From assembly GCA_050010555.1 (NCBI GenBank), contig JBEKKV010000002.1, forward strand, positions 47,815 through 111,814: a DNA stretch of 64,000 nt. Reading direction: 5' to 3'. Under the pieces are notes generated by a model, which was given only the letters and a program-made list of their open reading frames with translations, was not told the origin of the DNA and did not search any database. This document shows, piece after piece, positions 1 to 64,000 of the stretch; the stretch's first letter is position 1, and each line of letters starts with the position of its first letter. The stretch is from Dehalococcoidia bacterium (GTDB taxonomy: Bacteria > Chloroflexota > Dehalococcoidia > DSTF01 > JALHUB01). The translations under genes and the position numbers were made by a program.

Positions 1-821
1 CTCGATGTGTTGAGCGGCTGCGGGAGAACCTGCCAGAACTCGGGGGAACGCTCGCGGTCGATTCGACAGACATCAAGGCATGGGCTAACTGCGGGCATCA
101 CGACACCGATCCCGACGCTGGCACCGGCGCTAAGAAGAAGTCCGGCGGGACGCACTACTGGTATGGGTACAAGGTCCACACCGTCGTAGACGCTGACGCG
201 GAATTGCCCCTGTGGTTTTCGGTCACTGCGGCCAACACTTACGATGGCTCAATGCTTCCGCCCGTGCTAGAAGGCGCTCAGGCGCAATACGACTGGCTTA
301 GGCCGAAATACGTCACCGCAGACAAAGGCTACAACGCTCGGGCTTGCTTCGACTTTGTAGGCGAAGAGATGAAGGCGATTCCCGTTATCGACGTACAAAA
401 GCGCCAGTCGAAGGAAAGAGAAGGGCGGCCATGCGAAGCGAAGCCGATAGTGACACCGACCGGCCTTCATTGGCAATGCAACCGCCTTCCGTACGATCCG
501 GTTTGCCCTCGCTTCGGCAAATGCCCGCTCCTACCGATGTTCGCGGACGGTGAGTTGAACAAAAGCATCGGTGGCCGTTACTTCGAGCGCCATAGCCCGT
601 TTCCCTACGGCTCGTGCCAATGGAAGGCCATCTACAACAAGCGCGTGTCAGTGGAAAGAGTATTCAGCCGATTGAAGGGCTATCGGAAGCTAGACGCAAT
701 CAGGACGCGAGGGCTGCCGAAGGTATGGCTGCATGTAGCCTTAAGCTTACTCGCTATGAACGTTGCAGCCCTAGTCAACAGTGCTAATAGTGCAACGACG
801 CTGAGGAAATGCGTCGCGTAA
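1..821 (+). mobile_element. IS4/IS5-superfamily DDE transposase, 5'-truncated by the window edge. The reading frame is continuous from nt 3 through the listed 204..821 ORF.
   Basis: Manual translation from nt 3 gives ...DSTDIKAWANCGHHDTDPDAGTGAKKKSGGTHYWYGYKVHTVVDADAELPLWF... joined to the 204..821 ORF. The GYKxH...D and YNKRVSVERVFSRLK motifs are typical of DDE_Tnp_1 transposases. The listed 7..189 ORF is a different frame and is not the gene. Confidence 0.8.
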
Positions 822-849
822 CTATGGTATAATCTGACCGATAAACGAA

Positions 850-876
850 CCGCCTGTTGCTCGCAACAACAGGCGG
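850..876 (+). terminator. Stem-loop, 10-bp perfect stem (ccgcctgttg / caacaggcgg) with a 7-nt loop, just after the transposase stop. No U-tract follows. It could be an IS-terminal structure or a weak terminator.
   Basis: Inverted repeat read directly from the sequence. TATAAT at 832..837 lies just upstream. Confidence 0.3.
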
Positions 877-981
877 GAAGACCTCTCGCAAAGGCTGACC
901 TGAAGAGCTCCTCGCGCTCTTCGACAAGAGGGTACAGCCTAATGGTTGTCTCTGTCAAGCGCGAGAGGGGGGATTTAACCG

Positions 982-1410
982 ATGTTGACCCGAACTGACT
1001 GGCTTCTACGCTTCATTGCTGGCGCAGAAGGCTACGATGGTTGGATAGACCGTATTCGGATCATGAAAGGCATGTTCCTCTTTCAGGCTGAAGCGCCAGC
1101 GCCCCCAGAAGTGAATTACAGATTTCAACCATACGACTACGGCCCCTTCACCGCTGAGATATACCGAGACCTTGAGGCCCTGATCGAGAACGGCCATGTC
1201 CTTGATCTCCCTGGGGGTAAATCGTATCGGGCTACTCAGCAGGGCCGAGACCATCTGTCAAACCTGCAGTTTCCCCCTAAGCCATTGGAGGGCTTGATTA
1301 ACATGCGGGTTGAGGTCTCGGATTTGAACTTCCGCGACTTGCTCAAGCGAGTCTATTCTGCGCACCCCGAATCGGCTCGTAGGAGTGTTGCCAAGGATAT
1401 TCTGCATTGA
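982..1410 (+). CDS. Panacea-domain (DUF4065, PanA/SocA-like antitoxin-type) protein
   Basis: 142 aa. RIRIMKGMFLFQAE...NYRFQPYDYGPFTAEIYRDLEAL matches the Panacea pattern (KLxKLLYxA ... F.AW.YGPV.pElY). GC is lower than flanking genes. The stop overlaps the next start (TTGA). Confidence 0.5.
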   Translation: MLTRTDWLLRFIAGAEGYDGWIDRIRIMKGMFLFQAEAPAPPEVNYRFQPYDYGPFTAEIYRDLEALIENGHVLDLPGGKSYRATQQGRDHLSNLQFPPKPLEGLINMRVEVSDLNFRDLLKRVYSAHPESARRSVAKDILH

Positions 1411-2138
1411 CGATCGTCGTAGGGTTCTGTTGCGATGCAGGGCTTGTAATCGCTTCTGATAGCCAGATTTCCGCTGGTGCCACGCGGCGCTGGGGACAGA
1501 AGGTTTGGGCAGTACCCGCTCTAGGATTCACGTTCGGGCTTGCCGGGGCCGAGTCCACAATGCAGTTGCTTCAGGACTATCTTCTAAACGCCACCTTCGA
1601 TTCGACAGATGTAAACCTAGTTCGTCTCAAGATTACCGAGGCTGTGTCCGCCGTACTCAAACCTGAATATGATCGTGTGGCCTCACTCATCGCAGGAACA
1701 ACTGCCAGCAACTTGCCGCTAGGTGAAGCCCTCGTAGGGATTTACGTCGGGGGTCGGCCCCATCTCTTTGAACTCGCCGCTAACGGACTCGTGACAGATC
1801 ATCACGTAAGGAACTTCGCGGCTATTGGAGCGGGCAAGCCATTCGCCGAGCATGCCGCCACAATATTCCGAGACCTTCCAGCGGGCATGACTCTGCACCA
1901 GGCGAAGATGTTAGCCTTCCGAATGGTTCAGGATGCAATCGAGGCGGCAGGTCCAAACATACCTGTAGGCGGTCCTGTGCAGATGGCCTCAGTTTCACCT
2001 GGCCCTCCACCAACCCCTGTTCTACTCCAACCGGATGACCCTGCCCTGAAGGATGCTGTAGACGGTTGGATGGCGGCCGAGGCCATGAGGTTTCAGGAAC
2101 ACCTCCCGCCAGGGGAAGAACCCCCTCCGCCCTCCTAG
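1407..2138 (+). CDS. HslV/20S-proteasome-beta-like Ntn-hydrolase (N-terminal Thr peptidase fold) with a Pro-rich C-terminal extension
   Basis: MTIVVGFCCDAGLVIASDSQISAGATRRWGQKVW aligns with the HslV N-terminus ([33 protein letters not shown]), including Thr2 and Lys. AAIGAGKPFAEHAA matches the GSG..A motif. It has a TTG start in a 4-nt overlap with the upstream gene, and lower GC. Confidence 0.6.
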   Translation: MTIVVGFCCDAGLVIASDSQISAGATRRWGQKVWAVPALGFTFGLAGAESTMQLLQDYLLNATFDSTDVNLVRLKITEAVSAVLKPEYDRVASLIAGTTASNLPLGEALVGIYVGGRPHLFELAANGLVTDHHVRNFAAIGAGKPFAEHAATIFRDLPAGMTLHQAKMLAFRMVQDAIEAAGPNIPVGGPVQMASVSPGPPPTPVLLQPDDPALKDAVDGWMAAEAMRFQEHLPPGEEPPPPS

Positions 2139-2163
2139 CCGCCCAGGGTTTCGCAACAGGCTA

Positions 2164-2193
2164 TTGACTTCCTTACACGCTAGCGTGTAAGAT
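2164..2193 (+). promoter_or_regulatory. Sigma-70-like promoter (TTGACT, 18-nt spacer, TAAGAT) overlapped by a perfect 18-bp palindrome TTACACGCTAGCGTGTAA (2173..2190). Probable operator for the downstream HTH protein.
   Basis: The palindrome is its own reverse complement. It lies immediately upstream of the XRE-HTH gene. Confidence 0.5.
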
Positions 2194-2199
2194 GGCCGC

Positions 2200-2451
2200 A
2201 TGGCAAAGGGAAAGCGAAGGGCCGTTTGGAACGCTGGCCGCATCCACGGACTGCGGGACCACCTGGGCCTGACGCAGACGCAGATGGCGGAGGAGATGGG
2301 CACCCGCCAGCAGACGATAAGCGAGTGGGAGACGGGGCAGTACGAGCCGCGTGGGGCGTCCGCCCAGCTCCTGACGCTTATCGCCGAGCGGGTCGGCTTC
2401 GTCTACGAGGCGAAGGCCGGCGGGACCGTCGAAGAGGGACGCGAAGGCTAG
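2200..2451 (+). CDS. XRE-family helix-turn-helix transcriptional regulator (Cro/C1-type)
   Basis: LGLTQTQMAEEMGTRQQTISEWETGQYEPRGASAQLL is a classic HTH_XRE segment. 83 aa. Its stop overlaps the start of the next gene. Confidence 0.7.
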   Translation: MAKGKRRAVWNAGRIHGLRDHLGLTQTQMAEEMGTRQQTISEWETGQYEPRGASAQLLTLIAERVGFVYEAKAGGTVEEGREG

Positions 2452-2452
2452 G

Positions 2453-3892
2453 ATGCCGCTGCTTCTAGGGGAAAGACGGGCGGGCTACGACGCGGCGGGG
2501 GCGGAAGAGGCGTGTCCGGAAAAGGCGTCCGAAAGCGCTCTCCTCCTTGATTTCCCGGCCAGCGCGCCGCAGCTCCATGAAGAGGAGTTGGTGCGCCTCT
2601 GGGAAGGACAGCGCTTTCCCCGCGAGGCGCTGCGCCTCCGCGACGGGCAGGCCCTTCAGGTGGTCTATCGCGGCCGTCGCAACCTTTCCGCCGGCCCTGA
2701 CTTTCTGAGCGCACTCATCGCTGACGAGCGGGGCCGCCTGCTGAAAGGCGACGTAGAGTTGCACGTCCGCTCCAGCGCCTTCGTCTCCCACGGCCATCAC
2801 CTCGATCCGCGCTACGACAACCTCATCCTCCACGTGGTCTTCCACGATGACGTCGGCGCTCCCACATTGCTTCGCTGCGGCCGGCGCGTTGCCGTGGTCG
2901 CCCTGGCGCCCTGGGTGGCCCGCCGCGCCGAGGAGTTGCGGCTCTGGCTGGCGCAGCCTTCCTCCTGGTCCGAGCCCTGTCGCAGCGCGGTGGCCAGAAG
3001 CGGCTGGCCCGAGGTCAGGGGCCTCCTGGAACGGCTGGGGCAGATGCGTTTCCGCCAGAAACAGGCTCGCTTTGCCGCCGTTCTCCGACGACAGGGCGCT
3101 AATCAGACGCTCTACGAAGGCCTGCTCAAGGCGCTGGGCTACAGCCGGAACGAGGAGACCTTCTCCCGCCTGGCCCAGGCGTTCCCCTATGAAGAGCTGC
3201 GTCGCACCCTCGACCGCGAGGGGCAGACGGTGGCGGAGGCGCTCCTTTTTGGCCGGGCCGGCCTTCTCCCCAGCCAGCGCCGCCTGAAAGCAGCCGGCTC
3301 GCCCTACGTCTCGCGCCTGGAGGAGCTCTGGGCGCGGCGACGCTCGGAGCCGCCGGCGCCGGTGCTGTGGCAATTGAGCGGGCTTCGTCCCAACAACCTG
3401 CCTGCCCGCCGCCTGGCCGGCTTCGTGCGCCTTCTGTCGCGCTGGCCCAGCCTTGTCGCCGGCCTGTCCCTCCTGGAGGAAGCGGACTGCCTTCCCCTGT
3501 CGAAGCTGCTCGCCGCCTGGCAGGTGCCGGCGGATGGCTTCTGGCGCAATCATCACGACCTCTCGGAGGGGAGCGGTGCGCCGGCCGGAGCCCTCATCGG
3601 CCGCGGCAGGGCGCTGGAGATGCTCACAAACGTCGTGCTGCCGTTCGCCGCCGCCTGGGGAGAGGCCCGCTCCCTCGACGATCTCTCAAGACAGGCGCTG
3701 GCGGTCTTCCTGCGCCTGCCCTCGGCTGGCTCCTACAGCGGCACCCGCTTCTTGGAATCGAACTTCCGGCCGCTGTCCGGCCCAGACCATCGCGACGCCT
3801 GCCTCCAGCAGGGGCGCCTCTACCTCTACCGACAGTACTGTTCAGCCGGCGAGTGCACGGTCTGCCCCCTCTCCGCGCTGCACGCCGTGTGA
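2453..3892 (+). CDS. DUF2851 family protein
   Basis: The N-terminus EELVRLWEGQRF...DGQALQVVYRGRRNLSAGPDFLSALI...GDVELHVRSSAFVSHGHHLDPRYDNLILHVVFHDD matches the conserved DUF2851 signature (LxxIWQ...GPDF...VElH..sSDW..HgH..D..Y.NvILHVV). Confidence 0.65.
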   Translation: MPLLLGERRAGYDAAGAEEACPEKASESALLLDFPASAPQLHEEELVRLWEGQRFPREALRLRDGQALQVVYRGRRNLSAGPDFLSALIADERGRLLKGDVELHVRSSAFVSHGHHLDPRYDNLILHVVFHDDVGAPTLLRCGRRVAVVALAPWVARRAEELRLWLAQPSSWSEPCRSAVARSGWPEVRGLLERLGQMRFRQKQARFAAVLRRQGANQTLYEGLLKALGYSRNEETFSRLAQAFPYEELRRTLDREGQTVAEALLFGRAGLLPSQRRLKAAGSPYVSRLEELWARRRSEPPAPVLWQLSGLRPNNLPARRLAGFVRLLSRWPSLVAGLSLLEEADCLPLSKLLAAWQVPADGFWRNHHDLSEGSGAPAGALIGRGRALEMLTNVVLPFAAAWGEARSLDDLSRQALAVFLRLPSAGSYSGTRFLESNFRPLSGPDHRDACLQQGRLYLYRQYCSAGECTVCPLSALHAV

Positions 3893-3967
3893 GACGCCTG
3901 CTCCAGACCGGCCAGTCCGAAGCCGACGATTGAGGGGAGACGGGAGGAGGCGATGCCCGCCCGGCTT

Positions 3968-4984
3968 CTACGACTGCGGGAGGCCGAAGCCGCTGAGGAC
4001 GTCCTGCTCCAGGCCGGCCCTTTCGCCTCGTTGGAAGCGGAAGTAGCCGCAGGCCGCGACCATGGCGGCGTTGTCGGTACAGAGGACCGGCGGCGGCAGG
4101 CGGACGGGGACAGGGGCGCGCCGGACGAGGGCCTCACGCAGCGCCCTGTTGGCGGCCACGCCACCGGACACCACTATCTCCGTCACCCGCTCGTCGCGCG
4201 CCGCCCGCACGGTCTTGGCGACCAGCACGTCGACGACCGCATCCTGAAAGGCGGCGGCGATCTCTGCCCGTGGTAGATCCTCCTCGCCCTGTTCGCGAAC
4301 CACGCGCAAAACAGCGGTCTTCAGGCCGCTGAAGCTGAAATCGTAGCCACCGGCTAGCCAGGCCCGCGGCAGCCGCCAGCGCCGTCGCGCCTCCGCCGGC
4401 ACTCCCGCCGCCGCCCTCTCGACGGCCGGGCCGCCCGGAAAGCCCAGGTCGAGCAGTCGCGCCACCTTGTCGAACGCCTCGCCGGCGGCGTCGTCCCGCG
4501 TGCGACCGAGCAACCTGTAGCGACCGTGGTCGCTCATGACCAGCAGGTCGGTATGGCCGCCGGAGACGATGAGGGCGAGAAGCGGGAACTCCGGCGGCTC
4601 TCGCCCTGAGCCGGCGACGTCCAGCCAATTGGCGTAGATGTGCGCCTCGAGGTGGCTGACGCCCACGAGCGGCAGCCCGCGGGCGAAAGCGATCGCTTTG
4701 GCTGTGTTGAGACCCACCAGCAGCGAGCCCGACAGGCCGGGCCCGACGGTCACGGCGATGGCCGCGAGGTCGCTCCAGGCGCAGCCCGCCTCGGAAAGGG
4801 CCTCCTCGACGACGGGCAGCAGGCTCTCGAGGTGCTTTCGCGACGCCATCTCCGGCACCACGCCGCCGTAGCGGGCGTGCAGGCTCACCTGAGAAGCGAT
4901 GACGCTGCTAACGATGCGCCGGCCGTCCTCGACGACGGCGGCTGCGGACTCGTCGCAGGAGGACTCGATGCCCAGGATATTCAT
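3968..4984 (-). CDS. tsaD: tRNA N6-adenosine threonylcarbamoyltransferase TsaD
   Basis: [18 protein letters not shown]...[18 protein letters not shown] is the Kae1/TsaD family N-terminus. 338 aa. Confidence 0.9.
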
Positions 4985-4995
4985 CGACTGCGTCT

Positions 4996-7089
4996 TCAGG
5001 GGTTGGCGTCTTGCGGGCCGGGCGCGGACGGAAGGCCGGCGACGAAGAGGGAATCGCCGTTCAGAACGTAGATGCGGGCGGTCACCTCGTCCACCGCCAC
5101 CGCCTGCGGGTCGGTCAGTTGGCTGCTGACGAACTGGCGCTCGAAGCGACCGTCGCCGCTAAAGAGGACGATGCGCTTGTTGCCGCGGTCCACCACCATC
5201 AGACTACCGTCGGACAGGGGCAGCAGCGAAGCGGCGGAGGTGAGCGGCCTGTCCAGCCCCGCCATGTCGAAGGCCACCTCCTGGCCGGCGGAGAAGCGGC
5301 GGATCTTTCCGTCTTCGCCGAGGACGTAGATATCGCCGTTCACGGCCAATCCGATCGCGCTGGAGAAGTCCGACCCTTCGATCGAGGCGGTTGGCTCCCG
5401 CGCCGTGCCGTCTTCGCCCGCCGGATAGTGCCATACCTGGCCGCTCTGCTTGTCGAGGGCGTAGAGGCCGTCGTCGCCGGCGTAGAGGCTGTCCAGAGAG
5501 CGCCACTCGCCGTCGCCGCCCAACGACAGCGGCCGCGGCTCCGCGTTGGGGCTCAGAGAGAACAGATGGTTGTCGCTATCGAGGACGAGCAGGCTGCCGC
5601 CGTTCGGATCGGGCAACCAGGTGATCTGGACGGGTTTTGCCGCCTTTATCATTCCGACCAGGTCGCCCTCGTTGAGCACTTCTTTCGTTTCGCCTTCCGG
5701 GTCGGTCAGCTTGACGGAGACGACGCGGTTTTTCTTGCCGTCGAGAAGATAGGCTTGCCCACCGCCGACGACAAGCTGCTGGAGCGCGAGATCGCCGGTG
5801 AGCTGCGTCTTCAAGTCGGCGACGGGCCGCAGGTCTGCCAGCTCCTGGACGCCGTTCATGGTCGCGACGGCCCCGGCCACTTCACTCTTCAGGCTGAGAA
5901 GCCCGACATCGGCGGCGCGAATGCCTTCGGCCTGGGCCAGGCTGCTGCTCGCCTCGTTGAGGAGGCGGCGCTGCTCCGACGGGTCGGAGGTGGAAACCGA
6001 GGCGTTGTAGTCGTTTCTCGCCGTTGTCATCAGGGAATCGAACTTCTGGTCGCGCGTGCCCTGGATCGAGCTGGGCATCACCCACCAGGCGAGCAGCCCG
6101 ATAACAACAAGAAGAAGAACACCCGGCAGCAGCCAGACGGGGAGGCGCTTCGTGAGGCGGCTGACCGGCGCCGGGCCGTTGTGACGAAGCCCGGGTTGGG
6201 AGGCCCGCAGCCGGACGGTCTGCCTGCCGGGCGCCGGCGCGCTGACGGCCACCGGCGCCAGCTCCAGCGGCGAGAGCAGGTGGAAGTCGGTCTGGCTGTC
6301 CTCTTCGTATGGAGCAGGCTCGCGACGGAGAGAGGACGGCGGAGCCACGGCGGGTGTCGGGGAGACGGCGACCGGCGGCGCTGCTTCCGCGGGCAGGCCG
6401 CTCGGCGTGGTTTCTCGCTCGACCGCCGTCTCCTCGGCCTCGAAGCAGGTCAGCAGGAAGACGGAGAAGTCCGGCTGGTCGCGGGTAAGGAGGTAGAGCT
6501 CGGAGAGCGCCTCTTCCGCATCCAGCGCCAGCAGCGTACGGATGTGGTCTTCATCGACGACCTCCGTCAGCGCCGGCGAGGCGACGAGAAGAAGATCGCC
6601 GGGCGAGAGCTCGTAGCGACGCAGTTGTGGTCGCAACTCGTCACCGAGGCCGAGAGCGACGCTTGCCGCGGGGTCTTCGGCGACGAGGCGGGTAACCGAG
6701 CCCTCATGACGGAAGTAGGCCAGGCTGGGCCCGGCCTGGGCGAGATAAGCGACCGTCCCGCGAACGACAAGACAACTCAGGCCCGCGCCCACCTGGTGCT
6801 CGCGGAGGCTGCGGCGGTTCCAGTCGCGCAGGTTCTCGTGGGCGGCGCTTATTGCCTTCGTCAGGGCGCCGGTTATAGAGAGGTTCTGGCGCTCGAAGAG
6901 GTGGCCGACGACGGCGACGAGCTGGCCGCAGAACTCCTCGCTACCGGGAAGGGCGGGCTGCGCCAGGACGTAGAGGTCGATAGGTTCTTCGCCGGAGGGT
7001 TGGAGGCTGAACTTCCCTTGCCAGGGTCCGGCTTGCTGCGCCTGACCCCGCACGATGCCGAACTGCCCCACCCACGTCCTGACAGCCAT
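4996..7089 (-). CDS. Multidomain protein: N-terminal PPM/PP2C-like (possibly degenerate) phosphatase domain, a Pro/Ala-rich linker, one TM helix, and a C-terminal NHL-type beta-propeller
   Basis: N-terminal ...[10 protein letters not shown]...DLYVLAQ...[24 protein letters not shown]...[11 protein letters not shown] is PP2C-like. The TM is [23 protein letters not shown]-terminal repeats are [12 protein letters not shown] / [14 protein letters not shown]. Confidence 0.45.
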
Positions 7090-7385
7090 CGGTTGCAGAT
7101 TATACCATCATTATGCTGCGGTACAAGCGGGTGACTGCGTTGTCGATGGCGTTTTCGACGCCGCTGAAGGCGTGTAGGGCGCTCCGCAAACGTTAGCCGA
7201 CAGTCCGCCAAACTTATTGCGTGGCCGCGTCTCGCCGTGCTATTATGCCGTTTGCTGTGTCTTTCGGTCGCTGCGGCCCGCGGCGCCTTCGACTCCATAT
7301 GCTTAAGCCGTGAAGGGCGCTGTATGCTGTTTCGACTGTTCGCCGTCGCGAATAGGGCCCCGCTGGGCAGCAAGGAAAGGGGGGA

Positions 7386-7868
7386 TTGATGCACGTTACA
7401 ATCGACGGGTACGGCGGTGACCCCCAGAAGCTGGCCGACGAGAACCTGGTGCGCGCGTTCTTGGACCTCTGCCCCTCGGCGATAGGGATGACCAAGATCG
7501 CGCCTCCTTACGTTTGCCGCTATGTCGGCGCGAAGCCGGAAGACTGGGGCGTCTCGGGCTTCGTCCTCATTGCTGAAAGCCACATCTCGGCTCATACTTT
7601 TCCCGACCACGGCTACATATGGGTGGACGTCTTCTCCTGCAAGAGCTTCAACGCCGAGCAGGCGGTAGACGAGATTCGGCAGCGCTTCCAGCTCAGCGAT
7701 CTGCGCGTCCACACTCTGCCGCGGGGCCTGGAGTTTCCGCATAGCGTGCCGGAAGCCGTGCCGCTTGCCGGCTCGGAACGGCATGGGGTCGCCGACTCCC
7801 TGCAGGACCTGTCTGATGGCAGGCCGAGCACGGAGGCGAACGCGGCCCACCCCTTGTTACCCTCCTGA
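7386..7868 (+). CDS. speH: S-adenosylmethionine decarboxylase proenzyme (pyruvoyl-dependent, SpeH type)
   Basis: GVSGFVLIAESHISAHTFPDHGYIWVDVFSCKS matches the SpeH ESH self-cleavage region ([29 protein letters not shown]). Confidence 0.8.
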   Translation: MMHVTIDGYGGDPQKLADENLVRAFLDLCPSAIGMTKIAPPYVCRYVGAKPEDWGVSGFVLIAESHISAHTFPDHGYIWVDVFSCKSFNAEQAVDEIRQRFQLSDLRVHTLPRGLEFPHSVPEAVPLAGSERHGVADSLQDLSDGRPSTEANAAHPLLPS

Positions 7869-7891
7869 CCAGCATTCATCTTCCGGGAGAC

Positions 7892-8950
7892 TTGCTCGTG
7901 GACGACCTCCTTCACTCTCGCGTCCGGCCGTTCTCCGTCGGCTGTCCAATGACTGCGGCGCAGTTTCTCGACGCGATGGGCGGCACGGCGTTTCAGGCGC
8001 GGAACCTGGCCGAAGCCGCACGCATCTGGTCGCGCATGCTCGAGGACGACGTCGTGATCATGTTCGGGCTGGCCGGCGCGATGGTGCCGGGAGGAATGCG
8101 GAAGGTTATCGCCTACCTGATTGAGAACCGCATGATCGACGTTCTCGTCAGCACCGGCGCGAACCTGTTTCACGACGTGTACGAGACGCTGGGCAAGCCG
8201 CACTACCAGGGCAGCGCCGAATCCGATGATCAGGAGTTGGGCCGGCGGCGAATAAACCGTTTCTATGACGTGCTGGCCCCCGAGGCCGATTTCTCCGCCG
8301 CCGAAGAGTTCATCACCCAGTTCTCGTTCACGCTCGACGGCTCGCGACCCTACAGCACGCGTGAGTACTTCCAGCGACTCGGCGAGGCTCTCCTGCCGGT
8401 GGCGCAAGAGGAGGGTATTCTTACCGCCGCCGCCCGGCGCGGCCTGCCGGTCTATTCGCCTGCCCTCGGCGATAGCGTTCACGGCCTGGCGATCGCCGTC
8501 GGACGTGTCCGCAGCGCCCGCTCGGGCCAGAAGTCTCTGCCCGTCCTCTTCGACATCATCGGCGACGTGCTGGAGACCGCGCATATCGCAGCGACGGCGC
8601 CGGCAACCGGCGTCATCTACGTCGGCGGTGGGACGCCGAAGAACTTCATCCAGCAGGCGGAGGTCGGCGGCTACATCTTCCGGCGGGAGCTTCCCGGCCA
8701 CAAGTACGCGATCCAGGTTACTATGGACCAGCCGCAATGGGGCGGCCTCTCCGGCTGCACGTTCGAAGAGGCGCAGTCGTGGCGGAAGATCGCGGCGGAC
8801 GCGACGATGGCGACCGTGAACGTGGAGGCGACCGTCGCGCTGCCGCTCATCGTGAGCGCGCTGGCCGAGAGCAGTTCGGGAATCATCGAAAAGCGCCGTC
8901 CGCCGGCGATCAGCTTCGACGGCATGCTCGGCGCCTTGCGCGAAGGCTGA
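7892..8950 (+). CDS. Deoxyhypusine synthase-like protein (DHS/homospermidine-synthase family)
   Basis: It has the DHS-family Rossmann-like layout. Motifs include VLVSTGANLFHD and VGGGTPKNF. The true start may be the internal Met at about 7949. Confidence 0.6.
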   Translation: MLVDDLLHSRVRPFSVGCPMTAAQFLDAMGGTAFQARNLAEAARIWSRMLEDDVVIMFGLAGAMVPGGMRKVIAYLIENRMIDVLVSTGANLFHDVYETLGKPHYQGSAESDDQELGRRRINRFYDVLAPEADFSAAEEFITQFSFTLDGSRPYSTREYFQRLGEALLPVAQEEGILTAAARRGLPVYSPALGDSVHGLAIAVGRVRSARSGQKSLPVLFDIIGDVLETAHIAATAPATGVIYVGGGTPKNFIQQAEVGGYIFRRELPGHKYAIQVTMDQPQWGGLSGCTFEEAQSWRKIAADATMATVNVEATVALPLIVSALAESSSGIIEKRRPPAISFDGMLGALREG

Positions 8951-8958
8951 GCGCGACG

Positions 8959-9843
8959 ATGCGGAAGGATCTGTTCTACCCGCCGTTCGGCTTCCTCGCG
9001 CCCCAGGCCGAACTCACCGCTTTCGAGACCGCCCGCGTCGTCGTGCTGCCGGTGCCGTACGACGCGACGACGACGGCCCGCGCCGGCGCCCGCAACGGTC
9101 CTGCCGCCATCATCCACGCCTCGCAGGACCTGGAGCCGTACGATCTGACGCTCGGCTTCGACACCACGCAGGACGGCATCCACACTCTGCCGGAGTTGGC
9201 GCCCCATAGCGGCAGCCCGCAGGCGATGGTCGACCGGGTCGAAGCGGCGGTTGGCGACCTCCTGGCGGCGGGCAAGTTCGTCGTCACGCTGGGCGGCGAG
9301 CACACCGTTGCGGTCGGCGCCGTGCGCGCCCATGCCCGTCGCTATCCCGACCTCTCGGTGCTAGCCATCGACGCCCACGCCGACTTGCGCGACGAATACC
9401 TGGACTCGCCCTACAACCACGCCTGCGTACTGCGGCGCGTCCTCGAGACTTGTCCCGTCGTCATGGTGGGCATGCGGAGCGTAAGCGCCGACCAGGTCGA
9501 GTTCATCCGCGAGCGCGACCTTACGTTCCTAACCCCAGTGGCCTATCGCGCGCTTCCCGGTCCTGTAGAATTGCTGCGGCGCCTGTCGTCGAACGTCTAT
9601 GTAGACATCGATCTGGACGGCCTCGACCCGGCGCAGATGGCGGCGGTGGGGACGCCGGAGCCGGGCGGCCTTTTCTGGGATGAAGTGATTGCACTTCTGA
9701 CTGGGCTGGCGGCGGCGAAACGGATTGTCGGCTGCGACCTGACCGAGCTGGCGCCGGACCTGGGCCCGCCGGCCTGCGCGACGCTGGCGGCGAGGCTGGT
9801 CCAGCGCCTGATCGGCCTGGCGCTGGGACCGCCGGCTAAGTGA
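8959..9843 (+). CDS. speB: Agmatinase (ureohydrolase family)
   Basis: Manganese-site motifs are present: LGGEHTV, AIDAHADLRDEY, YVDIDLDGLDPA...GTPEPGG. The start is taken at MRKDLFYPPFG rather than the longer 8737 ORF. Confidence 0.75.
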   Translation: MRKDLFYPPFGFLAPQAELTAFETARVVVLPVPYDATTTARAGARNGPAAIIHASQDLEPYDLTLGFDTTQDGIHTLPELAPHSGSPQAMVDRVEAAVGDLLAAGKFVVTLGGEHTVAVGAVRAHARRYPDLSVLAIDAHADLRDEYLDSPYNHACVLRRVLETCPVVMVGMRSVSADQVEFIRERDLTFLTPVAYRALPGPVELLRRLSSNVYVDIDLDGLDPAQMAAVGTPEPGGLFWDEVIALLTGLAAAKRIVGCDLTELAPDLGPPACATLAARLVQRLIGLALGPPAK

Positions 9844-9849
9844 ATCCGG

Positions 9850-10329
9850 CTACTGCGCCTTCGCCCGCTCCCTCAACTCCCGCAACTGCTCCAGGTGGCC
9901 CTCCGTGTGGGCGATCATGAGCTCCATGCCGGTACGAACCGTGCGTGGGCCATGCTCCGGATGGGTCCCGACGCGCTCCCAGCCGCCCGGCGGCAGCGAC
10001 GACAGTTGCGCCGCGATCTCCTGTCGGTTGCGCTTGAAATCGGCGAGCACGGTGGTGAAATCGGCGTCCCGGTAGGCGTGATCGCGGACGAGCTCTTCCT
10101 GTTCGTAGGTCGGCAGCGTCGGGTTGTCCTGGCTCAGCATCAGCGCGAGCCGCCGGCGCCACATCTGCGAATCGTCGCACAGGTGCCCACAGACCTCCTT
10201 GATAGACCACTCGCTCTCGCCTGGGCGCCAGCGCAGCTCCGGCTCCGACAGCCCGGCGAGCAGCGCCGCCACGCGGTCGGGTAGACTCCGAACCTTCTTA
10301 ACGATATCCTCGTCTTCCGGCGTCATCAT
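9850..10329 (-). CDS. DinB/YfiT-like (DinB_2) family protein
   Basis: 159 aa. His-containing helices (CGHLCDDS..., IAHTEGHLEQL) are typical of DinB_2. Confidence 0.5.
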   Translation of the reverse strand: MMTPEDEDIVKKVRSLPDRVAALLAGLSEPELRWRPGESEWSIKEVCGHLCDDSQMWRRRLALMLSQDNPTLPTYEQEELVRDHAYRDADFTTVLADFKRNRQEIAAQLSSLPPGGWERVGTHPEHGPRTVRTGMELMIAHTEGHLEQLRELRERAKAQ

Positions 10330-10340
10330 TTCGCCTCCCG

Positions 10341-11201
10341 CTATCTTCCGAACGCGCCGAGACGCTCCAGCAGGCCGTCCAGCTCCTCGTCGCTGTAGTA
10401 GTGAATCGTAATTCGGCCGCCGCGACGCCCCTTCACCAGGCTGACCCGTGTCCCCAGCGATGCCCGCAGCCGCTCCTCCAGCGCCTCCAGCTCGACGTTG
10501 CGGGGCCTTTCGCGTCGCGCCGTCTTCTTGCCGCCGGCCGGCCAGGCGCGCGCCAGATCTTCCGTCTGCCGCACCGACAGCCCTTTCGCCACGACCAGCT
10601 CCCAGGCCTGCCGCCTGTGCTCCTCGGGCAGGCTGAGAAGCGCGCGGGCGTGGCCCTCGCTTATCTCGTCGCGCGCCAGGCTTGCCCGCAGCTCTTCGTT
10701 CAGATTCAGCAAGCGCAGCGCATTCGCCACCGCCGACCGGCTGCGCCCGACCCGCGTCGAAATCTCCGTCTGATTCAGCCCGAACTCCTCCAGCAGCCGC
10801 CGATAGGCCTGCGCCTCCTCCAGCGCGTTCAGGTCCTGGCGCATCAGGTTCTCGACCAGCGCCAGCTCCAGTCCCTGGCGCGGCGTTGTCTCCTTGATGA
10901 CGACCGGCACCTGCATCAGGCCGGCCAGTTTCGCCGCTTCCAGGCGCCGGCCGCCGGCGATGACCTGGTACGTCGGGGCGCCGGAATCGCTGTCCAGACG
11001 ACTGACGAGCAGCGGCTGCAAGACGCCGTGCTCCCGGACGCTCTCGGCCAACTCCTGAAGCGCCGTCTCGTTCATTTCGAAGCGCGGCTGGAAAGGATTG
11101 GAGACGATAAGATCGATGTCTACCGACTCCGGTGGCGGCGCTGCCATGTCGGGAATGAGAGCGCTCAGTCCTCTGCCGAGTCCTGTCTTTGCTCGTGCCA
11201 T
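10341..11201 (-). CDS. parB: Chromosome partitioning protein ParB/Spo0J
   Basis: GLGRGLSALIP N-terminus. The ParB box is LQPLLVSR...YQVIAGGRRLEAAKLAGL. Confidence 0.9.
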   Translation of the reverse strand: MARAKTGLGRGLSALIPDMAAPPPESVDIDLIVSNPFQPRFEMNETALQELAESVREHGVLQPLLVSRLDSDSGAPTYQVIAGGRRLEAAKLAGLMQVPVVIKETTPRQGLELALVENLMRQDLNALEEAQAYRRLLEEFGLNQTEISTRVGRSRSAVANALRLLNLNEELRASLARDEISEGHARALLSLPEEHRRQAWELVVAKGLSVRQTEDLARAWPAGGKKTARRERPRNVELEALEERLRASLGTRVSLVKGRRGGRITIHYYSDEELDGLLERLGAFGR

Positions 11202-11213
11202 CGGCTTTTCTCC

Positions 11214-11975
11214 TTAGCCTTTTGTCGTGACGGCCAGCAGCTCGTCGGCGAGTGCCTCATAGGCCTTTGCCGCCCGCGAGGCCTTATCGTAAGCGAGCAG
11301 TGGCAGGCCGTAGCTGGGCGCCTCGCTCACGCGCACGCCCCGTGGAATGACGGCGTGGAACGTGTTAGGGAAGTGGCTGCGCACTTCGGCGGCCACCTGC
11401 CGCGACAGGTTCGTGCGGCCGTCGTACATCGTCAGCAGCAGCCCTTGGAGGCGCAGATTCGGGTTCAAGTTCCGCCGCACCAGGTCGAGGGTCTGCAGCA
11501 AGTGGCCGAGGCCCTGCAGCGCCAAGAACTCGCACTGGACGGGCACGATGACGCGGTCCGAAGCCGCCAGCGCGTTCACCGTCAAGAGTCCCAGCGAGGG
11601 CGGGCAGTCGACGAGGACGAAGTCGTAGGCGGCGGCCGCTCCGGCAAGCGCTTTCCGCAGGCGAAACTCCCGCTCCGCTACGGGCACAAGCTCGACTTCC
11701 GCGCCGGCGAGGTCCGGCGTCGACGGGAGCAACGACAGGTTCTCCTGGCAGGTCGCGACGGCGGCGCCGTCTACCGCTACGCCGTCTACGAGTACATCGT
11801 ACGTAGTGGCGCGGGGCTCGTCGCCGTCGAGGCCCAGGCCGGCGGTCGCGTTCCCCTGCGGATCAGCGTCGACGATCAGGACGCGCTTGCCCCGGCAGGC
11901 GAGACAGGCGCCCAGGTTCACCGCCGTCGTCGTCTTGCCGACACCGCCCTTCTGGTTGGCGATTGCGATTATCAC
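11214..11975 (-). CDS. parA: ParA/Soj family partitioning ATPase
   Basis: MIIAIANQKGGVGKTTTAVNLGACLA is the deviant Walker A motif. Confidence 0.9.
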   Translation of the reverse strand: MIIAIANQKGGVGKTTTAVNLGACLACRGKRVLIVDADPQGNATAGLGLDGDEPRATTYDVLVDGVAVDGAAVATCQENLSLLPSTPDLAGAEVELVPVAEREFRLRKALAGAAAAYDFVLVDCPPSLGLLTVNALAASDRVIVPVQCEFLALQGLGHLLQTLDLVRRNLNPNLRLQGLLLTMYDGRTNLSRQVAAEVRSHFPNTFHAVIPRGVRVSEAPSYGLPLLAYDKASRAAKAYEALADELLAVTTKG

Positions 11976-12823
11976 GCCAGAACGATCTCCTGGTGCTCCG
12001 TCAGCATGGTCTTGACTTGCTCTCGCGTTGGCGCCTTCGACGTGCCGGCGCCCTCGACGCTAAGGCCGGCGGCGGCGTCAGCGAACCTGGCGGCGGCAGC
12101 GATATCGTGCGTCTCGTCGAACGCGACCAGGAACGCCGCAGCGAACACGTCGCCGGCGCCCGTCGGGTCCACTTCGGCGTGCGGGAATGCGGCAATTCGA
12201 CGTGGCTTGCCTTCGGTCCACACCGTCGCGCCGCCTCTGCCGCACGTTATGACCACGATCTCCGCCTCCCGCTGCCAGCGCTCCAACGCCGGCTCGTCGT
12301 CTTCCATGTCGTCTTCTGAGAGGAAGGCGACGTTGACTCCCCGCAGCGACGCGCCATCCGGCCACGCCCGTTTTCGGACGAGCCCGTCGCTGCCGACGTG
12401 GCGCAGCCAGCCCTGGAGGCAGCAGCCGACGAGGCTGCCGATGAACAGGCCCGCCATATCAGGCGTCACTTCGCTGAGCAGCGGCCCCAGCAAGACGATT
12501 CTAGCGCCGCGGAGCTCTTGGGGCACGTCCTCCGGGCGGATCGACGGCGCCTGCGCCCAGACGCGCTGAACGCGCCGGCGTGCGTCATAGCGGTTCTCGA
12601 AGGTTGTCGTCGTTTCTGAGGGAATGCAGTGGACTCGGATGCCGGGAAGAAAGCTAGTCAAGTCGACGTCGTCGGAAGCGCGCGTGACGACGGCCGCGGT
12701 CAGTCCCAGGCGGCGGGCCTGCGTCGCAGCATAGGCGACTGTACCGCCGAGCTGCCAGCCGCTCGCGTCCAGGTCCTTCGCCACGTGGCCGACAACGAGG
12801 AAGTCGGGGATGCTCATCGCCAC
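11972..12823 (-). CDS. PfkB-family (ribokinase-like) sugar kinase
   Basis: DPTGAGDVFAAAFLVAF is a ribokinase-family signature. 283 aa. Confidence 0.7.
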   Translation of the reverse strand: MAMSIPDFLVVGHVAKDLDASGWQLGGTVAYAATQARRLGLTAAVVTRASDDVDLTSFLPGIRVHCIPSETTTTFENRYDARRRVQRVWAQAPSIRPEDVPQELRGARIVLLGPLLSEVTPDMAGLFIGSLVGCCLQGWLRHVGSDGLVRKRAWPDGASLRGVNVAFLSEDDMEDDEPALERWQREAEIVVITCGRGGATVWTEGKPRRIAAFPHAEVDPTGAGDVFAAAFLVAFDETHDIAAAARFADAAAGLSVEGAGTSKAPTREQVKTMLTEHQEIVLA

Positions 12824-12858
12824 GCCTGGAGGGTATGCAAGAGAAAGGGACTGAAAGG

Positions 12859-13674
12859 CTAGCGGCTGGGGCGGATGACGACCTTTCGGTTCTCGCCCTC
12901 GCCGATGCTCTCCGTTATCACCGTCTCGTCCTGCGCGAGCGCCAGGTGGACGATACGGCGTTCGTTCGGCGGCATCGGCTCCAGCGTCATCACCTGATGC
13001 GTAGCCCGGACGCGTTCCGCCATGTGCTCCGCCAGGCTCTTCAGAGACTGCTCCCGCCTTCGCCGGTAGCCCGCGACGTCGACGCCAAACGACGCTTTGG
13101 CCTTAAGCTTGCGCCCGACGATCAGGTTGACGAGGTATTGAAGCGAGCTGAGCGTGTCGCCGCGGCGGCCGATCAGGATGCCCAGGTCGTCGCCGCTGAT
13201 GTCGAGCACCGTCCTGACGATGGCGGCACCGTCGCCGAGCGTTTCCGGCTGGCGTACCCGCACCGTGGCGTCGACACTCATCAGTTCGAGGAGCTTCTCC
13301 AGGACTTCGACGGCCAGCGCGATATCCTCTTCGGTCTCTTCCAGTCGCGGCCGCTCGTCGGCGGGCGACGTGTCTGACCTCGCCCGTGCGGCGAGGCGCC
13401 CGCCCTCGCGGCTAGCGCGGTCGTCGACCTGTTCCAGTCGCGGCCGCTCGTCGACAGGCGCTGCCTCCGACTTCGCCCGCACGACGACGCGCGCGTCTTC
13501 GCCGCCGATGCCCAGGATGCCGGCCCGCCCTTCCTTGACCACCTCTACCTCCACCTGCGTCCGCTCCAGACCGAGCTCTGCCAGGGCCTTCTCAATCGCC
13601 TCTTCGACTGTCTTACCGCTTGCGTCTACGCTTTCCACGACGGGACCTCTTCCTGTAACGGCGTTCGTCCGCAA
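12859..13674 (-). CDS. jag: RNA-binding protein Jag/KhpB (Jag_N, KH and R3H domains)
   Basis: VVESVDASGKTVEEAIEKALAELG (Jag_N). Also ...GILGIGGEDARVVV... and ...KVVIRPSR. It lies directly downstream of yidC. The 5' end overlaps the yidC stop, so the true start is probably an internal GTG. Confidence 0.75.
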   Translation of the reverse strand: MRTNAVTGRGPVVESVDASGKTVEEAIEKALAELGLERTQVEVEVVKEGRAGILGIGGEDARVVVRAKSEAAPVDERPRLEQVDDRASREGGRLAARARSDTSPADERPRLEETEEDIALAVEVLEKLLELMSVDATVRVRQPETLGDGAAIVRTVLDISGDDLGILIGRRGDTLSSLQYLVNLIVGRKLKAKASFGVDVAGYRRRREQSLKSLAEHMAERVRATHQVMTLEPMPPNERRIVHLALAQDETVITESIGEGENRKVVIRPSR

Positions 13675-14512
13675 CCGCTTCCGCCGCCTCGTCCTCTTCG
13701 TCCGTCTCGTCCGCTTCGTCTTCCTCTATCGCTGTCGGCGCCGGCGACCTTGTGACGGCCGTCTTCGCCGGGACCGGCTGGAGCGAGAACAGAGTCTTCC
13801 ACGTCAGGCCGCCGGAGCCCACGAAGATGTATTGAAGCACGATGCTGACGACGCTCGATACGACCCAGTATAGGGCAAGCCCACTGGGGAATGAAATCGC
13901 GAAGTAGGTGAACATCAGCGGCATCATCCAGAGCATCGTGCTGTTCATCGACGCCGACTTCTCGTCCAGCGCCGGCGGCGAGGTCATCTTCTGCTGGACG
14001 AACATGCTTGCGCCGACCGTCAGTGCCAAGAACAGGTTAGGCGCGCCCAGGCTCAGGCCGAAGAAGTGGTCGCTCAGGGGCACGGCCTTCTGGATGAAAG
14101 ACCAGGGGTAGAGGTGATGCGAAAGGTTGATCGTGCTCTCCGGCACATCGCCGACCGTAAGGCGGATAACCTGGTAGAGGGCGATCCAGATCGGGATCTG
14201 GGCGACCATCGGCAGCAGGCAGCCGAGAGGATTGACGCCCGCTTCCCGGTAGATCTTCATCGTCTCTTCGGAGCGACGCTTGGGGTCCTTGTACTTCTTC
14301 TGTATCTCCGCCAGGCGTCCCTGCATCGCGGAAAGGGCGCGCGAAGAGCGAAGCTGGCGCAGCGTCAGCGGGAAGGTTATGCCGCGCATGAATACCGTGA
14401 GGACGATGATGGACAGGCCAAAGCTACCGAAGAAGATGTTGTTCAGCAGCACGAGGGCGTTCGCCATCGGATTGACGAGCACCGTATTCCAGATTAGGCC
14501 GATGATTTGCAC
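13613..14512 (-). CDS. yidC: Membrane protein insertase YidC (short, Gram-positive-type)
   Basis: Signature ...MRGITFPLTLRQLRSSRALSAMQ... and multiple TM segments. It has a basic C-terminal tail. Confidence 0.85.
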   Translation of the reverse strand: MQIIGLIWNTVLVNPMANALVLLNNIFFGSFGLSIIVLTVFMRGITFPLTLRQLRSSRALSAMQGRLAEIQKKYKDPKRRSEETMKIYREAGVNPLGCLLPMVAQIPIWIALYQVIRLTVGDVPESTINLSHHLYPWSFIQKAVPLSDHFFGLSLGAPNLFLALTVGASMFVQQKMTSPPALDEKSASMNSTMLWMMPLMFTYFAISFPSGLALYWVVSSVVSIVLQYIFVGSGGLTWKTLFSLQPVPAKTAVTRSPAPTAIEEDEADETDEEDEAAEAVADERRYRKRSRRGKRRRKR

Positions 14513-14527
14513 TGCTTGGACCTGCGC

Positions 14528-15643
14528 TTAACTCGAAATCGGCACGTCCGTTATCGTCCCGTCGGCCGGGTCGACCTTCTGGACGTTGCCGCTCTTTGTG
14601 CTGTAGTAAACCATACCGCTGTCGACTGTGAGGTCCGACAGGACGCCCGCGTTCGCTTTCGAAGACCAGATCTGGCTACCGCTCGACGCGTCCAGCCCGT
14701 AGACCGAGCCGTTGTCGGTGGCGACCACGAGCGTCGAGCCTACCAGCGCCGGTCCGCCGCGCACGACGCCGCTGCCCTGGAACGGCTTGTCCCAGCGCGA
14801 CTGCCCCGTCGAAGCGTCAAGGCTGTACACTTTGCCGCCGAGCGAGCCGAAATAGACCGCGCCGCCGCTCACGACCGCCCGGTTCCAGATCCAGTCGTCC
14901 GCCTTGAACGACCAGCGCATCTCGCCGCTCGAAGCGTCGACGGCGTAGAACTTGTCGTCGAAGGCGCCCACGTAGACCGTGCTGCTGTCCACCACCGGCG
15001 TCGAGGCGATGGCGCCGCCCGTCTGGAACGGCTTTGGCCAGACCGATGTGCCGCTGGTGGCGCCAATGGCGTACAGCTTCTTGTCCATCGAAGCTACGTA
15101 GACCGTGCTGCCGTCGAACGTCGGTGTGGACCAGATCTTGGCGCCGGTGCAGAATGGGTTGAAGCGCTGGTCTCCGGTGGCGACGGCGAATGCATGGAGG
15201 CACTGGTCGGCCGAACCGATGTAGACGGTGTCGTCGCTCGTCGCCGGCCCGCCGACGATGTGACTTCCCACCGGCTGCGACCACTTCTGGCTGCCGTCGG
15301 CCAGGCTCAAGGCATAAAGATTGCCGTCGTAGCCACCGAGCAACGCCAGTCCCTGCGATATTGCGGGCGTGCCGTAGATTGCCTTCAGTGCCGTCTTGGA
15401 GTTGTTCCCTGGGAAGGTCCACTGCCGGGAGCCGCTGCTCAGATCGGCGGCGGCCAGTGTCTGGTGGTTGGGCTCCGCGAGGAGGGTGCTGTTGGTGATG
15501 AGAGGGCTCGCCCAGCCCTGCGGGTTGGTTATGCGCGAGCAAGCCGTCAGAACGAGGACAAGGGGCAGGAAAAGAAGGGCCAGCGTCAGGGCCCTCACGC
15601 TACGCGATGTCTGAATCTCACTCCTCCGGTAAGTCCCGCTCAA
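14528..15643 (-). CDS. PQQ-repeat beta-propeller lipoprotein (BamB/YVTN-like)
   Basis: Lipobox LVLTAC after the signal peptide. Repeated motifs are GxVYxGSxDxxLYAxDAxTG. Confidence 0.65.
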   Translation of the reverse strand: MSGTYRRSEIQTSRSVRALTLALLFLPLVLVLTACSRITNPQGWASPLITNSTLLAEPNHQTLAAADLSSGSRQWTFPGNNSKTALKAIYGTPAISQGLALLGGYDGNLYALSLADGSQKWSQPVGSHIVGGPATSDDTVYIGSADQCLHAFAVATGDQRFNPFCTGAKIWSTPTFDGSTVYVASMDKKLYAIGATSGTSVWPKPFQTGGAIASTPVVDSSTVYVGAFDDKFYAVDASSGEMRWSFKADDWIWNRAVVSGGAVYFGSLGGKVYSLDASTGQSRWDKPFQGSGVVRGGPALVGSTLVVATDNGSVYGLDASSGSQIWSSKANAGVLSDLTVDSGMVYYSTKSGNVQKVDPADGTITDVPISS

Positions 15644-15674
15644 CAGCAGGGCGTTGTTTCACGTGAAACAGCGC

Positions 15675-15887
15675 TTACTGCGGCACCGGGTCGTAGCCGC
15701 CCTTTTGGAAGGGATGGCAGCGACCCAGGCGACGGACCGTCAGCCAGCCGCCCTTGAGCAGGCCGTGACGGGCTATCGCCTCGTAGCCGTATTCCGAGCA
15801 CGTCGGCAGGAATCGACAGGATGGTGGCCGGTAAGGCGAAAGCCATCGCTGATAAACCCTGATTGCGCCCAGCGCCAGTCTTTTCAT
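15675..15887 (-). CDS. yidD: Membrane protein insertion efficiency factor YidD
   Basis: [57 protein letters not shown] is the YidD signature. Confidence 0.9.
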
Positions 15888-16255
15888 GCTTCGACGATCC
15901 CCTTTTGCACCTCGTTCAACGTCGACTTGGACGCGATGCCTGCGCGCTCCAGCAGCGACGCCAGCGACAGCCGTAGCTCCCAGTACGTCGCCTCTGCCGC
16001 TGACCTGCGGGCGATCACCACAACGTCCCAGCCGTTCGCCAGCGACAGCGAGCGCACCGCTTCCCGCAGGCGGCGTCGCACCCTGTTTCGTACTACCGCT
16101 TTGCCGACGGCGCGCGACGTTACGAAGCCATAGCGATTGTGGGGCAGACCGTTGGCCCGCGGCCGTATCGCCAGCAGCCTGTTGGAGAAGGCCTGGCCTT
16201 CTCGATAGGCAACGGCGAAATCGCTGCTCTTCCTGAGACGCTGTTCCCTTCGCAT
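15884..16255 (-). CDS. rnpA: Ribonuclease P protein component RnpA
   Basis: [25 protein letters not shown]...[25 protein letters not shown] is the RnpA signature. It overlaps yidD by 4 nt. Confidence 0.9.
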
Positions 16256-16284
16256 CTGGCCCCGGCCAAGGCCTGGGCCGCGCT

Positions 16285-16422
16285 CTAGACCGTCAGCCGG
16301 TAGCGGCCCTTGGCGCGGCGTGCGCGTAGCACGAGGCGTCCGCCGCGGGTGCTCATGCGGGCAAGAAATCCGTGGACTCGTTTCCGCGGAATACGTTTCG
16401 GCTGGTAGGTGCGTTTAGGCAC
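16285..16422 (-). CDS. rpmH: 50S ribosomal protein L34. It has a GTG start and is not in the supplied ORF track because it is under 60 aa.
   Basis: Manual reverse-complement translation gives [45 protein letters not shown]. It sits upstream of rnpA, the conserved arrangement. Confidence 0.9.
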
Positions 16423-16454
16423 TTCACTTCCTTCCAGTTGTGCTTCCGAACACA

Positions 16455-16483
16455 ATGATAGATTAGCGGCTTGGGGGTGTCAA
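16455..16483 (-). promoter_or_regulatory. Canonical sigma-70 promoter for rpmH-rnpA-yidD: -35 TTGACA (16478..16483), 17-nt spacer, -10 TATCAT (16455..16460)
   Basis: Read on the minus strand: TTGACACCCCCAAGCCGCTAATCTATCAT, about 30 nt upstream of the rpmH start. Confidence 0.6.
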
Positions 16484-16513
16484 TCGTCGTTGGGGGAACG
16501 GCGAAGGTGCCGC

Positions 16514-18769
16514 TCAGCGGGGTAGGGAGGGCCGCGGCGCCCCTTCGTACAGATAACGGTAGACGGCCAGGTTCTGCATGACCAGCCGCACGTACAGATT
16601 CGCCTCGCCGACGTCCACCTGCTCGAGGAAGAGGTCGACATCACCGCCGGCGGCATCGGCCCAGCCTTGCGCCGCGCCGGGGCCGGCGTTATAGGCGGCC
16701 AGCGCGAAGTAGAGGTTGCCGTTGAACTCGGCGAGCTGCTGCTGAAGGTAGTGGGCGCCGAAGCTGATGCTCACGACGGGCCGCAGAAGGTCATCGCCGG
16801 CGAAGTTGCTCATCCCCATGTCAGTGGCGATCTCTTGTCCCGTCGATGGAATGACCTGCGTGAGGCCGGTAGCGCCCGCGCCTGAGCCGGCCAGCGGGTC
16901 GAAGAAGCTCTCCTGGCGGATCAGCGCCAGCATTACGTCCGGCGACACACCCTCCGCCTGCTGGGCGTCCTGAAGCAGCGACATGTAGTCGCGCGGATAG
17001 GCCAGTCTCAGCAGATCCTTCGGCGCGACGGCCTGCTCATCCGGCGAAAGCGACTCCAGGACAAGCTGCGCGCTCCGCGACGACATCTCCGTGGAGCCCA
17101 GACGGTCGTAAGCCTGCGCGAGCGCCCAGAGCGTCATCGGATCGCCGGCGTTCGCCCACATCATGTCGCGCAACTCCGCCGCCGCCGAGCGGGGAAACCC
17201 GACGGTGCTAAGCTCCTGCGATTCCGCCCAGCGCGGATCGAGCCAGACCTTCCAGAGCGGGACCGGCGCCTTGCCGCTTATCGACGCTAGCCAGGAAGTG
17301 GCGTCGGTGGCCGCTTCAGCGACGGCGGGCACTGGGGTCGCCTTCTTATCGCTGGAGAGGAGTTGGGCCGCTCGGAGGCCGTAGTAGTCGAGAGGGTGGT
17401 TCTGGACGAGCTGTGCGAGGTGCGTTCGGGCGCCAGCCGCGTCGCCGGCGGCCTGCTCCGCCTTCGCGGCCCAGTAGAGGGCATGCGATGCTGTTTCCGC
17501 GTCTGACGTTGCGGAGGCGAAGTCGCTCCAGGCGGTGGCGGCGTCCGCGTAGCGCTTCTGCTCGTAGAGGACCAGCCCATGGCGGAATGCGGCGTCGTCC
17601 GCCCATGTCGACGGGGGAGTCATAGCCAGGATGCGGCTGTAGTCCTGATCCGCCTCGTCCCAGCGCGACTGTTTCTCCAGGATGAGGCCGCTCCACCAGA
17701 GGGCGTCGTCTGCCAGATCGCCGGTTGGGTCGAGATCGAGTGATTTCGCGTATTCGTCCAGCGCGGCGTTCGGGTCGCCCAGCCGCTCGTCGAGGGCGGC
17801 GATGTAGTAGTGCGCCGCAGCCGCCCGCGAGCCCGTCGGTTCGGCGGCAAGATAGCGCTGGAACGCTTGCATCGCCTCGTCGTTCTCGAAGTGGCGGTAA
17901 TGGACCAGCGCCTCGGCGTAGGGATCGACCGCGATACCAGCCTGCGACAACTCGGTGAGTGCGTCCGACGCGGCGGAAGTGCCTGGGTACTGCGTTACGA
18001 CCTGCTGCAGGTCCACCTGCCAGCCGTCTTCGCCGAGCTGCTGCTCCAGCACACCGGTTCGCTCCAGCGCCAACGCCTGGTCGGACGAGTCGCTCTCCTC
18101 GCCCAGGCGCGCATACCAGTTGAGCGCCGCGCCGGTCGCGGCCGCCGCTTCGAGCTCCTGCGCCATGGCGAGGAGTATGCCCGAACGGAGGCTGGCCGGC
18201 AGCACTTTGAGGGCGGCTTCCTCCTCCCGCTGGGCTTCATCGAAGCGGTTCAGCTTGACCAGGAGGTCCGCCATCTCCGACTCGGCGTTGGCGGAGGCGA
18301 CGCCCCCCTGGTCAACGTAGCTGCCGTAGGCGGCGAGGGCCTGCTCGGTCTGTCCCAGCCCGACGAGGGCCTCCGCCAGCAAGAACTCCGCGTCACCGCC
18401 GTGGCCGCCGGCGCTCTGGTAGGCCAGCACCTGCTCCTGGGCAGCCTGGTAGTCGTTATTGGCGAGATAGCGGCGGGCCAGCGCCAGACGCGCCGTCTGC
18501 CGGTCGGCGTCAGTGCCGTTGGCTAGAACGTCCTCGTACGCCGCTATCGCCTCGTCGTACTGACCGTTGCGCTCGTAGCTCTGAGCAAGACCCAGGTTGG
18601 CGGGTGCGGGCGTCGCCGTGGCTGGCGAGTCGTCCCTGGCCGCGGGCGTCGAAGCGGTACTTCCGACGATGCCGCAGGCGCAGATGAGGGTCGTGGCGAC
18701 GATAAGCAGCGTCGAGCGGCACAGACGCTGAACAGGGGAGCGGTTCTCTGGTATGATAGCTTTGGTCAT
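16514..18769 (-). CDS. Lipoprotein with N-terminal TPR repeats and a C-terminal lytic transglycosylase (SLT) domain
   Basis: Lipobox LICACG. TPR-like helices (NGQYDEAIAAYEDVL..., YWAAKAEQAAGD...). SLT motif ...GATGLTQVIPSTGQ...YFALAAYNAGPG. Confidence 0.75.
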   Translation of the reverse strand: MTKAIIPENRSPVQRLCRSTLLIVATTLICACGIVGSTASTPAARDDSPATATPAPANLGLAQSYERNGQYDEAIAAYEDVLANGTDADRQTARLALARRYLANNDYQAAQEQVLAYQSAGGHGGDAEFLLAEALVGLGQTEQALAAYGSYVDQGGVASANAESEMADLLVKLNRFDEAQREEEAALKVLPASLRSGILLAMAQELEAAAATGAALNWYARLGEESDSSDQALALERTGVLEQQLGEDGWQVDLQQVVTQYPGTSAASDALTELSQAGIAVDPYAEALVHYRHFENDEAMQAFQRYLAAEPTGSRAAAAHYYIAALDERLGDPNAALDEYAKSLDLDPTGDLADDALWWSGLILEKQSRWDEADQDYSRILAMTPPSTWADDAAFRHGLVLYEQKRYADAATAWSDFASATSDAETASHALYWAAKAEQAAGDAAGARTHLAQLVQNHPLDYYGLRAAQLLSSDKKATPVPAVAEAATDATSWLASISGKAPVPLWKVWLDPRWAESQELSTVGFPRSAAAELRDMMWANAGDPMTLWALAQAYDRLGSTEMSSRSAQLVLESLSPDEQAVAPKDLLRLAYPRDYMSLLQDAQQAEGVSPDVMLALIRQESFFDPLAGSGAGATGLTQVIPSTGQEIATDMGMSNFAGDDLLRPVVSISFGAHYLQQQLAEFNGNLYFALAAYNAGPGAAQGWADAAGGDVDLFLEQVDVGEANLYVRLVMQNLAVYRYLYEGAPRPSLPR

Positions 18770-19066
18770 CCGGCGCGGCCTTCCCGGCCAGAGGCTGCCT
18801 GCTGCGGGACGCGTTGATGGCTGTTGGGGTCAATGGTACTATTCGCGGACGGCGCCGTCAAAGCCGCGGACGGGGACGATGATATACGACGGGCGCGTGT
18901 GGGACTTAACGGCCCGGCGCGCGACGAACCGCGATTCAGATAGGGAGGTTGAGACATCGGAGAGGAATCTTCCTGGCAGGGACGGCCGGTCTGGGCCGAG
19001 ATAGACCTGGACGCGCTGGAGCACAACGCCCGCCAGCTCAAGCGACAGGCCGGCGGCGCGCTGCTG

Positions 19067-20155
19067 ATGGCGGTGGTCAAGGCAAATGCCTACGGCCACG
19101 GCGCCGTCCCGGTGGCGAAGGCCGTGCTGGCAGCCGGCGCCGACCGCCTGGGCGTCGTCTGCGTCGACGAAGGCGAAGAGTTGCGTCGTGCCGGTATCGA
19201 CGCTCCGATCCTGGTCATGGGGCACACGCCGACCGCTCAGGCCGAGCGGGTAGTCAGCCTCTCGCTTACCCCCAGCGTCGGCAACCGGCCGTTCGCCGAA
19301 GCGCTGTCGGAAGCGGCGATTTCGGCCGGCGTGACTTTGCCCGTGCACCTCAAGCTCGAGACAGGGCTGAATCGCTATGGCCTCCCGCCCGAGCAGCTGT
19401 TGCCCCTGGCGGAATCGATCCGACACTTACCGGGCCTCGACGTTGAGGGGCTATGGACGCACTTCGCGACGGGTGACGAGACGGACAAGAGCTACGTTCT
19501 GCGTCAGTTCAGCGTCTTCAGCGAGGTCGCAGGCCGGCTGCCCTGGATCCGCCTGCTCCACGTGGCCAACACGGCGACGGTTCTCGATATGCCGGAGCTC
19601 TCGCTGGGCATGGTGCGCGTCGGAATCGGCATCTACGGCTGCTACCCATCGTCGGAGGTGGCGCGCGATCTTGGCCTGCGGCCGGTGCTCTCGCTGAAGA
19701 GCCGCGTGGCTCGGCTGCGACGCATCGATGCGGCTGCCAGCGTCGGCTACGGCTGCACCTGGACGGCGGCGCGACCCAGCGTTGTGGCGCTCGTCATGGC
19801 CGGCTACGGCGATGGGCTGCGGCGCGCGCTGTCGAACAAGGGCAGCATGCTCATTCGCGGGCGTCGCGCGCCGATAGTGGGGCGTATCGCTATGGACATG
19901 TGCGTAGCCGATGTCACAGACATCCCTTACGTCGCGATCGATGACGAGGTGGTTCTAATAGGCCGCCAGCGCGAGGAGGTGATCGCAGCGGAGGAGGTGG
20001 CGCAGCTCTGCGATACGATAAGCTACGAAATGTTCACGGGCATTACGGCGCGCGTACCGCGGCTCTACCTTCGCGACGGGCGGACCGTCGCCGTGCAGAC
20101 ACTGGTGGAGGCAGCCTCGCAGGAGACGCGGGTCGTCGCCGCCGAGGAAGCTTGA
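19067..20155 (+). CDS. alr: Alanine racemase. The coordinates start at the first ATG. The conserved N-terminal region continues in frame upstream to about 18953 with no canonical start codon.
   Basis: LMAVVKANAYGHGAVPVAKAV... is the PLP-Lys region. The upstream in-frame translation RPVWAEIDLDALEHNARQLKRQAGGALL is the normal Alr N-terminus. Confidence 0.8.
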   Translation: MAVVKANAYGHGAVPVAKAVLAAGADRLGVVCVDEGEELRRAGIDAPILVMGHTPTAQAERVVSLSLTPSVGNRPFAEALSEAAISAGVTLPVHLKLETGLNRYGLPPEQLLPLAESIRHLPGLDVEGLWTHFATGDETDKSYVLRQFSVFSEVAGRLPWIRLLHVANTATVLDMPELSLGMVRVGIGIYGCYPSSEVARDLGLRPVLSLKSRVARLRRIDAAASVGYGCTWTAARPSVVALVMAGYGDGLRRALSNKGSMLIRGRRAPIVGRIAMDMCVADVTDIPYVAIDDEVVLIGRQREEVIAAEEVAQLCDTISYEMFTGITARVPRLYLRDGRTVAVQTLVEAASQETRVVAAEEA

Positions 20156-20156
20156 C

Positions 20157-20390
20157 GTGAGGATCGTATCGGCGGAACCTGAAGCTGTGAAGCTAAGCTT
20201 TGATGCGATGAAAGGGAAGGAATCGGCGCTGGCCGTTCTTCTGCCGTTTGCTATCAGCGCCGGCCACCTGCAGTTGTGGGCGCTGGCGGCCGCGGTTGCG
20301 GCGGCGTTCCTGGCTTATCTCGCCTACCTCTTACGACGCGCTCTCGGCCTGGTCCAGCCTCCGCCGCCTGAAGAGGACAAACCTCACTAG
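20157..20390 (+). CDS. Small hypothetical membrane protein (one TM helix, Pro-rich tail)
   Basis: The ORF directly follows alr. Hydrophobic segment LQLWALAAAVAAAFLAYLAYLL. Weak support. Confidence 0.25.
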   Translation: MRIVSAEPEAVKLSFDAMKGKESALAVLLPFAISAGHLQLWALAAAVAAAFLAYLAYLLRRALGLVQPPPPEEDKPH

Positions 20391-20417
20391 ACCGCCCCGC
20401 GTCAGATTCGGATTCGA

Positions 20418-21179
20418 CTACTCGTCTTCCTCTTCTTCCTCTTCGCCCTCTTCTTCCGCAGCCATCTCCGCGGCCCGTGGCAGTAGCACCTCCAGCGTCG
20501 TTTCACGGTGCCGCCGCGGCCCGGGCAGCGCTTCGATGGTCTTGATCAGCGCCGGTAGCTCCTCCAACGTTTTCTTGTCGCTTCCGTCGAGCAGCAGGAT
20601 CGAGACACCGGCGTCGCGCAGGCACTCCAAGTCGGCGCTCTCGACCGGCAGATCCACGGGCAGGAGCAACGGCTTGCGCGCAAGGGCGGCGATGCGACGC
20701 AGATCGAGCTGCATCTTGAGAGTGAGCGGACCTTTCCAGTCGGGCAGAAGGATGGCGTCGAGAGCGACCGACTCCAGCACGCGCAGATAGGTGTCGTCCG
20801 AGCCGTCTTTCAGCGCTAGCACGTAGCCGAGCTTGTCTTCCAGGAGCGCCGTCGCCGGTGTGGATTCCGCCTCGAAGACGATGAAGTCCACGGACGCCGC
20901 AATCAGCGTCTTCGTGTCTGCCGCTTCGATGCGCTGGGGCCAGACGCCCAGCGGCGTCTCGTCCGCCGACTTCACCGCAGCTTCGACGTCGCCCGGGTTC
21001 GCGTCCTTCAGAATTACGACGCCGGCGCCCGCGGCAACCGCCTGCGCCACCTTGCCCGCACTGTCGAGGAGAAGCGCCGCCAGCAGCGGGGGCGTCTTCG
21101 CCGGTCTCACCGCCCGGAAACCGATGGGCGCTGCATCCGGGCGCATCGTCTTACGTATACTGTCGCCAAGCTTGCTCAT
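20418..21179 (-). CDS. Hypothetical protein with a poly-Glu acidic C-terminal tail
   Basis: 253-aa ORF with coding-like composition. No family recognised. Confidence 0.4.
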   Translation of the reverse strand: MSKLGDSIRKTMRPDAAPIGFRAVRPAKTPPLLAALLLDSAGKVAQAVAAGAGVVILKDANPGDVEAAVKSADETPLGVWPQRIEAADTKTLIAASVDFIVFEAESTPATALLEDKLGYVLALKDGSDDTYLRVLESVALDAILLPDWKGPLTLKMQLDLRRIAALARKPLLLPVDLPVESADLECLRDAGVSILLLDGSDKKTLEELPALIKTIEALPGPRRHRETTLEVLLPRAAEMAAEEEGEEEEEEDE

Positions 21180-21348
21180 AGTTGTCCCTTCCAGGCTGAA
21201 AGTACTGAACGGGATGATATCTGCGCCGAAGAGCCTCTGTCAATTCAACTATAGCGTATCGGGGCGTCGGCGTGTCGCGCCCGCGGCTACAGCAACGGCC
21301 GCCCCACTCAGAACGAGAGGAGCGGCCGCTGGATTGACGGCGAAAAGC

Positions 21349-22332
21349 CTACGCCCTCAGCTTCCGGCAGGCCTCGACGAGTGCCGGCAGCACCTTCTTG
21401 TAGTCGTCCACGATCCCGAAGCGTGAGGACTTGAAGATTATCGCTTCCGGGTCCTTGTTGATGGCGACGATGTTCTTCGCGCCCGAGCAGCCCGCCATGT
21501 GCTGGCTGGCACCGGAGATGCCGACCGCAAAGTAGAGCGTCGGGCCGACGATCTTGCCGGTGAGACCGATCTGCTCCGAGACGGGCCGCCAGCCGTTGTC
21601 GCAGGCCGCGCGCGTGGCGCCGACCGCGCCGCCCAACGCTTTCGCCAGCTCTTCGAGCACCGCGAAGCCTTCCGCGCTGCCGATGCCGCGTCCGCCGGCG
21701 ACGATCACTTCGGCGTCCTCGAGGCGGATGCCCTCCTCAGCGACCTCCTGGTGGCCGGTAATCTTATCGCGGATAGCCGCAGCGTCGATTCCGGCGTCGA
21801 CCTTCGTTACCTGCCCCTGGCGCGAGTCGTCGCGGGCCAGCGGCTCCTGCGCCTTCGAGCGGATTGTGACGACAGCCGGCGAAGTGTTGAACGAGAAGTT
21901 CGCCCGCGCGTTGCCGCCGTAGCAGGGTCGCTCGGCAATAAGCTTGCCGCCTGGTGCCGAGACGCTGAGGCAGTCCATCGCCGCTGTGCTGCCCAGCCGG
22001 AAGGCCAGTCGCGGCCCCAGGTCGCGGCCCATGTCGCTCTGGCCCATCAGAATGGCGCTGGGGCTTGCCGCCGCGTTCACCTTCTCCATCGCCGCGACGA
22101 AGCCGTCGCAACTGTACTTCGCCAGCGCGGGCTCGTCGACGACGAACACATGGTCCGCTCCGTGAGCGATGAGCTCCTTGGCCAGGCCCTCGACGCCGGA
22201 GCCGATGACCGCCGCCTGTACGGGCTCGCCGTTCTGGTCAGCGAGACGGCGGGCTGCGCCCAGGACTTCCAGGCTGATGGGGGCCACCGCTCCGCCGCTT
22301 ACCTCGGCTGCCACCAAGATTCCGTTAGCCAT
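21349..22332 (-). CDS. etfA: Electron transfer flavoprotein alpha subunit
   Basis: [10 protein letters not shown]... The FAD-binding C-terminus is ...[33 protein letters not shown]. Confidence 0.9.
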
Positions 22333-22363
22333 GTCAACTCTCCTTATCTATGGTAGGACAAGC

Positions 22364-23155
22364 CTAGATTATCTTCTGATCGCGCAGCCGCTGAGCCAGC
22401 TTCTGTGCGGCCTCGTCGGGCGTCTCGCCCTCGACGACCTCGCACTCGACCTCGCTGACGGGCTGGAAGAGCCGCTCCAGGTTGGCGCGAACGCCGCTCG
22501 AGGCGAAGCCGATGTCGCCGGCGCCCCAGACCGTGACCTGCTTGCGCGCGGCCATCATGATCTGCTGCAGCTTCGGGTATCGGGGCTCGCCCAGCTCGTT
22601 GCTGACCGTCACCAGCGCGGGCAGGGGCGCTTCCACAGTGTCATAGCCCTCCATCAGCACGCGCTCGACAACGACTTTGCCGTCCTGGATGGTGACGGCC
22701 TTCGCGAGGCTGACGCTTGCCACGCCCAGGAGCTCGGCGATGCCGTAGCCGACGACGCCGGCGTCCCAGTCGGTCGCCTGGCGGCCGCAAAGGACGAGAT
22801 TGTAGTCGCCGATCTTCTCGATCGCCTTCGACAGCGCCAGCGCCGTGGTGTAGCTGTCGCCCTCGAACGCGCCGTCCGTGAGGAGGACGCCTTCATCGGC
22901 GCCCATTGCCAGGCTGTGCTTGATTACGTCGCGGGCGCCTTCCGGGCCGAGGCTAACGACCGTGACCTTGGTGTCCGCGGCGGCGTCCTTGATCCGCAGC
23001 GCCGCTTCGACTGCCAGCGCGTCGAACTGGCTTATCACAGGCGCCACTCCCGCGGCCGCAATGACCTTCTTCGCCGCCTCGTCGACCCTGAACGATGATG
23101 CCGGGGCTTCCGGGTCTGGCACCTGTTTGACGCAAGCTATGATGTGCAAAGGCAT
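22364..23155 (-). CDS. etfB: Electron transfer flavoprotein beta subunit
   Basis: MPLHIIACVKQVPDPEA... is a typical EtfB N-terminus. Confidence 0.9.
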   Translation of the reverse strand: MPLHIIACVKQVPDPEAPASSFRVDEAAKKVIAAAGVAPVISQFDALAVEAALRIKDAAADTKVTVVSLGPEGARDVIKHSLAMGADEGVLLTDGAFEGDSYTTALALSKAIEKIGDYNLVLCGRQATDWDAGVVGYGIAELLGVASVSLAKAVTIQDGKVVVERVLMEGYDTVEAPLPALVTVSNELGEPRYPKLQQIMMAARKQVTVWGAGDIGFASSGVRANLERLFQPVSEVECEVVEGETPDEAAQKLAQRLRDQKII

Positions 23156-23235
23156 CTTTCTGCTTCCTCCTTGGTCCGCGTTCTTCTGTTGCCTGTATGC
23201 TCTGCTGGTCCCGGCTCTGCCGTGAACAGTCGTGA

Positions 23236-25317
23236 CTAGAGACTGGCGCCTACCTCTTCGCCCTGAGCCGTGGCCGGCGGCGGTGGCCCAACTGCGCCAC
23301 TAACGGCGGCTTCCAGCAGCTCGGCGACGTCCTGTGCCCGCATGCGCTTCTCTTCGTCGGGCTCCAGCGCTGGAATGCCGTCCTCGAACATCTGGATGCA
23401 GAACGGGCAGGCGGTGGCGACTATCTTGGCGCCGGTGCCCATCGCTTCCTCCGTGCGGGCGTGGTTGATGTGCCGTCCCTTGCTCTCCTCCACCCACATG
23501 TGGCCGCCACCCGCGCCGCAGCAGAACGTTGTCTTCCGCGACCGCTCCATCTCCACTACCTGCGCCTGCGGGATGCTCTCCAGGATGCGCCTGGGGGCCG
23601 AGTCGATATCGTTGTGACGCGCCAGATAGCAGGAGTCGTGGTAGACGATGGTCTCGGCGATGCCCTGCTTCGGCTGGAGCTTGCCTGCCTTTAGAAGCTG
23701 GTCGAGAAGCTCCGTGTGATGCAGCACTTCGAACTTGCCGTCGAACTGAGGGTATTCGTTGCGCATCGTGTTGTAACCGTGCGGGCAGGCGGTGACGATC
23801 TTCTTTACGTTCTTCGACTTCATGACTTCGATCGCCTGTTGCGCCTGCATCTGGAAGAGGTATTCGTTGCCCAGGCGCCTCGCCGGGTCGCCGCAGCACG
23901 TCTCTTCCTCGCCGAGGACGCCGAAGCTGACGCCGGCCTGCAGCAGCAGCCTGGCCAGCGACTGCGTGATCGGGATGTTGCGCTCGGAAAGGGAGCCGGA
24001 GCAGCCGACCCACAGCAGGTACTCCTGCGAGCCGTCGAAGAGGGGCACGTCCAACCCCTGCATCCAGTCGGATCGCGAGAACTGCGTGCCGCGCCAGGGA
24101 TGGCCGCGCTGCTCGATCTGCATCAGCGTTGCCTGGGCCGTCTCCGGCATCCGCGCCTCGTCCATGACCAGGTAGCGGCGCACATCCATTATCTCCGGCA
24201 CGTGCTCGATGCAGACCGGGCACCAATACATGCAAGAGCCGCAGGTCACGCAGTCCCAAATCGAATCGAATCCCATCGTGTCGACCAGGTTGAGCGGCTC
24301 GCCGGCGGTGGCGGGCTTGCCCTTCAGCAGGGAGCCAAGCGTCGGCGTCTTCGAAAGGAGGGTCATGCGGCCGTGGTGCTCGATATCCTTCGGAGAGAGC
24401 TCTTTGTCCGTGAGATAGGCGGGGCAGTTGGACTGGCAGCGTCCGCATTCGGTGCAGGTCATGAAGTCCAGCAGCGACTTCCAGTTGAAGTCCGTCACCT
24501 TGCCGACGCCGAAAGTCGCGCCCTCCTCGGCGTTCTCCATCATCGCTTCGATGTTTATGGGCTGGAGCACGCCGGTGCGCTCGCGGCTGTGGAAGAAGAC
24601 GTTGAAGGCTACCGTCAGAACGTGCGAGTGCTTGGAGTACGGGAGGTAGCAGAGGAATGCGAACAGGATGGTGAGGTGCATGTACCAGAAAGTCGCGTGC
24701 AGGTCGCCGATGGCGTTGTGAGAGAGGCCCATGCCGGTCCAGATTCCGGAAACGCCGTAAGCGACGAACGACCAGGCTTCCTTCTTGGCCTCGAGGTCCA
24801 GCTCGAAGCTGTTGGCGAGGATGTCGGTGACCATCAGGAAGAAGATGAGGCCGATGATCCGCCAGGCGTCCAGGTTCAGCGTCAGGCGTTGCGGCTTGAC
24901 GAAGAAGCGCTCGTAGGCGCCCATCGCCAGGCCGACCATGACGGCCACGTTGAACAGGTCCATCACCGGGCGCCAGTAGTTGAATATGCCTCCGGGCAGG
25001 TGCTGCAGGCTAAGCGGGTCGGCGACGCCGCTCAGCAGCATGTTCAGGCTGCGAATGAGCAGGACGAGGAATCCCCAGAAGATAAGCGGATGCAGAATAC
25101 CGGAATACCAGTACTTCTTACGGAAAAACTTCGATTGCCCCACCATTATCAGCATGAAATCGCTGATGCGCTGCGGCAGGTGGTCGAAGCGAGGCGCGCC
25201 CTTCGCCTGAAGGAACGGGATGAGCCGCGCCGCGATCGTCAGCACAAAGAAGGCGGAGAACCCAACGATGATGAGATAGAAAAAGATGTTCCCGGGTAAC
25301 TCGGTTGAAGGTGCCAC
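23236..25317 (-). CDS. Membrane-bound Fe-S oxidoreductase: an N-terminal polytopic (NarI/HdrE-like) domain fused to an HdrD/GlpC-like domain with two 4Fe-4S motifs and a CCG domain
   Basis: CTECGRCQSNCPAY and CVTCGSCMYWCPVC ferredoxin motifs. CCG motif (TFCCGAGGGHMW). About 5 TM helices N-terminally. Directly upstream of etfBA. Confidence 0.75.
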   Translation of the reverse strand: MAPSTELPGNIFFYLIIVGFSAFFVLTIAARLIPFLQAKGAPRFDHLPQRISDFMLIMVGQSKFFRKKYWYSGILHPLIFWGFLVLLIRSLNMLLSGVADPLSLQHLPGGIFNYWRPVMDLFNVAVMVGLAMGAYERFFVKPQRLTLNLDAWRIIGLIFFLMVTDILANSFELDLEAKKEAWSFVAYGVSGIWTGMGLSHNAIGDLHATFWYMHLTILFAFLCYLPYSKHSHVLTVAFNVFFHSRERTGVLQPINIEAMMENAEEGATFGVGKVTDFNWKSLLDFMTCTECGRCQSNCPAYLTDKELSPKDIEHHGRMTLLSKTPTLGSLLKGKPATAGEPLNLVDTMGFDSIWDCVTCGSCMYWCPVCIEHVPEIMDVRRYLVMDEARMPETAQATLMQIEQRGHPWRGTQFSRSDWMQGLDVPLFDGSQEYLLWVGCSGSLSERNIPITQSLARLLLQAGVSFGVLGEEETCCGDPARRLGNEYLFQMQAQQAIEVMKSKNVKKIVTACPHGYNTMRNEYPQFDGKFEVLHHTELLDQLLKAGKLQPKQGIAETIVYHDSCYLARHNDIDSAPRRILESIPQAQVVEMERSRKTTFCCGAGGGHMWVEESKGRHINHARTEEAMGTGAKIVATACPFCIQMFEDGIPALEPDEEKRMRAQDVAELLEAAVSGAVGPPPPATAQGEEVGASL

Positions 25318-25357
25318 TGTGTGCCTCCTCTAAGCCACAGCGCCAACACGCGACATG

Positions 25358-25373
25358 ACCATTGGCCAATGGT
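25358..25373. promoter_or_regulatory. Perfect 16-bp palindrome ACCATTGGCCAATGGT, about 40 bp upstream of the Fe-S oxidoreductase/etfBA operon start. Candidate operator.
   Basis: Self-complementary, read directly. It sits in the operon's promoter/5'UTR region. Confidence 0.4.
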
Positions 25374-25560
25374 ATGTGCTTCTCTTCACAGTCGAACCCA
25401 TCATAACGCCAGCCTCGAAAAGGAAGCAACGCCCCCTGCTGTCGGCGACCCAAGCGTGATCCGAGGGGCGAGCGAAATCGTAGCAAGCATCAAATATCAA
25501 GTCAACTGGACCGCCGCGCCGCACGCTATCGCTGTGCTATATTGGCGGCGAGGAGGCTGA

Positions 25561-25680
25561 GATGCGCCTCGGTCTGGAGGGCAAGACGGCCGTCGTTATG
25601 GGCTCTAGCGGAGGCGTTGGCCCCGCGTCATCGTCGATGGCGGCCAGTCGCGGTCGAACATCTAGAGGGTCCCTGCAATG
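25561..25680 (+). pseudogene. Short remnant resembling the N-terminus of an SDR-family dehydrogenase (TGxxxGxG Rossmann motif). It is followed by a stop after about 40 codons.
   Basis: MRLGLEGKTAVVMGSSGGVG, then unrelated low-complexity residues. Confidence 0.25.
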
Positions 25681-26337
25681 ACCGAGCCGGCGCTGAGCGA
25701 GCTGCTGGTCGTGGAGGTCGGCCGGCAAGTCGCGGTGCGCTATTGCGGCCTGCTTTTCCGTCGCCTCGGCGCAACCGTTCTTGTAGTCGAGCCGCCCGGC
25801 AGCGACGAGCCATCCAGCGATCTCAACGCCGGCAAGGAATCGATGACGTTGGATTTGGCCCGGCCTGAAGGCGGCGCCCTCCTTGGCCGGCTCGCTGAGC
25901 AGGCCGACGTTCTGGTCGCTGACGACTCGCTGCCCGCGGAGCTCGACTGCGCGAGGCTCAGTCGCCGGAACCCCCGGCTAATCGTGACGTGCATCTCCGG
26001 AGCGCCGCTGGACGACGCGGCGCAACGCTTCGTTGGGCTCAACGCCTTTACGGCGACGCTGCTACCGCTGATAACGATGTCGGTGCTGGGGCGCGGCCAG
26101 CGCATCGAGGTCGACGGCGCGGAGTGCCTGGCAGCGGCGGCGATGCTCGTTGGCGACGGCCAGGTGCCGCTCGAAACGCGTGAACCGGCGGCGGGCGAGT
26201 TGCCTTTCACCGTCGAAGGCGTCGTGCCGCCGGAGCCCGTCTCACCAGCGGGCCGGCACAACGACGAGATCTATTGCGAGCTCCTGGGCCTGACCGGCGA
26301 CGAGCTGGCGCGCTTGAGGAGGGAAGCGATTGTCTGA
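25678..26337 (+). CDS. CoA-transferase family III (CaiB/BaiF)-like protein, unusually short at 219 aa
   Basis: N-terminal LVVEVGRQVAVRYCGLLFRRLGATVLVVE and C-terminal NDEIYCELLGLTGDELARLRREAIV resemble the CaiB ends. The middle is missing. Confidence 0.45.
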   Translation: MTEPALSELLVVEVGRQVAVRYCGLLFRRLGATVLVVEPPGSDEPSSDLNAGKESMTLDLARPEGGALLGRLAEQADVLVADDSLPAELDCARLSRRNPRLIVTCISGAPLDDAAQRFVGLNAFTATLLPLITMSVLGRGQRIEVDGAECLAAAAMLVGDGQVPLETREPAAGELPFTVEGVVPPEPVSPAGRHNDEIYCELLGLTGDELARLRREAIV

Positions 26338-27112
26338 GCCTTCTACGATCTACCGCTTGCCGCTTGCCGCCTACCGTGTCCTCGATCTTGGCCCTGGGGC
26401 GGCCGCAAGGTATGCGGCGCGACTCCTCGGCGACGCGGGCGCGGAGGTCATCGCCGTCGAACGGGCTGTGACGCCGCGGAGCGATGCTTTTCGACAGCTC
26501 AATCGCGACAAGCTGGGTTGCGTGCTCGACTTCGCGATGCCTCGGGGCGCGGAGCTCGTGCGCCGCCTTGCCGCCCTTTGCGACGTTGTGATCGAAGGCT
26601 TCGACGAGGCGGAGCGCGAGCGATTCGGCTTCGGCTACGAGGCCCTTCGCGCGTTACGGCCCGACGTTATCGTCACATCCGTCGCCGGAGCGAGCGCGGA
26701 CGGCGCAAGCGCTACGTTTGCGGGCATAGCTGCGGGGACGGCCGCGGCTGCCGCCGTATGCGTCGCCCTGCTTCACCTCCGCGACACCGGCGAAGGACAG
26801 CACGTCGCGGTAGATGCCGCGGCCTGTGCACCCGCCTTCGCAGCACCGCTACCTTCGCGCTCGCAGATCCTCGTCGACTCCCGCCTGCGCGAACGCCGCT
26901 TCTTCGAGCCCGTCTCTCACCTCGAAGGCGGCGTTATCGAGATGCCGGCGCTTCTCTGGCGCCTGGGCATGACGCCCTGCCACGTCCGCCTGCCGGCGCC
27001 GGAGCCCGGACAGCACAATCGCTATGTGTTCGCCAGCCTGCTCGGCTTGTCCGAGGAAGAGATCGCGGAGCTAGAAGCGAAGGGGATCGTTGTGGGAGGC
27101 TGGTCCGGCTAA
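26330..27112 (+). CDS. CoA-transferase family III (CaiB/BaiF)-like protein, short at 260 aa
   Basis: YRVLDLGPGAAARYAARLLGDAGAEVIAVE ... GEGQHVAVDAAA ... LLGLSEEEIAELEAKGIV. Confidence 0.5.
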   Translation: MSEPSTIYRLPLAAYRVLDLGPGAAARYAARLLGDAGAEVIAVERAVTPRSDAFRQLNRDKLGCVLDFAMPRGAELVRRLAALCDVVIEGFDEAERERFGFGYEALRALRPDVIVTSVAGASADGASATFAGIAAGTAAAAAVCVALLHLRDTGEGQHVAVDAAACAPAFAAPLPSRSQILVDSRLRERRFFEPVSHLEGGVIEMPALLWRLGMTPCHVRLPAPEPGQHNRYVFASLLGLSEEEIAELEAKGIVVGGWSG

Positions 27113-28011
27113 GCGGCCGGCTTCTCCGCTATCGCCCAGATGTGGTTCGTGAACAGCCGGTTGAGCGGCGGCAGGTAGCTGAACGGGCGAAGATAGCGGA
27201 CGCTATCGAGGAGCATCAGCTCGATTGTCATCTGCCGGGACATGTAGGGAAGCTGGTTCGGTATCTCCCAGCGCTCCGTCTTGCGAATGCGGAAGCCGGC
27301 GTCCCTGAGCGAGCGCGTAAGCGCCGATTCCGTCTGCTCGTTGACGTGCACACGCAGCTCATCGTCCGTCCGCGGGTACTGCCTTCCGACCGGCAGGCTC
27401 GGCCCGATGACGTAGCTGCCGTAATGGGCGAAGTCGGCAAGGCGGCGGGCCACCAGGTGCACGCGGCGGACGTAAAGAGGGAACGTTATATCGTAGAAGA
27501 CGCGGTTGGGACTCGTGTGAACGATGAGCCTTCCTCCCGGCTGCAGCACCCGGCATGTCTCGCGCAGTGCCTCCGCCAGTTCCGGCGGATACAGGTGCTC
27601 GACGATGTCGCTCATCAGGGCCACGTCGAAAGAGGCGTCGTCGAACGTCAGCGCGCGGGCGTTCATGAGGCGCACCTGCGCCCGACGTCGCACGTCGTCC
27701 GGCGCCATCGCCAGCGATTCGTTTGCTATGCGCACCGCCTCCTCAGCGTAGTCGATGCCGACAGCTTCCGCGCCGAGCATCGCCGCGTGCAGCACCATCT
27801 CGCCGCGCCCGCAGCCGACGTCGAGGACGCGCTCGCCGGGCCGTATCTTCGCAAAGCGCAGCGCCTTCTGGAAGCGGCTGCTCAGCTTGCGCCCGCCCGA
27901 CTCGCGGAACTCCTTGTAACCCTCACAGGAGGCGAAGAAGTAGCGATTATCGTAGGCATCGGGGGCAACGCTTTCGCTTGGCGGCGGTCCCTCGTCTGCC
28001 CGCTCGTTCAT
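27109..28011 (-). CDS. Class I SAM-dependent methyltransferase
   Basis: VLDVGCGRGEMVLHAA (motif I). LQPGGRLIVHT (motif III). Confidence 0.75.
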   Translation of the reverse strand: MNERADEGPPPSESVAPDAYDNRYFFASCEGYKEFRESGGRKLSSRFQKALRFAKIRPGERVLDVGCGRGEMVLHAAMLGAEAVGIDYAEEAVRIANESLAMAPDDVRRRAQVRLMNARALTFDDASFDVALMSDIVEHLYPPELAEALRETCRVLQPGGRLIVHTSPNRVFYDITFPLYVRRVHLVARRLADFAHYGSYVIGPSLPVGRQYPRTDDELRVHVNEQTESALTRSLRDAGFRIRKTERWEIPNQLPYMSRQMTIELMLLDSVRYLRPFSYLPPLNRLFTNHIWAIAEKPAA

Positions 28012-28826
28012 TGCGCCGGGCCGTCTTGGAGGAAGGCCTGGATCGTCGACGCCAGCTCGTCGCGATGGAGATTGTAGTAGAAGGCGTCGGGCGCGACCAC
28101 GAGCTGCGAGTTTGGGATGGCGTCGCGGAGGCGCTCGGCGGAGGCGACCGGATGGAGCTCGTCATCGGGGTGGGCGATCAGCAGCGATTCCGCCTGTATC
28201 CGCGAAAAGTCCTCCTTATCAAGCGCCGGGCCGTAGGCGATGCCGCGGATCGCTGGCACGACGGCCTGCGCGTTGAGCGAGAGCAGCCACTGCCGCATGA
28301 AGGTGAACATTAGCGGCGCCGTCTTCTTAAGGTCGGCCCAGGGCGGAATCTTGAGCACCGTCTCTACGGCCTTCTTCAGTCCCAGCCCTTCGATCAGCAG
28401 CGCGAGCCCGCCGAACAGCGCCGCGCCCGGAGCGGACTGCTGCTGTCCGACCGGCGGCGGCGATTGCAGGACGATGTTGTTCACCATCTCCGGGTGCCGG
28501 AGCGCGAAGACGAGCACCGTGCCGCCGCCCATCGAGCTGCCGCCCAGATGGGCCTGCTTGATGCCGAGGTGGTTGAACAAGCCGAGAAGGTCGGCCGCCA
28601 GCGATTCCCACTGGTAGTCGGCGGTGTTGGTCGTGAAGCCGGACTCGCCGTGGCCGCGCGCGTCATAAGTGATGACGCTGAAGTGCTGGAAGAGCGCTAT
28701 CGGCACCTCGCCGAGGATGTCCGCCATGAGCATGCTGCTCAGGAGGCCGTGTGCGATGACCAGGGGCGGTCCATCGCCGCGCACCTGGTAGTGCATTTGA
28801 AAGCCGTTCACGTTTGTGAAGGGCAT
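28008..28826 (-). CDS. Alpha/beta-fold hydrolase
   Basis: VIAHGLLSS...YDARGHGES...GGSSMGGG is a nucleophile-elbow pattern. Confidence 0.75.
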   Translation of the reverse strand: MPFTNVNGFQMHYQVRGDGPPLVIAHGLLSSMLMADILGEVPIALFQHFSVITYDARGHGESGFTTNTADYQWESLAADLLGLFNHLGIKQAHLGGSSMGGGTVLVFALRHPEMVNNIVLQSPPPVGQQQSAPGAALFGGLALLIEGLGLKKAVETVLKIPPWADLKKTAPLMFTFMRQWLLSLNAQAVVPAIRGIAYGPALDKEDFSRIQAESLLIAHPDDELHPVASAERLRDAIPNSQLVVAPDAFYYNLHRDELASTIQAFLQDGPAQ

Positions 28827-28835
28827 TTGCGGCCT

Positions 28836-29600
28836 CTAGAGGTGCGCGGTCAGGCCGCCGTCCACGAAAAGCGTCCGTCCGGTCAGATAGCCCGCCGAAT
28901 CGGAGGCCACGTAGACGGCTAGGGGCCCTACCTCGTCCGCGCGGCCGGCCCGGCGCATGGGAATGTAGCGCAAGAGGCGATTCGTCTGAGGGTCCGGATC
29001 GCCGAGGCCCGGCGTGTCCTCCAACCAGCCCGGTGCGATGACGTTGACGGTCACGCCGGCGGCCGCCCACTCTTGCGCCAGCGCCCGCGTGAGGTTGAAG
29101 ACGCCGCCCTTGACGGCGCAGTATGCCGAGCAGTTCGGTAGGCCTCTCTCGCCGAGGCCGGAAGCGACGTTGATGATCCGTCCATATCCCTGCTTCGCCA
29201 TCCGAGGGCCGGCGGCGCGGCAGGCGAAAAAGACGCTGCTGAGATTGACCGCGAACACCTTCTCCCACTCGGCGTCGGAGATGTCGCCCGCCGGCTTGGC
29301 GAGGAAGAGGTCAGGACAGGTCACGAGGATGTCCAGACGCCCCATACGCCGGAACGCTTCGTCGATCGCTTCGTTCACCTGCGATGCGGATGTCGCATCT
29401 ATCGACCGCGCTGCCGCGCCGCCGAGCAGACGAGCCGTCTCTTCCGCCGCTCCGTTGTCCGCGGCATCTTTCCGCGCCGACGTGACGGCGACCTCCGCGT
29501 CCGCCTCTTTCAACGCCAGGGCAATGGCGCGTCCAACGCTGGACTCTGCGCCGATAACCAGGGCTTTCTTTCCTGTCAGATCGAATCCTTCAACCGGCAT
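28836..29600 (-). CDS. SDR-family oxidoreductase (3-oxoacyl-ACP reductase-like)
   Basis: LTGKKALVIGAESSVGRAIA Rossmann motif. YCAVKGG catalytic YxxxK. Confidence 0.8.
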   Translation of the reverse strand: MPVEGFDLTGKKALVIGAESSVGRAIALALKEADAEVAVTSARKDAADNGAAEETARLLGGAAARSIDATSASQVNEAIDEAFRRMGRLDILVTCPDLFLAKPAGDISDAEWEKVFAVNLSSVFFACRAAGPRMAKQGYGRIINVASGLGERGLPNCSAYCAVKGGVFNLTRALAQEWAAAGVTVNVIAPGWLEDTPGLGDPDPQTNRLLRYIPMRRAGRADEVGPLAVYVASDSAGYLTGRTLFVDGGLTAHL

Positions 29601-29729
29601 GTTTCTCCTCCAAGCGTGCTGCGCGCAATCATAGCATAAGGCCTATTTCGGGCCAATCGGCGACCGACCATAACCGAACGATCGGGTCCGTAGGGTTGGT
29701 GCTGTGCGGGATGGCCAGACGGCGTGGGC

Positions 29730-31622
29730 CTAGACTTCGCGGTACTCGCCCTCGACGGTGCCTTCTTCCGGAGGCGCCTGGCCTTCCCCTTCGCCACCCG
29801 GCGGGGGCTGCTGGCCGCCGTCCTGCCCGTAGGCTGCCGCGCCGATCTTTTGCATCGACTCCGACAGCTCGTTCACGGCCGTGCGTATCTGCTCAACCGT
29901 GCCGGAAGGCAGGACCTGTCGCAAGGCCGCGATCTTCGCCTCGACTTCGCTCTTGATGTCCGCGGGGATGCGCTCCCCCTGATCGCGCAGGATCTTCTCG
30001 GCGTTGTAGGCCATGCTGTCGGCCGTGTTCCGCGTCTCGATCTCCTCGCGGCGGCGGCGGTCCTCTTCGGCGTGCGACTCCGCCTCGTGCTGGAGCTTCT
30101 CGACCTCCTCTTTGCTGAGGCCGGAGCCGGCGGTGATGGTTATCTTCTGTTCGCGGCCGGTCGCCTTGTCGCGCGCCGAGACGTTGAGGATGCCGTTGGC
30201 GTCGATGTCGAACGTCACTTCGATCTGCGGGACGCCGCGCGGCGCCGGCAGGATGCCGTCGAGCATGAACCGCCCTAGCGACTTGTTGTCCGCCGCCAGC
30301 GCGCGTTCGCCCTGAAGGACGTGGATCTCCACGCTCGGCTGGCTATCGGCCGCAGTGCTGAACGTCTGGCTCTTGCTCGTAGGAATCGTCGTGTTGCGTT
30401 GGATGAGGGGCGTCATCACGCCGCCGAGCGTCTCGATGCCGAGCGTAAGGGGCGTCACGTCCAGCAGCAGGACGTCGTGGACCTCGCCCTTGAGCACACC
30501 GGCCTGGATTGCCGCGCCGACGGCGACGACCTCGTCCGGGTTGACGCCCTTGTGCGCCTCCTTGCCGAAGAGCTGCCGCACCGTCTCCTGCACCATGGGC
30601 ATGCGCGTCTGTCCGCCGACCAGGACGACCTCGTCAACCTGCGACGCCGTGATGCCGGCGTCCGACAGCGCCTGCTTGCACGGCCCCAGCGTGCTCTCCA
30701 CCAGGTCCCCCACGAGCTGCTCCAGCTTGGCGCGCGTGAGCATGATGTTCATGTGCTTGGGACCGGAGGCATCGGCGGTGATGAAGGGAAGATTGATGTC
30801 CGTCTGGAGGACGGAGGAGAGCTCCACCTTTGCCTTCTCGGCGGCCTCCTTCAGACGCTGCAGCGCCATGCGGTCCTGCTTCAGGTCGATTCCCTGGTCG
30901 CGGCGGAACTCGTCGCACAGCCAGTCGATGACGCGCTGGTCGAAGTCGTCGCCGCCGAGGTGCGTGTTGCCGCTGGTTGACTTGACCTGGAACGTCCCTT
31001 CGCCGATCTCCAGGATCGAGATGTCGAACGTGCCGCCGCCGAGGTCGTAGACCGCGATCGTCTCTTCCGCCTTCTTGTCGAGACCGTAGGCTAGCGAAGC
31101 GGCGGTCGGCTCGTTGATGATGCGTAGCACCTCCATGCCGGCGATCTTGCCGGCGTCCTTCGTGGCCTGGCGCTGGCTGTCGTTGAAGTACGCCGGGACA
31201 GTGATGACCGCTTCCGTCACCGGTTCGCCGAGGTAAGCCTCCGCGTCGGTCTTCAGCTTCTGGAGGATCATCGCGGAGATCTCCGCCGGTGAGTAGTCGC
31301 GGCCGCCCATCATGACGTGGGCGTCGTTGTTGGGGCCCTGCGCAATCTTGTAGGCGAGCAGCGTCTTGTCGCGTTCCACCTCCGCGTCGTCGAACTTGCG
31401 GCCCATGAGGCGCTTGATGGAGTAGATCGTATTGTCGGGGTTGGTGATGGCCTGGCGCTTCGCCACCGTTCCGACGAGCCGCTCTCCCGACTTGCTGACG
31501 GCGACGACCGACGGCGTGGTGCGCCCGCCCTCCGAGTTCGGGATGACGGTGGGCTCGCCCGCCTCGATGACGGCGACGCAGCTGTTGGTGGTGCCGAGGT
31601 CGATTCCGATTACCTTTGCCAT
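29730..31622 (-). CDS. dnaK: Molecular chaperone DnaK (Hsp70)
   Basis: [20 protein letters not shown]... Full-length, 630 aa. Confidence 0.95.
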
Positions 31623-31717
31623 GACGGTTCCCTCCGGTCTGGAGATGTGCCTAGTTCAATAATACCGCGCAATTGCTTGCGTAGGGACAGGCCTCGTGCC
31701 CGCCCCAGAGTTTTGTC

Positions 31718-32314
31718 TCAGCCCTCTGCGGCTCCGCTCGATCGCGACGGCTTCCCGCGGCCAACAACGACCATCGCCGGACGCAGCACGCGGTCGCCGA
31801 GCATATAGCCCTTCTGCACCTCGGCCACCACCTTTCCGTCCTCGCCTTCGCCGAACATCGTCGCCTCGTGGTAGCGCGGGTCGAAGTCTTGGCCCTCCGT
31901 CTGGATCTCCTTCACGCCGCTCGCCTCCAGCACGGCCAGGAACTTGCGATAGATCAGGCGGATGCCGTCGACCCAGGTCAGCCCAGCGAGATGCGCCTCG
32001 ACGCTCTGGAGGGCGCGCTCCAGGTCGTCAAGGATCGGCAGGATGTTGATGATAAGCGACGCGTTGGCGAACAGCGCTACCTCCTGGCGCTCCTGCTCCG
32101 TGCGACGCTTATAGTTCTGAAAGTCGGCGGCCGCGCGTTGCCAGCTCGCCAGGCAGCTTTCCGCCTTCTTCTTCTCTTCCTCGAGCTGCGTCCTCAGCGT
32201 CGCTACGTCCTCCGGAGGCGCGGACGCGGGATGTTCGCCGTGGTGCTTGCCACCCGTGGAACTGCGCTTGTCGACGTGAGACGGATGCTGGTTATCTTGC
32301 TCTTGCTCGGACAT
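31718..32314 (-). CDS. grpE: Nucleotide exchange factor GrpE
   Basis: The GrpE C-terminal beta-domain pattern (...GYMLGDRVLRPAMVVV). Located between hrcA and dnaK. Confidence 0.85.
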   Translation of the reverse strand: MSEQEQDNQHPSHVDKRSSTGGKHHGEHPASAPPEDVATLRTQLEEEKKKAESCLASWQRAAADFQNYKRRTEQERQEVALFANASLIINILPILDDLERALQSVEAHLAGLTWVDGIRLIYRKFLAVLEASGVKEIQTEGQDFDPRYHEATMFGEGEDGKVVAEVQKGYMLGDRVLRPAMVVVGRGKPSRSSGAAEG

Positions 32315-32342
32315 CCTTGCCCCCGCGCCTTTAGGCCGGCGC

Positions 32343-33137
32343 TCAGCCCCGGGCGACGAGATCGCCCATTAGCAGTGAGAGGTAACGTACGGTGGGAATG
32401 ACGCGCGAATAGGCCATCCGCGTCGGGCCCAGGACGGCCAGCACGCCGACGGCCGTGCCCGGCACCCCGTAGCGGGTGAGCACGACACTGCAGCGGCGCA
32501 TCACGTCCTCACGGTTCTCCTCGCCGATGACGACGGTCACGTCCTCGTCGGCGAGGTTGTCGAAAGGTATCGCCCGCATCAGGTTGCCCTCTTCGAGAAC
32601 GCAGACGAGGTCGATGACGTCCTCCGTCTGCGAGAACTCCGGTTGGCTGAGGACGTTTCGCAGCCCCTCCAGGTAGGCCCGGTCGTACAGCGCCTGGTCC
32701 TCTTCGTCCGTCCGGGGCGCCGTAGCGACCGCGGCGTTGCGGACGCTCTCCGCCAGCACCGTCGCCGCGATTCGCGCCCGCTCCGCCAGCAACTCGGCGC
32801 GACCGGAGGCCGCCCTGGCCGCCGTCTGCAGGCGCCGCTGGATCGACTGCTTCGCATACCAGGGCAGGTCCTCTTCTTCCATGAGGCTTTCGACGTAGAA
32901 TCGGTAGCCTCTATCGGAAGGCACGCGGCCGGAGGAAGTGTGAGGGTGCGTGATGTAGCCTTCCTCTTCCAGTCTGGCCATCTCGCTACGCACGGTTGCC
33001 GGAGAGATGGGAAGCGCGTACTTGCGGACGATGGTCTCGGAACCTACCGGCAGAGCTGTGTTTACGTATTCACTTACGATGTGGCCCAGAATGCGGGCCC
33101 GTCTTTCCACCAACACTGCCGAGCTGCTTTCAAGCAA
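32343..33137 (-). CDS. hrcA: Heat-inducible transcription repressor HrcA (shorter than typical)
   Basis: N-terminal winged helix RARILGHIVSEYVNTALPVGSETI... Upstream of grpE-dnaK. Confidence 0.75.
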   Translation of the reverse strand: MLESSSAVLVERRARILGHIVSEYVNTALPVGSETIVRKYALPISPATVRSEMARLEEEGYITHPHTSSGRVPSDRGYRFYVESLMEEEDLPWYAKQSIQRRLQTAARAASGRAELLAERARIAATVLAESVRNAAVATAPRTDEEDQALYDRAYLEGLRNVLSQPEFSQTEDVIDLVCVLEEGNLMRAIPFDNLADEDVTVVIGEENREDVMRRCSVVLTRYGVPGTAVGVLAVLGPTRMAYSRVIPTVRYLSLLMGDLVARG

Positions 33138-33291
33138 TTGTCAGATCACGGGGTAATTGTAGTCGAACCGAGGCTCCTTCCTCCTCCAACCGGCCTCCCT
33201 GCACGAGTTTAGTAAACCATCGGCTCCCTTGACCTGTCAAGTGCTCACGCTCCTGCTGACCGGCCATCTCCGTCATGCTATACTGCTGGCG

Positions 33292-33930
33292 ATGGAACTC
33301 ATCTGGCTGGGAAGCTTCTGCTTCCGCATACGCAGTCGCGAAGCGACGATACTCACCGACCCGACTCCGAAGAGCAGCGGCTACGCCACCGGCAAGGTCA
33401 CCGCCGACATCGTCACCGTCAGCTCTGACCATCCCGGCAGCACGAACCTGTCGGCCGTCAGCGGCTCGCCTCTGGTCATCTGGGGTCCCGGCGAGTACGA
33501 GAGCGCGCAGGTCCTTATCACCGGCGTCGCTACGGAACGAGGCCGCGACGGCGAAAAAGGCCCGACAAACACGTCCTACGTCATCGAGACGGAGAACCTG
33601 CGCGTCTGCCACCTGGGGCGGATCCAGCACGTGCCGACGTCAGACGAGGTCGAGGAGATGAGCAACATCGACCTGCTTCTGGTGCCGGTCGGCGGCGGCT
33701 GCGCGCTCGATGCCGCGCAGGCGGAGGAGACGATCACGCTCCTGGAGCCGAAGCTGATTGTGCCGATGCACTACGCCACGTCCGCTTCCACGGAGAAGCT
33801 CGACCCGCTGGAGCGCTTCTTGCGCGAGAGAGGGAGTGCGGCGGCGCTGGAGCCGCAGCCGCGGCTCTCCGTGAACCACTCGTCGCTCCCTCACGAGCCG
33901 GAGGTGTTTGTCCTAGATTACAAGCGCTGA
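33292..33930 (+). CDS. MBL-fold metal-dependent hydrolase (UPF0173-like)
   Basis: MELIWLGSFCFRIRSREATILTDP... resembles UPF0173 N-termini. The start is chosen at the internal Met of the 33229 ORF. Confidence 0.45.
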   Translation: MELIWLGSFCFRIRSREATILTDPTPKSSGYATGKVTADIVTVSSDHPGSTNLSAVSGSPLVIWGPGEYESAQVLITGVATERGRDGEKGPTNTSYVIETENLRVCHLGRIQHVPTSDEVEEMSNIDLLLVPVGGGCALDAAQAEETITLLEPKLIVPMHYATSASTEKLDPLERFLRERGSAAALEPQPRLSVNHSSLPHEPEVFVLDYKR

Positions 33931-34007
33931 CGGCGATCCCGGCGGCGTTCGGACAAACAAGAAGGCGGCCCATCCGGCCGCCTCGCTGTTTCTGACGATT
34001 CCCGCGC

Positions 34008-35180
34008 CTACGGCAGGTAGTCGAGCGGGTTGACGACTACCCCGTTCAGGTGCACTTCGAAGTGCAGGTGGTAGCCGGTCGAGCGCCCGGTGATCCCCAC
34101 GTAGCCCAAGACGTCCCCCTGATTCACGTACTGGCCCTGGGTGACCGCGATCGACGCCATGTGGGCGTAGAGCGTCTCGAAGCCGTTCTGGTGGTTGACG
34201 ACGACGTACAGGCCGTAGGAGCAGCAGGGGTCTCCACCGGCGAAGGTCACAATACCCGCGGCCGCGGCGTGGATAGGCGCACCTGCCTTGCCATACTGGT
34301 CGATGTCGATACCCAGAGGATGGGATGGGCCGAAGTAGCTGGAGATAGGGCCGTTCACGGGCCATATGAAGCCCGCCGATGAAGGCGTGGATGGCTCCGA
34401 AGGCGAATCCGGCGCTGCGCCGCCCGAACTGCCCGCCCCGGCTGGCTCGGGCGTCGGTGGCGGTGGCGGCGCCGGCATCTTGCCGTTGGGAACGAAGATG
34501 ATCTGGTGTTCGGCGATGCCGTTGGCGTCTACCAGGTGATTGCCGGCGAAGCCTGTGATAGACGATACGTCCACGCCGTACTGGTCGGCGATGTCGCTCA
34601 GCGTATCACCCAGCTTCACGTCGTAGATGATCCCGTCGGACAATGGGATCCGCAGGAACTGGCCCAGAGCCAGGCTGTCCGCGCTCTCAAGGTCGGTGTT
34701 GTTCCAGAGGATGGAATCGGGAGAGATGCCGTAGCGCGTTGCCAACCCGTCGACCGTGTCGCCTGCCTGGATCGCGTAGACGACGTAGATGGGGACCGGC
34801 GTCGGCGCGGGAGTCGGCGGCATGCTGGCCGCCATCATGAGCGCGGCGTCTGTCGGAAGCGCGGTAGAGTGAAGCAGCGGCGCCGGCGTCTGCGTCTGCG
34901 TTGACTGTGCGGTGACGAGGGTCTGCGGAAGAATCGACGCCTGGAGCGCGGCATCCTCCAGTACCGGCGCAGCAGCGACCGCACTAGATACGGAAGCGCT
35001 GTCTACGCGCATGGAGACGCTCTTGGTCGGCAAACGAAGGTGCTCAGAGAAGGAAACGGTAGAGAGGAGAGCAAGCGCTACCAGGGCCAGGATGAAGAAG
35101 TGAACGCAGGGCCTGTATCGCCTGCGAAACCCGGCAGCGGTGGGAAGCTGTCGTCCCAGACTTAGTGGTCGCGACTCCAA
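34008..35180 (-). CDS. M23-family metallopeptidase with LysM domains. Membrane-anchored.
   Basis: GYHLHFEVHLNG (M23 HxH). Two LysM-like segments (DTLSDIADQYGV, DTVDGLATRYGI). N-terminal TM. Confidence 0.8.
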   Translation of the reverse strand: MESRPLSLGRQLPTAAGFRRRYRPCVHFFILALVALALLSTVSFSEHLRLPTKSVSMRVDSASVSSAVAAAPVLEDAALQASILPQTLVTAQSTQTQTPAPLLHSTALPTDAALMMAASMPPTPAPTPVPIYVVYAIQAGDTVDGLATRYGISPDSILWNNTDLESADSLALGQFLRIPLSDGIIYDVKLGDTLSDIADQYGVDVSSITGFAGNHLVDANGIAEHQIIFVPNGKMPAPPPPPTPEPAGAGSSGGAAPDSPSEPSTPSSAGFIWPVNGPISSYFGPSHPLGIDIDQYGKAGAPIHAAAAGIVTFAGGDPCCSYGLYVVVNHQNGFETLYAHMASIAVTQGQYVNQGDVLGYVGITGRSTGYHLHFEVHLNGVVVNPLDYLP

Positions 35181-35522
35181 CCGGCCTTCCGGTTTGGGAG
35201 TTCGCGGGCTGAGCGTGCCTCTGATGCTCCTCGCCTCCTACTTGTTGGCCAAACTCAGAGAGCCTGCCTCCTCCACCCGGCAACCCGCAACATCCCCGAG
35301 ACCTTACCAGAGGCCGTTGGCTGTTGTCAAGGGCAAAAGGGCGCAATTTACGGGCTTTTCCCGACATCGCGGCGGCGTAGGGAAGGCCTCCTACTGCAGA
35401 AGAACTCTGGTTCTCCCGCGATGTCTGGCTCTGCCACCACCACCCTCCGGGCAACCAAAGGGCCGCCATCCTGTGAGGGACCGCGGCCCGTGGCGATGTA
35501 TTCGCAGGGAGGGTCTTTGGGG

Positions 35523-36803
<1,281 letters not shown>

Positions 36804-36901
36804 CGTTCAAACCTCGGATTAGGATTGGTATGTGGGGCCTCAAGAGAAAACACAGAGGGAAAAGTGCAGTAGTACTCGCGGCCGAATGTATGATACAGCA
36901 T

Positions 36902-37588
36902 CTACTCGTTCTTTTCAAGCAGTAGATGTCCTACTGGGCTCACTTCCGAGTATTCCCGGGCGTCCGCCAGAAAGCGCTCGATGCCGACGTCGGTCAGGGG
37001 ATGCTTCAGCATCGCCATCAGCACCGCGTAGGGCATCGTCGCGATGTGGGCGCCGGCATTAGCCGAAGCAATGACGTGCCGCGGGTGCCGCAGGCTGGCG
37101 GAGATGACCTGCGAGGGCAGCCGGTAGCGGTCCAGCAGCGCGACGCTGTCCCGCACGACTTCCATGCCGTCGTGGCCGGCGTCGTCCAGCCGCCCGACGA
37201 AGGGGCTGATGTACGTCGCGCCGGCCAGAGCCGCCAGCAGCGCCTGGTTGACGGAGAAGATGAGTGTCATGTTGACTTTGATGCTTTCCTGCGCCAGCTT
37301 CGCGGTCGCCTCCAGGCCCGCGGCGTCGATCGGGATCTTGACGACGACGTCCGGATGCCAGCCGGCTACCTCCCGCGCCTCGGCGATGATTCCCGGGACG
37401 TCGCGGGCAATGCATTCGGCGGAGACGGGCCCGTGCACCGTCTCGCATATCTCGACTACTCGTTCCCTGTAGGTGACGCCGCGCTCCTTCGCCATGAGCG
37501 TCGGATTCGTCGTGACGCCGGAGACGACGCCCAGCTTGACCGCCTCGCGCACCTCGTCGATATTCGCCGTGTCAAGGAATATGCGCAT
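36902..37588 (-). CDS. tal: Transaldolase / fructose-6-phosphate aldolase family (short TalC/Fsa type)
   Basis: MRIFLDTANIDEVREAVKLGVVSGVTTNPTLMAKE. Confidence 0.8.
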   Translation of the reverse strand: MRIFLDTANIDEVREAVKLGVVSGVTTNPTLMAKERGVTYRERVVEICETVHGPVSAECIARDVPGIIAEAREVAGWHPDVVVKIPIDAAGLEATAKLAQESIKVNMTLIFSVNQALLAALAGATYISPFVGRLDDAGHDGMEVVRDSVALLDRYRLPSQVISASLRHPRHVIASANAGAHIATMPYAVLMAMLKHPLTDVGIERFLADAREYSEVSPVGHLLLEKNE

Positions 37589-37674
37589 TTCTCACTTCCC
37601 TCGATACTCAACTACAGACGCTCGGCCTCGAAATCGAGGAGACGTTCTTGTGCCGGGACCAGGAATGCCGGTGG

Positions 37675-39357
37675 TTATCGGTCAGACGCCTCTGATGCCG
37701 AACTTCCGACCGGCATCTCTGACGTTGGATGGAAATGCACCCCTGCCCCCGCCGCCTCCAGCGCCCGCTGCTTCACCGCGCCGATGAAATCGCGGAAGAG
37801 CGGATGCGGCCGATCCGGGCGAGAGCGGAACTCCGGGTGGAACTGCGTGCCCACCATGAACGGATGGCCGGCGATCTCACTGATCTCCACGAGGGTGCCG
37901 TCGGGAGAAAGGCCGCTCACGACCAGACCCGCCTGCGACAGCGCCTCGCGGAACGCCATGTTGAACTCGTAGCGGTGCCGATGCCGTTCGCTGATCTCGT
38001 CCGTGCCGTAGGCCGCGCGCGCCTTCGTGCCCGCGACCAGCCGGCAGGGGTAGCTGCCGAGCCGCATCGTGCCGCCCATCTGGCTCACGCCCGTCTGCTC
38101 TTCGAGGAGGCTGATCACGGGATAGGGCGTCTTCGGGTCGAATTCCGTGGAGTTCGGCGTCTCGTCGTGAAAGGCTTTGCGCGCCGCTTCGACGACCATC
38201 ACTTGCATGCCCAGGCAGAGGCCCAGGTACGGCAGCTCCTGCTCGCGGGCATAGCTTGCCGCCTTGATCTTGCCCTCGATGCCGCGCTCGCCGAAGCCAC
38301 CCGGCACGACGACACCCTGCACGTGCTGGAGCGCCGCCTCGCCGCCGACCGTCTCGAGCGTCTGCGAGTGCACCCACTCGATGTCCACTGCCACGTCGTG
38401 GTAGATGCCGGCGTGGATGAGCGACTCCTTGACCGAAAGATAGGCGTCCGGCAGCTCGATGTACTTTCCGACGATCGCCACGGTCACCCTGTTCGCGGGA
38501 TGCAGCAGCCGGTCGACCAATTCCCGCCATTCCTTGAGGTCGCGGCCGCCCGCGGGAAGCGAGAGGCGTTCGATGACGAGATCACCCAGTCCCGCCTCTT
38601 CGAGAACGATCGGCACCTGGTAGATGCTGGACATCGTTCGAAGCGGAATGACGGCGCGCTTTTCGACATCGCAGAAGAGGGCGATCTTGTCCTTCAGGTC
38701 CTGCGACACCGAGAAGTCGCTGCGGCAGACGATGACGTCGGGCTGGACGCCGGCGCTTCGGAGCTCGCGGACGCTGTGCTGTGTCGGCTTCGTCTTTATC
38801 TCGCCCGTCGCGCCGATATAGGGCAGGAGCGTCACGTGGATGGCGAGAATGTGGTCGCGTGGCTCCTCGTTGCGCATCTGTCGGATCGCCTCCAGGAACG
38901 GCTGCCCTTCGATGTCGCCCACCGTTCCGCCGACCTCGACGATGATGACGTCGGCGCCGCTCCTACGCGCTACCTCACGGATGCGGCTCTTGATCTCGCC
39001 CGTGATGTGCGGAATCGCCTGTATCGTTCCGCCGAGGAAGTCGCCGCGGCGCTCTTTCTGGATGACCGCCTGGTAGATCTGGCCCGTCGTGACGGAGCTC
39101 ATTCCCGTCAGGTTCTCGTCGATGAAGCGCTCGTAGTGGCCGAGGTCGAGGTCCGTCTCCGCGCCGTCGTTCGTCACGAAGACCTCGCCATGCTGATAGG
39201 GCGACATGGTACCCGGGTCGACGTTGAGGTAAGGGTCCAGCTTCTGAATGGAGACGGAGATGTTTCGGCTCTTGAGGATGCGGCCGATGGCCGCAGTCGT
39301 GATTCCCTTGCCGACGGAACTGACCACACCGCCGGTCACGAATATGTATTTAGGCAT
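37675..39357 (-). CDS. pyrG: CTP synthase
   Basis: [19 protein letters not shown]... C-terminal glutamine amidotransferase domain. Confidence 0.95.
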
Positions 39358-39442
39358 CTATAAGATAAGCGGCCCTCGATTCGCCGGTTGGCGAACGGGA
39401 GGCGCCGCCCATCAATAATTCTATTCAGGCCCGATCACAGTG

Positions 39443-41020
39443 TCAAGGGATTCCGCCGGCAATGAGCGCGGGCGGTTCCTCCCGCGAGGCGGAATGTTCC
39501 AGCAACGGCGTCGGCGTTGGAAACGGCTTCGCCGCCGGCTCCCGGAAAGCCGCCATCTGCACCTCCAGCCAGCGATTGATGTCGTGGCGAGCAATTGTCT
39601 GGCGTGACGCCCGCGCCCGCTGCCGACGCTCGTCCGCGTCCATCAGCAGCGCGCGCCGCAGCGCTTCCGCCGTCCCTTCGATGTCCGCAGCCTCGACCGT
39701 CAGCGCGGCGCCGGCAAGCTCCTGCGCCGCTCCCACCGCGGTCGAAAGGATGACGACGCCGTCGCGCTCGTTCAGGATCGGCCCTTCTTTAACGACAAGG
39801 TTCATGCCGTCGGCGATTGAGTTGGCGATGAGCACGTCGTACAGGCTGAGGCCGGCCAGCGCCTGCGTCCGGTTCTGCTCGAAGAAGAGCGTTATCGGCC
39901 GCCACCGCCCGTTGCCGTGGCGCAGATTGATCTCGTCGATGAGCGCGAAGACCTCGTCCCGGTACTGGCGGTACTCGGGGATCGCCTCCCGCGTCGGCAC
40001 GAGGAACGCGAGCATCTGCACCCTTCCCGCCCACTCGCGGGAACGCTCCAGAAACAGGTTGAACGCCTTAAGCGCGCCGGCGATGTTCTTGGCCGGGTCC
40101 AGCCGGTCAACGCAGACGACGGTCTTCACGTCCGGATCGCTGGCCAGCGCCTGCTGGTATGACCTGGTCTCCGGCGAGACGAGCTTTCGTCGCAGGTCGA
40201 ACACGTCCACCGATATCGGATTGGCGAAGATTGCGACCGACCGCCCACCGTAGCGGACCGCCGTCTCCGCCAGGTCGACGCCCGCGCCGGGAAGGTACGT
40301 CAGGCAGGTGAGCGCGAAGTTGCGCTTTGATTCCTCCGTCTGGAACGCTACGCTGTCGTTCGCGAGCATCCCCTCGCAGATCCGCGCGACGATGCCCTCT
40401 GGAAGCGCGCGCCAAGCGTTCGGCCCCGGCCAGGGGATGTGGTTGAAGTGCTGCAGCAGCGCGTCAGGGTGCCGCATGCGGATAAACAGCGGCGCCAGAT
40501 AGAGATGATAGTCATGGAGCATCACCCGGGCCGGGCCGCTCGTCGCGCCGATCTCCTCGTCGACGGCGTCGGCGAAGGCGCGGTTGACCGGCACGTAGCC
40601 TTCCTCCCAGGAGCGCGCGATCTGCTCCGGCAGGTTTGGACGGTCTTCGAGGAGATGCCAGAGCGAGTGCTGGAGGAACCAGAGGATCGGGTTGCTGAAG
40701 GTGCGATAGAAAAGATCGTATGAGTGCGAGTCTGTCGCTGCCAAACACAGGCGGTGGCCATCGCCGAATGAGAAGCGGCGCATATTGTGCGCCACCAGTT
40801 CCCTGTCCACGCCACCAACGGCGCCGACGATCCATGTCAGTTCCTGGCGCCCCAGGATGCTGGAAAGGGCGACCGCCACGCCGCCGCTCGTCGGGCGACG
40901 CGCCAAGGCAGCGCTATCGTCTCGATAGTGCTCGAATGGACCGCGATTGCTGACGATGATGAGCGGGCCCGGTCGGCCGATCCGCCGCAAAGGGGCATAT
41001 GCTGGGTCCCCGGAGTTCAC
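39443..41020 (-). CDS. otsA: Alpha,alpha-trehalose-phosphate synthase family (GT20)
   Basis: LIIVSNRGPF... Resembles the GT20 family throughout. 525 aa. Confidence 0.7.
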   Translation of the reverse strand: MNSGDPAYAPLRRIGRPGPLIIVSNRGPFEHYRDDSAALARRPTSGGVAVALSSILGRQELTWIVGAVGGVDRELVAHNMRRFSFGDGHRLCLAATDSHSYDLFYRTFSNPILWFLQHSLWHLLEDRPNLPEQIARSWEEGYVPVNRAFADAVDEEIGATSGPARVMLHDYHLYLAPLFIRMRHPDALLQHFNHIPWPGPNAWRALPEGIVARICEGMLANDSVAFQTEESKRNFALTCLTYLPGAGVDLAETAVRYGGRSVAIFANPISVDVFDLRRKLVSPETRSYQQALASDPDVKTVVCVDRLDPAKNIAGALKAFNLFLERSREWAGRVQMLAFLVPTREAIPEYRQYRDEVFALIDEINLRHGNGRWRPITLFFEQNRTQALAGLSLYDVLIANSIADGMNLVVKEGPILNERDGVVILSTAVGAAQELAGAALTVEAADIEGTAEALRRALLMDADERRQRARASRQTIARHDINRWLEVQMAAFREPAAKPFPTPTPLLEHSASREEPPALIAGGIP

Positions 41021-41112
41021 GTCGGCCTCCTTCCGTATGTCGCGGGGAGGATATCACCGCTTCTAGCGATACTGACACACGACCAAACCGAACGGGCCGG
41101 AAAAGGAGGGTA

Positions 41113-41150
41113 CAAAAAGGCCGGAGGACCTTGGCTCCGGCCGTCTTGTT
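41113..41150 (-). terminator. Rho-independent terminator on the minus strand: stem GGCCGGAG / CTCCGGCC followed by TTTTTGT. It lies about 240 nt downstream of the hemL stop.
   Basis: Read on the minus strand: GGCCGGAGCCAAGGTCCTCCGGCCTTTTTGT. Confidence 0.5.
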
Positions 41151-41385
41151 TGGAACCAGCCCTCTTTCAGTGGCCTACGAGGTTAGCTGTCGGGTTAGGG
41201 CTGAAAGAGACTACCCCCTCGCCCAAGGCGAGTACACCCCATGCTGCCTTCGGTTCCCCCGTCCCGCCTCTCGCCGCTGGCGAGTCGCCTCTGGCGACAG
41301 GCGAGCTAGGCCCTGTGCTCGTAAATTAGCACCGCGAGGAGCGTTTGTCAACTCTTTCACGTTCTGGGAAGCTACCGCTGGCAGG

Positions 41386-42678
41386 CTAGACGAGTTCGGC
41401 GAAGACGGTTTTGGCGGCGGCGATCGTGGCGTCGATCTCTTCGTCGCCGTGCGCCGACGACATGAACACCGCCTCGAACGGCGACGGCGCCAGGTAGACG
41501 CCGCGCTCCAGCATCGCGTGGAAGAAGCGGGCGTAACGAACCGTGTCCGCGCGACGGGCGCTCTCGTAGTCGGTGACCGGCGCGTCGACGAAGAAGGGCG
41601 TCCGCATCGAGCCGACACGGTTTAGCCGCAGCGAGACGCCGGCGCGGGCAGCCGCCTGTCCAATCCCTTCGACCAGCTTCGCGGAGAGCTCCTCAAGCCG
41701 CTCGTAAAAGCCCGGTGACTGCAGCTCTCGCAGCGTCGCCAGTCCAGCCGCCATCGCCAGCGGATTGCCGGAGAGCGTGCCGGCCTGGTAGACGGGTCCC
41801 AGCGGCGCCAGCATTTCCATGATATCGCGCCTGCCGCCGTAGGCTCCGACCGGCAGACCGCCGCCGATTATTTTGCCCAGGCATGTCAGGTCCGGCGCAA
41901 CGCCGTAGAGCGACTGCGCGCCGCCGTAAGCGACCCTGAAGCCGGTGATCACCTCGTCGAAGACCAGCAGCGCGCCATCGCGACGCGTTATCTCGCGCAG
42001 CGACTCCAGGAAGCCCGGCTGCGGAGCGACGACGCCCATGTTGCCGGCTACCGGCTCGACAATGACCGCCGCAATCTCGCGCCCATGCCGCTGGAAAAGC
42101 CGCTCCACGCTCTGGACGTCATTGTAGCGCGCCACGAGCGTCTCCTGCGCGTAGGAGGCCGGCACGCCAGGGCTATCCGGCAGGCCGAGCGTCGCCACGC
42201 CGGAGCCGGCGCGCACGAGAAGGCCGTCGGCGTGGCCGTGGTAGCTGCCCTCGAATTTGACGATCTTGTTACGGTTGGTGAACGCGCGGGCGAGCCGCAA
42301 GGCCGACATCGTCGCCTCGCTTCCGGAGTTAACGAAGCGCACCGTCTCGATCGACGGGACGGCTTCGACGATGAGCTGCGCCAGATCGGCCTCCGCCTCC
42401 GTCGGCGCGCCGTAGCTTGTGCCGCGCTCCGCTGCGAGCCGCACCGCCTCGACGACCGCCGGATGGGCGTGCCCGAGGATGAGCGCGCCCCACGAGCAGA
42501 CGTAGTCGACGTAGCGGTTGCCGTCGACGTCGTACAGGTAGGGGCCTTCACCGCGGGCGATGACGACCGGCTCGCCGCCGACGGCGCGGAAGGCGCGCAC
42601 GGGGCTGTTCACGCCGCCGGTCAGGTAGCGCAGCGAGCGCTGGAACACCTCATGCGAGCGGTCGTGAGGAAGGGGCAT
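41386..42678 (-). CDS. hemL: Glutamate-1-semialdehyde 2,1-aminomutase
   Basis: ...[17 protein letters not shown]...[18 protein letters not shown]... Confidence 0.95.
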
Positions 42679-42699
42679 CGGTCCTTAGATTCGACTGCG

Positions 42700-43458
42700 C
42701 TAGGAAAGCAAGTCCAACAAGTCGGTGAGCGAAGCGATCTCGTGGTCGGGCCGCGGCACGCCTTCCCGCAATGACGAGCCGTCGCGGTTGAGCCAGGCCA
42801 CCGGCAACCCCGCGTTCTTCGCGCCGAGCACATCCGCCGACTGGCTGTCGCCGACGTAAAGCACCTCGTGGCGGGCAAAGCCGCTCGCCTCGACGAACGA
42901 GTGGAATATCTGCTCGTGCGGCTTGTAGACGCCGGCGCTCTCCGACGTGACGATGAGCTGGAACTTGACGTGCAGGCCGTTCCTCTCCAGGCACGCCGTC
43001 AGGAAGTCGTTGTCGGCGTTGGAGAGAATGCCCAGTTGGTAGCGCGACTTCAGCGCCGTGAGCACGTCGGCTGTCTCCGCGAACGCCGACGCCTCCGACA
43101 GGCCGTTTCGCACGTGGGCGTAGGCCGCGACGCCGTCGCCGCGGACGCCCAGCTCGCGGAAGCAGGCCTCAAAATGCTCTGGCCACTCCTCACTATAGGG
43201 ACGGAAGTCGAGCGTCGGGCGCGCGGTGGTCCATGATGTCGCCTCGTTGCGCGGGTTCTCGCGGGCGCGCCCCTGCGAAGCCATTCGCAGCCAGATGTCC
43301 ATCCACTTGTCCCAGAGCGCCTTGCCGTCGCAGGGGAGGCCCTGCTGAAGGCAGATCTCGTGATAAGTGCGGATGAACGCCTGGTCGGTGAAGTCGATCA
43401 GCGTGCCGTAGCAGTCGAAGGCCACGGCGCGAATGCCGTCAGGAGAAGGTTTGTCCAT
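42700..43458 (-). CDS. HAD-superfamily hydrolase
   Basis: AFDCYGTLIDF (motif I, DxYGT) and LYVGDSQSADVLGAKNAG (motif IV). Confidence 0.75.
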   Translation of the reverse strand: MDKPSPDGIRAVAFDCYGTLIDFTDQAFIRTYHEICLQQGLPCDGKALWDKWMDIWLRMASQGRARENPRNEATSWTTARPTLDFRPYSEEWPEHFEACFRELGVRGDGVAAYAHVRNGLSEASAFAETADVLTALKSRYQLGILSNADNDFLTACLERNGLHVKFQLIVTSESAGVYKPHEQIFHSFVEASGFARHEVLYVGDSQSADVLGAKNAGLPVAWLNRDGSSLREGVPRPDHEIASLTDLLDLLS

Positions 43459-43484
43459 GTTTTGTCAAAAGTGGCGTCTGCGAC

Positions 43485-44468
43485 CTACGATCTGGATTCG
43501 CGGAGCCAGCGGGCGGCGTCCTTGGCGTGATACGTAATAGTGATGTCGGCGCCGGCCCGCTTGATCGCCGTCAGCACCTCGAGCACGACGCGCTTCTCGT
43601 CGAGCCAGCCGTTCGCCGACGCCGCTTTTATCATAGCGTACTCGCCGCTGACGTTATAGGCGGCGAGCGGCAGGTCGAAACGCTGGCGGGCGCGCGCCAG
43701 GACGTCCAGGTAGGCGAGCGCCGGCTTCACCATCACGATGTCGGCGCCCTCGGCGATGTCGCTCTCGATCTCGCGCAGCGCCTCGCGGGCGTTCGCCGGG
43801 TCCATCTGGTAGCCGCAGCGGTCGCCGAACTGGGGCATCGACTCCGCAGCCTCGCGGAAGGGGCCGTAGAAGGCGGATGCGTACTTCGCGGCATAGGCCA
43901 TAATCGGCGTCTGCGCGAAGCCGCCCTCGTCGAGCGCCCGGCGGATGGCGGCTACCTGGCCGTCCATCATCGCCGACGGGGCGACCATGCCGGCGCCGGC
44001 CCGGGCGTGCGAGAGCGCCGTCCTGGCGAGCAGCGGCAGCGTCGCGTCGTTATCGACGTCGCCGTCACGCACGATGCCGCAGTGGCCGTGGCTGGTGTAC
44101 TCGCAGAGACAGACGTCGGTGATGACGAGGAGCTCCGGGTCGGCCTGCTTGAGAGCGCGCACCGCCTGCTGGACGATGCCGTCCGGCGCGTATGCCTCCG
44201 ACGCCTGGTCATCCTTCGACGCCGGTATGCCGAAGAGAAGGACGGCGGGAATGCCGAGATCGCGTAGCTCCCGGGCCTCGCCGGGAAGCTGATCGACGGA
44301 GAGCTGCGCCTGGCCGGGCATAGACGGGATGGCGTTGCGGACGCCGCTGCCGTGCACCACGAACAGCGGGTAGACGAAGTCCCCTGGCGACAGCCTTGTC
44401 TCCCGCACGAGCCGCCTGAGCGCCTCCGTCCGTCTCAACCGCCTCAGCCTACGAATTGTGAGATTCAT
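43485..44468 (-). CDS. hemB: Porphobilinogen synthase (delta-aminolevulinic acid dehydratase)
   Basis: ...[29 protein letters not shown]... and the active-site Lys region. Confidence 0.9.
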
Positions 44469-45205
44469 TTCACTCCTGGCTGAAGCACCGGCAGAAGCTG
44501 TTCCATTCCCGCGTGGACTTCGCGCGAAACTTGATCAGAGAGCGAGACTAAGCTCCATGCCATTTCCTGACAATCTTCGGCCGTCAACTGTATCACCTCT
44601 CCCACTTTCCAAACCCGTACTTCCTGCTCGAACTGCAGGGCTAGTTCTTGCCCCTTCTCCAGCCGCTGACCGACCGACACGACGGGTTGGCCGTCGGCCG
44701 TTAAGACGATCTTCTGCCATGTCACGCTGAAGACACTATTGGCGTCAACGTCCTCAGCTCCTACCTTACCATTCCGATGCATGAGACAGTTGCGCAACCT
44801 GTAAAGATCGTTGAACCATAAGAGACTCGGCAGCGCGTCGGCCTGACCGCCGACAGCAGCCAACGCCCTGTCTACGGCTATCCTAGGCCCGGACCGCACG
44901 ACCTTTCGGCATCTCTCCAGGGCCGTTTGGAATTCCTCCCAAGGAAGAAGTTTCCCAGATGCGCCCTTGGCTAGCGTCGCCATGAATAGGAGCTGTGCGA
45001 AGTAGTCTTCGGCGGCAGCAATCATCGAGAGCAGCGAGTAACGGGCGCAATATGACCCAAATTCCCGCCATGTTTCGGCATCAGGGACGTCACCGAAGTT
45101 CATAAGGACCTCTGCCGAAGGCAAGGCTGTTGTGGTAGGAAGCTTCGAGAATCGTTCTGCTAACACCGCGTAGGCGGCTGATCGCTCCAGATTCGATCGA
45201 AGCAC
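44465..45205 (-). CDS. Hypothetical protein with a putative HEPN-like Rx4H motif ([13 protein letters not shown]). It is inserted between cobA/hemD and hemB and has lower GC.
   Basis: 246 aa. Its stop overlaps hemB by 4 nt. GC is visibly lower (parts near 45-55%) than neighbours. An alpha-helical N-half ends in RNxxxH. The C-half is beta-rich. Confidence 0.4.
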
Positions 45206-45243
45206 TGCTTGATGCCCTCTGAGTTGCTCGCTCAGGTTAACCC

Positions 45244-46794
45244 TTATGCACTTGGCCCATGTTGAAATGCCTTTGACGTCGGGCTCGAGAGCGCCAGTAG
45301 TAGTCCGTCGATGGTGTGCTCGGGTGCTTCCACGTCCACGCGCAGGCCCGCGCGACGCGCTGTCGCCGCCGTCACCGGACCGATGCAGGCGATCAGTGGC
45401 TTCTCCAACAGCGCCTTGTCGCCGTCCAGGATCTTCAGCAGGTTGCGCACCGCCGACGAACTGGCAAACGTCACGATATCCACCTCGCCGGCGCGCAGTC
45501 GGGCCATCGCTTCGGCGTCGACATCTTTCGGCACGGCGGCGCTGTACAGCGGCAACTCGTCGACCGTCGCGCCCAGCCGCTCCAGCCCGGTGACCAGCGC
45601 TCGACGGGCGCCGCGGGCCCGTGGCCAGAGCACGCGCTGCCCCATTATACCGCGCTCCGCCAGCGCCTCGACGACGCCCTCCGCCAGAAAGCGCTCCGGC
45701 ACGAGGTCGGCGTGAACTCCGTGGCGGTTGAGCGCTATCGCCGTCGCGGGGCCGATGGCGCAGACGCGGGCGCGACCCAGCGCGCGGGCGTCCTTCTTGT
45801 GACGGCGCAGCTCGTCGAAGAACATGTCGACGCCGTTGGCGCTGCTGAAGACGAGCCAGTCGTATTCGCCGGCGTCGAGGCCTTCGAGTGAGCGGCGCAG
45901 CGCTTTCTGGTCGATGCGCGGGACGATCTCGATCGCGGGTAATTCTATTGGCTCCGCGCCCGCCTCGGCCAAGGCGTGCGAGAGGACTCCCGCCTGCTCA
46001 GCAGCGCGGGTCACGAGGACGCGCTTGCCGAAGAGGGGACGGTTGTCGAACCAGCGAAGCTTGTCGCGCAGGCGAACGACCGGTCCGACGATGGTGACCA
46101 GCGGCGGCTCGAGGCCGGCCTCGGCGACGCGCTTCGCCAAATCGGAAATGGTTGCCGCGATTACTGCCTGATTTGGCGTGGTTCCCCAGCGTACAACGGC
46201 GGCCGGCTCATCCGGCGATCGGCCGCATTCGGAGATAAGTCTCATGATCTCGCCCAGATTCGAGCCGCCCATCAAGATAACCAGCGTATCGGCGCTTTTC
46301 GCTACGCGCTGCCAATCTACCGCGCCTTCCGCCTTGTCGGGGTCCTTGTGTCCCGTCACCACCGTGAACGACGACGACAGGCCGCGATGCGTGACTGGAA
46401 TGCCGGCGTAGGCCGTCGCCGCGATAGCCGATGACACGCCGGGGACCACCTCGAACGGAATGCCGGCGTCCGCGAGCGCCTCCGCCTCCTCGCCGCCACG
46501 TCCGAACACGAACGGGTCGCCGCCCTTGAGCCGAACCACCCGTTTGCCCTCGCGCGCCTTCGCGACGAGTAGATTGTTTATCTGCTGCTGGCTGAAGCCG
46601 GAGCCGCCTTTTTCGGATGGGTGCTTGCCGACGAATATGCGCTCCGCCTTCGCGGGGGCCAGGTCGACGAGGCGGCGGCTGACCAGGCGGTCGTAGACGA
46701 CCGCCTCCGCGCGTGCCAGCGCATCGACGCCCGCGACCGTTATCAGTCCCGGGTCGCCGGGTCCCGCGCCGACAAGCCAGACACGTCCGTTCAA
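45244..46794 (-). CDS. cobA: Bifunctional uroporphyrinogen-III C-methyltransferase / uroporphyrinogen-III synthase
   Basis: N-terminal VWLVGAGPGDPGLITVAG...LKGGDPFVFGRGGEE (SUMT). A C-terminal HemD-like domain. Confidence 0.85.
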   Translation of the reverse strand: MNGRVWLVGAGPGDPGLITVAGVDALARAEAVVYDRLVSRRLVDLAPAKAERIFVGKHPSEKGGSGFSQQQINNLLVAKAREGKRVVRLKGGDPFVFGRGGEEAEALADAGIPFEVVPGVSSAIAATAYAGIPVTHRGLSSSFTVVTGHKDPDKAEGAVDWQRVAKSADTLVILMGGSNLGEIMRLISECGRSPDEPAAVVRWGTTPNQAVIAATISDLAKRVAEAGLEPPLVTIVGPVVRLRDKLRWFDNRPLFGKRVLVTRAAEQAGVLSHALAEAGAEPIELPAIEIVPRIDQKALRRSLEGLDAGEYDWLVFSSANGVDMFFDELRRHKKDARALGRARVCAIGPATAIALNRHGVHADLVPERFLAEGVVEALAERGIMGQRVLWPRARGARRALVTGLERLGATVDELPLYSAAVPKDVDAEAMARLRAGEVDIVTFASSSAVRNLLKILDGDKALLEKPLIACIGPVTAATARRAGLRVDVEAPEHTIDGLLLALSSPTSKAFQHGPSA

Positions 46795-47717
46795 GGTGAC
46801 AGCTCCTCGAGGATGTCTGACGCTCCTTTGGCCAGCAGGCTCTCCGCCAGCCGCTCGCCCAGCGACTCCGCGTCGTCGGGGTCGCCGCTTATCTCGCCGC
46901 GGACCGCGCGTCCGGCCGGCGGATCAACGACGAGGCCCCGCAGACGGATCTGCCCATTCTCGACGGTCGCGAACGCCGCAACCGGCACGCGACAGCCGCC
47001 GCCAAGGCGACTCAAGAACGCCCGCTCCGCCGCCGTCGCCAGCCGCGAGTCGGGGTCGTCGGCCGCGGAGGCGACCTCCCGCGCTTCAGCATCGTCGGTT
47101 CGCGTCTCGACGGCGAGGGCCCCTTGCCCGGGCGCCGGCAGCATCGCTTCCAGCGGAAGAAGCTCCGATGCGGCATCCAGCCGGCCCAATCGCGCCAGCG
47201 CCGCCGCGGCGACGATGATCGCTTCGATGTCGCCGGACTCGACCTTCTTGAGGCGCGTGTCGACGTTGCCACGTACAGGTATCGGCTCCAGGTCCGGCCG
47301 GAGGAGGAGCAACTGCGCCGCACGTCGTACGCTCCCCGTGCCGATGCGCGCTCCCTCCCCAAGCTGTGCGAGGGTGCGGCCGCCGGTGGCCACAAGCGCA
47401 TCGCGCGGGTCCTCGCGCCGGGTCACTGCCGCCAGGACGAGACGATGGTGAAGCGTTGTCGGCAGGTCCTTCAGGCTGTGGACCGCGATGTCGATCTGGC
47501 CGTTGAGGAGCGCCTCTTCAAGCTCCTTCGTGAAAACGCCTTCGCCCGCGATCTCCGAGAGCGGCTGCGGACGGCGGTCGCCGGTCGTGCGGACGGCTCG
47601 CACCTCGAAGCGACAGTCCGGGCGGCTCCGCTGGAGCGTGGCGACTACCCCGTCTGTCTGTCGGCGGGCCAGCCGGCTGCCTCGCGTCCCTACGATCAGC
47701 GTCCTGCCCGTCATCAC
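46791..47717 (-). CDS. hemC: Hydroxymethylbilane synthase (porphobilinogen deaminase)
   Basis: LIVGTRGSRLARRQT...IAVHSLKDLPT. Confidence 0.95.
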   Translation of the reverse strand: MMTGRTLIVGTRGSRLARRQTDGVVATLQRSRPDCRFEVRAVRTTGDRRPQPLSEIAGEGVFTKELEEALLNGQIDIAVHSLKDLPTTLHHRLVLAAVTRREDPRDALVATGGRTLAQLGEGARIGTGSVRRAAQLLLLRPDLEPIPVRGNVDTRLKKVESGDIEAIIVAAAALARLGRLDAASELLPLEAMLPAPGQGALAVETRTDDAEAREVASAADDPDSRLATAAERAFLSRLGGGCRVPVAAFATVENGQIRLRGLVVDPPAGRAVRGEISGDPDDAESLGERLAESLLAKGASDILEELSP

Positions 47718-47718
47718 G

Positions 47719-48981
47719 TCAGGAGCCCGGTATCTTCTCGTCGGTGCCGAACAGCTCGCGGGCCGCCTCGATGACGGCCGGGCCGCCGGCCTTCGCCTTC
47801 AAGCGGGAGATGGGCCGGTGGAGGAGCTTCTTGACGATGGCCTCTGACAGGCTCTCGATGCGCTGCTTTTCCTCGTCCGAAAGGTCGGGCAGGCGCGCCA
47901 GCGTCTTCGCGACCTCCGCGCGACGTATTCTCTCCGCGTAGCTACGCATGGCGCTGATCGTTGGCACGACGGCGAGCGAGCGCGACCAGGCGAGGAAGCG
48001 CTTCGCCTCCTCTTCGACGATCGCCTCGACCGCCGCCGACTCCTTCTGCCGCGCCCGGCGATTCGCGTCGGCGACCGACTGCAGGTCGTCTATGTCATAG
48101 AGGTACACACCGTCGAAATCGCGCACCGCCGGCTCGACGTCCCGAGGCACGGCGATATCGATTAGCAGCAACGGCGAGCCGTCGCGCCGCGACATGACCT
48201 GGCTGACGAGCCCGCAGTCGATGACGAACGAGGGCGAACCCGAAGAAGTGATGACGATGTCCGCGCTGGCCAGCGCCTCGCCCAGTCGGTCGAGCGGCAT
48301 CGCCTCGCCGGACAGCTCCGAAGCCAGTTGCTCGGCGCGCTCCAGCCGCCGGCTGACAACAAGCGTCCGCCCGACGCCGCAGTCCTGCAGGGCATGCGCC
48401 GTGAGCTTGCCCGCCTCGCCGGCGCTGATGACGAGCGCGCAGCGCGTTGAGAGGTTCCCAAACGTCTTCCGCGCCAGGGCGACAGCGGCCGCGCTCACCG
48501 ATAGCCCGTGGCGGCCGATCTCCGTCTCGCTGCGGGCGCGCCGGCCGACGCGGATGGCCGAGTGGAAGAGCCGCGCCAGGAAAGGTGTCGTCGAATCGGC
48601 GTCCGTGGCGGCGATGAAGGCGGCGCGCACCTGCCCCAGTATCTCGGCCTCGCCGAGCACCTGGGACTCGATACCGGCGGTGACCCGGAAGAGGTGGCGG
48701 ACGGCGTCGGCGTCCTGATAGAAGTGGAAGCGGTCGTCGAACAGCCCTTCGGGCAGCCCCTTCGCCTCCGTGAGGAAAGAGAGCATTTGCTCCGGCATGT
48801 CGCGGCCGCGCGGGGCGTCGACGTAGAGCTCCGTCCGGTTGCAGGTCGAAAGGATGACGCCGCCGCCGAACTCCAGTCGCAGCGCAGCGAGAGCGCGCTC
48901 CATCTCCTCGGCGCAGAACGCGAATCGCTCGCGCACCGCGACCGGCGCCGTCTTCTGGTTGATGGTCGCTAGATACAGCAT
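47719..48981 (-). CDS. hemA: Glutamyl-tRNA reductase
   Basis: LSTCNRTELY catalytic Cys motif. NADPH-binding domain. Confidence 0.95.
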   Translation of the reverse strand: MLYLATINQKTAPVAVRERFAFCAEEMERALAALRLEFGGGVILSTCNRTELYVDAPRGRDMPEQMLSFLTEAKGLPEGLFDDRFHFYQDADAVRHLFRVTAGIESQVLGEAEILGQVRAAFIAATDADSTTPFLARLFHSAIRVGRRARSETEIGRHGLSVSAAAVALARKTFGNLSTRCALVISAGEAGKLTAHALQDCGVGRTLVVSRRLERAEQLASELSGEAMPLDRLGEALASADIVITSSGSPSFVIDCGLVSQVMSRRDGSPLLLIDIAVPRDVEPAVRDFDGVYLYDIDDLQSVADANRRARQKESAAVEAIVEEEAKRFLAWSRSLAVVPTISAMRSYAERIRRAEVAKTLARLPDLSDEEKQRIESLSEAIVKKLLHRPISRLKAKAGGPAVIEAARELFGTDEKIPGS

Positions 48982-49069
48982 GGCCTATTCGTCAATAACC
49001 GTAGCCGAGACTTGGAAAGTCTCGGCGGCGAATCTGTAGAATGGCGAGCATGACATTCACGTCCAACGC

Positions 49070-49711
49070 TCATGCCTTGAGTTGCGCCCCGGCGCCCAGC
49101 GACGCCAGCAGCCTCGCCCGCGCCTCGTCGAAGCGCCCGTCGGCGATGAGCTCCAGCAGACGGGCGTCGATGCTTCGCTGCCACGCCTCTGCCGCCACCG
49201 TGACGAAGCGCTCGCGCAGCTCGACCCGCACGTCGGCGAGAAGCTGTGCCAGCCGCTCGAAGTCCTCCGAGACGTAGGTCTCCAACTCCTGCCGCAGCCA
49301 GCGGGCCAGCGCCGGGCTGAGACCGCCTGTAGATATGGCGAGAACGACGTCGCCGCGGCGAATGACCGATGGCACGATGAAGTCGCATAGCGCCGGCTGG
49401 TCGACGACGTTTACGAAGACGCCGCTCCGGCGCGCATCCAGCGCCACCCGCTCGTTTGTCGCTGCGTCGTCCGTTGCCGCGATGACGACGGTGTATCCTT
49501 TCAGATCGCCGCTCTGATACTGCCTTGCGGTGTGCTGGATGCGCCTCTCCGCCTTGAGCCTGTCTATGCCAGGGTCGAGCTCGGAGCTGACGACGTTGAC
49601 GGAAGCGCCTGCGGCCAGCAGCCCCTCGACCTTCCGCGCCGCCACCTGCCCGCCGCCCACGACAAGGCAGCGTCGCCCTTTCATCTCCAGGAACAGCGGA
49701 TAGTAACCCAT
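49070..49711 (-). CDS. sirC: Precorrin-2 dehydrogenase / sirohydrochlorin ferrochelatase (CysG N-terminal-like, SirC/Met8 type)
   Basis: MKGRRCLVVGGGQVAARKVEGLLAAGASVNVVS is the NAD-binding motif. Confidence 0.8.
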   Translation of the reverse strand: MGYYPLFLEMKGRRCLVVGGGQVAARKVEGLLAAGASVNVVSSELDPGIDRLKAERRIQHTARQYQSGDLKGYTVVIAATDDAATNERVALDARRSGVFVNVVDQPALCDFIVPSVIRRGDVVLAISTGGLSPALARWLRQELETYVSEDFERLAQLLADVRVELRERFVTVAAEAWQRSIDARLLELIADGRFDEARARLLASLGAGAQLKA

Positions 49712-49715
49712 CGCG

Positions 49716-50930
49716 CTACAGCCCCGCCTGGGCTGTCGCCTCTTCCGGCGCCATGTTCAGCTCGGCGTCCGTCATGTAGCAGGCGGGGTCCTCCATCCAG
49801 AAGTCGCCGAAATAGGACTCGGCGCGCGCTCGCAGATTGCCGTTGCAAATATCGAAATAGCCGCAGCGGGCGCAGCGGCCCTTAACCCGACCGCGACGGT
49901 GCCTGAGCGCGGCAAGAACGGGGTCGCTTTCGTCCGTCCATATCTCGCTGAAAGGGCGCTCGCGGACGTTACCGAAGGTGTGACTGCCGCTGAACTGGTC
50001 GGCGTGCACGTTCCCCAGCGGGTCGATGTTGCCGATGGCGATCCCCGACTGGTTGCCGCCCTGCCAGCGCAGCATCTGGAGCACCTCGTCGCCGCGCTGC
50101 GGCTCCATCTCGCGCACAGTCTGATAGAGGTAGACGGCGTCGGTGTGGTTGTCGACGGTAAGAACGTCCTTCGTGTTGCCGCGCTGGGCGAGGTCCAGCG
50201 TTCGGGCGAAAATGAGGTCGACGGCGGCGCGCGTCTCGGCGTGCGACAAGTCGAACTTGACGATCTTGTCGCCGCGGCCGGCGTAAGCCAGGTGATAAAA
50301 GCAGACGCGCGGAATGTCCTCGCTCTCAACGATATCGAAGATGTCTTTCAGATGCGCGTAGCTGAACTGCGTGAGGGTTACGCGCAGGCCCACGCGCAGC
50401 CCGACCTCCTTGCAATTGCGGATGCCCTGCATTGCCTCCTCGAAAGCGCCGACCATGCCCCGAAAGCGATCGTGGACCGGCGGCGGCCCGTCGATGCTGA
50501 CGCCGACGTACGAAACACCCAGCTTCTTCATCTCCTCTGCGACCTCGTGAATCAGCAGCGTGCCGTTTGTCGAGAGAACGCTGCGGATTCCCCGCATCTG
50601 CGCCCGCTCGACGAGCTCCGGCAGGTCGGGTCGTAGCAGGGGCTCGCCGCCGCTGAACAGGATGACCGGCACGCCGAACGCCGCGAGGTCGTCGATGACC
50701 GCCTTTGCCTCCTCCGTTGTCAGCTCGCCTTCAAAAGCGCGGTCGAAAGAGTCGCTGTAGCAATGGGCGCAGTGCAGGTTGCAGCGCCGCGTCACGTTCC
50801 AGGCGATAACCGGCTTCTTGTCCTGCGAGTAGTGCAGCAGATGCGGCGGCAACTCGCCGGAAAGCCGTCCGAAGCGCAACGCGTCGCCGGGCGTGACGGT
50901 CCCGCACAAGAGCCTTGTAACCCCTAGCAT
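49716..50930 (-). CDS. Radical SAM/SPASM-domain protein, AhbD/NirJ-like (siroheme-dependent heme or heme d1 maturation)
   Basis: CNLHCAHCYS (CxxxCxxC) and a C-terminal SPASM cysteine cluster (CARCGYFDICNG). Located beside sirC and the hem genes. Confidence 0.65.
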   Translation of the reverse strand: MLGVTRLLCGTVTPGDALRFGRLSGELPPHLLHYSQDKKPVIAWNVTRRCNLHCAHCYSDSFDRAFEGELTTEEAKAVIDDLAAFGVPVILFSGGEPLLRPDLPELVERAQMRGIRSVLSTNGTLLIHEVAEEMKKLGVSYVGVSIDGPPPVHDRFRGMVGAFEEAMQGIRNCKEVGLRVGLRVTLTQFSYAHLKDIFDIVESEDIPRVCFYHLAYAGRGDKIVKFDLSHAETRAAVDLIFARTLDLAQRGNTKDVLTVDNHTDAVYLYQTVREMEPQRGDEVLQMLRWQGGNQSGIAIGNIDPLGNVHADQFSGSHTFGNVRERPFSEIWTDESDPVLAALRHRRGRVKGRCARCGYFDICNGNLRARAESYFGDFWMEDPACYMTDAELNMAPEEATAQAGL

Positions 50931-51096
50931 GCAGATATCCTCTGGAGAAACGTCTCCGAAAGCGAATTCGCTATCATTATTATGACATGGCCGCAGACAG
51001 GAAGTATACTGACTGGCGGAGCGGTCGGGCGGGACCCCGACCTACGCGGGATAGCGCCTGGCAGGGACAAGGCAGCCAAGCGGAAGGAGCGGCACC

Positions 51097-51348
51097 ATGG
51101 CTGAGCAGCAAATAGGCGTCATCAACGAGTTCTTCGCCCGGATCAACGTCGCCGGCATCGAGCTCAGCGAAACGCTGCGCGTCGGCGATACCATCCATGT
51201 CAAAGGGCACACCACGGACCTGGAGCAGGCAGTGGACTCAATGCAGATCGATGGCGTGGGGGTTGAAGAGGCGAAACCGGGTCAGGCCGTGGGAATCAAG
51301 GTGAAGGACCGCGTGCGTCACGGCGACCATGTTTACAAGGTCACCTAG
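51097..51348 (+). CDS. Small beta-barrel protein resembling EF-Tu domain 2
   Basis: 83 aa. VGDTIHVKGHTTDLEQAVDSMQIDGVGVEEAKPGQAVGIKV resembles a translation-factor domain II barrel. Confidence 0.35.
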   Translation: MAEQQIGVINEFFARINVAGIELSETLRVGDTIHVKGHTTDLEQAVDSMQIDGVGVEEAKPGQAVGIKVKDRVRHGDHVYKVT

Positions 51349-51360
51349 ACGGCGTCCGGA

Positions 51361-51693
51361 TTATTCCTCCTCTTCGCCCTCGGTCCCGTCCAGGCGGACG
51401 GCGTTCTCTATCTCCTCGGGCGTCAGGCCTTCCAGGATCTCGTCCGGCGTCTCTCCGCGACGCAGACGGCGCGTGATGGCGATGCCCGCGAGAAGGACGG
51501 CGCCGGTGGAAAGGACCGCGGCCGGTCCGGCGAGCCGGCTGTAGCGTTTCCGCAGCTCAGGGAACTTGTCCAGCGCTTTGTGTGCCAGCCCCAACGCGTC
51601 GTTGGTCAGACCGTCAGGCTGTTCGCCGATGACCGGCTGCTCCCAGATGTCGTCGTCAGGAGTTGGCTCCTTCACTTCTTCCATGTAGGTCAC
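51361..51693 (-). CDS. Hypothetical small protein with one TM helix and acidic termini
   Basis: 110-aa ORF abutting ribH. Hydrophobic segment AAVLSTGAVLLAGIAI. Confidence 0.3.
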   Translation of the reverse strand: MTYMEEVKEPTPDDDIWEQPVIGEQPDGLTNDALGLAHKALDKFPELRKRYSRLAGPAAVLSTGAVLLAGIAITRRLRRGETPDEILEGLTPEEIENAVRLDGTEGEEEE

Positions 51694-52184
51694 TATCCCT
51701 GCTCCTTCTCCCCCACTGCGTCAATCTTCTTCAGCAGGTTCGCCATGCGCACGGCGGTCATCACGGCGTCGTAACCCTTGTTGCCGTGCGCGCCGCCGGC
51801 CCGCTCGACCGCCTGCTGAAGCGTGTCCGCTGTGACGACGCCGAAGGCCACCGGCACTCCCGTCTCCAGCGCCACCCGGGCGATGCCTTCCGCAGCCTGC
51901 CCGGCTACATAGTCGAAGTGAGGCGTCTCGCCGCGGAGGACGCATCCCAGGCAGACGATCGCCTGATATCGGCCTGTTTCGGCGAAGCGCTTCGCTGTCA
52001 GCGGCAACTCGAACGAGCCCGGTACCCAGGCGACGTCGACGGCGTTATCGTCGACTGCGCATTTCGTCAGCGCTTCCCTGGCGCCGGCGAGCAGCTTCTC
52101 GGTCAGGGCCTGGTTGAACCGGGAAACGACGATGGCCAAAGACAGGCCGCTGCTTCCCGGTTCTCCCTCCAGGACTCGCGACAA
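51693..52184 (-). CDS. ribH: 6,7-dimethyl-8-ribityllumazine synthase
   Basis: LAIVVSRFNQALTEKLLAGA...VAWVPGSFELP. Confidence 0.95.
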   Translation of the reverse strand: MSRVLEGEPGSSGLSLAIVVSRFNQALTEKLLAGAREALTKCAVDDNAVDVAWVPGSFELPLTAKRFAETGRYQAIVCLGCVLRGETPHFDYVAGQAAEGIARVALETGVPVAFGVVTADTLQQAVERAGGAHGNKGYDAVMTAVRMANLLKKIDAVGEKEQG

Positions 52185-52194
52185 TCGTCACCGC

Positions 52195-53442
52195 CTAATA
52201 CTGGCCGTCACCTTCGATTATACCCTTTGCGTCGAGGAGGTGTCCCAACTTCGTGCGCTTTGTTTCCAGATAGCGCATGTTGAAGGCGTTGGGCTCGACG
52301 ATGATGGGCACGCGCTCGACGACCTTCAGGCCGTAGCCCTCCAGGCCGGCGCGCTTTTCCGGGTTGTTCGTCAGGAGCCGCATCTCGCGGATGCCGAGGT
52401 CGACCAGGATCTGCATGCCTATGCCGTAGTCGCGCCGGTCGGCCGGGAAGCCCAGGGCGTGGTTGGCCTCCACCGTGTCAAGACCTTCGTCCTGCAGAGC
52501 GTAGGCGCGCAGCTTGTTGTGGAGCCCGATGCCGCGGCCTTCCTGGCGCATGTAGAGCAGCACGCCGCGACCCTCTTCGCCGATGCGGCGCATCGCCAGT
52601 TCGATCTGCTCGCCGCAATCGCAGCGCAGGCTGCCGAACACGTCGCCGGTCACGCACTGGCTGTGCACGCGCACCAGCACCGGCTCGGGCGTCGTGACGT
52701 CGCCGATGACCATCGCCAGGTGCTCGTCGGGGTCAATCATGCTTTTGTAGGCGACGGCGCGGAAGTGGCCGTAAGGCGTCGGCAGCACCGTCTCGGTGAC
52801 CCGCTCGATCAGCCGGTCTTTGCGCAATCGGTAGGTTATGAGGTCGTTGACGCTGATGATCTTCAGCCCGTGACGCGAAGCGAAGCGCTTGAGATCGGGC
52901 AGACGAGCCATCGTACCGTCCGAACGCATGATCTCGCAGCACACGCCCGCTGTGCCCAGTCCCGCCAGACGGCACAGGTCGACGGTTGCCTCTGTCTGGC
53001 CGGCGCGCACCAGGACGCCGCCTTCGCGGGCCCGCAGCGGGAACGTGTGTCCCGGCATAACCAGGTCCTCGGGGGCGCTGTCGGGATCGGCAAGCACCTG
53101 CACCGTCCGCGCTCGGTCGGCTGCTGATATACCTGTCGTTACGCCTTTGCGCGCCTCTACCGACACCGTGAAGCCGGTGCCGAAATGGGAGTCGTTGCGG
53201 CCCACCATGAGGGGGATGCGCAACTCATCGAGGCGCTCGGCGGTCATGGCGATGCAGATGAGGCCGCGGGCGTAGCGGGCCATGAAGTTGATCGCGTCGG
53301 CGTCGACGAACTGGGCCGGCAGCGTCAGGTCGCCTTCGTTCTCGCGGTCGCGGTCGTCGACGATGATGACGAACCGCCCCCGCTGGTACTCTTCAATCGC
53401 TTCCTCGATTGAGGAAAGCTCGCTCTGGGCTTTTCGAGCCAC
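52195..53442 (-). CDS. ribBA: Bifunctional 3,4-dihydroxy-2-butanone-4-phosphate synthase / GTP cyclohydrolase II
   Basis: VIIVDDRDRENEGDL (DHBP synthase) and a C-terminal GCHII domain. Confidence 0.95.
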   Translation of the reverse strand: MARKAQSELSSIEEAIEEYQRGRFVIIVDDRDRENEGDLTLPAQFVDADAINFMARYARGLICIAMTAERLDELRIPLMVGRNDSHFGTGFTVSVEARKGVTTGISAADRARTVQVLADPDSAPEDLVMPGHTFPLRAREGGVLVRAGQTEATVDLCRLAGLGTAGVCCEIMRSDGTMARLPDLKRFASRHGLKIISVNDLITYRLRKDRLIERVTETVLPTPYGHFRAVAYKSMIDPDEHLAMVIGDVTTPEPVLVRVHSQCVTGDVFGSLRCDCGEQIELAMRRIGEEGRGVLLYMRQEGRGIGLHNKLRAYALQDEGLDTVEANHALGFPADRRDYGIGMQILVDLGIREMRLLTNNPEKRAGLEGYGLKVVERVPIIVEPNAFNMRYLETKRTKLGHLLDAKGIIEGDGQY

Positions 53443-53453
53443 CTTCTGCCTCC

Positions 53454-54041
53454 CTATGCTTGTCCCCGCTCCGCTAGCAGTTGCTCCACGTAGCGGGCGA
53501 TGATGTCCGTCTCCAAGTTTACCGCATCGCCGACTTTTCGGCGAGTGAGGTTCGTGTTCGCCTGCGTATAGGCGACCAGCGACACGACGAAGGAAGCAGC
53601 GTCGCGCTCCACCACCGTCAGGCTCACGCCATCGACGGCGATTGGCCCCTTGACGACTACGTAGCGCATGAGCTCAGGCGGCGCGGCGTATCGGGCCAGG
53701 ATGGCGTCCGATTCCGGGGTGAACGACAGCAGTTGCCCCGTCCCTTCGACGACGCCGCGCACGAGGTGGCCGCTCAGCCGGCTGGCCAGCGTCAGCGATC
53801 GTTCTAGGTTCACCGCGTCGCCCTTCGCCAGCGCGCCCAGATCGCTGCGTCGATACGTCTCGGGCATAACGTGGAACGTGAAGCACTCCTCATTCATGTG
53901 CGCGACCGTCAGGTCGACGCCGTTGATGGCGATGCTGTCGCCCAGGTTCGTGCCCCAGAGCGTGCGCCGCGCTTCGATGATCAGTTTGCCGTCGCCGCTG
54001 TGCCTGACGACGCCCACCTCTTCGATGATGCCTGTGAACAT
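53454..54041 (-). CDS. ribE: Riboflavin synthase alpha subunit
   Basis: MFTGIIEEVG... The start is chosen at the internal Met of the 54104 ORF. Confidence 0.9.
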   Translation of the reverse strand: MFTGIIEEVGVVRHSGDGKLIIEARRTLWGTNLGDSIAINGVDLTVAHMNEECFTFHVMPETYRRSDLGALAKGDAVNLERSLTLASRLSGHLVRGVVEGTGQLLSFTPESDAILARYAAPPELMRYVVVKGPIAVDGVSLTVVERDAASFVVSLVAYTQANTNLTRRKVGDAVNLETDIIARYVEQLLAERGQA

Positions 54042-54281
54042 AGCTTTGCCTCTTTCTCCAGCGCTGCGTTTGCCCCCGCCCCCCGCTGCCGCCACCGCTA
54101 TCAACCGTTATCTTTCCCACCCGCCCGCCCAGGGGGCTTCTTGGGTATCTAAGGGGGCACCCCTTATACCCCGCCAGAGGGGAGGACCCCTCTGGACTCC
54201 CCTTTAGGCGGAGGTTCCTCTCGGGTAGAGCGGGCATCCTGCCCACGCGGTCATGGCCAAGCGGTCGGACGAGACGCTGAC

Positions 54282-55385
54282 CTACGCACCCGGAGGCCGG
54301 ATCGGGTAGCCTGTTACCAGCACGTCGTCGCCGAGGCGCTCCACGCTCACCTCGACCAGCCGAAGCGCCTCCGCCATGCGCTCGACGCCGCGTCCCGCGA
54401 CCGCCGCCGGCGCCTCTCTGCCTCCGATGACCAGCGGCGCAATCACCGCGTGCACCTTATCGACTAGGCCGGCGTTGAAGAAGCTTCCGAGAAGCTCGCC
54501 GCCGCCCTCGACGAGCAGGCTGAGCAGTTGTCGCTCGCCCAGGACGCGCAGCAGACCCTCCAGGTCGACGCGCTCGTCGCGCTCCGGCAGGACCAGCACT
54601 TCCGCTCCGGCCTCTGCCATCTGCCGGCGCCAGGCCGCGCCGGAGGCCGACGTCGTCGTCAGCAGCGCCCGTCCCGGGCCGTCGAGAACGCGGGCAGTCA
54701 CCGGCGTGCGACCGCGACTATCGGCGACGATGCGAAGCGGCTGCCGCTCGGCGTCAATGCCGCCGGGTCGCGCGGTGAGCTGCGGGTCGTCGATGAGCAC
54801 CGTTCGGACGCCGACCATGAGGGCGTCGATCTTCGTACGGAGTTGGTGACTCCACTCGCGCGTCTCCGGCCCGCTCACCCAGCGCGAGTCGCCGCTCGTT
54901 GCAGCGATCTTGCCGTCCAAACTCATCGCCCACTTGGCGATGACGAAGGGAAGGCCCGTGAGACGCTGCTTGATGTACGCCTCGTTGATGCGCCGCGCCT
55001 CCGCTTCGCCCTCGCCCGCGTGGACTTCGATGCCGGCCTCTCGCAGCTCCTGTGCGCCATGGCCGCGGCCCTGCGCATCGGGGTCGTCGTGTGCGTAGTG
55101 GACTTCGCGGATGCCCGCTTCGATGATCGCCTTCGTGCAGGGCGGCGTCCGACCGAAGTGGCTGCACGGCTCCAGCGTCACGTAGAGCGTCGCGCCGCGC
55201 GCATCTGCCCCCGCCTGCTTGATAGCGACGATCTCGGCGTGCGGGCCCCCGGGCGGCTGCGTATGGCCCTTGCCGACGATGCATCCGTCCTTGACGAGCA
55301 CCGCGCCGACGGCGGGATTCGGGCTCGTCGTGCCGAGCGCCTGGCGGGCGAGCTCAAGGGCGCGTGCCATGGAGTCGGTCATCAT
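54282..55385 (-). CDS. ribD: Bifunctional diaminohydroxyphosphoribosylaminopyrimidine deaminase / 5-amino-6-(5-phosphoribosylamino)uracil reductase
   Basis: HAEIVAI...LYVTLEPCSHFGRTPPC deaminase zinc motif. The start is chosen at MMTDSMARAL inside the longer ORF. Confidence 0.9.
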   Translation of the reverse strand: MMTDSMARALELARQALGTTSPNPAVGAVLVKDGCIVGKGHTQPPGGPHAEIVAIKQAGADARGATLYVTLEPCSHFGRTPPCTKAIIEAGIREVHYAHDDPDAQGRGHGAQELREAGIEVHAGEGEAEARRINEAYIKQRLTGLPFVIAKWAMSLDGKIAATSGDSRWVSGPETREWSHQLRTKIDALMVGVRTVLIDDPQLTARPGGIDAERQPLRIVADSRGRTPVTARVLDGPGRALLTTTSASGAAWRRQMAEAGAEVLVLPERDERVDLEGLLRVLGERQLLSLLVEGGGELLGSFFNAGLVDKVHAVIAPLVIGGREAPAAVAGRGVERMAEALRLVEVSVERLGDDVLVTGYPIRPPGA

Positions 55386-55450
55386 TCGCCTTCGGTTCGA
55401 GACCGTCTTGGCGGGATAGCTTCCCACTGGAAGCGCTGTCGATATTCTAC

Positions 55451-56023
55451 CTAAGATCGGTCTTTGAAGTCCTCGTGGATGCGACTCGGCGTGGGCTCCT
55501 GTTGTCCCTGGTACTTGCTGCCCAGCCCGGGCGACCCGTACGGGCGCTCCACCGGCGTCGACAGGCGCAGGAACGATATCTGGCACACCTTCATGCCGGC
55601 GTAGAGAGCAACGGGCAGCGGCGACGCGTTCGCCAGCTCCAGCGTTAGGTTGCCGCTGAAGCCGGGGTCGACGTAGCCGGCGGTCGCGTGCACCAGCAGG
55701 CCGAGGCGCCCCAGCGAGCTGCGTCCGTCCAGGCGTGCGACGAGGTTGTCCGGCAGCGTGATCGTCTCCAGCGTGTTGGCCAGGACGAGCTGGCCCGGCA
55801 CGATGACGAACGGCTTGCCCTCGTCGACGGCGACAAGCTCCGTGCAGTCGTCGCAGGGCTCGCGGACGTCGATCTGGGAGCGCGCGCCGGTTTTGAAGAC
55901 GCGAAAGAGGCGGTCGAGGCGGAGGTCGACGCTGGAGGGTTGGACGGCGTCGTCGCTCAGCGGCTCGATGCGCAGCCGGCCGCTCGCCAGCTCCTCGCGG
56001 ATAGACCTGTCGCTGAGAACCAA
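55451..56023 (-). CDS. dcd: dCTP deaminase
   Basis: IDVREP...GQLVLANTLETITLPDNLVARLDGRSSLGRLGLLVHATAGYVDPGFSG. Confidence 0.9.
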   Translation of the reverse strand: MVLSDRSIREELASGRLRIEPLSDDAVQPSSVDLRLDRLFRVFKTGARSQIDVREPCDDCTELVAVDEGKPFVIVPGQLVLANTLETITLPDNLVARLDGRSSLGRLGLLVHATAGYVDPGFSGNLTLELANASPLPVALYAGMKVCQISFLRLSTPVERPYGSPGLGSKYQGQQEPTPSRIHEDFKDRS

Positions 56024-56036
56024 CGTTCCTTCCGAT

Positions 56037-56582
56037 CTATTTCGGATAGTCTGGAGCGGCCTTGACTTTCTCTATCTGGTCGGCGTGGTCGCGGGCGTGG
56101 ACGTACACGAACGCCGCCCACTCCTTGCACGTAAGGTCGCCGAAGAACGGGTGATTCGCCGTTGCTCTTGAGTCCACGCCTTCGGGAATCGCCTTGATAG
56201 CCGCGCGCAGGTCGTCGAACGATTCCGCGACGCCGCGTCGCAGCTCCGCCAGCGTCTCGTTTCCGCCCTCGATAACGGGCGCGATGCCGCCCGCGGAAGC
56301 GTTCTCGCCGGCCATCAGCGCCGTGACCAGCCGCGCCGTCCCGCGCGTCGACTTCGCGACATGCCGGAGGATGTCCGCGATGCACCACTCGCCGGGCTCG
56401 GGACAGAACTTCGCTTGCGACTCGCTCACGCCTTCCAGCGAGCGGTCGATCCATCCCTCCGACCGGTCGATAAGCCCCAACAGGTCAGCCGAGGACTTCG
56501 ACGCCTGGTGCCTCAGGTAGCCGACCACTTCCTGCCTGGTTTCGTCCGATACCGTCTCCTGGTGTTCCTGATTCTCTTGCAT
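56037..56582 (-). CDS. DinB/YfiT-like (DinB_2) family protein
   Basis: 181 aa. His-containing helices (ILRHVAKST..., VHARDHADQIEK). Confidence 0.5.
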   Translation of the reverse strand: MQENQEHQETVSDETRQEVVGYLRHQASKSSADLLGLIDRSEGWIDRSLEGVSESQAKFCPEPGEWCIADILRHVAKSTRGTARLVTALMAGENASAGGIAPVIEGGNETLAELRRGVAESFDDLRAAIKAIPEGVDSRATANHPFFGDLTCKEWAAFVYVHARDHADQIEKVKAAPDYPK

Positions 56583-56744
56583 CTGGCGCTCGCCTCCTTC
56601 GGCCCGTCCCGCGAATCTTCATCATTCTATCACGCGACGGCCACCATCTCTCAGACCCTTTTCACTCCCGGCGATTAGCCAGTCGCTATACTAGATTTGT
56701 GGGTATCTGCCGAAGAGACGTAGATGCGAAAGGGAGGTGGAACG

Positions 56745-57080
56745 ATGCCACGCTCAATTAAAGAAGATGTGCGTCTTGCCAGTACGCTGGGGAAGTCCGC
56801 GAAGCGCGCGCCGTCGATCTTCAAGAAGGTGCGCGAAAAAGCGATGGAAACATATCACGGCGAAGAGAACCGCATCCATCGTGTAACCACGGCGCTCAAG
56901 CGCGAGCCCGAGAAGGACGGCGACCGCGGAGTAAAGAAGGCGGAGACGACATCCGCCGCGCGTCCGAAACGGAGCACGACGACACCGTCGCGCTCGACCG
57001 GCGGCTCGCGCTCAACCGGGCGGTCGCGGAGCGGCGGCGGGTCGGCGGGCGGCCAGAACCGGCAGGGCGGTTCGCGATAA
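56745..57080 (+). CDS. Small basic protein, ChaB-like, with an Arg/Ser/Gly-rich tail
   Basis: MPRSIKEDV...SIFKKVREKAMETYHGEENRIHRVTTALKRE loosely parallels ChaB (MPYKTKSDLPESVKHVLPSHAQDIYKEAFNSAWDQYKDKEDRRDDASREETAHKVAWAAVKHE). This is a motif-level resemblance only. The start is at the internal Met. Confidence 0.35.
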   Translation: MPRSIKEDVRLASTLGKSAKRAPSIFKKVREKAMETYHGEENRIHRVTTALKREPEKDGDRGVKKAETTSAARPKRSTTTPSRSTGGSRSTGRSRSGGGSAGGQNRQGGSR

Positions 57081-57272
57081 GCGCCATCAGAAGCCAGCCG
57101 AGAGAGCCATCCAACGCGGTGGCTCTCTTCGTATGTGGGCGCAACGCCGGGCATCCCGTCCGTTAACCCTTCCCCGTGAAGAACGTTGTAACAATGCGCT
57201 GAAAAACGCGCTTGCGCCCCTGTTTGGCCTTGACAATCGTGAAGGCGGCGGCTAGTCTATAGCTCCGCGCGC

Positions 57273-58532
57273 TTGAAGGAAAGGGAAAGAGGCGGTATGG
57301 GAGACTTCGAGCCTTCAGGCAATGCCGCAAGCTCGGGCTTCTCTTTGCTCGAACGCCAAATCACCCGACGCCGGCTGCTCGCTCTCTCTGCGATGGCCGG
57401 CGCCGCCGCTGTAACCGCCAGTTGTCTTCCGCCGGTTGAACCGGTCGACCAAAAGAAGGTCATTCCGAAAACGCACTTGGCCTGGGTCTGGCAGTTCAGC
57501 ACCGATGGCACGCCGCAGCAGTTGGCCTCTGTCCTCGCGCAGTACAACCTCGGAATCATCCTCAAGACGCACAACGGCACCCGCTGGATGGGTGACTGGG
57601 ACAAGTCTCCTCAGGCGGTGACCGGTCCCGCCCAGGTGCAGAACCTGGCCAACTACTTCGAGAAAAACGGCGTTCCGTTCCACACGTATTGCGTTCTGAA
57701 CGGTGTTGATCCGATGACTGAGGCGCAGATGTGCGCTCAGGTCATCGGCGCCGGCGCCCGCAGCGTCGTAATCGATCTCGAGCCGTGGGCGGGCTACTGG
57801 GCGGGTACGCCGCAAAACGCGGCGGCCTTCGCGCAGGAGTTCCGGCGCCAGCAGCCGAACGGCGTTGTCGGCCTCTGCATCGAGCCACGGCCCTGGGTGA
57901 TGCCGAACATCCCGGTGGCCCAGTTCGCTTCGATAGCGCAGGTCATCGAGCCGATGGTTTACTGGGAGACGTTCAACACCTCTGAAAACGCCAGCGACTT
58001 CAAGGCCGCCGGATTCGACCCGGGCCAGCGCGGCATCTGCCCCGAGTTCCTCCTGGACGTGTCCAGCAGCATGTTCAGCAGCTACGGCCTTCCCATCCAG
58101 CCGGTTGGCCAGGGCGACTCGACGCTCGACGCCTGGGTCAGGTTCCTCACCCACGCGTACGCCCTGGGCATGGGCTGCGTCTCCGCCTGGCGCTACGGCG
58201 TCACCAACACAGCCGTCTGGCCGCTGCTCAAAGCGAATCCCCCGGGCTCGCAGATTGTGGCGCCAACGCCAACCGCCGCGCCCACCGTTGCGCCGAAGTT
58301 CAAGATCGGCGCCCACGCCAAAGTCGTAAACACCGGCTCTTCCTGCCTCAACGTCAGAGACGCACCGTCAGAATACGCTAACGTCGTCGGCTGCCTCTCC
58401 GACGGGACGACGGTCACCATCAAGGATGGCCCCGTCGATGCCGGGGGCTACCGCTGGTGGCTTGTCCAGACGAGCGCCGTCAAAGGCTGGGCCGCCGAGG
58501 CGAACTCGTTCGGTTTACCCTGGCTGAAGTAG
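57273..58532 (+). CDS. Tat-signal secreted protein: N-terminal putative glycoside-hydrolase-like (TIM-barrel-like) domain, Pro/Thr linker, and C-terminal SH3b domain
   Basis: RRRLLALSAMAGAAAVTA is a twin-arginine signal. The C-terminus GAHAKVVNTGSSCLNVRDAPS...GYRWWLVQTSAVKGWAAE is SH3b-like. Confidence 0.5.
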   Translation: MKERERGGMGDFEPSGNAASSGFSLLERQITRRRLLALSAMAGAAAVTASCLPPVEPVDQKKVIPKTHLAWVWQFSTDGTPQQLASVLAQYNLGIILKTHNGTRWMGDWDKSPQAVTGPAQVQNLANYFEKNGVPFHTYCVLNGVDPMTEAQMCAQVIGAGARSVVIDLEPWAGYWAGTPQNAAAFAQEFRRQQPNGVVGLCIEPRPWVMPNIPVAQFASIAQVIEPMVYWETFNTSENASDFKAAGFDPGQRGICPEFLLDVSSSMFSSYGLPIQPVGQGDSTLDAWVRFLTHAYALGMGCVSAWRYGVTNTAVWPLLKANPPGSQIVAPTPTAAPTVAPKFKIGAHAKVVNTGSSCLNVRDAPSEYANVVGCLSDGTTVTIKDGPVDAGGYRWWLVQTSAVKGWAAEANSFGLPWLK

Positions 58533-58546
58533 CCGACGACGACGGC

Positions 58547-59164
58547 CTATAGCCGCGGCCTCGAAACGAAGTCGTTTCCCGACAGGTAGAACCGCAGCTT
58601 TCGGTTCTTCCACTCCTTTGCGTAGGCGACGCCCACTCTCCGCGTCGCCTCGATCTGCGATGCTGTGACCCTTTCGCCCCTGTCCTCGATCCAGATGGAG
58701 TCTCCGCAGAGGTCGACGCCGTTCAGGCTGCCGCCGGCGCCGAGGGCGCAAGTTAGCCGCGCCGGCCCGGAAGCGAGGAGTCGGCGGTCCTTCCCGCGGC
58801 GATTCGCCGCCATCTCTTCGACGCCTTCCACGGGCTCCAGCGCGCGCAGCAGGACCGCGCCGGCGCGGCCTTCTGTCTCCGTCACAACGTTCATCATCCA
58901 AAACAGGCCGTAGATGAAGTACATGTACAGACGCCCGCCCTCGCCGAACATCACATCCGTGCGCCTGGTCCGGCCGCGGGAGGCGTGGGACGCCGTGTCC
59001 CGCACGCCCAGGTACGCCTCAGTCTCGACGATCTTGCCGGCCAGACGCTTTCCCGCCGGCTCGTACACCAGGTACTTGCCGAGGAGCCCTCTCGCCACTG
59101 TGCGAGCATCGCGCTCATAAAAGGAACGTTCGAGCTTATTATGGAGTTCTGGCCCGGAGTTCAT
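58547..59164 (-). CDS. mpg: DNA-3-methyladenine glycosylase (Mpg/AAG family)
   Basis: FYERDARTVARGLLGKYLV...IVETEAYLG...GRLYMYFIYG. The start is chosen at the internal Met of the longer ORF. Confidence 0.8.
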   Translation of the reverse strand: MNSGPELHNKLERSFYERDARTVARGLLGKYLVYEPAGKRLAGKIVETEAYLGVRDTASHASRGRTRRTDVMFGEGGRLYMYFIYGLFWMMNVVTETEGRAGAVLLRALEPVEGVEEMAANRRGKDRRLLASGPARLTCALGAGGSLNGVDLCGDSIWIEDRGERVTASQIEATRRVGVAYAKEWKNRKLRFYLSGNDFVSRPRL

Positions 59165-59231
59165 GCTTTCCCTGATGTCGCTTTCATGTGCTGGCCGGAG
59201 TATAGTCTCTATTATCGATCGAGAGCCAACC

Positions 59232-59681
59232 ATGACCGAAAGCAGCCTTCCGGCGGATCGAGAAGAATGGGCGGGGCTCTACGCTGCCTTCGCCATCCTG
59301 CGGAAAGAGTCAGAGAGGGCGCTTTCAGCCTGGCGATTGACGGTGCCGCAGGCGGCCGTATTGGCGCTGCTCGCCGAGGCATCCGGCCCTCTGCCGATAA
59401 CAAGGCTCGCCCGGCTTCTGCTCCAGGAAAGCCCCAGCATCACGACGCTCGTCGACCGGATGTGCGCGAGCGGTCTCGTGAAACGCACCAAGGACCCGAA
59501 CGACCGGCGTTTGGTGCTGATCCAGTTGACCGCCAAGGGCCGCCACGTCCACGACGAAGTCCGCTCCCACGCTATAGCCGTGAGCGACGAGATGTTCGGC
59601 GTCCTGACCGACGAGGAGCGCATCGCTCTCCGCCGGCTGTTGCAGAAATTCGGCCGCGCCAACGTGAAGCGTCTCCGCTGA
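59232..59681 (+). CDS. MarR-family transcriptional regulator
   Basis: LTVPQAAVLALLAEASGPLPITRLARLL...DPNDRRLVLIQLTAKG is a winged helix. It is divergent from mpg. Confidence 0.8.
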   Translation: MTESSLPADREEWAGLYAAFAILRKESERALSAWRLTVPQAAVLALLAEASGPLPITRLARLLLQESPSITTLVDRMCASGLVKRTKDPNDRRLVLIQLTAKGRHVHDEVRSHAIAVSDEMFGVLTDEERIALRRLLQKFGRANVKRLR

Positions 59682-59819
59682 TCGTGGCGAGGTCAGCGAC
59701 GGCAGATTCCCTCGTCAGGCACCACAACCAACCCACCCGACCCTCAGCCCTTCGATTTCCGGGATCAAGGCGGCTGATGTGCGTCCCGACGAGCCCCTAG
59801 CGGTGGTATGCGGCTCCGC

Positions 59820-61139
59820 TTACGTCAGCAGGCGCCTCCTTGCGTACCAGCCTGCTGCGCCCAGCAGCAGTAAGCCTGCAATCGTCCCGCCGATGACGGC
59901 GTATGGCACCGACGTGCCTCCCGAAGCGCCGGGGGAAACGTCCGGCGGCTCTGCCACGCCGCCCACGTAGCCGGGGGGTATGGTGTTTGTTGGCGTCGGC
60001 GTCCGAGTTGGCGTCGGCGTGGTGGTCGGAGTGGGAGTGGGCGTGCTAGTCGCCGGGTTGGGCGACACGAAGATCATGTCCACGACCGACCAAGGCAGGA
60101 CGCCGTTGCCGTCTTCGTCGTAGCACTGGATCTTGAGAGGGGCGACTTGAGTTACATCGCACAGGTTGTACGGTTCGGTTGCCGGGAGTGCCCCGTGGTT
60201 CGGCGAAGTGTTGTGGTCGGGCTTGCTCTGCCACGGTGGCACGAGGCCGTCAGTGTGAGACGCACTGGCCACAGGTGGCAGGGGGGGATTGGTGGCGTAG
60301 GTCCAGGGATCGGAGACGGTGATAGTCCCAAGGCCAAACGCGCCCCCAACGCTGTTGTAGCCTACGCCGGCGACCACGTGGGCGGTCTCGGGCGTTGGGG
60401 AAGTCATCCTCTCCAGCCACAGCAGAACGTCCTGGCCGCTACTCAGCTCGGTCTGGTAATCCGCGAATTGGGGCGGGCCCGCGACCTGGCTGACACCGGG
60501 CACGCCGCCGGGCGCGACTGCTCCCGGGCCACACGGGTTGCGAGAGTTCATGGTGGGCACGGTCCGGTTGACTATCAGCCCGGTGCCGATCCCGCACTTG
60601 GCCGGGTCGAGGATGTCGTGGACCGCCAGGCCGCTGCCGTAGTTGTTCACATAGTCCCTGAGGCCGATCAGGTAATCCCACTCCTCAACCCCTTGGCCGT
60701 AGCAGTAGTTGGCCTCACCGGCATCCTTGATGCCGTTCTGGTTGGCATCCTTGAATGTGCTCTCGGCCATCTTTCGCAAGACGGTTGGGTAGCCGAGAAT
60801 GGCCGCCCCGTCGACGGGGTCGCGCGCATCGTACCAGCAGGGGCTCGCGGGGTTCGTGCTTGCAGCTTCGGTGTTCTTCCACGGTTCCCCCGCGCCGCCC
60901 AACAGCCCTGTCTGCCCGGCGTTATCCGCGAACCACCAGAACGAGTCGGCAGCCGCCCCGGCCCAGCACCAGGCGTCCGAGTGCTGGCCGAGGTCGGGCA
61001 TGGAAACCTTCCAGAAGCTCGCCGGCGGCGCTTGCGCCTGCGCCGATCCGCCAACGGAGTGCAGCAGGGCGAGTGCGAGGACGGGGGCTATCGCCGCCAA
61101 CAAAACCGCACCAACTAGAACCGAGACTGTCTTCTTCAT
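59820..61139 (-). CDS. Secreted papain-like cysteine peptidase-fold protein with a Pro/Thr linker and a C-terminal TM anchor ending WYARRR
   Basis: Signal peptide. QHSDAWCWAGAAADSFWW (Cys in a papain-like CW context). TAHVVAGVGYN (His in a papain-like HxxxxGYG context). PT-repeat linker. C-terminus VPYAVIGGTIAGLLLLGAAGWYARRRLLT. Confidence 0.5.
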   Translation of the reverse strand: MKKTVSVLVGAVLLAAIAPVLALALLHSVGGSAQAQAPPASFWKVSMPDLGQHSDAWCWAGAAADSFWWFADNAGQTGLLGGAGEPWKNTEAASTNPASPCWYDARDPVDGAAILGYPTVLRKMAESTFKDANQNGIKDAGEANYCYGQGVEEWDYLIGLRDYVNNYGSGLAVHDILDPAKCGIGTGLIVNRTVPTMNSRNPCGPGAVAPGGVPGVSQVAGPPQFADYQTELSSGQDVLLWLERMTSPTPETAHVVAGVGYNSVGGAFGLGTITVSDPWTYATNPPLPPVASASHTDGLVPPWQSKPDHNTSPNHGALPATEPYNLCDVTQVAPLKIQCYDEDGNGVLPWSVVDMIFVSPNPATSTPTPTPTTTPTPTRTPTPTNTIPPGYVGGVAEPPDVSPGASGGTSVPYAVIGGTIAGLLLLGAAGWYARRRLLT

Positions 61140-61766
61140 GTTCTAACCTCTCGTTTCTTGCTGCTCGACGGGCCTTCTCGAGTCGTACCTCCCATGGTTG
61201 AGTACTTCCGGCTGGGCCCGTCGGGCCAAATCGCCGCCGTTCGTACTGGGGCCGCGAGCGGCATCGCCACGCGACGGCGGCCAACCCCGCTATGTGCTGC
61301 CGTCGTCACCTCCTTTCGCCAACGAGGCCCTCACGGTTGAAGTCCAAAGAGCCGACCCTTTAGAATGCAAAGTGCTAGGGTCTGCGCCCGCATTCCTTAG
61401 CTTGGCCCCGTTGGCCACCACCATCGGGGCCTCTTTATGTCGCGTAGACGATGCTCTAGTGTTCGACGCAGCGCGCAAACAAAAACCGGCCGGAGAATCT
61501 CCAGTCGGCCTTCATCAAAGGCTTGCGCCCTGGGCCCCTGGCCCTCATCAATCGCAGACACGCTGCCGACATCTTGTCCGCCGTGCCCTTAGCCGCGGCC
61601 CGCTTCCCGCCAGCCGCTCGGGAAGGGAAGCCTGCGGCCAGCCCGGGCTCTTAGAGACACGCATTATACACCGCCTGTCAAGAGGCCGCTAGCGCATCTC
61701 ATCCGAGTCTATGGGAGGCTTGACGAATCTGCGTTTCGCCTTGTGAGCCGCTTCGTGCGCTGAGCG

Positions 61767-62741
61767 TTAAGGAGAGCCGGACGGGGTCGATTGCGCGCTG
61801 GCGGGCTTGGGGAAGACTTCTCCAGCAGCCGCGGCCGCGATTTGAGGCGCGAGCCAGCGAGCGACGACGTAGGAGCCTTCCGGCGTGAAGTGAACGCCGT
61901 CGTAGCGCATGCGGACGCCGTCGATGTACAGGTCCTCGAACTTGCCATGAGGGCAAATGAAGCTCGCCAGGTCGATGAGCGACACTCTGTCCGGATGTTC
62001 CTCGGCGAAGCGACGGTACAGTGCGTTCAACTCGTCGTCGCGCCAGCGGGCGTCCGCTTCCGCCGCCGCGCCGCCGTCGGACAGCATCAGCCAGAGGTCT
62101 GGTCGCGGGTACGGCCACGTCAGCAGTATTAGCTTGCCGTTCGGCGGGACCACATTGTCGAGTATCGCCTGCACGTGGTCGAGGACATACTGTTTCCATT
62201 CCAGGGTGCCGGTCTTGAGGGTAACCCCGTTCACGATGTGGTTCGGGTAGTCCCAGCCGCCGAACAACATCAGGACCACGTCCGGCTGGTAGTTCATGGC
62301 GTCCCAGGCCCAACTGTTCCGCCACTGCTGGCACTGTTGCTCGTGCTCTATTGAGAGCTTCCCGGTCATGTCGATCATCATGTCCGATGGGAGGAAGCCG
62401 CAAAAGAGACCGCCGCGATTCAGGATCGAGAAGTTCCAGTCTCGTCCCACGTCCGTCAAGCCGGGATCCAGCGCGATTCCGAGCGAATCGCCGATAATCA
62501 TCATCCGCAGCGGCTTGCTCGATGCCGGGTCGATTGGAGTTGGCGTCGCCGTCGGTCCGGGGACCTGCGTGGTGGTGCGCTGGGCTTCCGCCGCTGCCAC
62601 CTGCCGCTTGGCCGACGCGCGGCCACAAGAAAGCGCCGTCAACACCAGGCAGGCGATAACAATCGTCAGGCCGACCCTTCTCGCCCCGGCCGAATGCGCT
62701 GCTGTGCGCGGGAGCAGCGGTCTTGGGAGCGAAAGACGCAT
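61767..62741 (-). CDS. SGNH/GDSL-family hydrolase with an N-terminal signal anchor
   Basis: MIIGDSL (block I GDS). DGVHFT (block V DxxH). Confidence 0.7.
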   Translation of the reverse strand: MRLSLPRPLLPRTAAHSAGARRVGLTIVIACLVLTALSCGRASAKRQVAAAEAQRTTTQVPGPTATPTPIDPASSKPLRMMIIGDSLGIALDPGLTDVGRDWNFSILNRGGLFCGFLPSDMMIDMTGKLSIEHEQQCQQWRNSWAWDAMNYQPDVVLMLFGGWDYPNHIVNGVTLKTGTLEWKQYVLDHVQAILDNVVPPNGKLILLTWPYPRPDLWLMLSDGGAAAEADARWRDDELNALYRRFAEEHPDRVSLIDLASFICPHGKFEDLYIDGVRMRYDGVHFTPEGSYVVARWLAPQIAAAAAGEVFPKPASAQSTPSGSP

Positions 62742-62871
62742 CGTGAGGCCTCCTGAGGCGTCGTCGGGAACCGAACCTTGCGAGGGCCGATGGACTGATT
62801 ATAATTGAACCTGTCAGGCTGTCAACTTCCGTTCAGGCATTTGACGACTCTGCTAGAATTGAATTGAGAGG

Positions 62872-63474
62872 ATGGTGAGGGGTATGGCAATGCCAGCAGA
62901 AGCGCCCGAGGAGCCGCAAGCGGAATCGGGCGTACTCCAAACAGCAACATTCGCCGGCGGCTGCTTCTGGTGCACCGAGGCGATCTTCAAGAGAATCAGG
63001 GGCGTCCAGTCAGTCACGTCCGGCTACACCGGCGGCCAGATGGAGAACCCCTCGTACGGGCAGGTTTCGAGCGGCCATACGGGTCACGCGGAGGCGGTGC
63101 AGGTCACATTCGACCCGCACGTCGTCTCCTACGATAGCCTTCTCGACGTCTTCTGGTCGACCCACGACCCGACGACACTCGACAGGCAAGGCGCCGACGT
63201 CGGCCACCAGTACCGTTCGGCAGTCTTCTATCACGACGAAGAGCAGCGTCGCGCGGCGGAGGCGTCTCGCGAAAGGTGGCAGGCGTCGGGCAAGTTCCAG
63301 GACAAGATCGTGACCAGCGTCGAGCCGTTTTCGCGGTTCTACCCGGCTGAGGGCTACCACCAGGACTACTACGACGCCAACCCGCACGCGTCTTATTGCT
63401 CGATAGTAATCGAACCCAAGATCCGGAAGCTGCTACGCGACTTCCGCGATGAGGTGAAGGAGGAGTACCGGTGA
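62872..63474 (+). CDS. msrA: Peptide-methionine (S)-S-oxide reductase
   Basis: ATFAGGCFWCTEA active site. Confidence 0.95.
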   Translation: MVRGMAMPAEAPEEPQAESGVLQTATFAGGCFWCTEAIFKRIRGVQSVTSGYTGGQMENPSYGQVSSGHTGHAEAVQVTFDPHVVSYDSLLDVFWSTHDPTTLDRQGADVGHQYRSAVFYHDEEQRRAAEASRERWQASGKFQDKIVTSVEPFSRFYPAEGYHQDYYDANPHASYCSIVIEPKIRKLLRDFRDEVKEEYR

Positions 63475-63887
63475 AGGCAAGCAAAATGAAAGTAACCGAT
63501 GAGATGAAGGAGAAGCTGACGCCGGAGCAGTACAACGTCTGCTTCTTAAAGGGGACCGAGCCGGCGTTTTCCGGCAAGTATACGGACAACCACGCGCCGG
63601 GCAGTTATCGCTGCGCGGTCTGCGGCACAGAGCTGTTCACGTCTGAGTCGAAGTTCGACTCCGGCACCGGCTGGCCGTCCTTCGACCGCGCCGAAGGAAA
63701 CGAGCGCATCGAATACACCGACGACTACTCGTACGGGATGCGGCGTACGGAGGTAACCTGCGCGAACTGCAGCTCGCACCTGGGCCACGTGTTCGACGAC
63801 GGCCCGACGGCAACCGGCAAGCGCTACTGCATCAACTCGCTATCGCTGGAGTTCGTCCCCAAAGACAAAGTGCCGACTAGCGATTAG
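63471..63887 (+). CDS. msrB: Peptide-methionine (R)-S-oxide reductase
   Basis: CAVCG...CANCSSHLGHVF...RYCINS. Overlaps msrA by 4 nt. Confidence 0.95.
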   Translation: MKASKMKVTDEMKEKLTPEQYNVCFLKGTEPAFSGKYTDNHAPGSYRCAVCGTELFTSESKFDSGTGWPSFDRAEGNERIEYTDDYSYGMRRTEVTCANCSSHLGHVFDDGPTATGKRYCINSLSLEFVPKDKVPTSD

Positions 63888-64000
63888 CGCGTCCTCCGCC
63901 AGCGCCTCCGCGCATACCAGGTGCCTGCTCCGATAGCCGCCGCTGCTGCCATCGGGATGCCTGTCAGTAAAGCGAACGGCGTTGACGATGAGGTTGATTT
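63884..64000 (-). CDS. C-terminal fragment of a gene running into the window edge: Ser/Thr-rich segment, then a TM helix, then WYARRRWRRTR
   Basis: Manual minus-strand translation gives ...KSTSSSTPFALLTGIPMAAAAAIGAGTWYARRRWRRTR*. It shares the tail motif with the 59820..61139 protein. Confidence 0.4.
   Translation of the reverse strand, partial: KSTSSSTPFALLTGIPMAAAAAIGAGTWYARRRWRRTR

Follow-up and report, generated by a model that had tools for sequence, protein, structure and literature searches.

A variable single-gene slot between hemD and hemB in Chloroflexota carries alleles of an undescribed protein family with a conserved HEPN-type motif

HEPN proteins are built from two α-hairpins; helices 2 and 3 are often separated by an insert, helix 2 carries an acidic residue, and Csx1 has a β-hairpin immediately behind the motif (Anantharaman et al., 2013, PMC3710099). 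The anti-phage protein RAZR, also called PD-T7-4, combines a zinc ribbon with a DUF4145 HEPN RNase (Nature 2026, PMC13017515). Hotspots flanked by core genes are known as well, among them the core defence hotspots of Pseudomonas aeruginosa (PMC10250203) and hotspots of horizontal gene transfer (HGT) (PMC5635113). HEPN-type conflict genes and core-gene-flanked HGT hotspots are therefore already known kinds (PMC3710099, PMC10250203, PMC5635113).

We analysed a window of 64,000 nucleotides from a Dehalococcoidia bacterium, in which a gene of foreign composition, here called X, lies within the heme biosynthesis operon. Compared with the HEPN superfamily RNases (PMC3710099), and especially with their stand-alone Abi-type and toxin members, the X family matches no described family significantly, whether by sequence or by profile (Pfam clan CL0291 and the later HEPN_* models). 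Its predicted long β-hairpin insert comes right after the motif, an arrangement that PMC3710099 describes only for Csx1. The family also has near-invariant Cys, Gly-x-Val and Asp residues beside the motif, and X has no MNT, antitoxin or CARF partner. Unlike RAZR, X has no zinc ribbon or Cys4 pattern, and PF13643 matches none of 61 family members. Proteins found in the same slot of two related genomes (L002 and L003, below) do have both PF13643 and a Cys4 zinc ribbon, yet match no PADLOC model. The HEPN-MNT type II/VII pairs (SO_3166/SO_3165, PDB 5yep) differ in that X has no nucleotidyltransferase neighbour and is twice the size.

With the core-gene-flanked hotspots the hemD-hemB slot shares fixed conserved flanks, cargo that differs among relatives and is atypical in composition, turnover in the absence of a slot integrase, and signs of flank-mediated recombination. 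It differs from them in being a single-gene gap inside an essential biosynthetic operon, co-directional and apparently translationally coupled, rather than an intergenic island. It differs further in that one family recurs in it as very old alleles and in that its cargo has no PADLOC match. The one-gene slot inside an essential operon and the very old alleles of one family at one locus appear to be new; a search of the literature on HEPN together with hemB returned only irrelevant papers.

Gene X within the heme operon

The minus strand between 41.4 and 49.0 kb of the window carries hemA, hemC, a cobA/hemD fusion, X, hemB, a HAD hydrolase gene and hemL, and a radical-SAM/SPASM gene and a siroheme-synthase N-domain gene lie upstream of the cluster. 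An earlier note on this DNA had stated that every gene of the cluster is recognisable except X, and our analysis confirmed the assignments of hemA, hemC, cobA/hemD, hemB, the HAD hydrolase gene and hemL. The features at and around X are as follows.

43485..44468, minus strand: hemB (ALAD), the conserved right flank and apparent right recombination anchor
44465..44468, minus strand: ATGA overlap of the X stop codon (TGA, 44465-44467) and the hemB start codon (ATG, 44466-44468)
44465..45205, minus strand: gene X between hemD and hemB, 246 aa, first canonical start GTG (from the list of open reading frames)
45206..45253, minus strand: in-frame extension upstream of the X GTG, 16 codons without a canonical start codon, aligning with P0001 (a relative of X, 80% identical) and other family members
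45244..45260, minus strand: region with the ATG (45258-45260) that corresponds to the L001 start codon and lies in a different frame from X (from DNA alignment)
45244..46794, minus strand: cobA/hemD fusion, the conserved left flank and apparent left recombination anchor (from tblastn and Pfam context)

X has a GC content of 56.4% and a GC3 of 61.9%, against 65-71% and 81-89%, respectively, in the six flanking genes, so the earlier observation that X is AT-richer than its neighbours holds. Only 2.3% of 741-bp segments of the 64-kb sequence are equally AT-rich, and most of these fall within an IS-associated stretch at ~200-1100. The reported overlap of the X stop with hemB is likewise present, as ATGA, which suggests translational coupling of the two genes. 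The X allele of locus L060 has a comparable stop/start overlap and abuts both its neighbours, a NUDIX gene and hemB. No promoter-like or terminator-like sites were predicted on the minus strand from hemA to hemL.

The GTG is probably not the ancestral start of X. The 16 codons upstream of it correspond to the conserved N-terminus of the family and the beginning of helix 1 (pLDDT 93-98 in the model described below), and comparison of 11 of them with L001, which carries an 81%-identical homologue, gave five synonymous and no non-synonymous differences. The L001 allele has an ATG start overlapping the hemD 3' end. One extra A at 45244/45245 shifts the homologous ATG of the window (45258-45260) out of the X frame, the hemD stop region reading TAA-GGG in the window and TAG-GG in L001. 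The extra A would reflect an assembly indel or else a genuine recent frameshift that the GTG rescues; because the 11 compared codons carry synonymous changes only, the shift is either very recent or an assembly error. A DNA pattern scan for a second, independent assembly covering the putative frameshift site gave no match.

The same region raises the question of whether X in the window is a decaying pseudogene, the frameshifted remnant of a once-functional cassette. Such decay would account for an ancestral ATG left out of frame and for a GTG start that drops 16 conserved N-terminal residues, ~10 of them in helix 1. We nevertheless consider it very unlikely, since the remaining reading frame is intact over 246 codons, the GTG with AGAGGG 8 nt upstream is available as a start, and the compared upstream codons have changed only synonymously. 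A JGI metagenome contig also matches positions 43752-44907 with 100% identity. The dN/dS between X and P0001, the L001 allele, is 0.26, and X is therefore a protein-coding gene under purifying selection.

The X family and its predicted fold

X contains the R-x4-H reported earlier, as RNCLMH, with R138 at 44792-44794 and H143 at 44777-44779 (numbering of the called reading frame; with the 16 upstream codons included, R138, H143 and D152 become R154, H159 and D168).

44750..44794, minus strand: signature codons of the X family, R138-N-C-L-M-H143-R-N-G-K-V-G-A-E-D152, a putative HEPN active-site motif

A lone Rx4H is weak evidence, because it occurs in 12% of shuffles of the X protein (RNx3H in 0.3%). 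The motif of X is raised above chance by its conservation across the family, where 119 of 122 aligned members have the R and 120 the H, at a spacing of exactly x4. The whole signature, R-N-C-L-x-H-R-x-G-x-V-x3-D, is kept in 93-98% of the 122 members, the remaining counts being C 114, second R 114, G 118, V 114 and D 118; N follows the first R in 91 of the 122. In extended numbering, C156, H159 and D168 are each kept in 93-98% of members. The near-invariant Cys, Asp and Gly beside the His are not standard HEPN features and could mean metal or cofactor binding.

An exhaustive HMMER search of 1.84 billion cluster representatives gave 224 family representatives at E<=1e-3, 76 at <=1e-10 and 19 at <=1e-30. 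Members are mostly 255-290 aa long and match end to end, and the clusters that we looked up are small (1-6 members) and mostly metagenomic. A word-indexed search of 5.8 billion proteins with X returned one relative, P0001, at 80% identity, and the same search with the family profile only two. X itself has no match in Pfam, NCBIfam or PADLOC, and no family member scored above threshold against the curated families of Pfam, NCBIfam, PADLOC and PHROGs. Relatives of X were also absent from a scan of genome and metagenome contigs, and tblastn against phage and plasmid collections found no homologue. At the sequence level, these comparisons establish X as a constrained member of a protein family that is undescribed, diverges fast and conserves a HEPN-type motif. 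The family is recognised by no library and appears to be new.

A match to the protein kinase BTK among PDB sequences was rejected as a local chance resemblance. The family stretch RNCLvHRgGiV..D resembles the kinase stretch 'ARNCLV..G.VKVSDFG' locally (E 0.002-0.01), and the predicted fold is a helical bundle rather than a kinase fold.

AlphaFold (AF2) modelling of X with 61 family members gave a pLDDT of 95 and a pTM of 0.91 (pLDDT 35 when the alignment held two sequences). The model comprises a helix at residues 7-36, a second at 59-98, a helical insert at 105-119 and 123-133, a helix at 144-158 with R154..H159 at its C-terminal end, a long β-hairpin (174-186 and 204-216) after the motif, and a final helix at 225-253. 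Helix 2 carries E82, which is E or D in 80 of the 122 members. The model thus fits each HEPN point of PMC3710099 considered here, namely the motif at the end of helix 3, the insert between helices 2 and 3, and the acidic residue in helix 2. X has the Rx4-6H of the HEPN superfamily and, as predicted by the AF2 model, its arrangement of helices.

Matches of the 61 members to HEPN profiles stayed below threshold: RTasHEPN in five members (best 0.0017), RiboL-PSP-HEPN at 0.027, and single-member matches to Csm6 at 8.7e-4 (PADLOC), 0.031 (Pfam) and 0.0067 (TIGR). A Foldseek comparison of the model with PDB and BFVD gave nothing usable. Alignment of the family with a 25-sequence DUF4145 alignment by hhalign gave a probability of 0.65%, and a two-sequence comparison was likewise negative.

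The hedged proposal of the earlier note that X is a HEPN-type RNase is supported, and it survived both conditions that the note had named as refuting it. It is favoured by the motif and by the modelled four-helix bundle, whose HEPN-type helices emerged from the structure prediction that the note had suggested as a check, and it is not favoured by the profile searches, in which no HEPN or Abi family was significant. On the model, the core of X likely adopts the HEPN fold, and with that fold X would be an RNase. It is unlikely that X is instead a helical bundle of another kind, with an Rx4H that serves another kind of site, for example a metal site made of Cys, His and Asp, or a protein-protein interface. 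Such a protein would still be mobile cargo but would not cleave RNA.

Exchange of cargo at the hemD-hemB junction

The genomes most closely related to the window are MAGs from the Chloroflexota that bear the label Chloroflexia or Dehalococcoidia, and their hemD is 88-93% identical to that of the window. Their hemD-hemB gap holds a UbiE-type methyltransferase gene of native GC3, then a different GC3-poor gene. The slot contents are listed below, with percentages giving amino-acid identity to the X of the 64-kb sequence.

64-kb sequence: X alone, without the methyltransferase
L001: X allele (81%), followed by a fusion of a hemB 5' fragment with a second hemD tail and, after it, a 202-aa reading frame
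L054: X allele (45%)
L057, L058, L059: methyltransferase and X allele (34%)
L070: methyltransferase remnant and X allele (38%)
L060, L061: NUDIX and X allele (29%), hemD only 53% identical
L002, L003: methyltransferase, Cys4 zinc ribbon and DUF4145 (PF13643, E 1e-10), the RAZR architecture
L004: methyltransferase and retropepsin-like aspartyl protease
L018 (more distant): HTH-ImmA/IrrE (Peptidase_M78) and DUF4411, gap GC 50% against 61% for the locus
most other Dehalococcoidia: empty slot, hemD directly next to hemB

The slot therefore occurs in five cargo states: X alleles, zinc ribbon-DUF4145, aspartyl protease, ImmA/IrrE with DUF4411, and empty. Slot cargo has a GC3 of 57-70%, against 80-96% in the flanks, and the methyltransferase and NUDIX genes look native. 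No PADLOC defence-effector model matched the X family, the zinc ribbon-DUF4145 proteins or the aspartyl protease, and the only PADLOC matches of slot proteins were generic methyltransferase and NUDIX similarities. Defence cargo is suggested by the RAZR-like architecture and the ImmA/IrrE-DUF4411 pair. The few hemD-hemB gaps seen outside the Chloroflexota hold plausibly metabolic genes, for TusA/DsrE, a radical SAM enzyme and a PNPOx-like protein. Comparison of these gene orders establishes the hemD-hemB junction as a small variable slot in this Dehalococcoidia-type Chloroflexota lineage.

The X alleles have diverged far more than the genes around them. Among the 64-kb sequence, L001, L054, L057, L070 and L060 the alleles are 29-81% identical, against 76-94% for hemB at the loci where most of hemB could be compared. 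Between L057 and L070, hemD is 91% and hemB 94% identical, whereas the X alleles are 40% identical and their dS is 3.2 (saturated), compared with 0.28 in hemB. The DUF4145 gene behaves similarly between L002 and L003, with a dS of 2.8, the methyltransferase and hemB genes beside it having 0.26-0.28. At the gene borders, the drop in identity and its recovery each take no more than a few tens of bases.

44448..45298, minus strand: exchanged 'cassette', X with the last ~18 hemD codons (tail ...ALSSPTSKAFQHGPSA), delimited by blastn

The homology detected by blastn to L002, L003, L004, L057 and L070 stops at 44416-44447 on the hemB side and restarts at 45290-45305 on the hemD side, and hemB identity to relatives is back to 82-97% within ~30 nt of the hemB start. 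DNA homology is lost across the cassette against five of seven relatives; that of L001 continues throughout and that of L054 reaches into the cassette. The GC dip coincides with the cassette (44448..45298), and the variant tail of the last 18 hemD codons is common to the 64-kb sequence and L001 only.

Several loci retain apparent scars. Behind the X cassette of L001 come the first ~16 hemB codons, joined to a second, diverged hemD 3' end, then the 202-aa reading frame and the real hemB. The 202-aa product has hydrophobic N- and C-terminal stretches and, by eye, an LPGTG motif, and has no Pfam match. A ~110-nt pseudo-copy of the hemD 3' end follows the methyltransferase gene or its remnant in L002, L003, L004, L057 and L070. 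The L001 and pseudo-hemD scars look like the expected remains of one-sided, homology-anchored insertions. In a neighbour-joining (NJ) tree the alleles from the hem slot are spread over three or more separate deep branches, among members from other contexts, a placement that is weak evidence because the tree is star-like.

No integrase was found in the hemD-hemB slot. An integron gene cassette was considered and rejected, as the slot has no suitable repeats or attC and only two weak long-range inverted repeats. The hemD stop and the X start are 38 nt apart and the X stop overlaps hemB, which leaves no room for an attC. Taken together, the breakpoints and scars establish, from sequence comparison, an exchange of cargo via homology in the flanking hemD and hemB genes.

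Defence cargo or heme accessory factor

Away from the hem operon, family members occur in varied neighbourhoods. P0046 lies between integrase fragments near a DUF3987 protein, P0034 adjoins a ThsB-like TIR protein, P0065 adjoins an FRG-domain protein, and P0039 lies between a dipeptidase gene and a SnoaL-like gene with a GC3 of 40% against 70-76%. At the five slot loci readable on both sides, the X alleles lie between hemB and either hemD, methyltransferase or NUDIX, L001 being an exception in that extra DNA separates X from hemB. The family looks single-gene, because no partner gene recurs. A HEPN-MNT toxin-antitoxin pair was rejected, there being neither an adjacent nucleotidyltransferase nor a recurrent partner.

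A functional tie to hemB or tetrapyrroles is the main rival to defence-type cargo. X might be an accessory factor of the hem operon, either an RNase or RNA-binding protein that tunes hem mRNA around hemB, or a sensor or chaperone of heme, tetrapyrroles or metal acting through the Cys-x2-His...Asp pattern, whose conservation is not standard for HEPN proteins. This would suit the position of six independent alleles immediately upstream of hemB on the same strand, which repeats in lineages down to 53% hemD identity, as well as the stop/start codon overlaps in the 64-kb sequence and L060 and the lack of a predicted promoter or terminator of its own for X inside the operon. An accessory role is nonetheless distinctly unlikely, given that unrelated genes replace X in sister genomes whose hemB is 90-94% identical and that the slot is empty in most Dehalococcoidia. 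The alleles are saturated in dS, against ~0.3 in the flanks, their GC3 is foreign in every host, and the family is also found away from hem genes, in neighbourhoods of mobile-element or defence-like character. X does not combine an orthologue in relatives, native codon composition and flank-like divergence, as a core component of the hem operon would.

The comparison with relatives that the earlier note had proposed thus came out in favour of its insertion idea, close relatives carrying divergent alleles, unrelated cargo or nothing, with all cargo GC3-poor. Of its two suggestions, a recent insertion or a regulatory RNase, the first holds in that X is swap-in cargo, although in a recurrent slot and not as a one-off event; an RNase tied to tetrapyrrole metabolism is less supported.

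We favour the reading that X is horizontally exchanged cargo and a new HEPN-like, defence-type RNase rather than a heme enzyme, with a probability of roughly 0.55. A defence-type RNase is probable because the slot is swapped with different conflict-type genes in related Chloroflexota. X would be a stand-alone protein of ~260 aa whose core is a HEPN-type four-helix bundle with helical and β-hairpin inserts. By analogy with other HEPN proteins, it would dimerise and so form a composite Arg/His site for metal-independent RNA cleavage. It would be transcribed with the hem operon, translationally coupled to hemB, and would stay latent until a trigger such as a phage or other mobile element. Once activated, X may halt growth or act by abortive infection, like HEPN defences that consist of one gene. 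The comparison of loci shows old, deeply diverged X alleles and unrelated conflict-type genes taking each other's place by recombination at the conserved hemD 3' and hemB 5' ends.

More speculatively, the hemD-hemB junction of soil Chloroflexota could be a dedicated locus for single-gene 'immune cassettes'. Ancient allelic lineages of the X family, together with other effectors, would be maintained by balancing or diversifying selection and shuffled by homologous recombination via the flanks, the operon would provide constitutive expression and protection from deletion, and RNA cleavage might be coupled to tetrapyrrole or hemB status. We regard this extension as possible but tentative.

If the family of X, which current annotation libraries miss, is an active HEPN RNase, it adds a new candidate single-gene defence or abortive-infection effector from the Chloroflexota, a phylum almost unexplored for immunity. 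Variable conflict-type cargo can hide as one-gene slots in housekeeping operons, where scans for defence islands between operons would miss it. Alleles that differ by 60-70% between genomes with flanks that differ by <10% would offer a natural panel for the drivers of effector diversification.

Methyltransferase and pseudo-hemD copies at the hemD-hemB junction

The junction between hemD and hemB at window 44448-45298 contains no UbiE/COQ5-type methyltransferase; the closest relatives (loci L002, L003, L004 and L057) carry this gene, 213 aa long and of native GC3, between hemD and the variable gene. In the relative L070 the methyltransferase is reduced to a 40-aa remnant, and no copy was found elsewhere within the 64-kb window.

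Pseudo-copies of the hemD 3' end, 50-110 nt long, lie 3' of the methyltransferase or its remnant in L002, L003, L004, L057 and L070. In L001, which carries an allele of X (the putative HEPN-like ORF of the window), the pseudo-copy lies downstream of X and a hemB 5' fragment.

Pseudo-copies of the hemD 3' end
L001 1320-1366
L002 8159-8232
L003 8166-8232
L004 ~8160-8320
L057 9883-9934
L070 ~2700-2850

The true hemD end of L057, comprising the tail and a hairpin, is present in the L002 copy after the methyltransferase. The pseudo-hemD copies are scars of successive homology-anchored insertions. A conserved hairpin (GCCGAGA-N7-TCTCGGC) directly follows the hemD stop codon in L057 (~9196-9230) and L070, and sits 3' of the pseudo-hemD tail in L002 (~8200-8260); it may act in attenuation or as a site of RNA processing.

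In L018, a locus from a more distant Dehalococcoidia MAG, the hemD-hemB gap (3414-5091; GC 50% vs 61% for the locus) holds one gene for an HTH plus Peptidase_M78 (ImmA/IrrE) protein and another for a DUF4411 protein (E 1.5e-36); the two look like a toxin-antitoxin or defence-like pair.

Kinase resemblance of the X family

Positions 116-190 of the X-family profile (X residues 130-175) match Tec-family tyrosine kinases, BTK among them, in the region of the catalytic loop (E 0.002-0.01), with the family motif RNCLvHRgGiV..D resembling the kinase motif ARNCLV..G.VKVSDFG. Because the other kinase motifs are absent and the fold is helical, we rejected a tyrosine kinase identity and regard the match as a local chance resemblance.

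The wider window

A second AT-rich region (GC 53-55%), possibly a further module of mobile or conflict type, occupies window 200-2451.

204-821, DDE transposase fragment (PF01609)
982-1410, 142-aa ORF without a family, overlapping the next ORF by 4 nt
1407-2138, proteasome/Ntn-like ORF, 243 aa (PF00227, E 2.5e-6)
2200-2451, 83-aa ORF, putative HTH protein, judged by eye

Between hemL and a glycosyltransferase-20 gene (39443-41020, trehalose-6-phosphate synthase-like) lie two RNA elements, a placement that suggests c-di-AMP control of this osmoprotectant gene.

41157-41292 (-), c-di-AMP (ydaO-type) riboswitch (61.7 bits, E 7e-12)
41119-41142, terminator-like hairpin following the riboswitch

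The 1156-bp contig L071 (Ga0439233_0131176, JGI metagenome 3300040942) is 100% identical to window 43752-44907, and the window's strain has therefore also been sampled in that metagenome.

Two genes, together at window 49070-50930 (-), lie immediately upstream of hemA.

Radical-SAM/SPASM protein, AhbD/NirJ-like by domain content
Siroheme-synthase N-domain gene, precorrin-2 dehydrogenase-like

Their presence there hints that the organism makes heme by the alternative, siroheme-dependent route.
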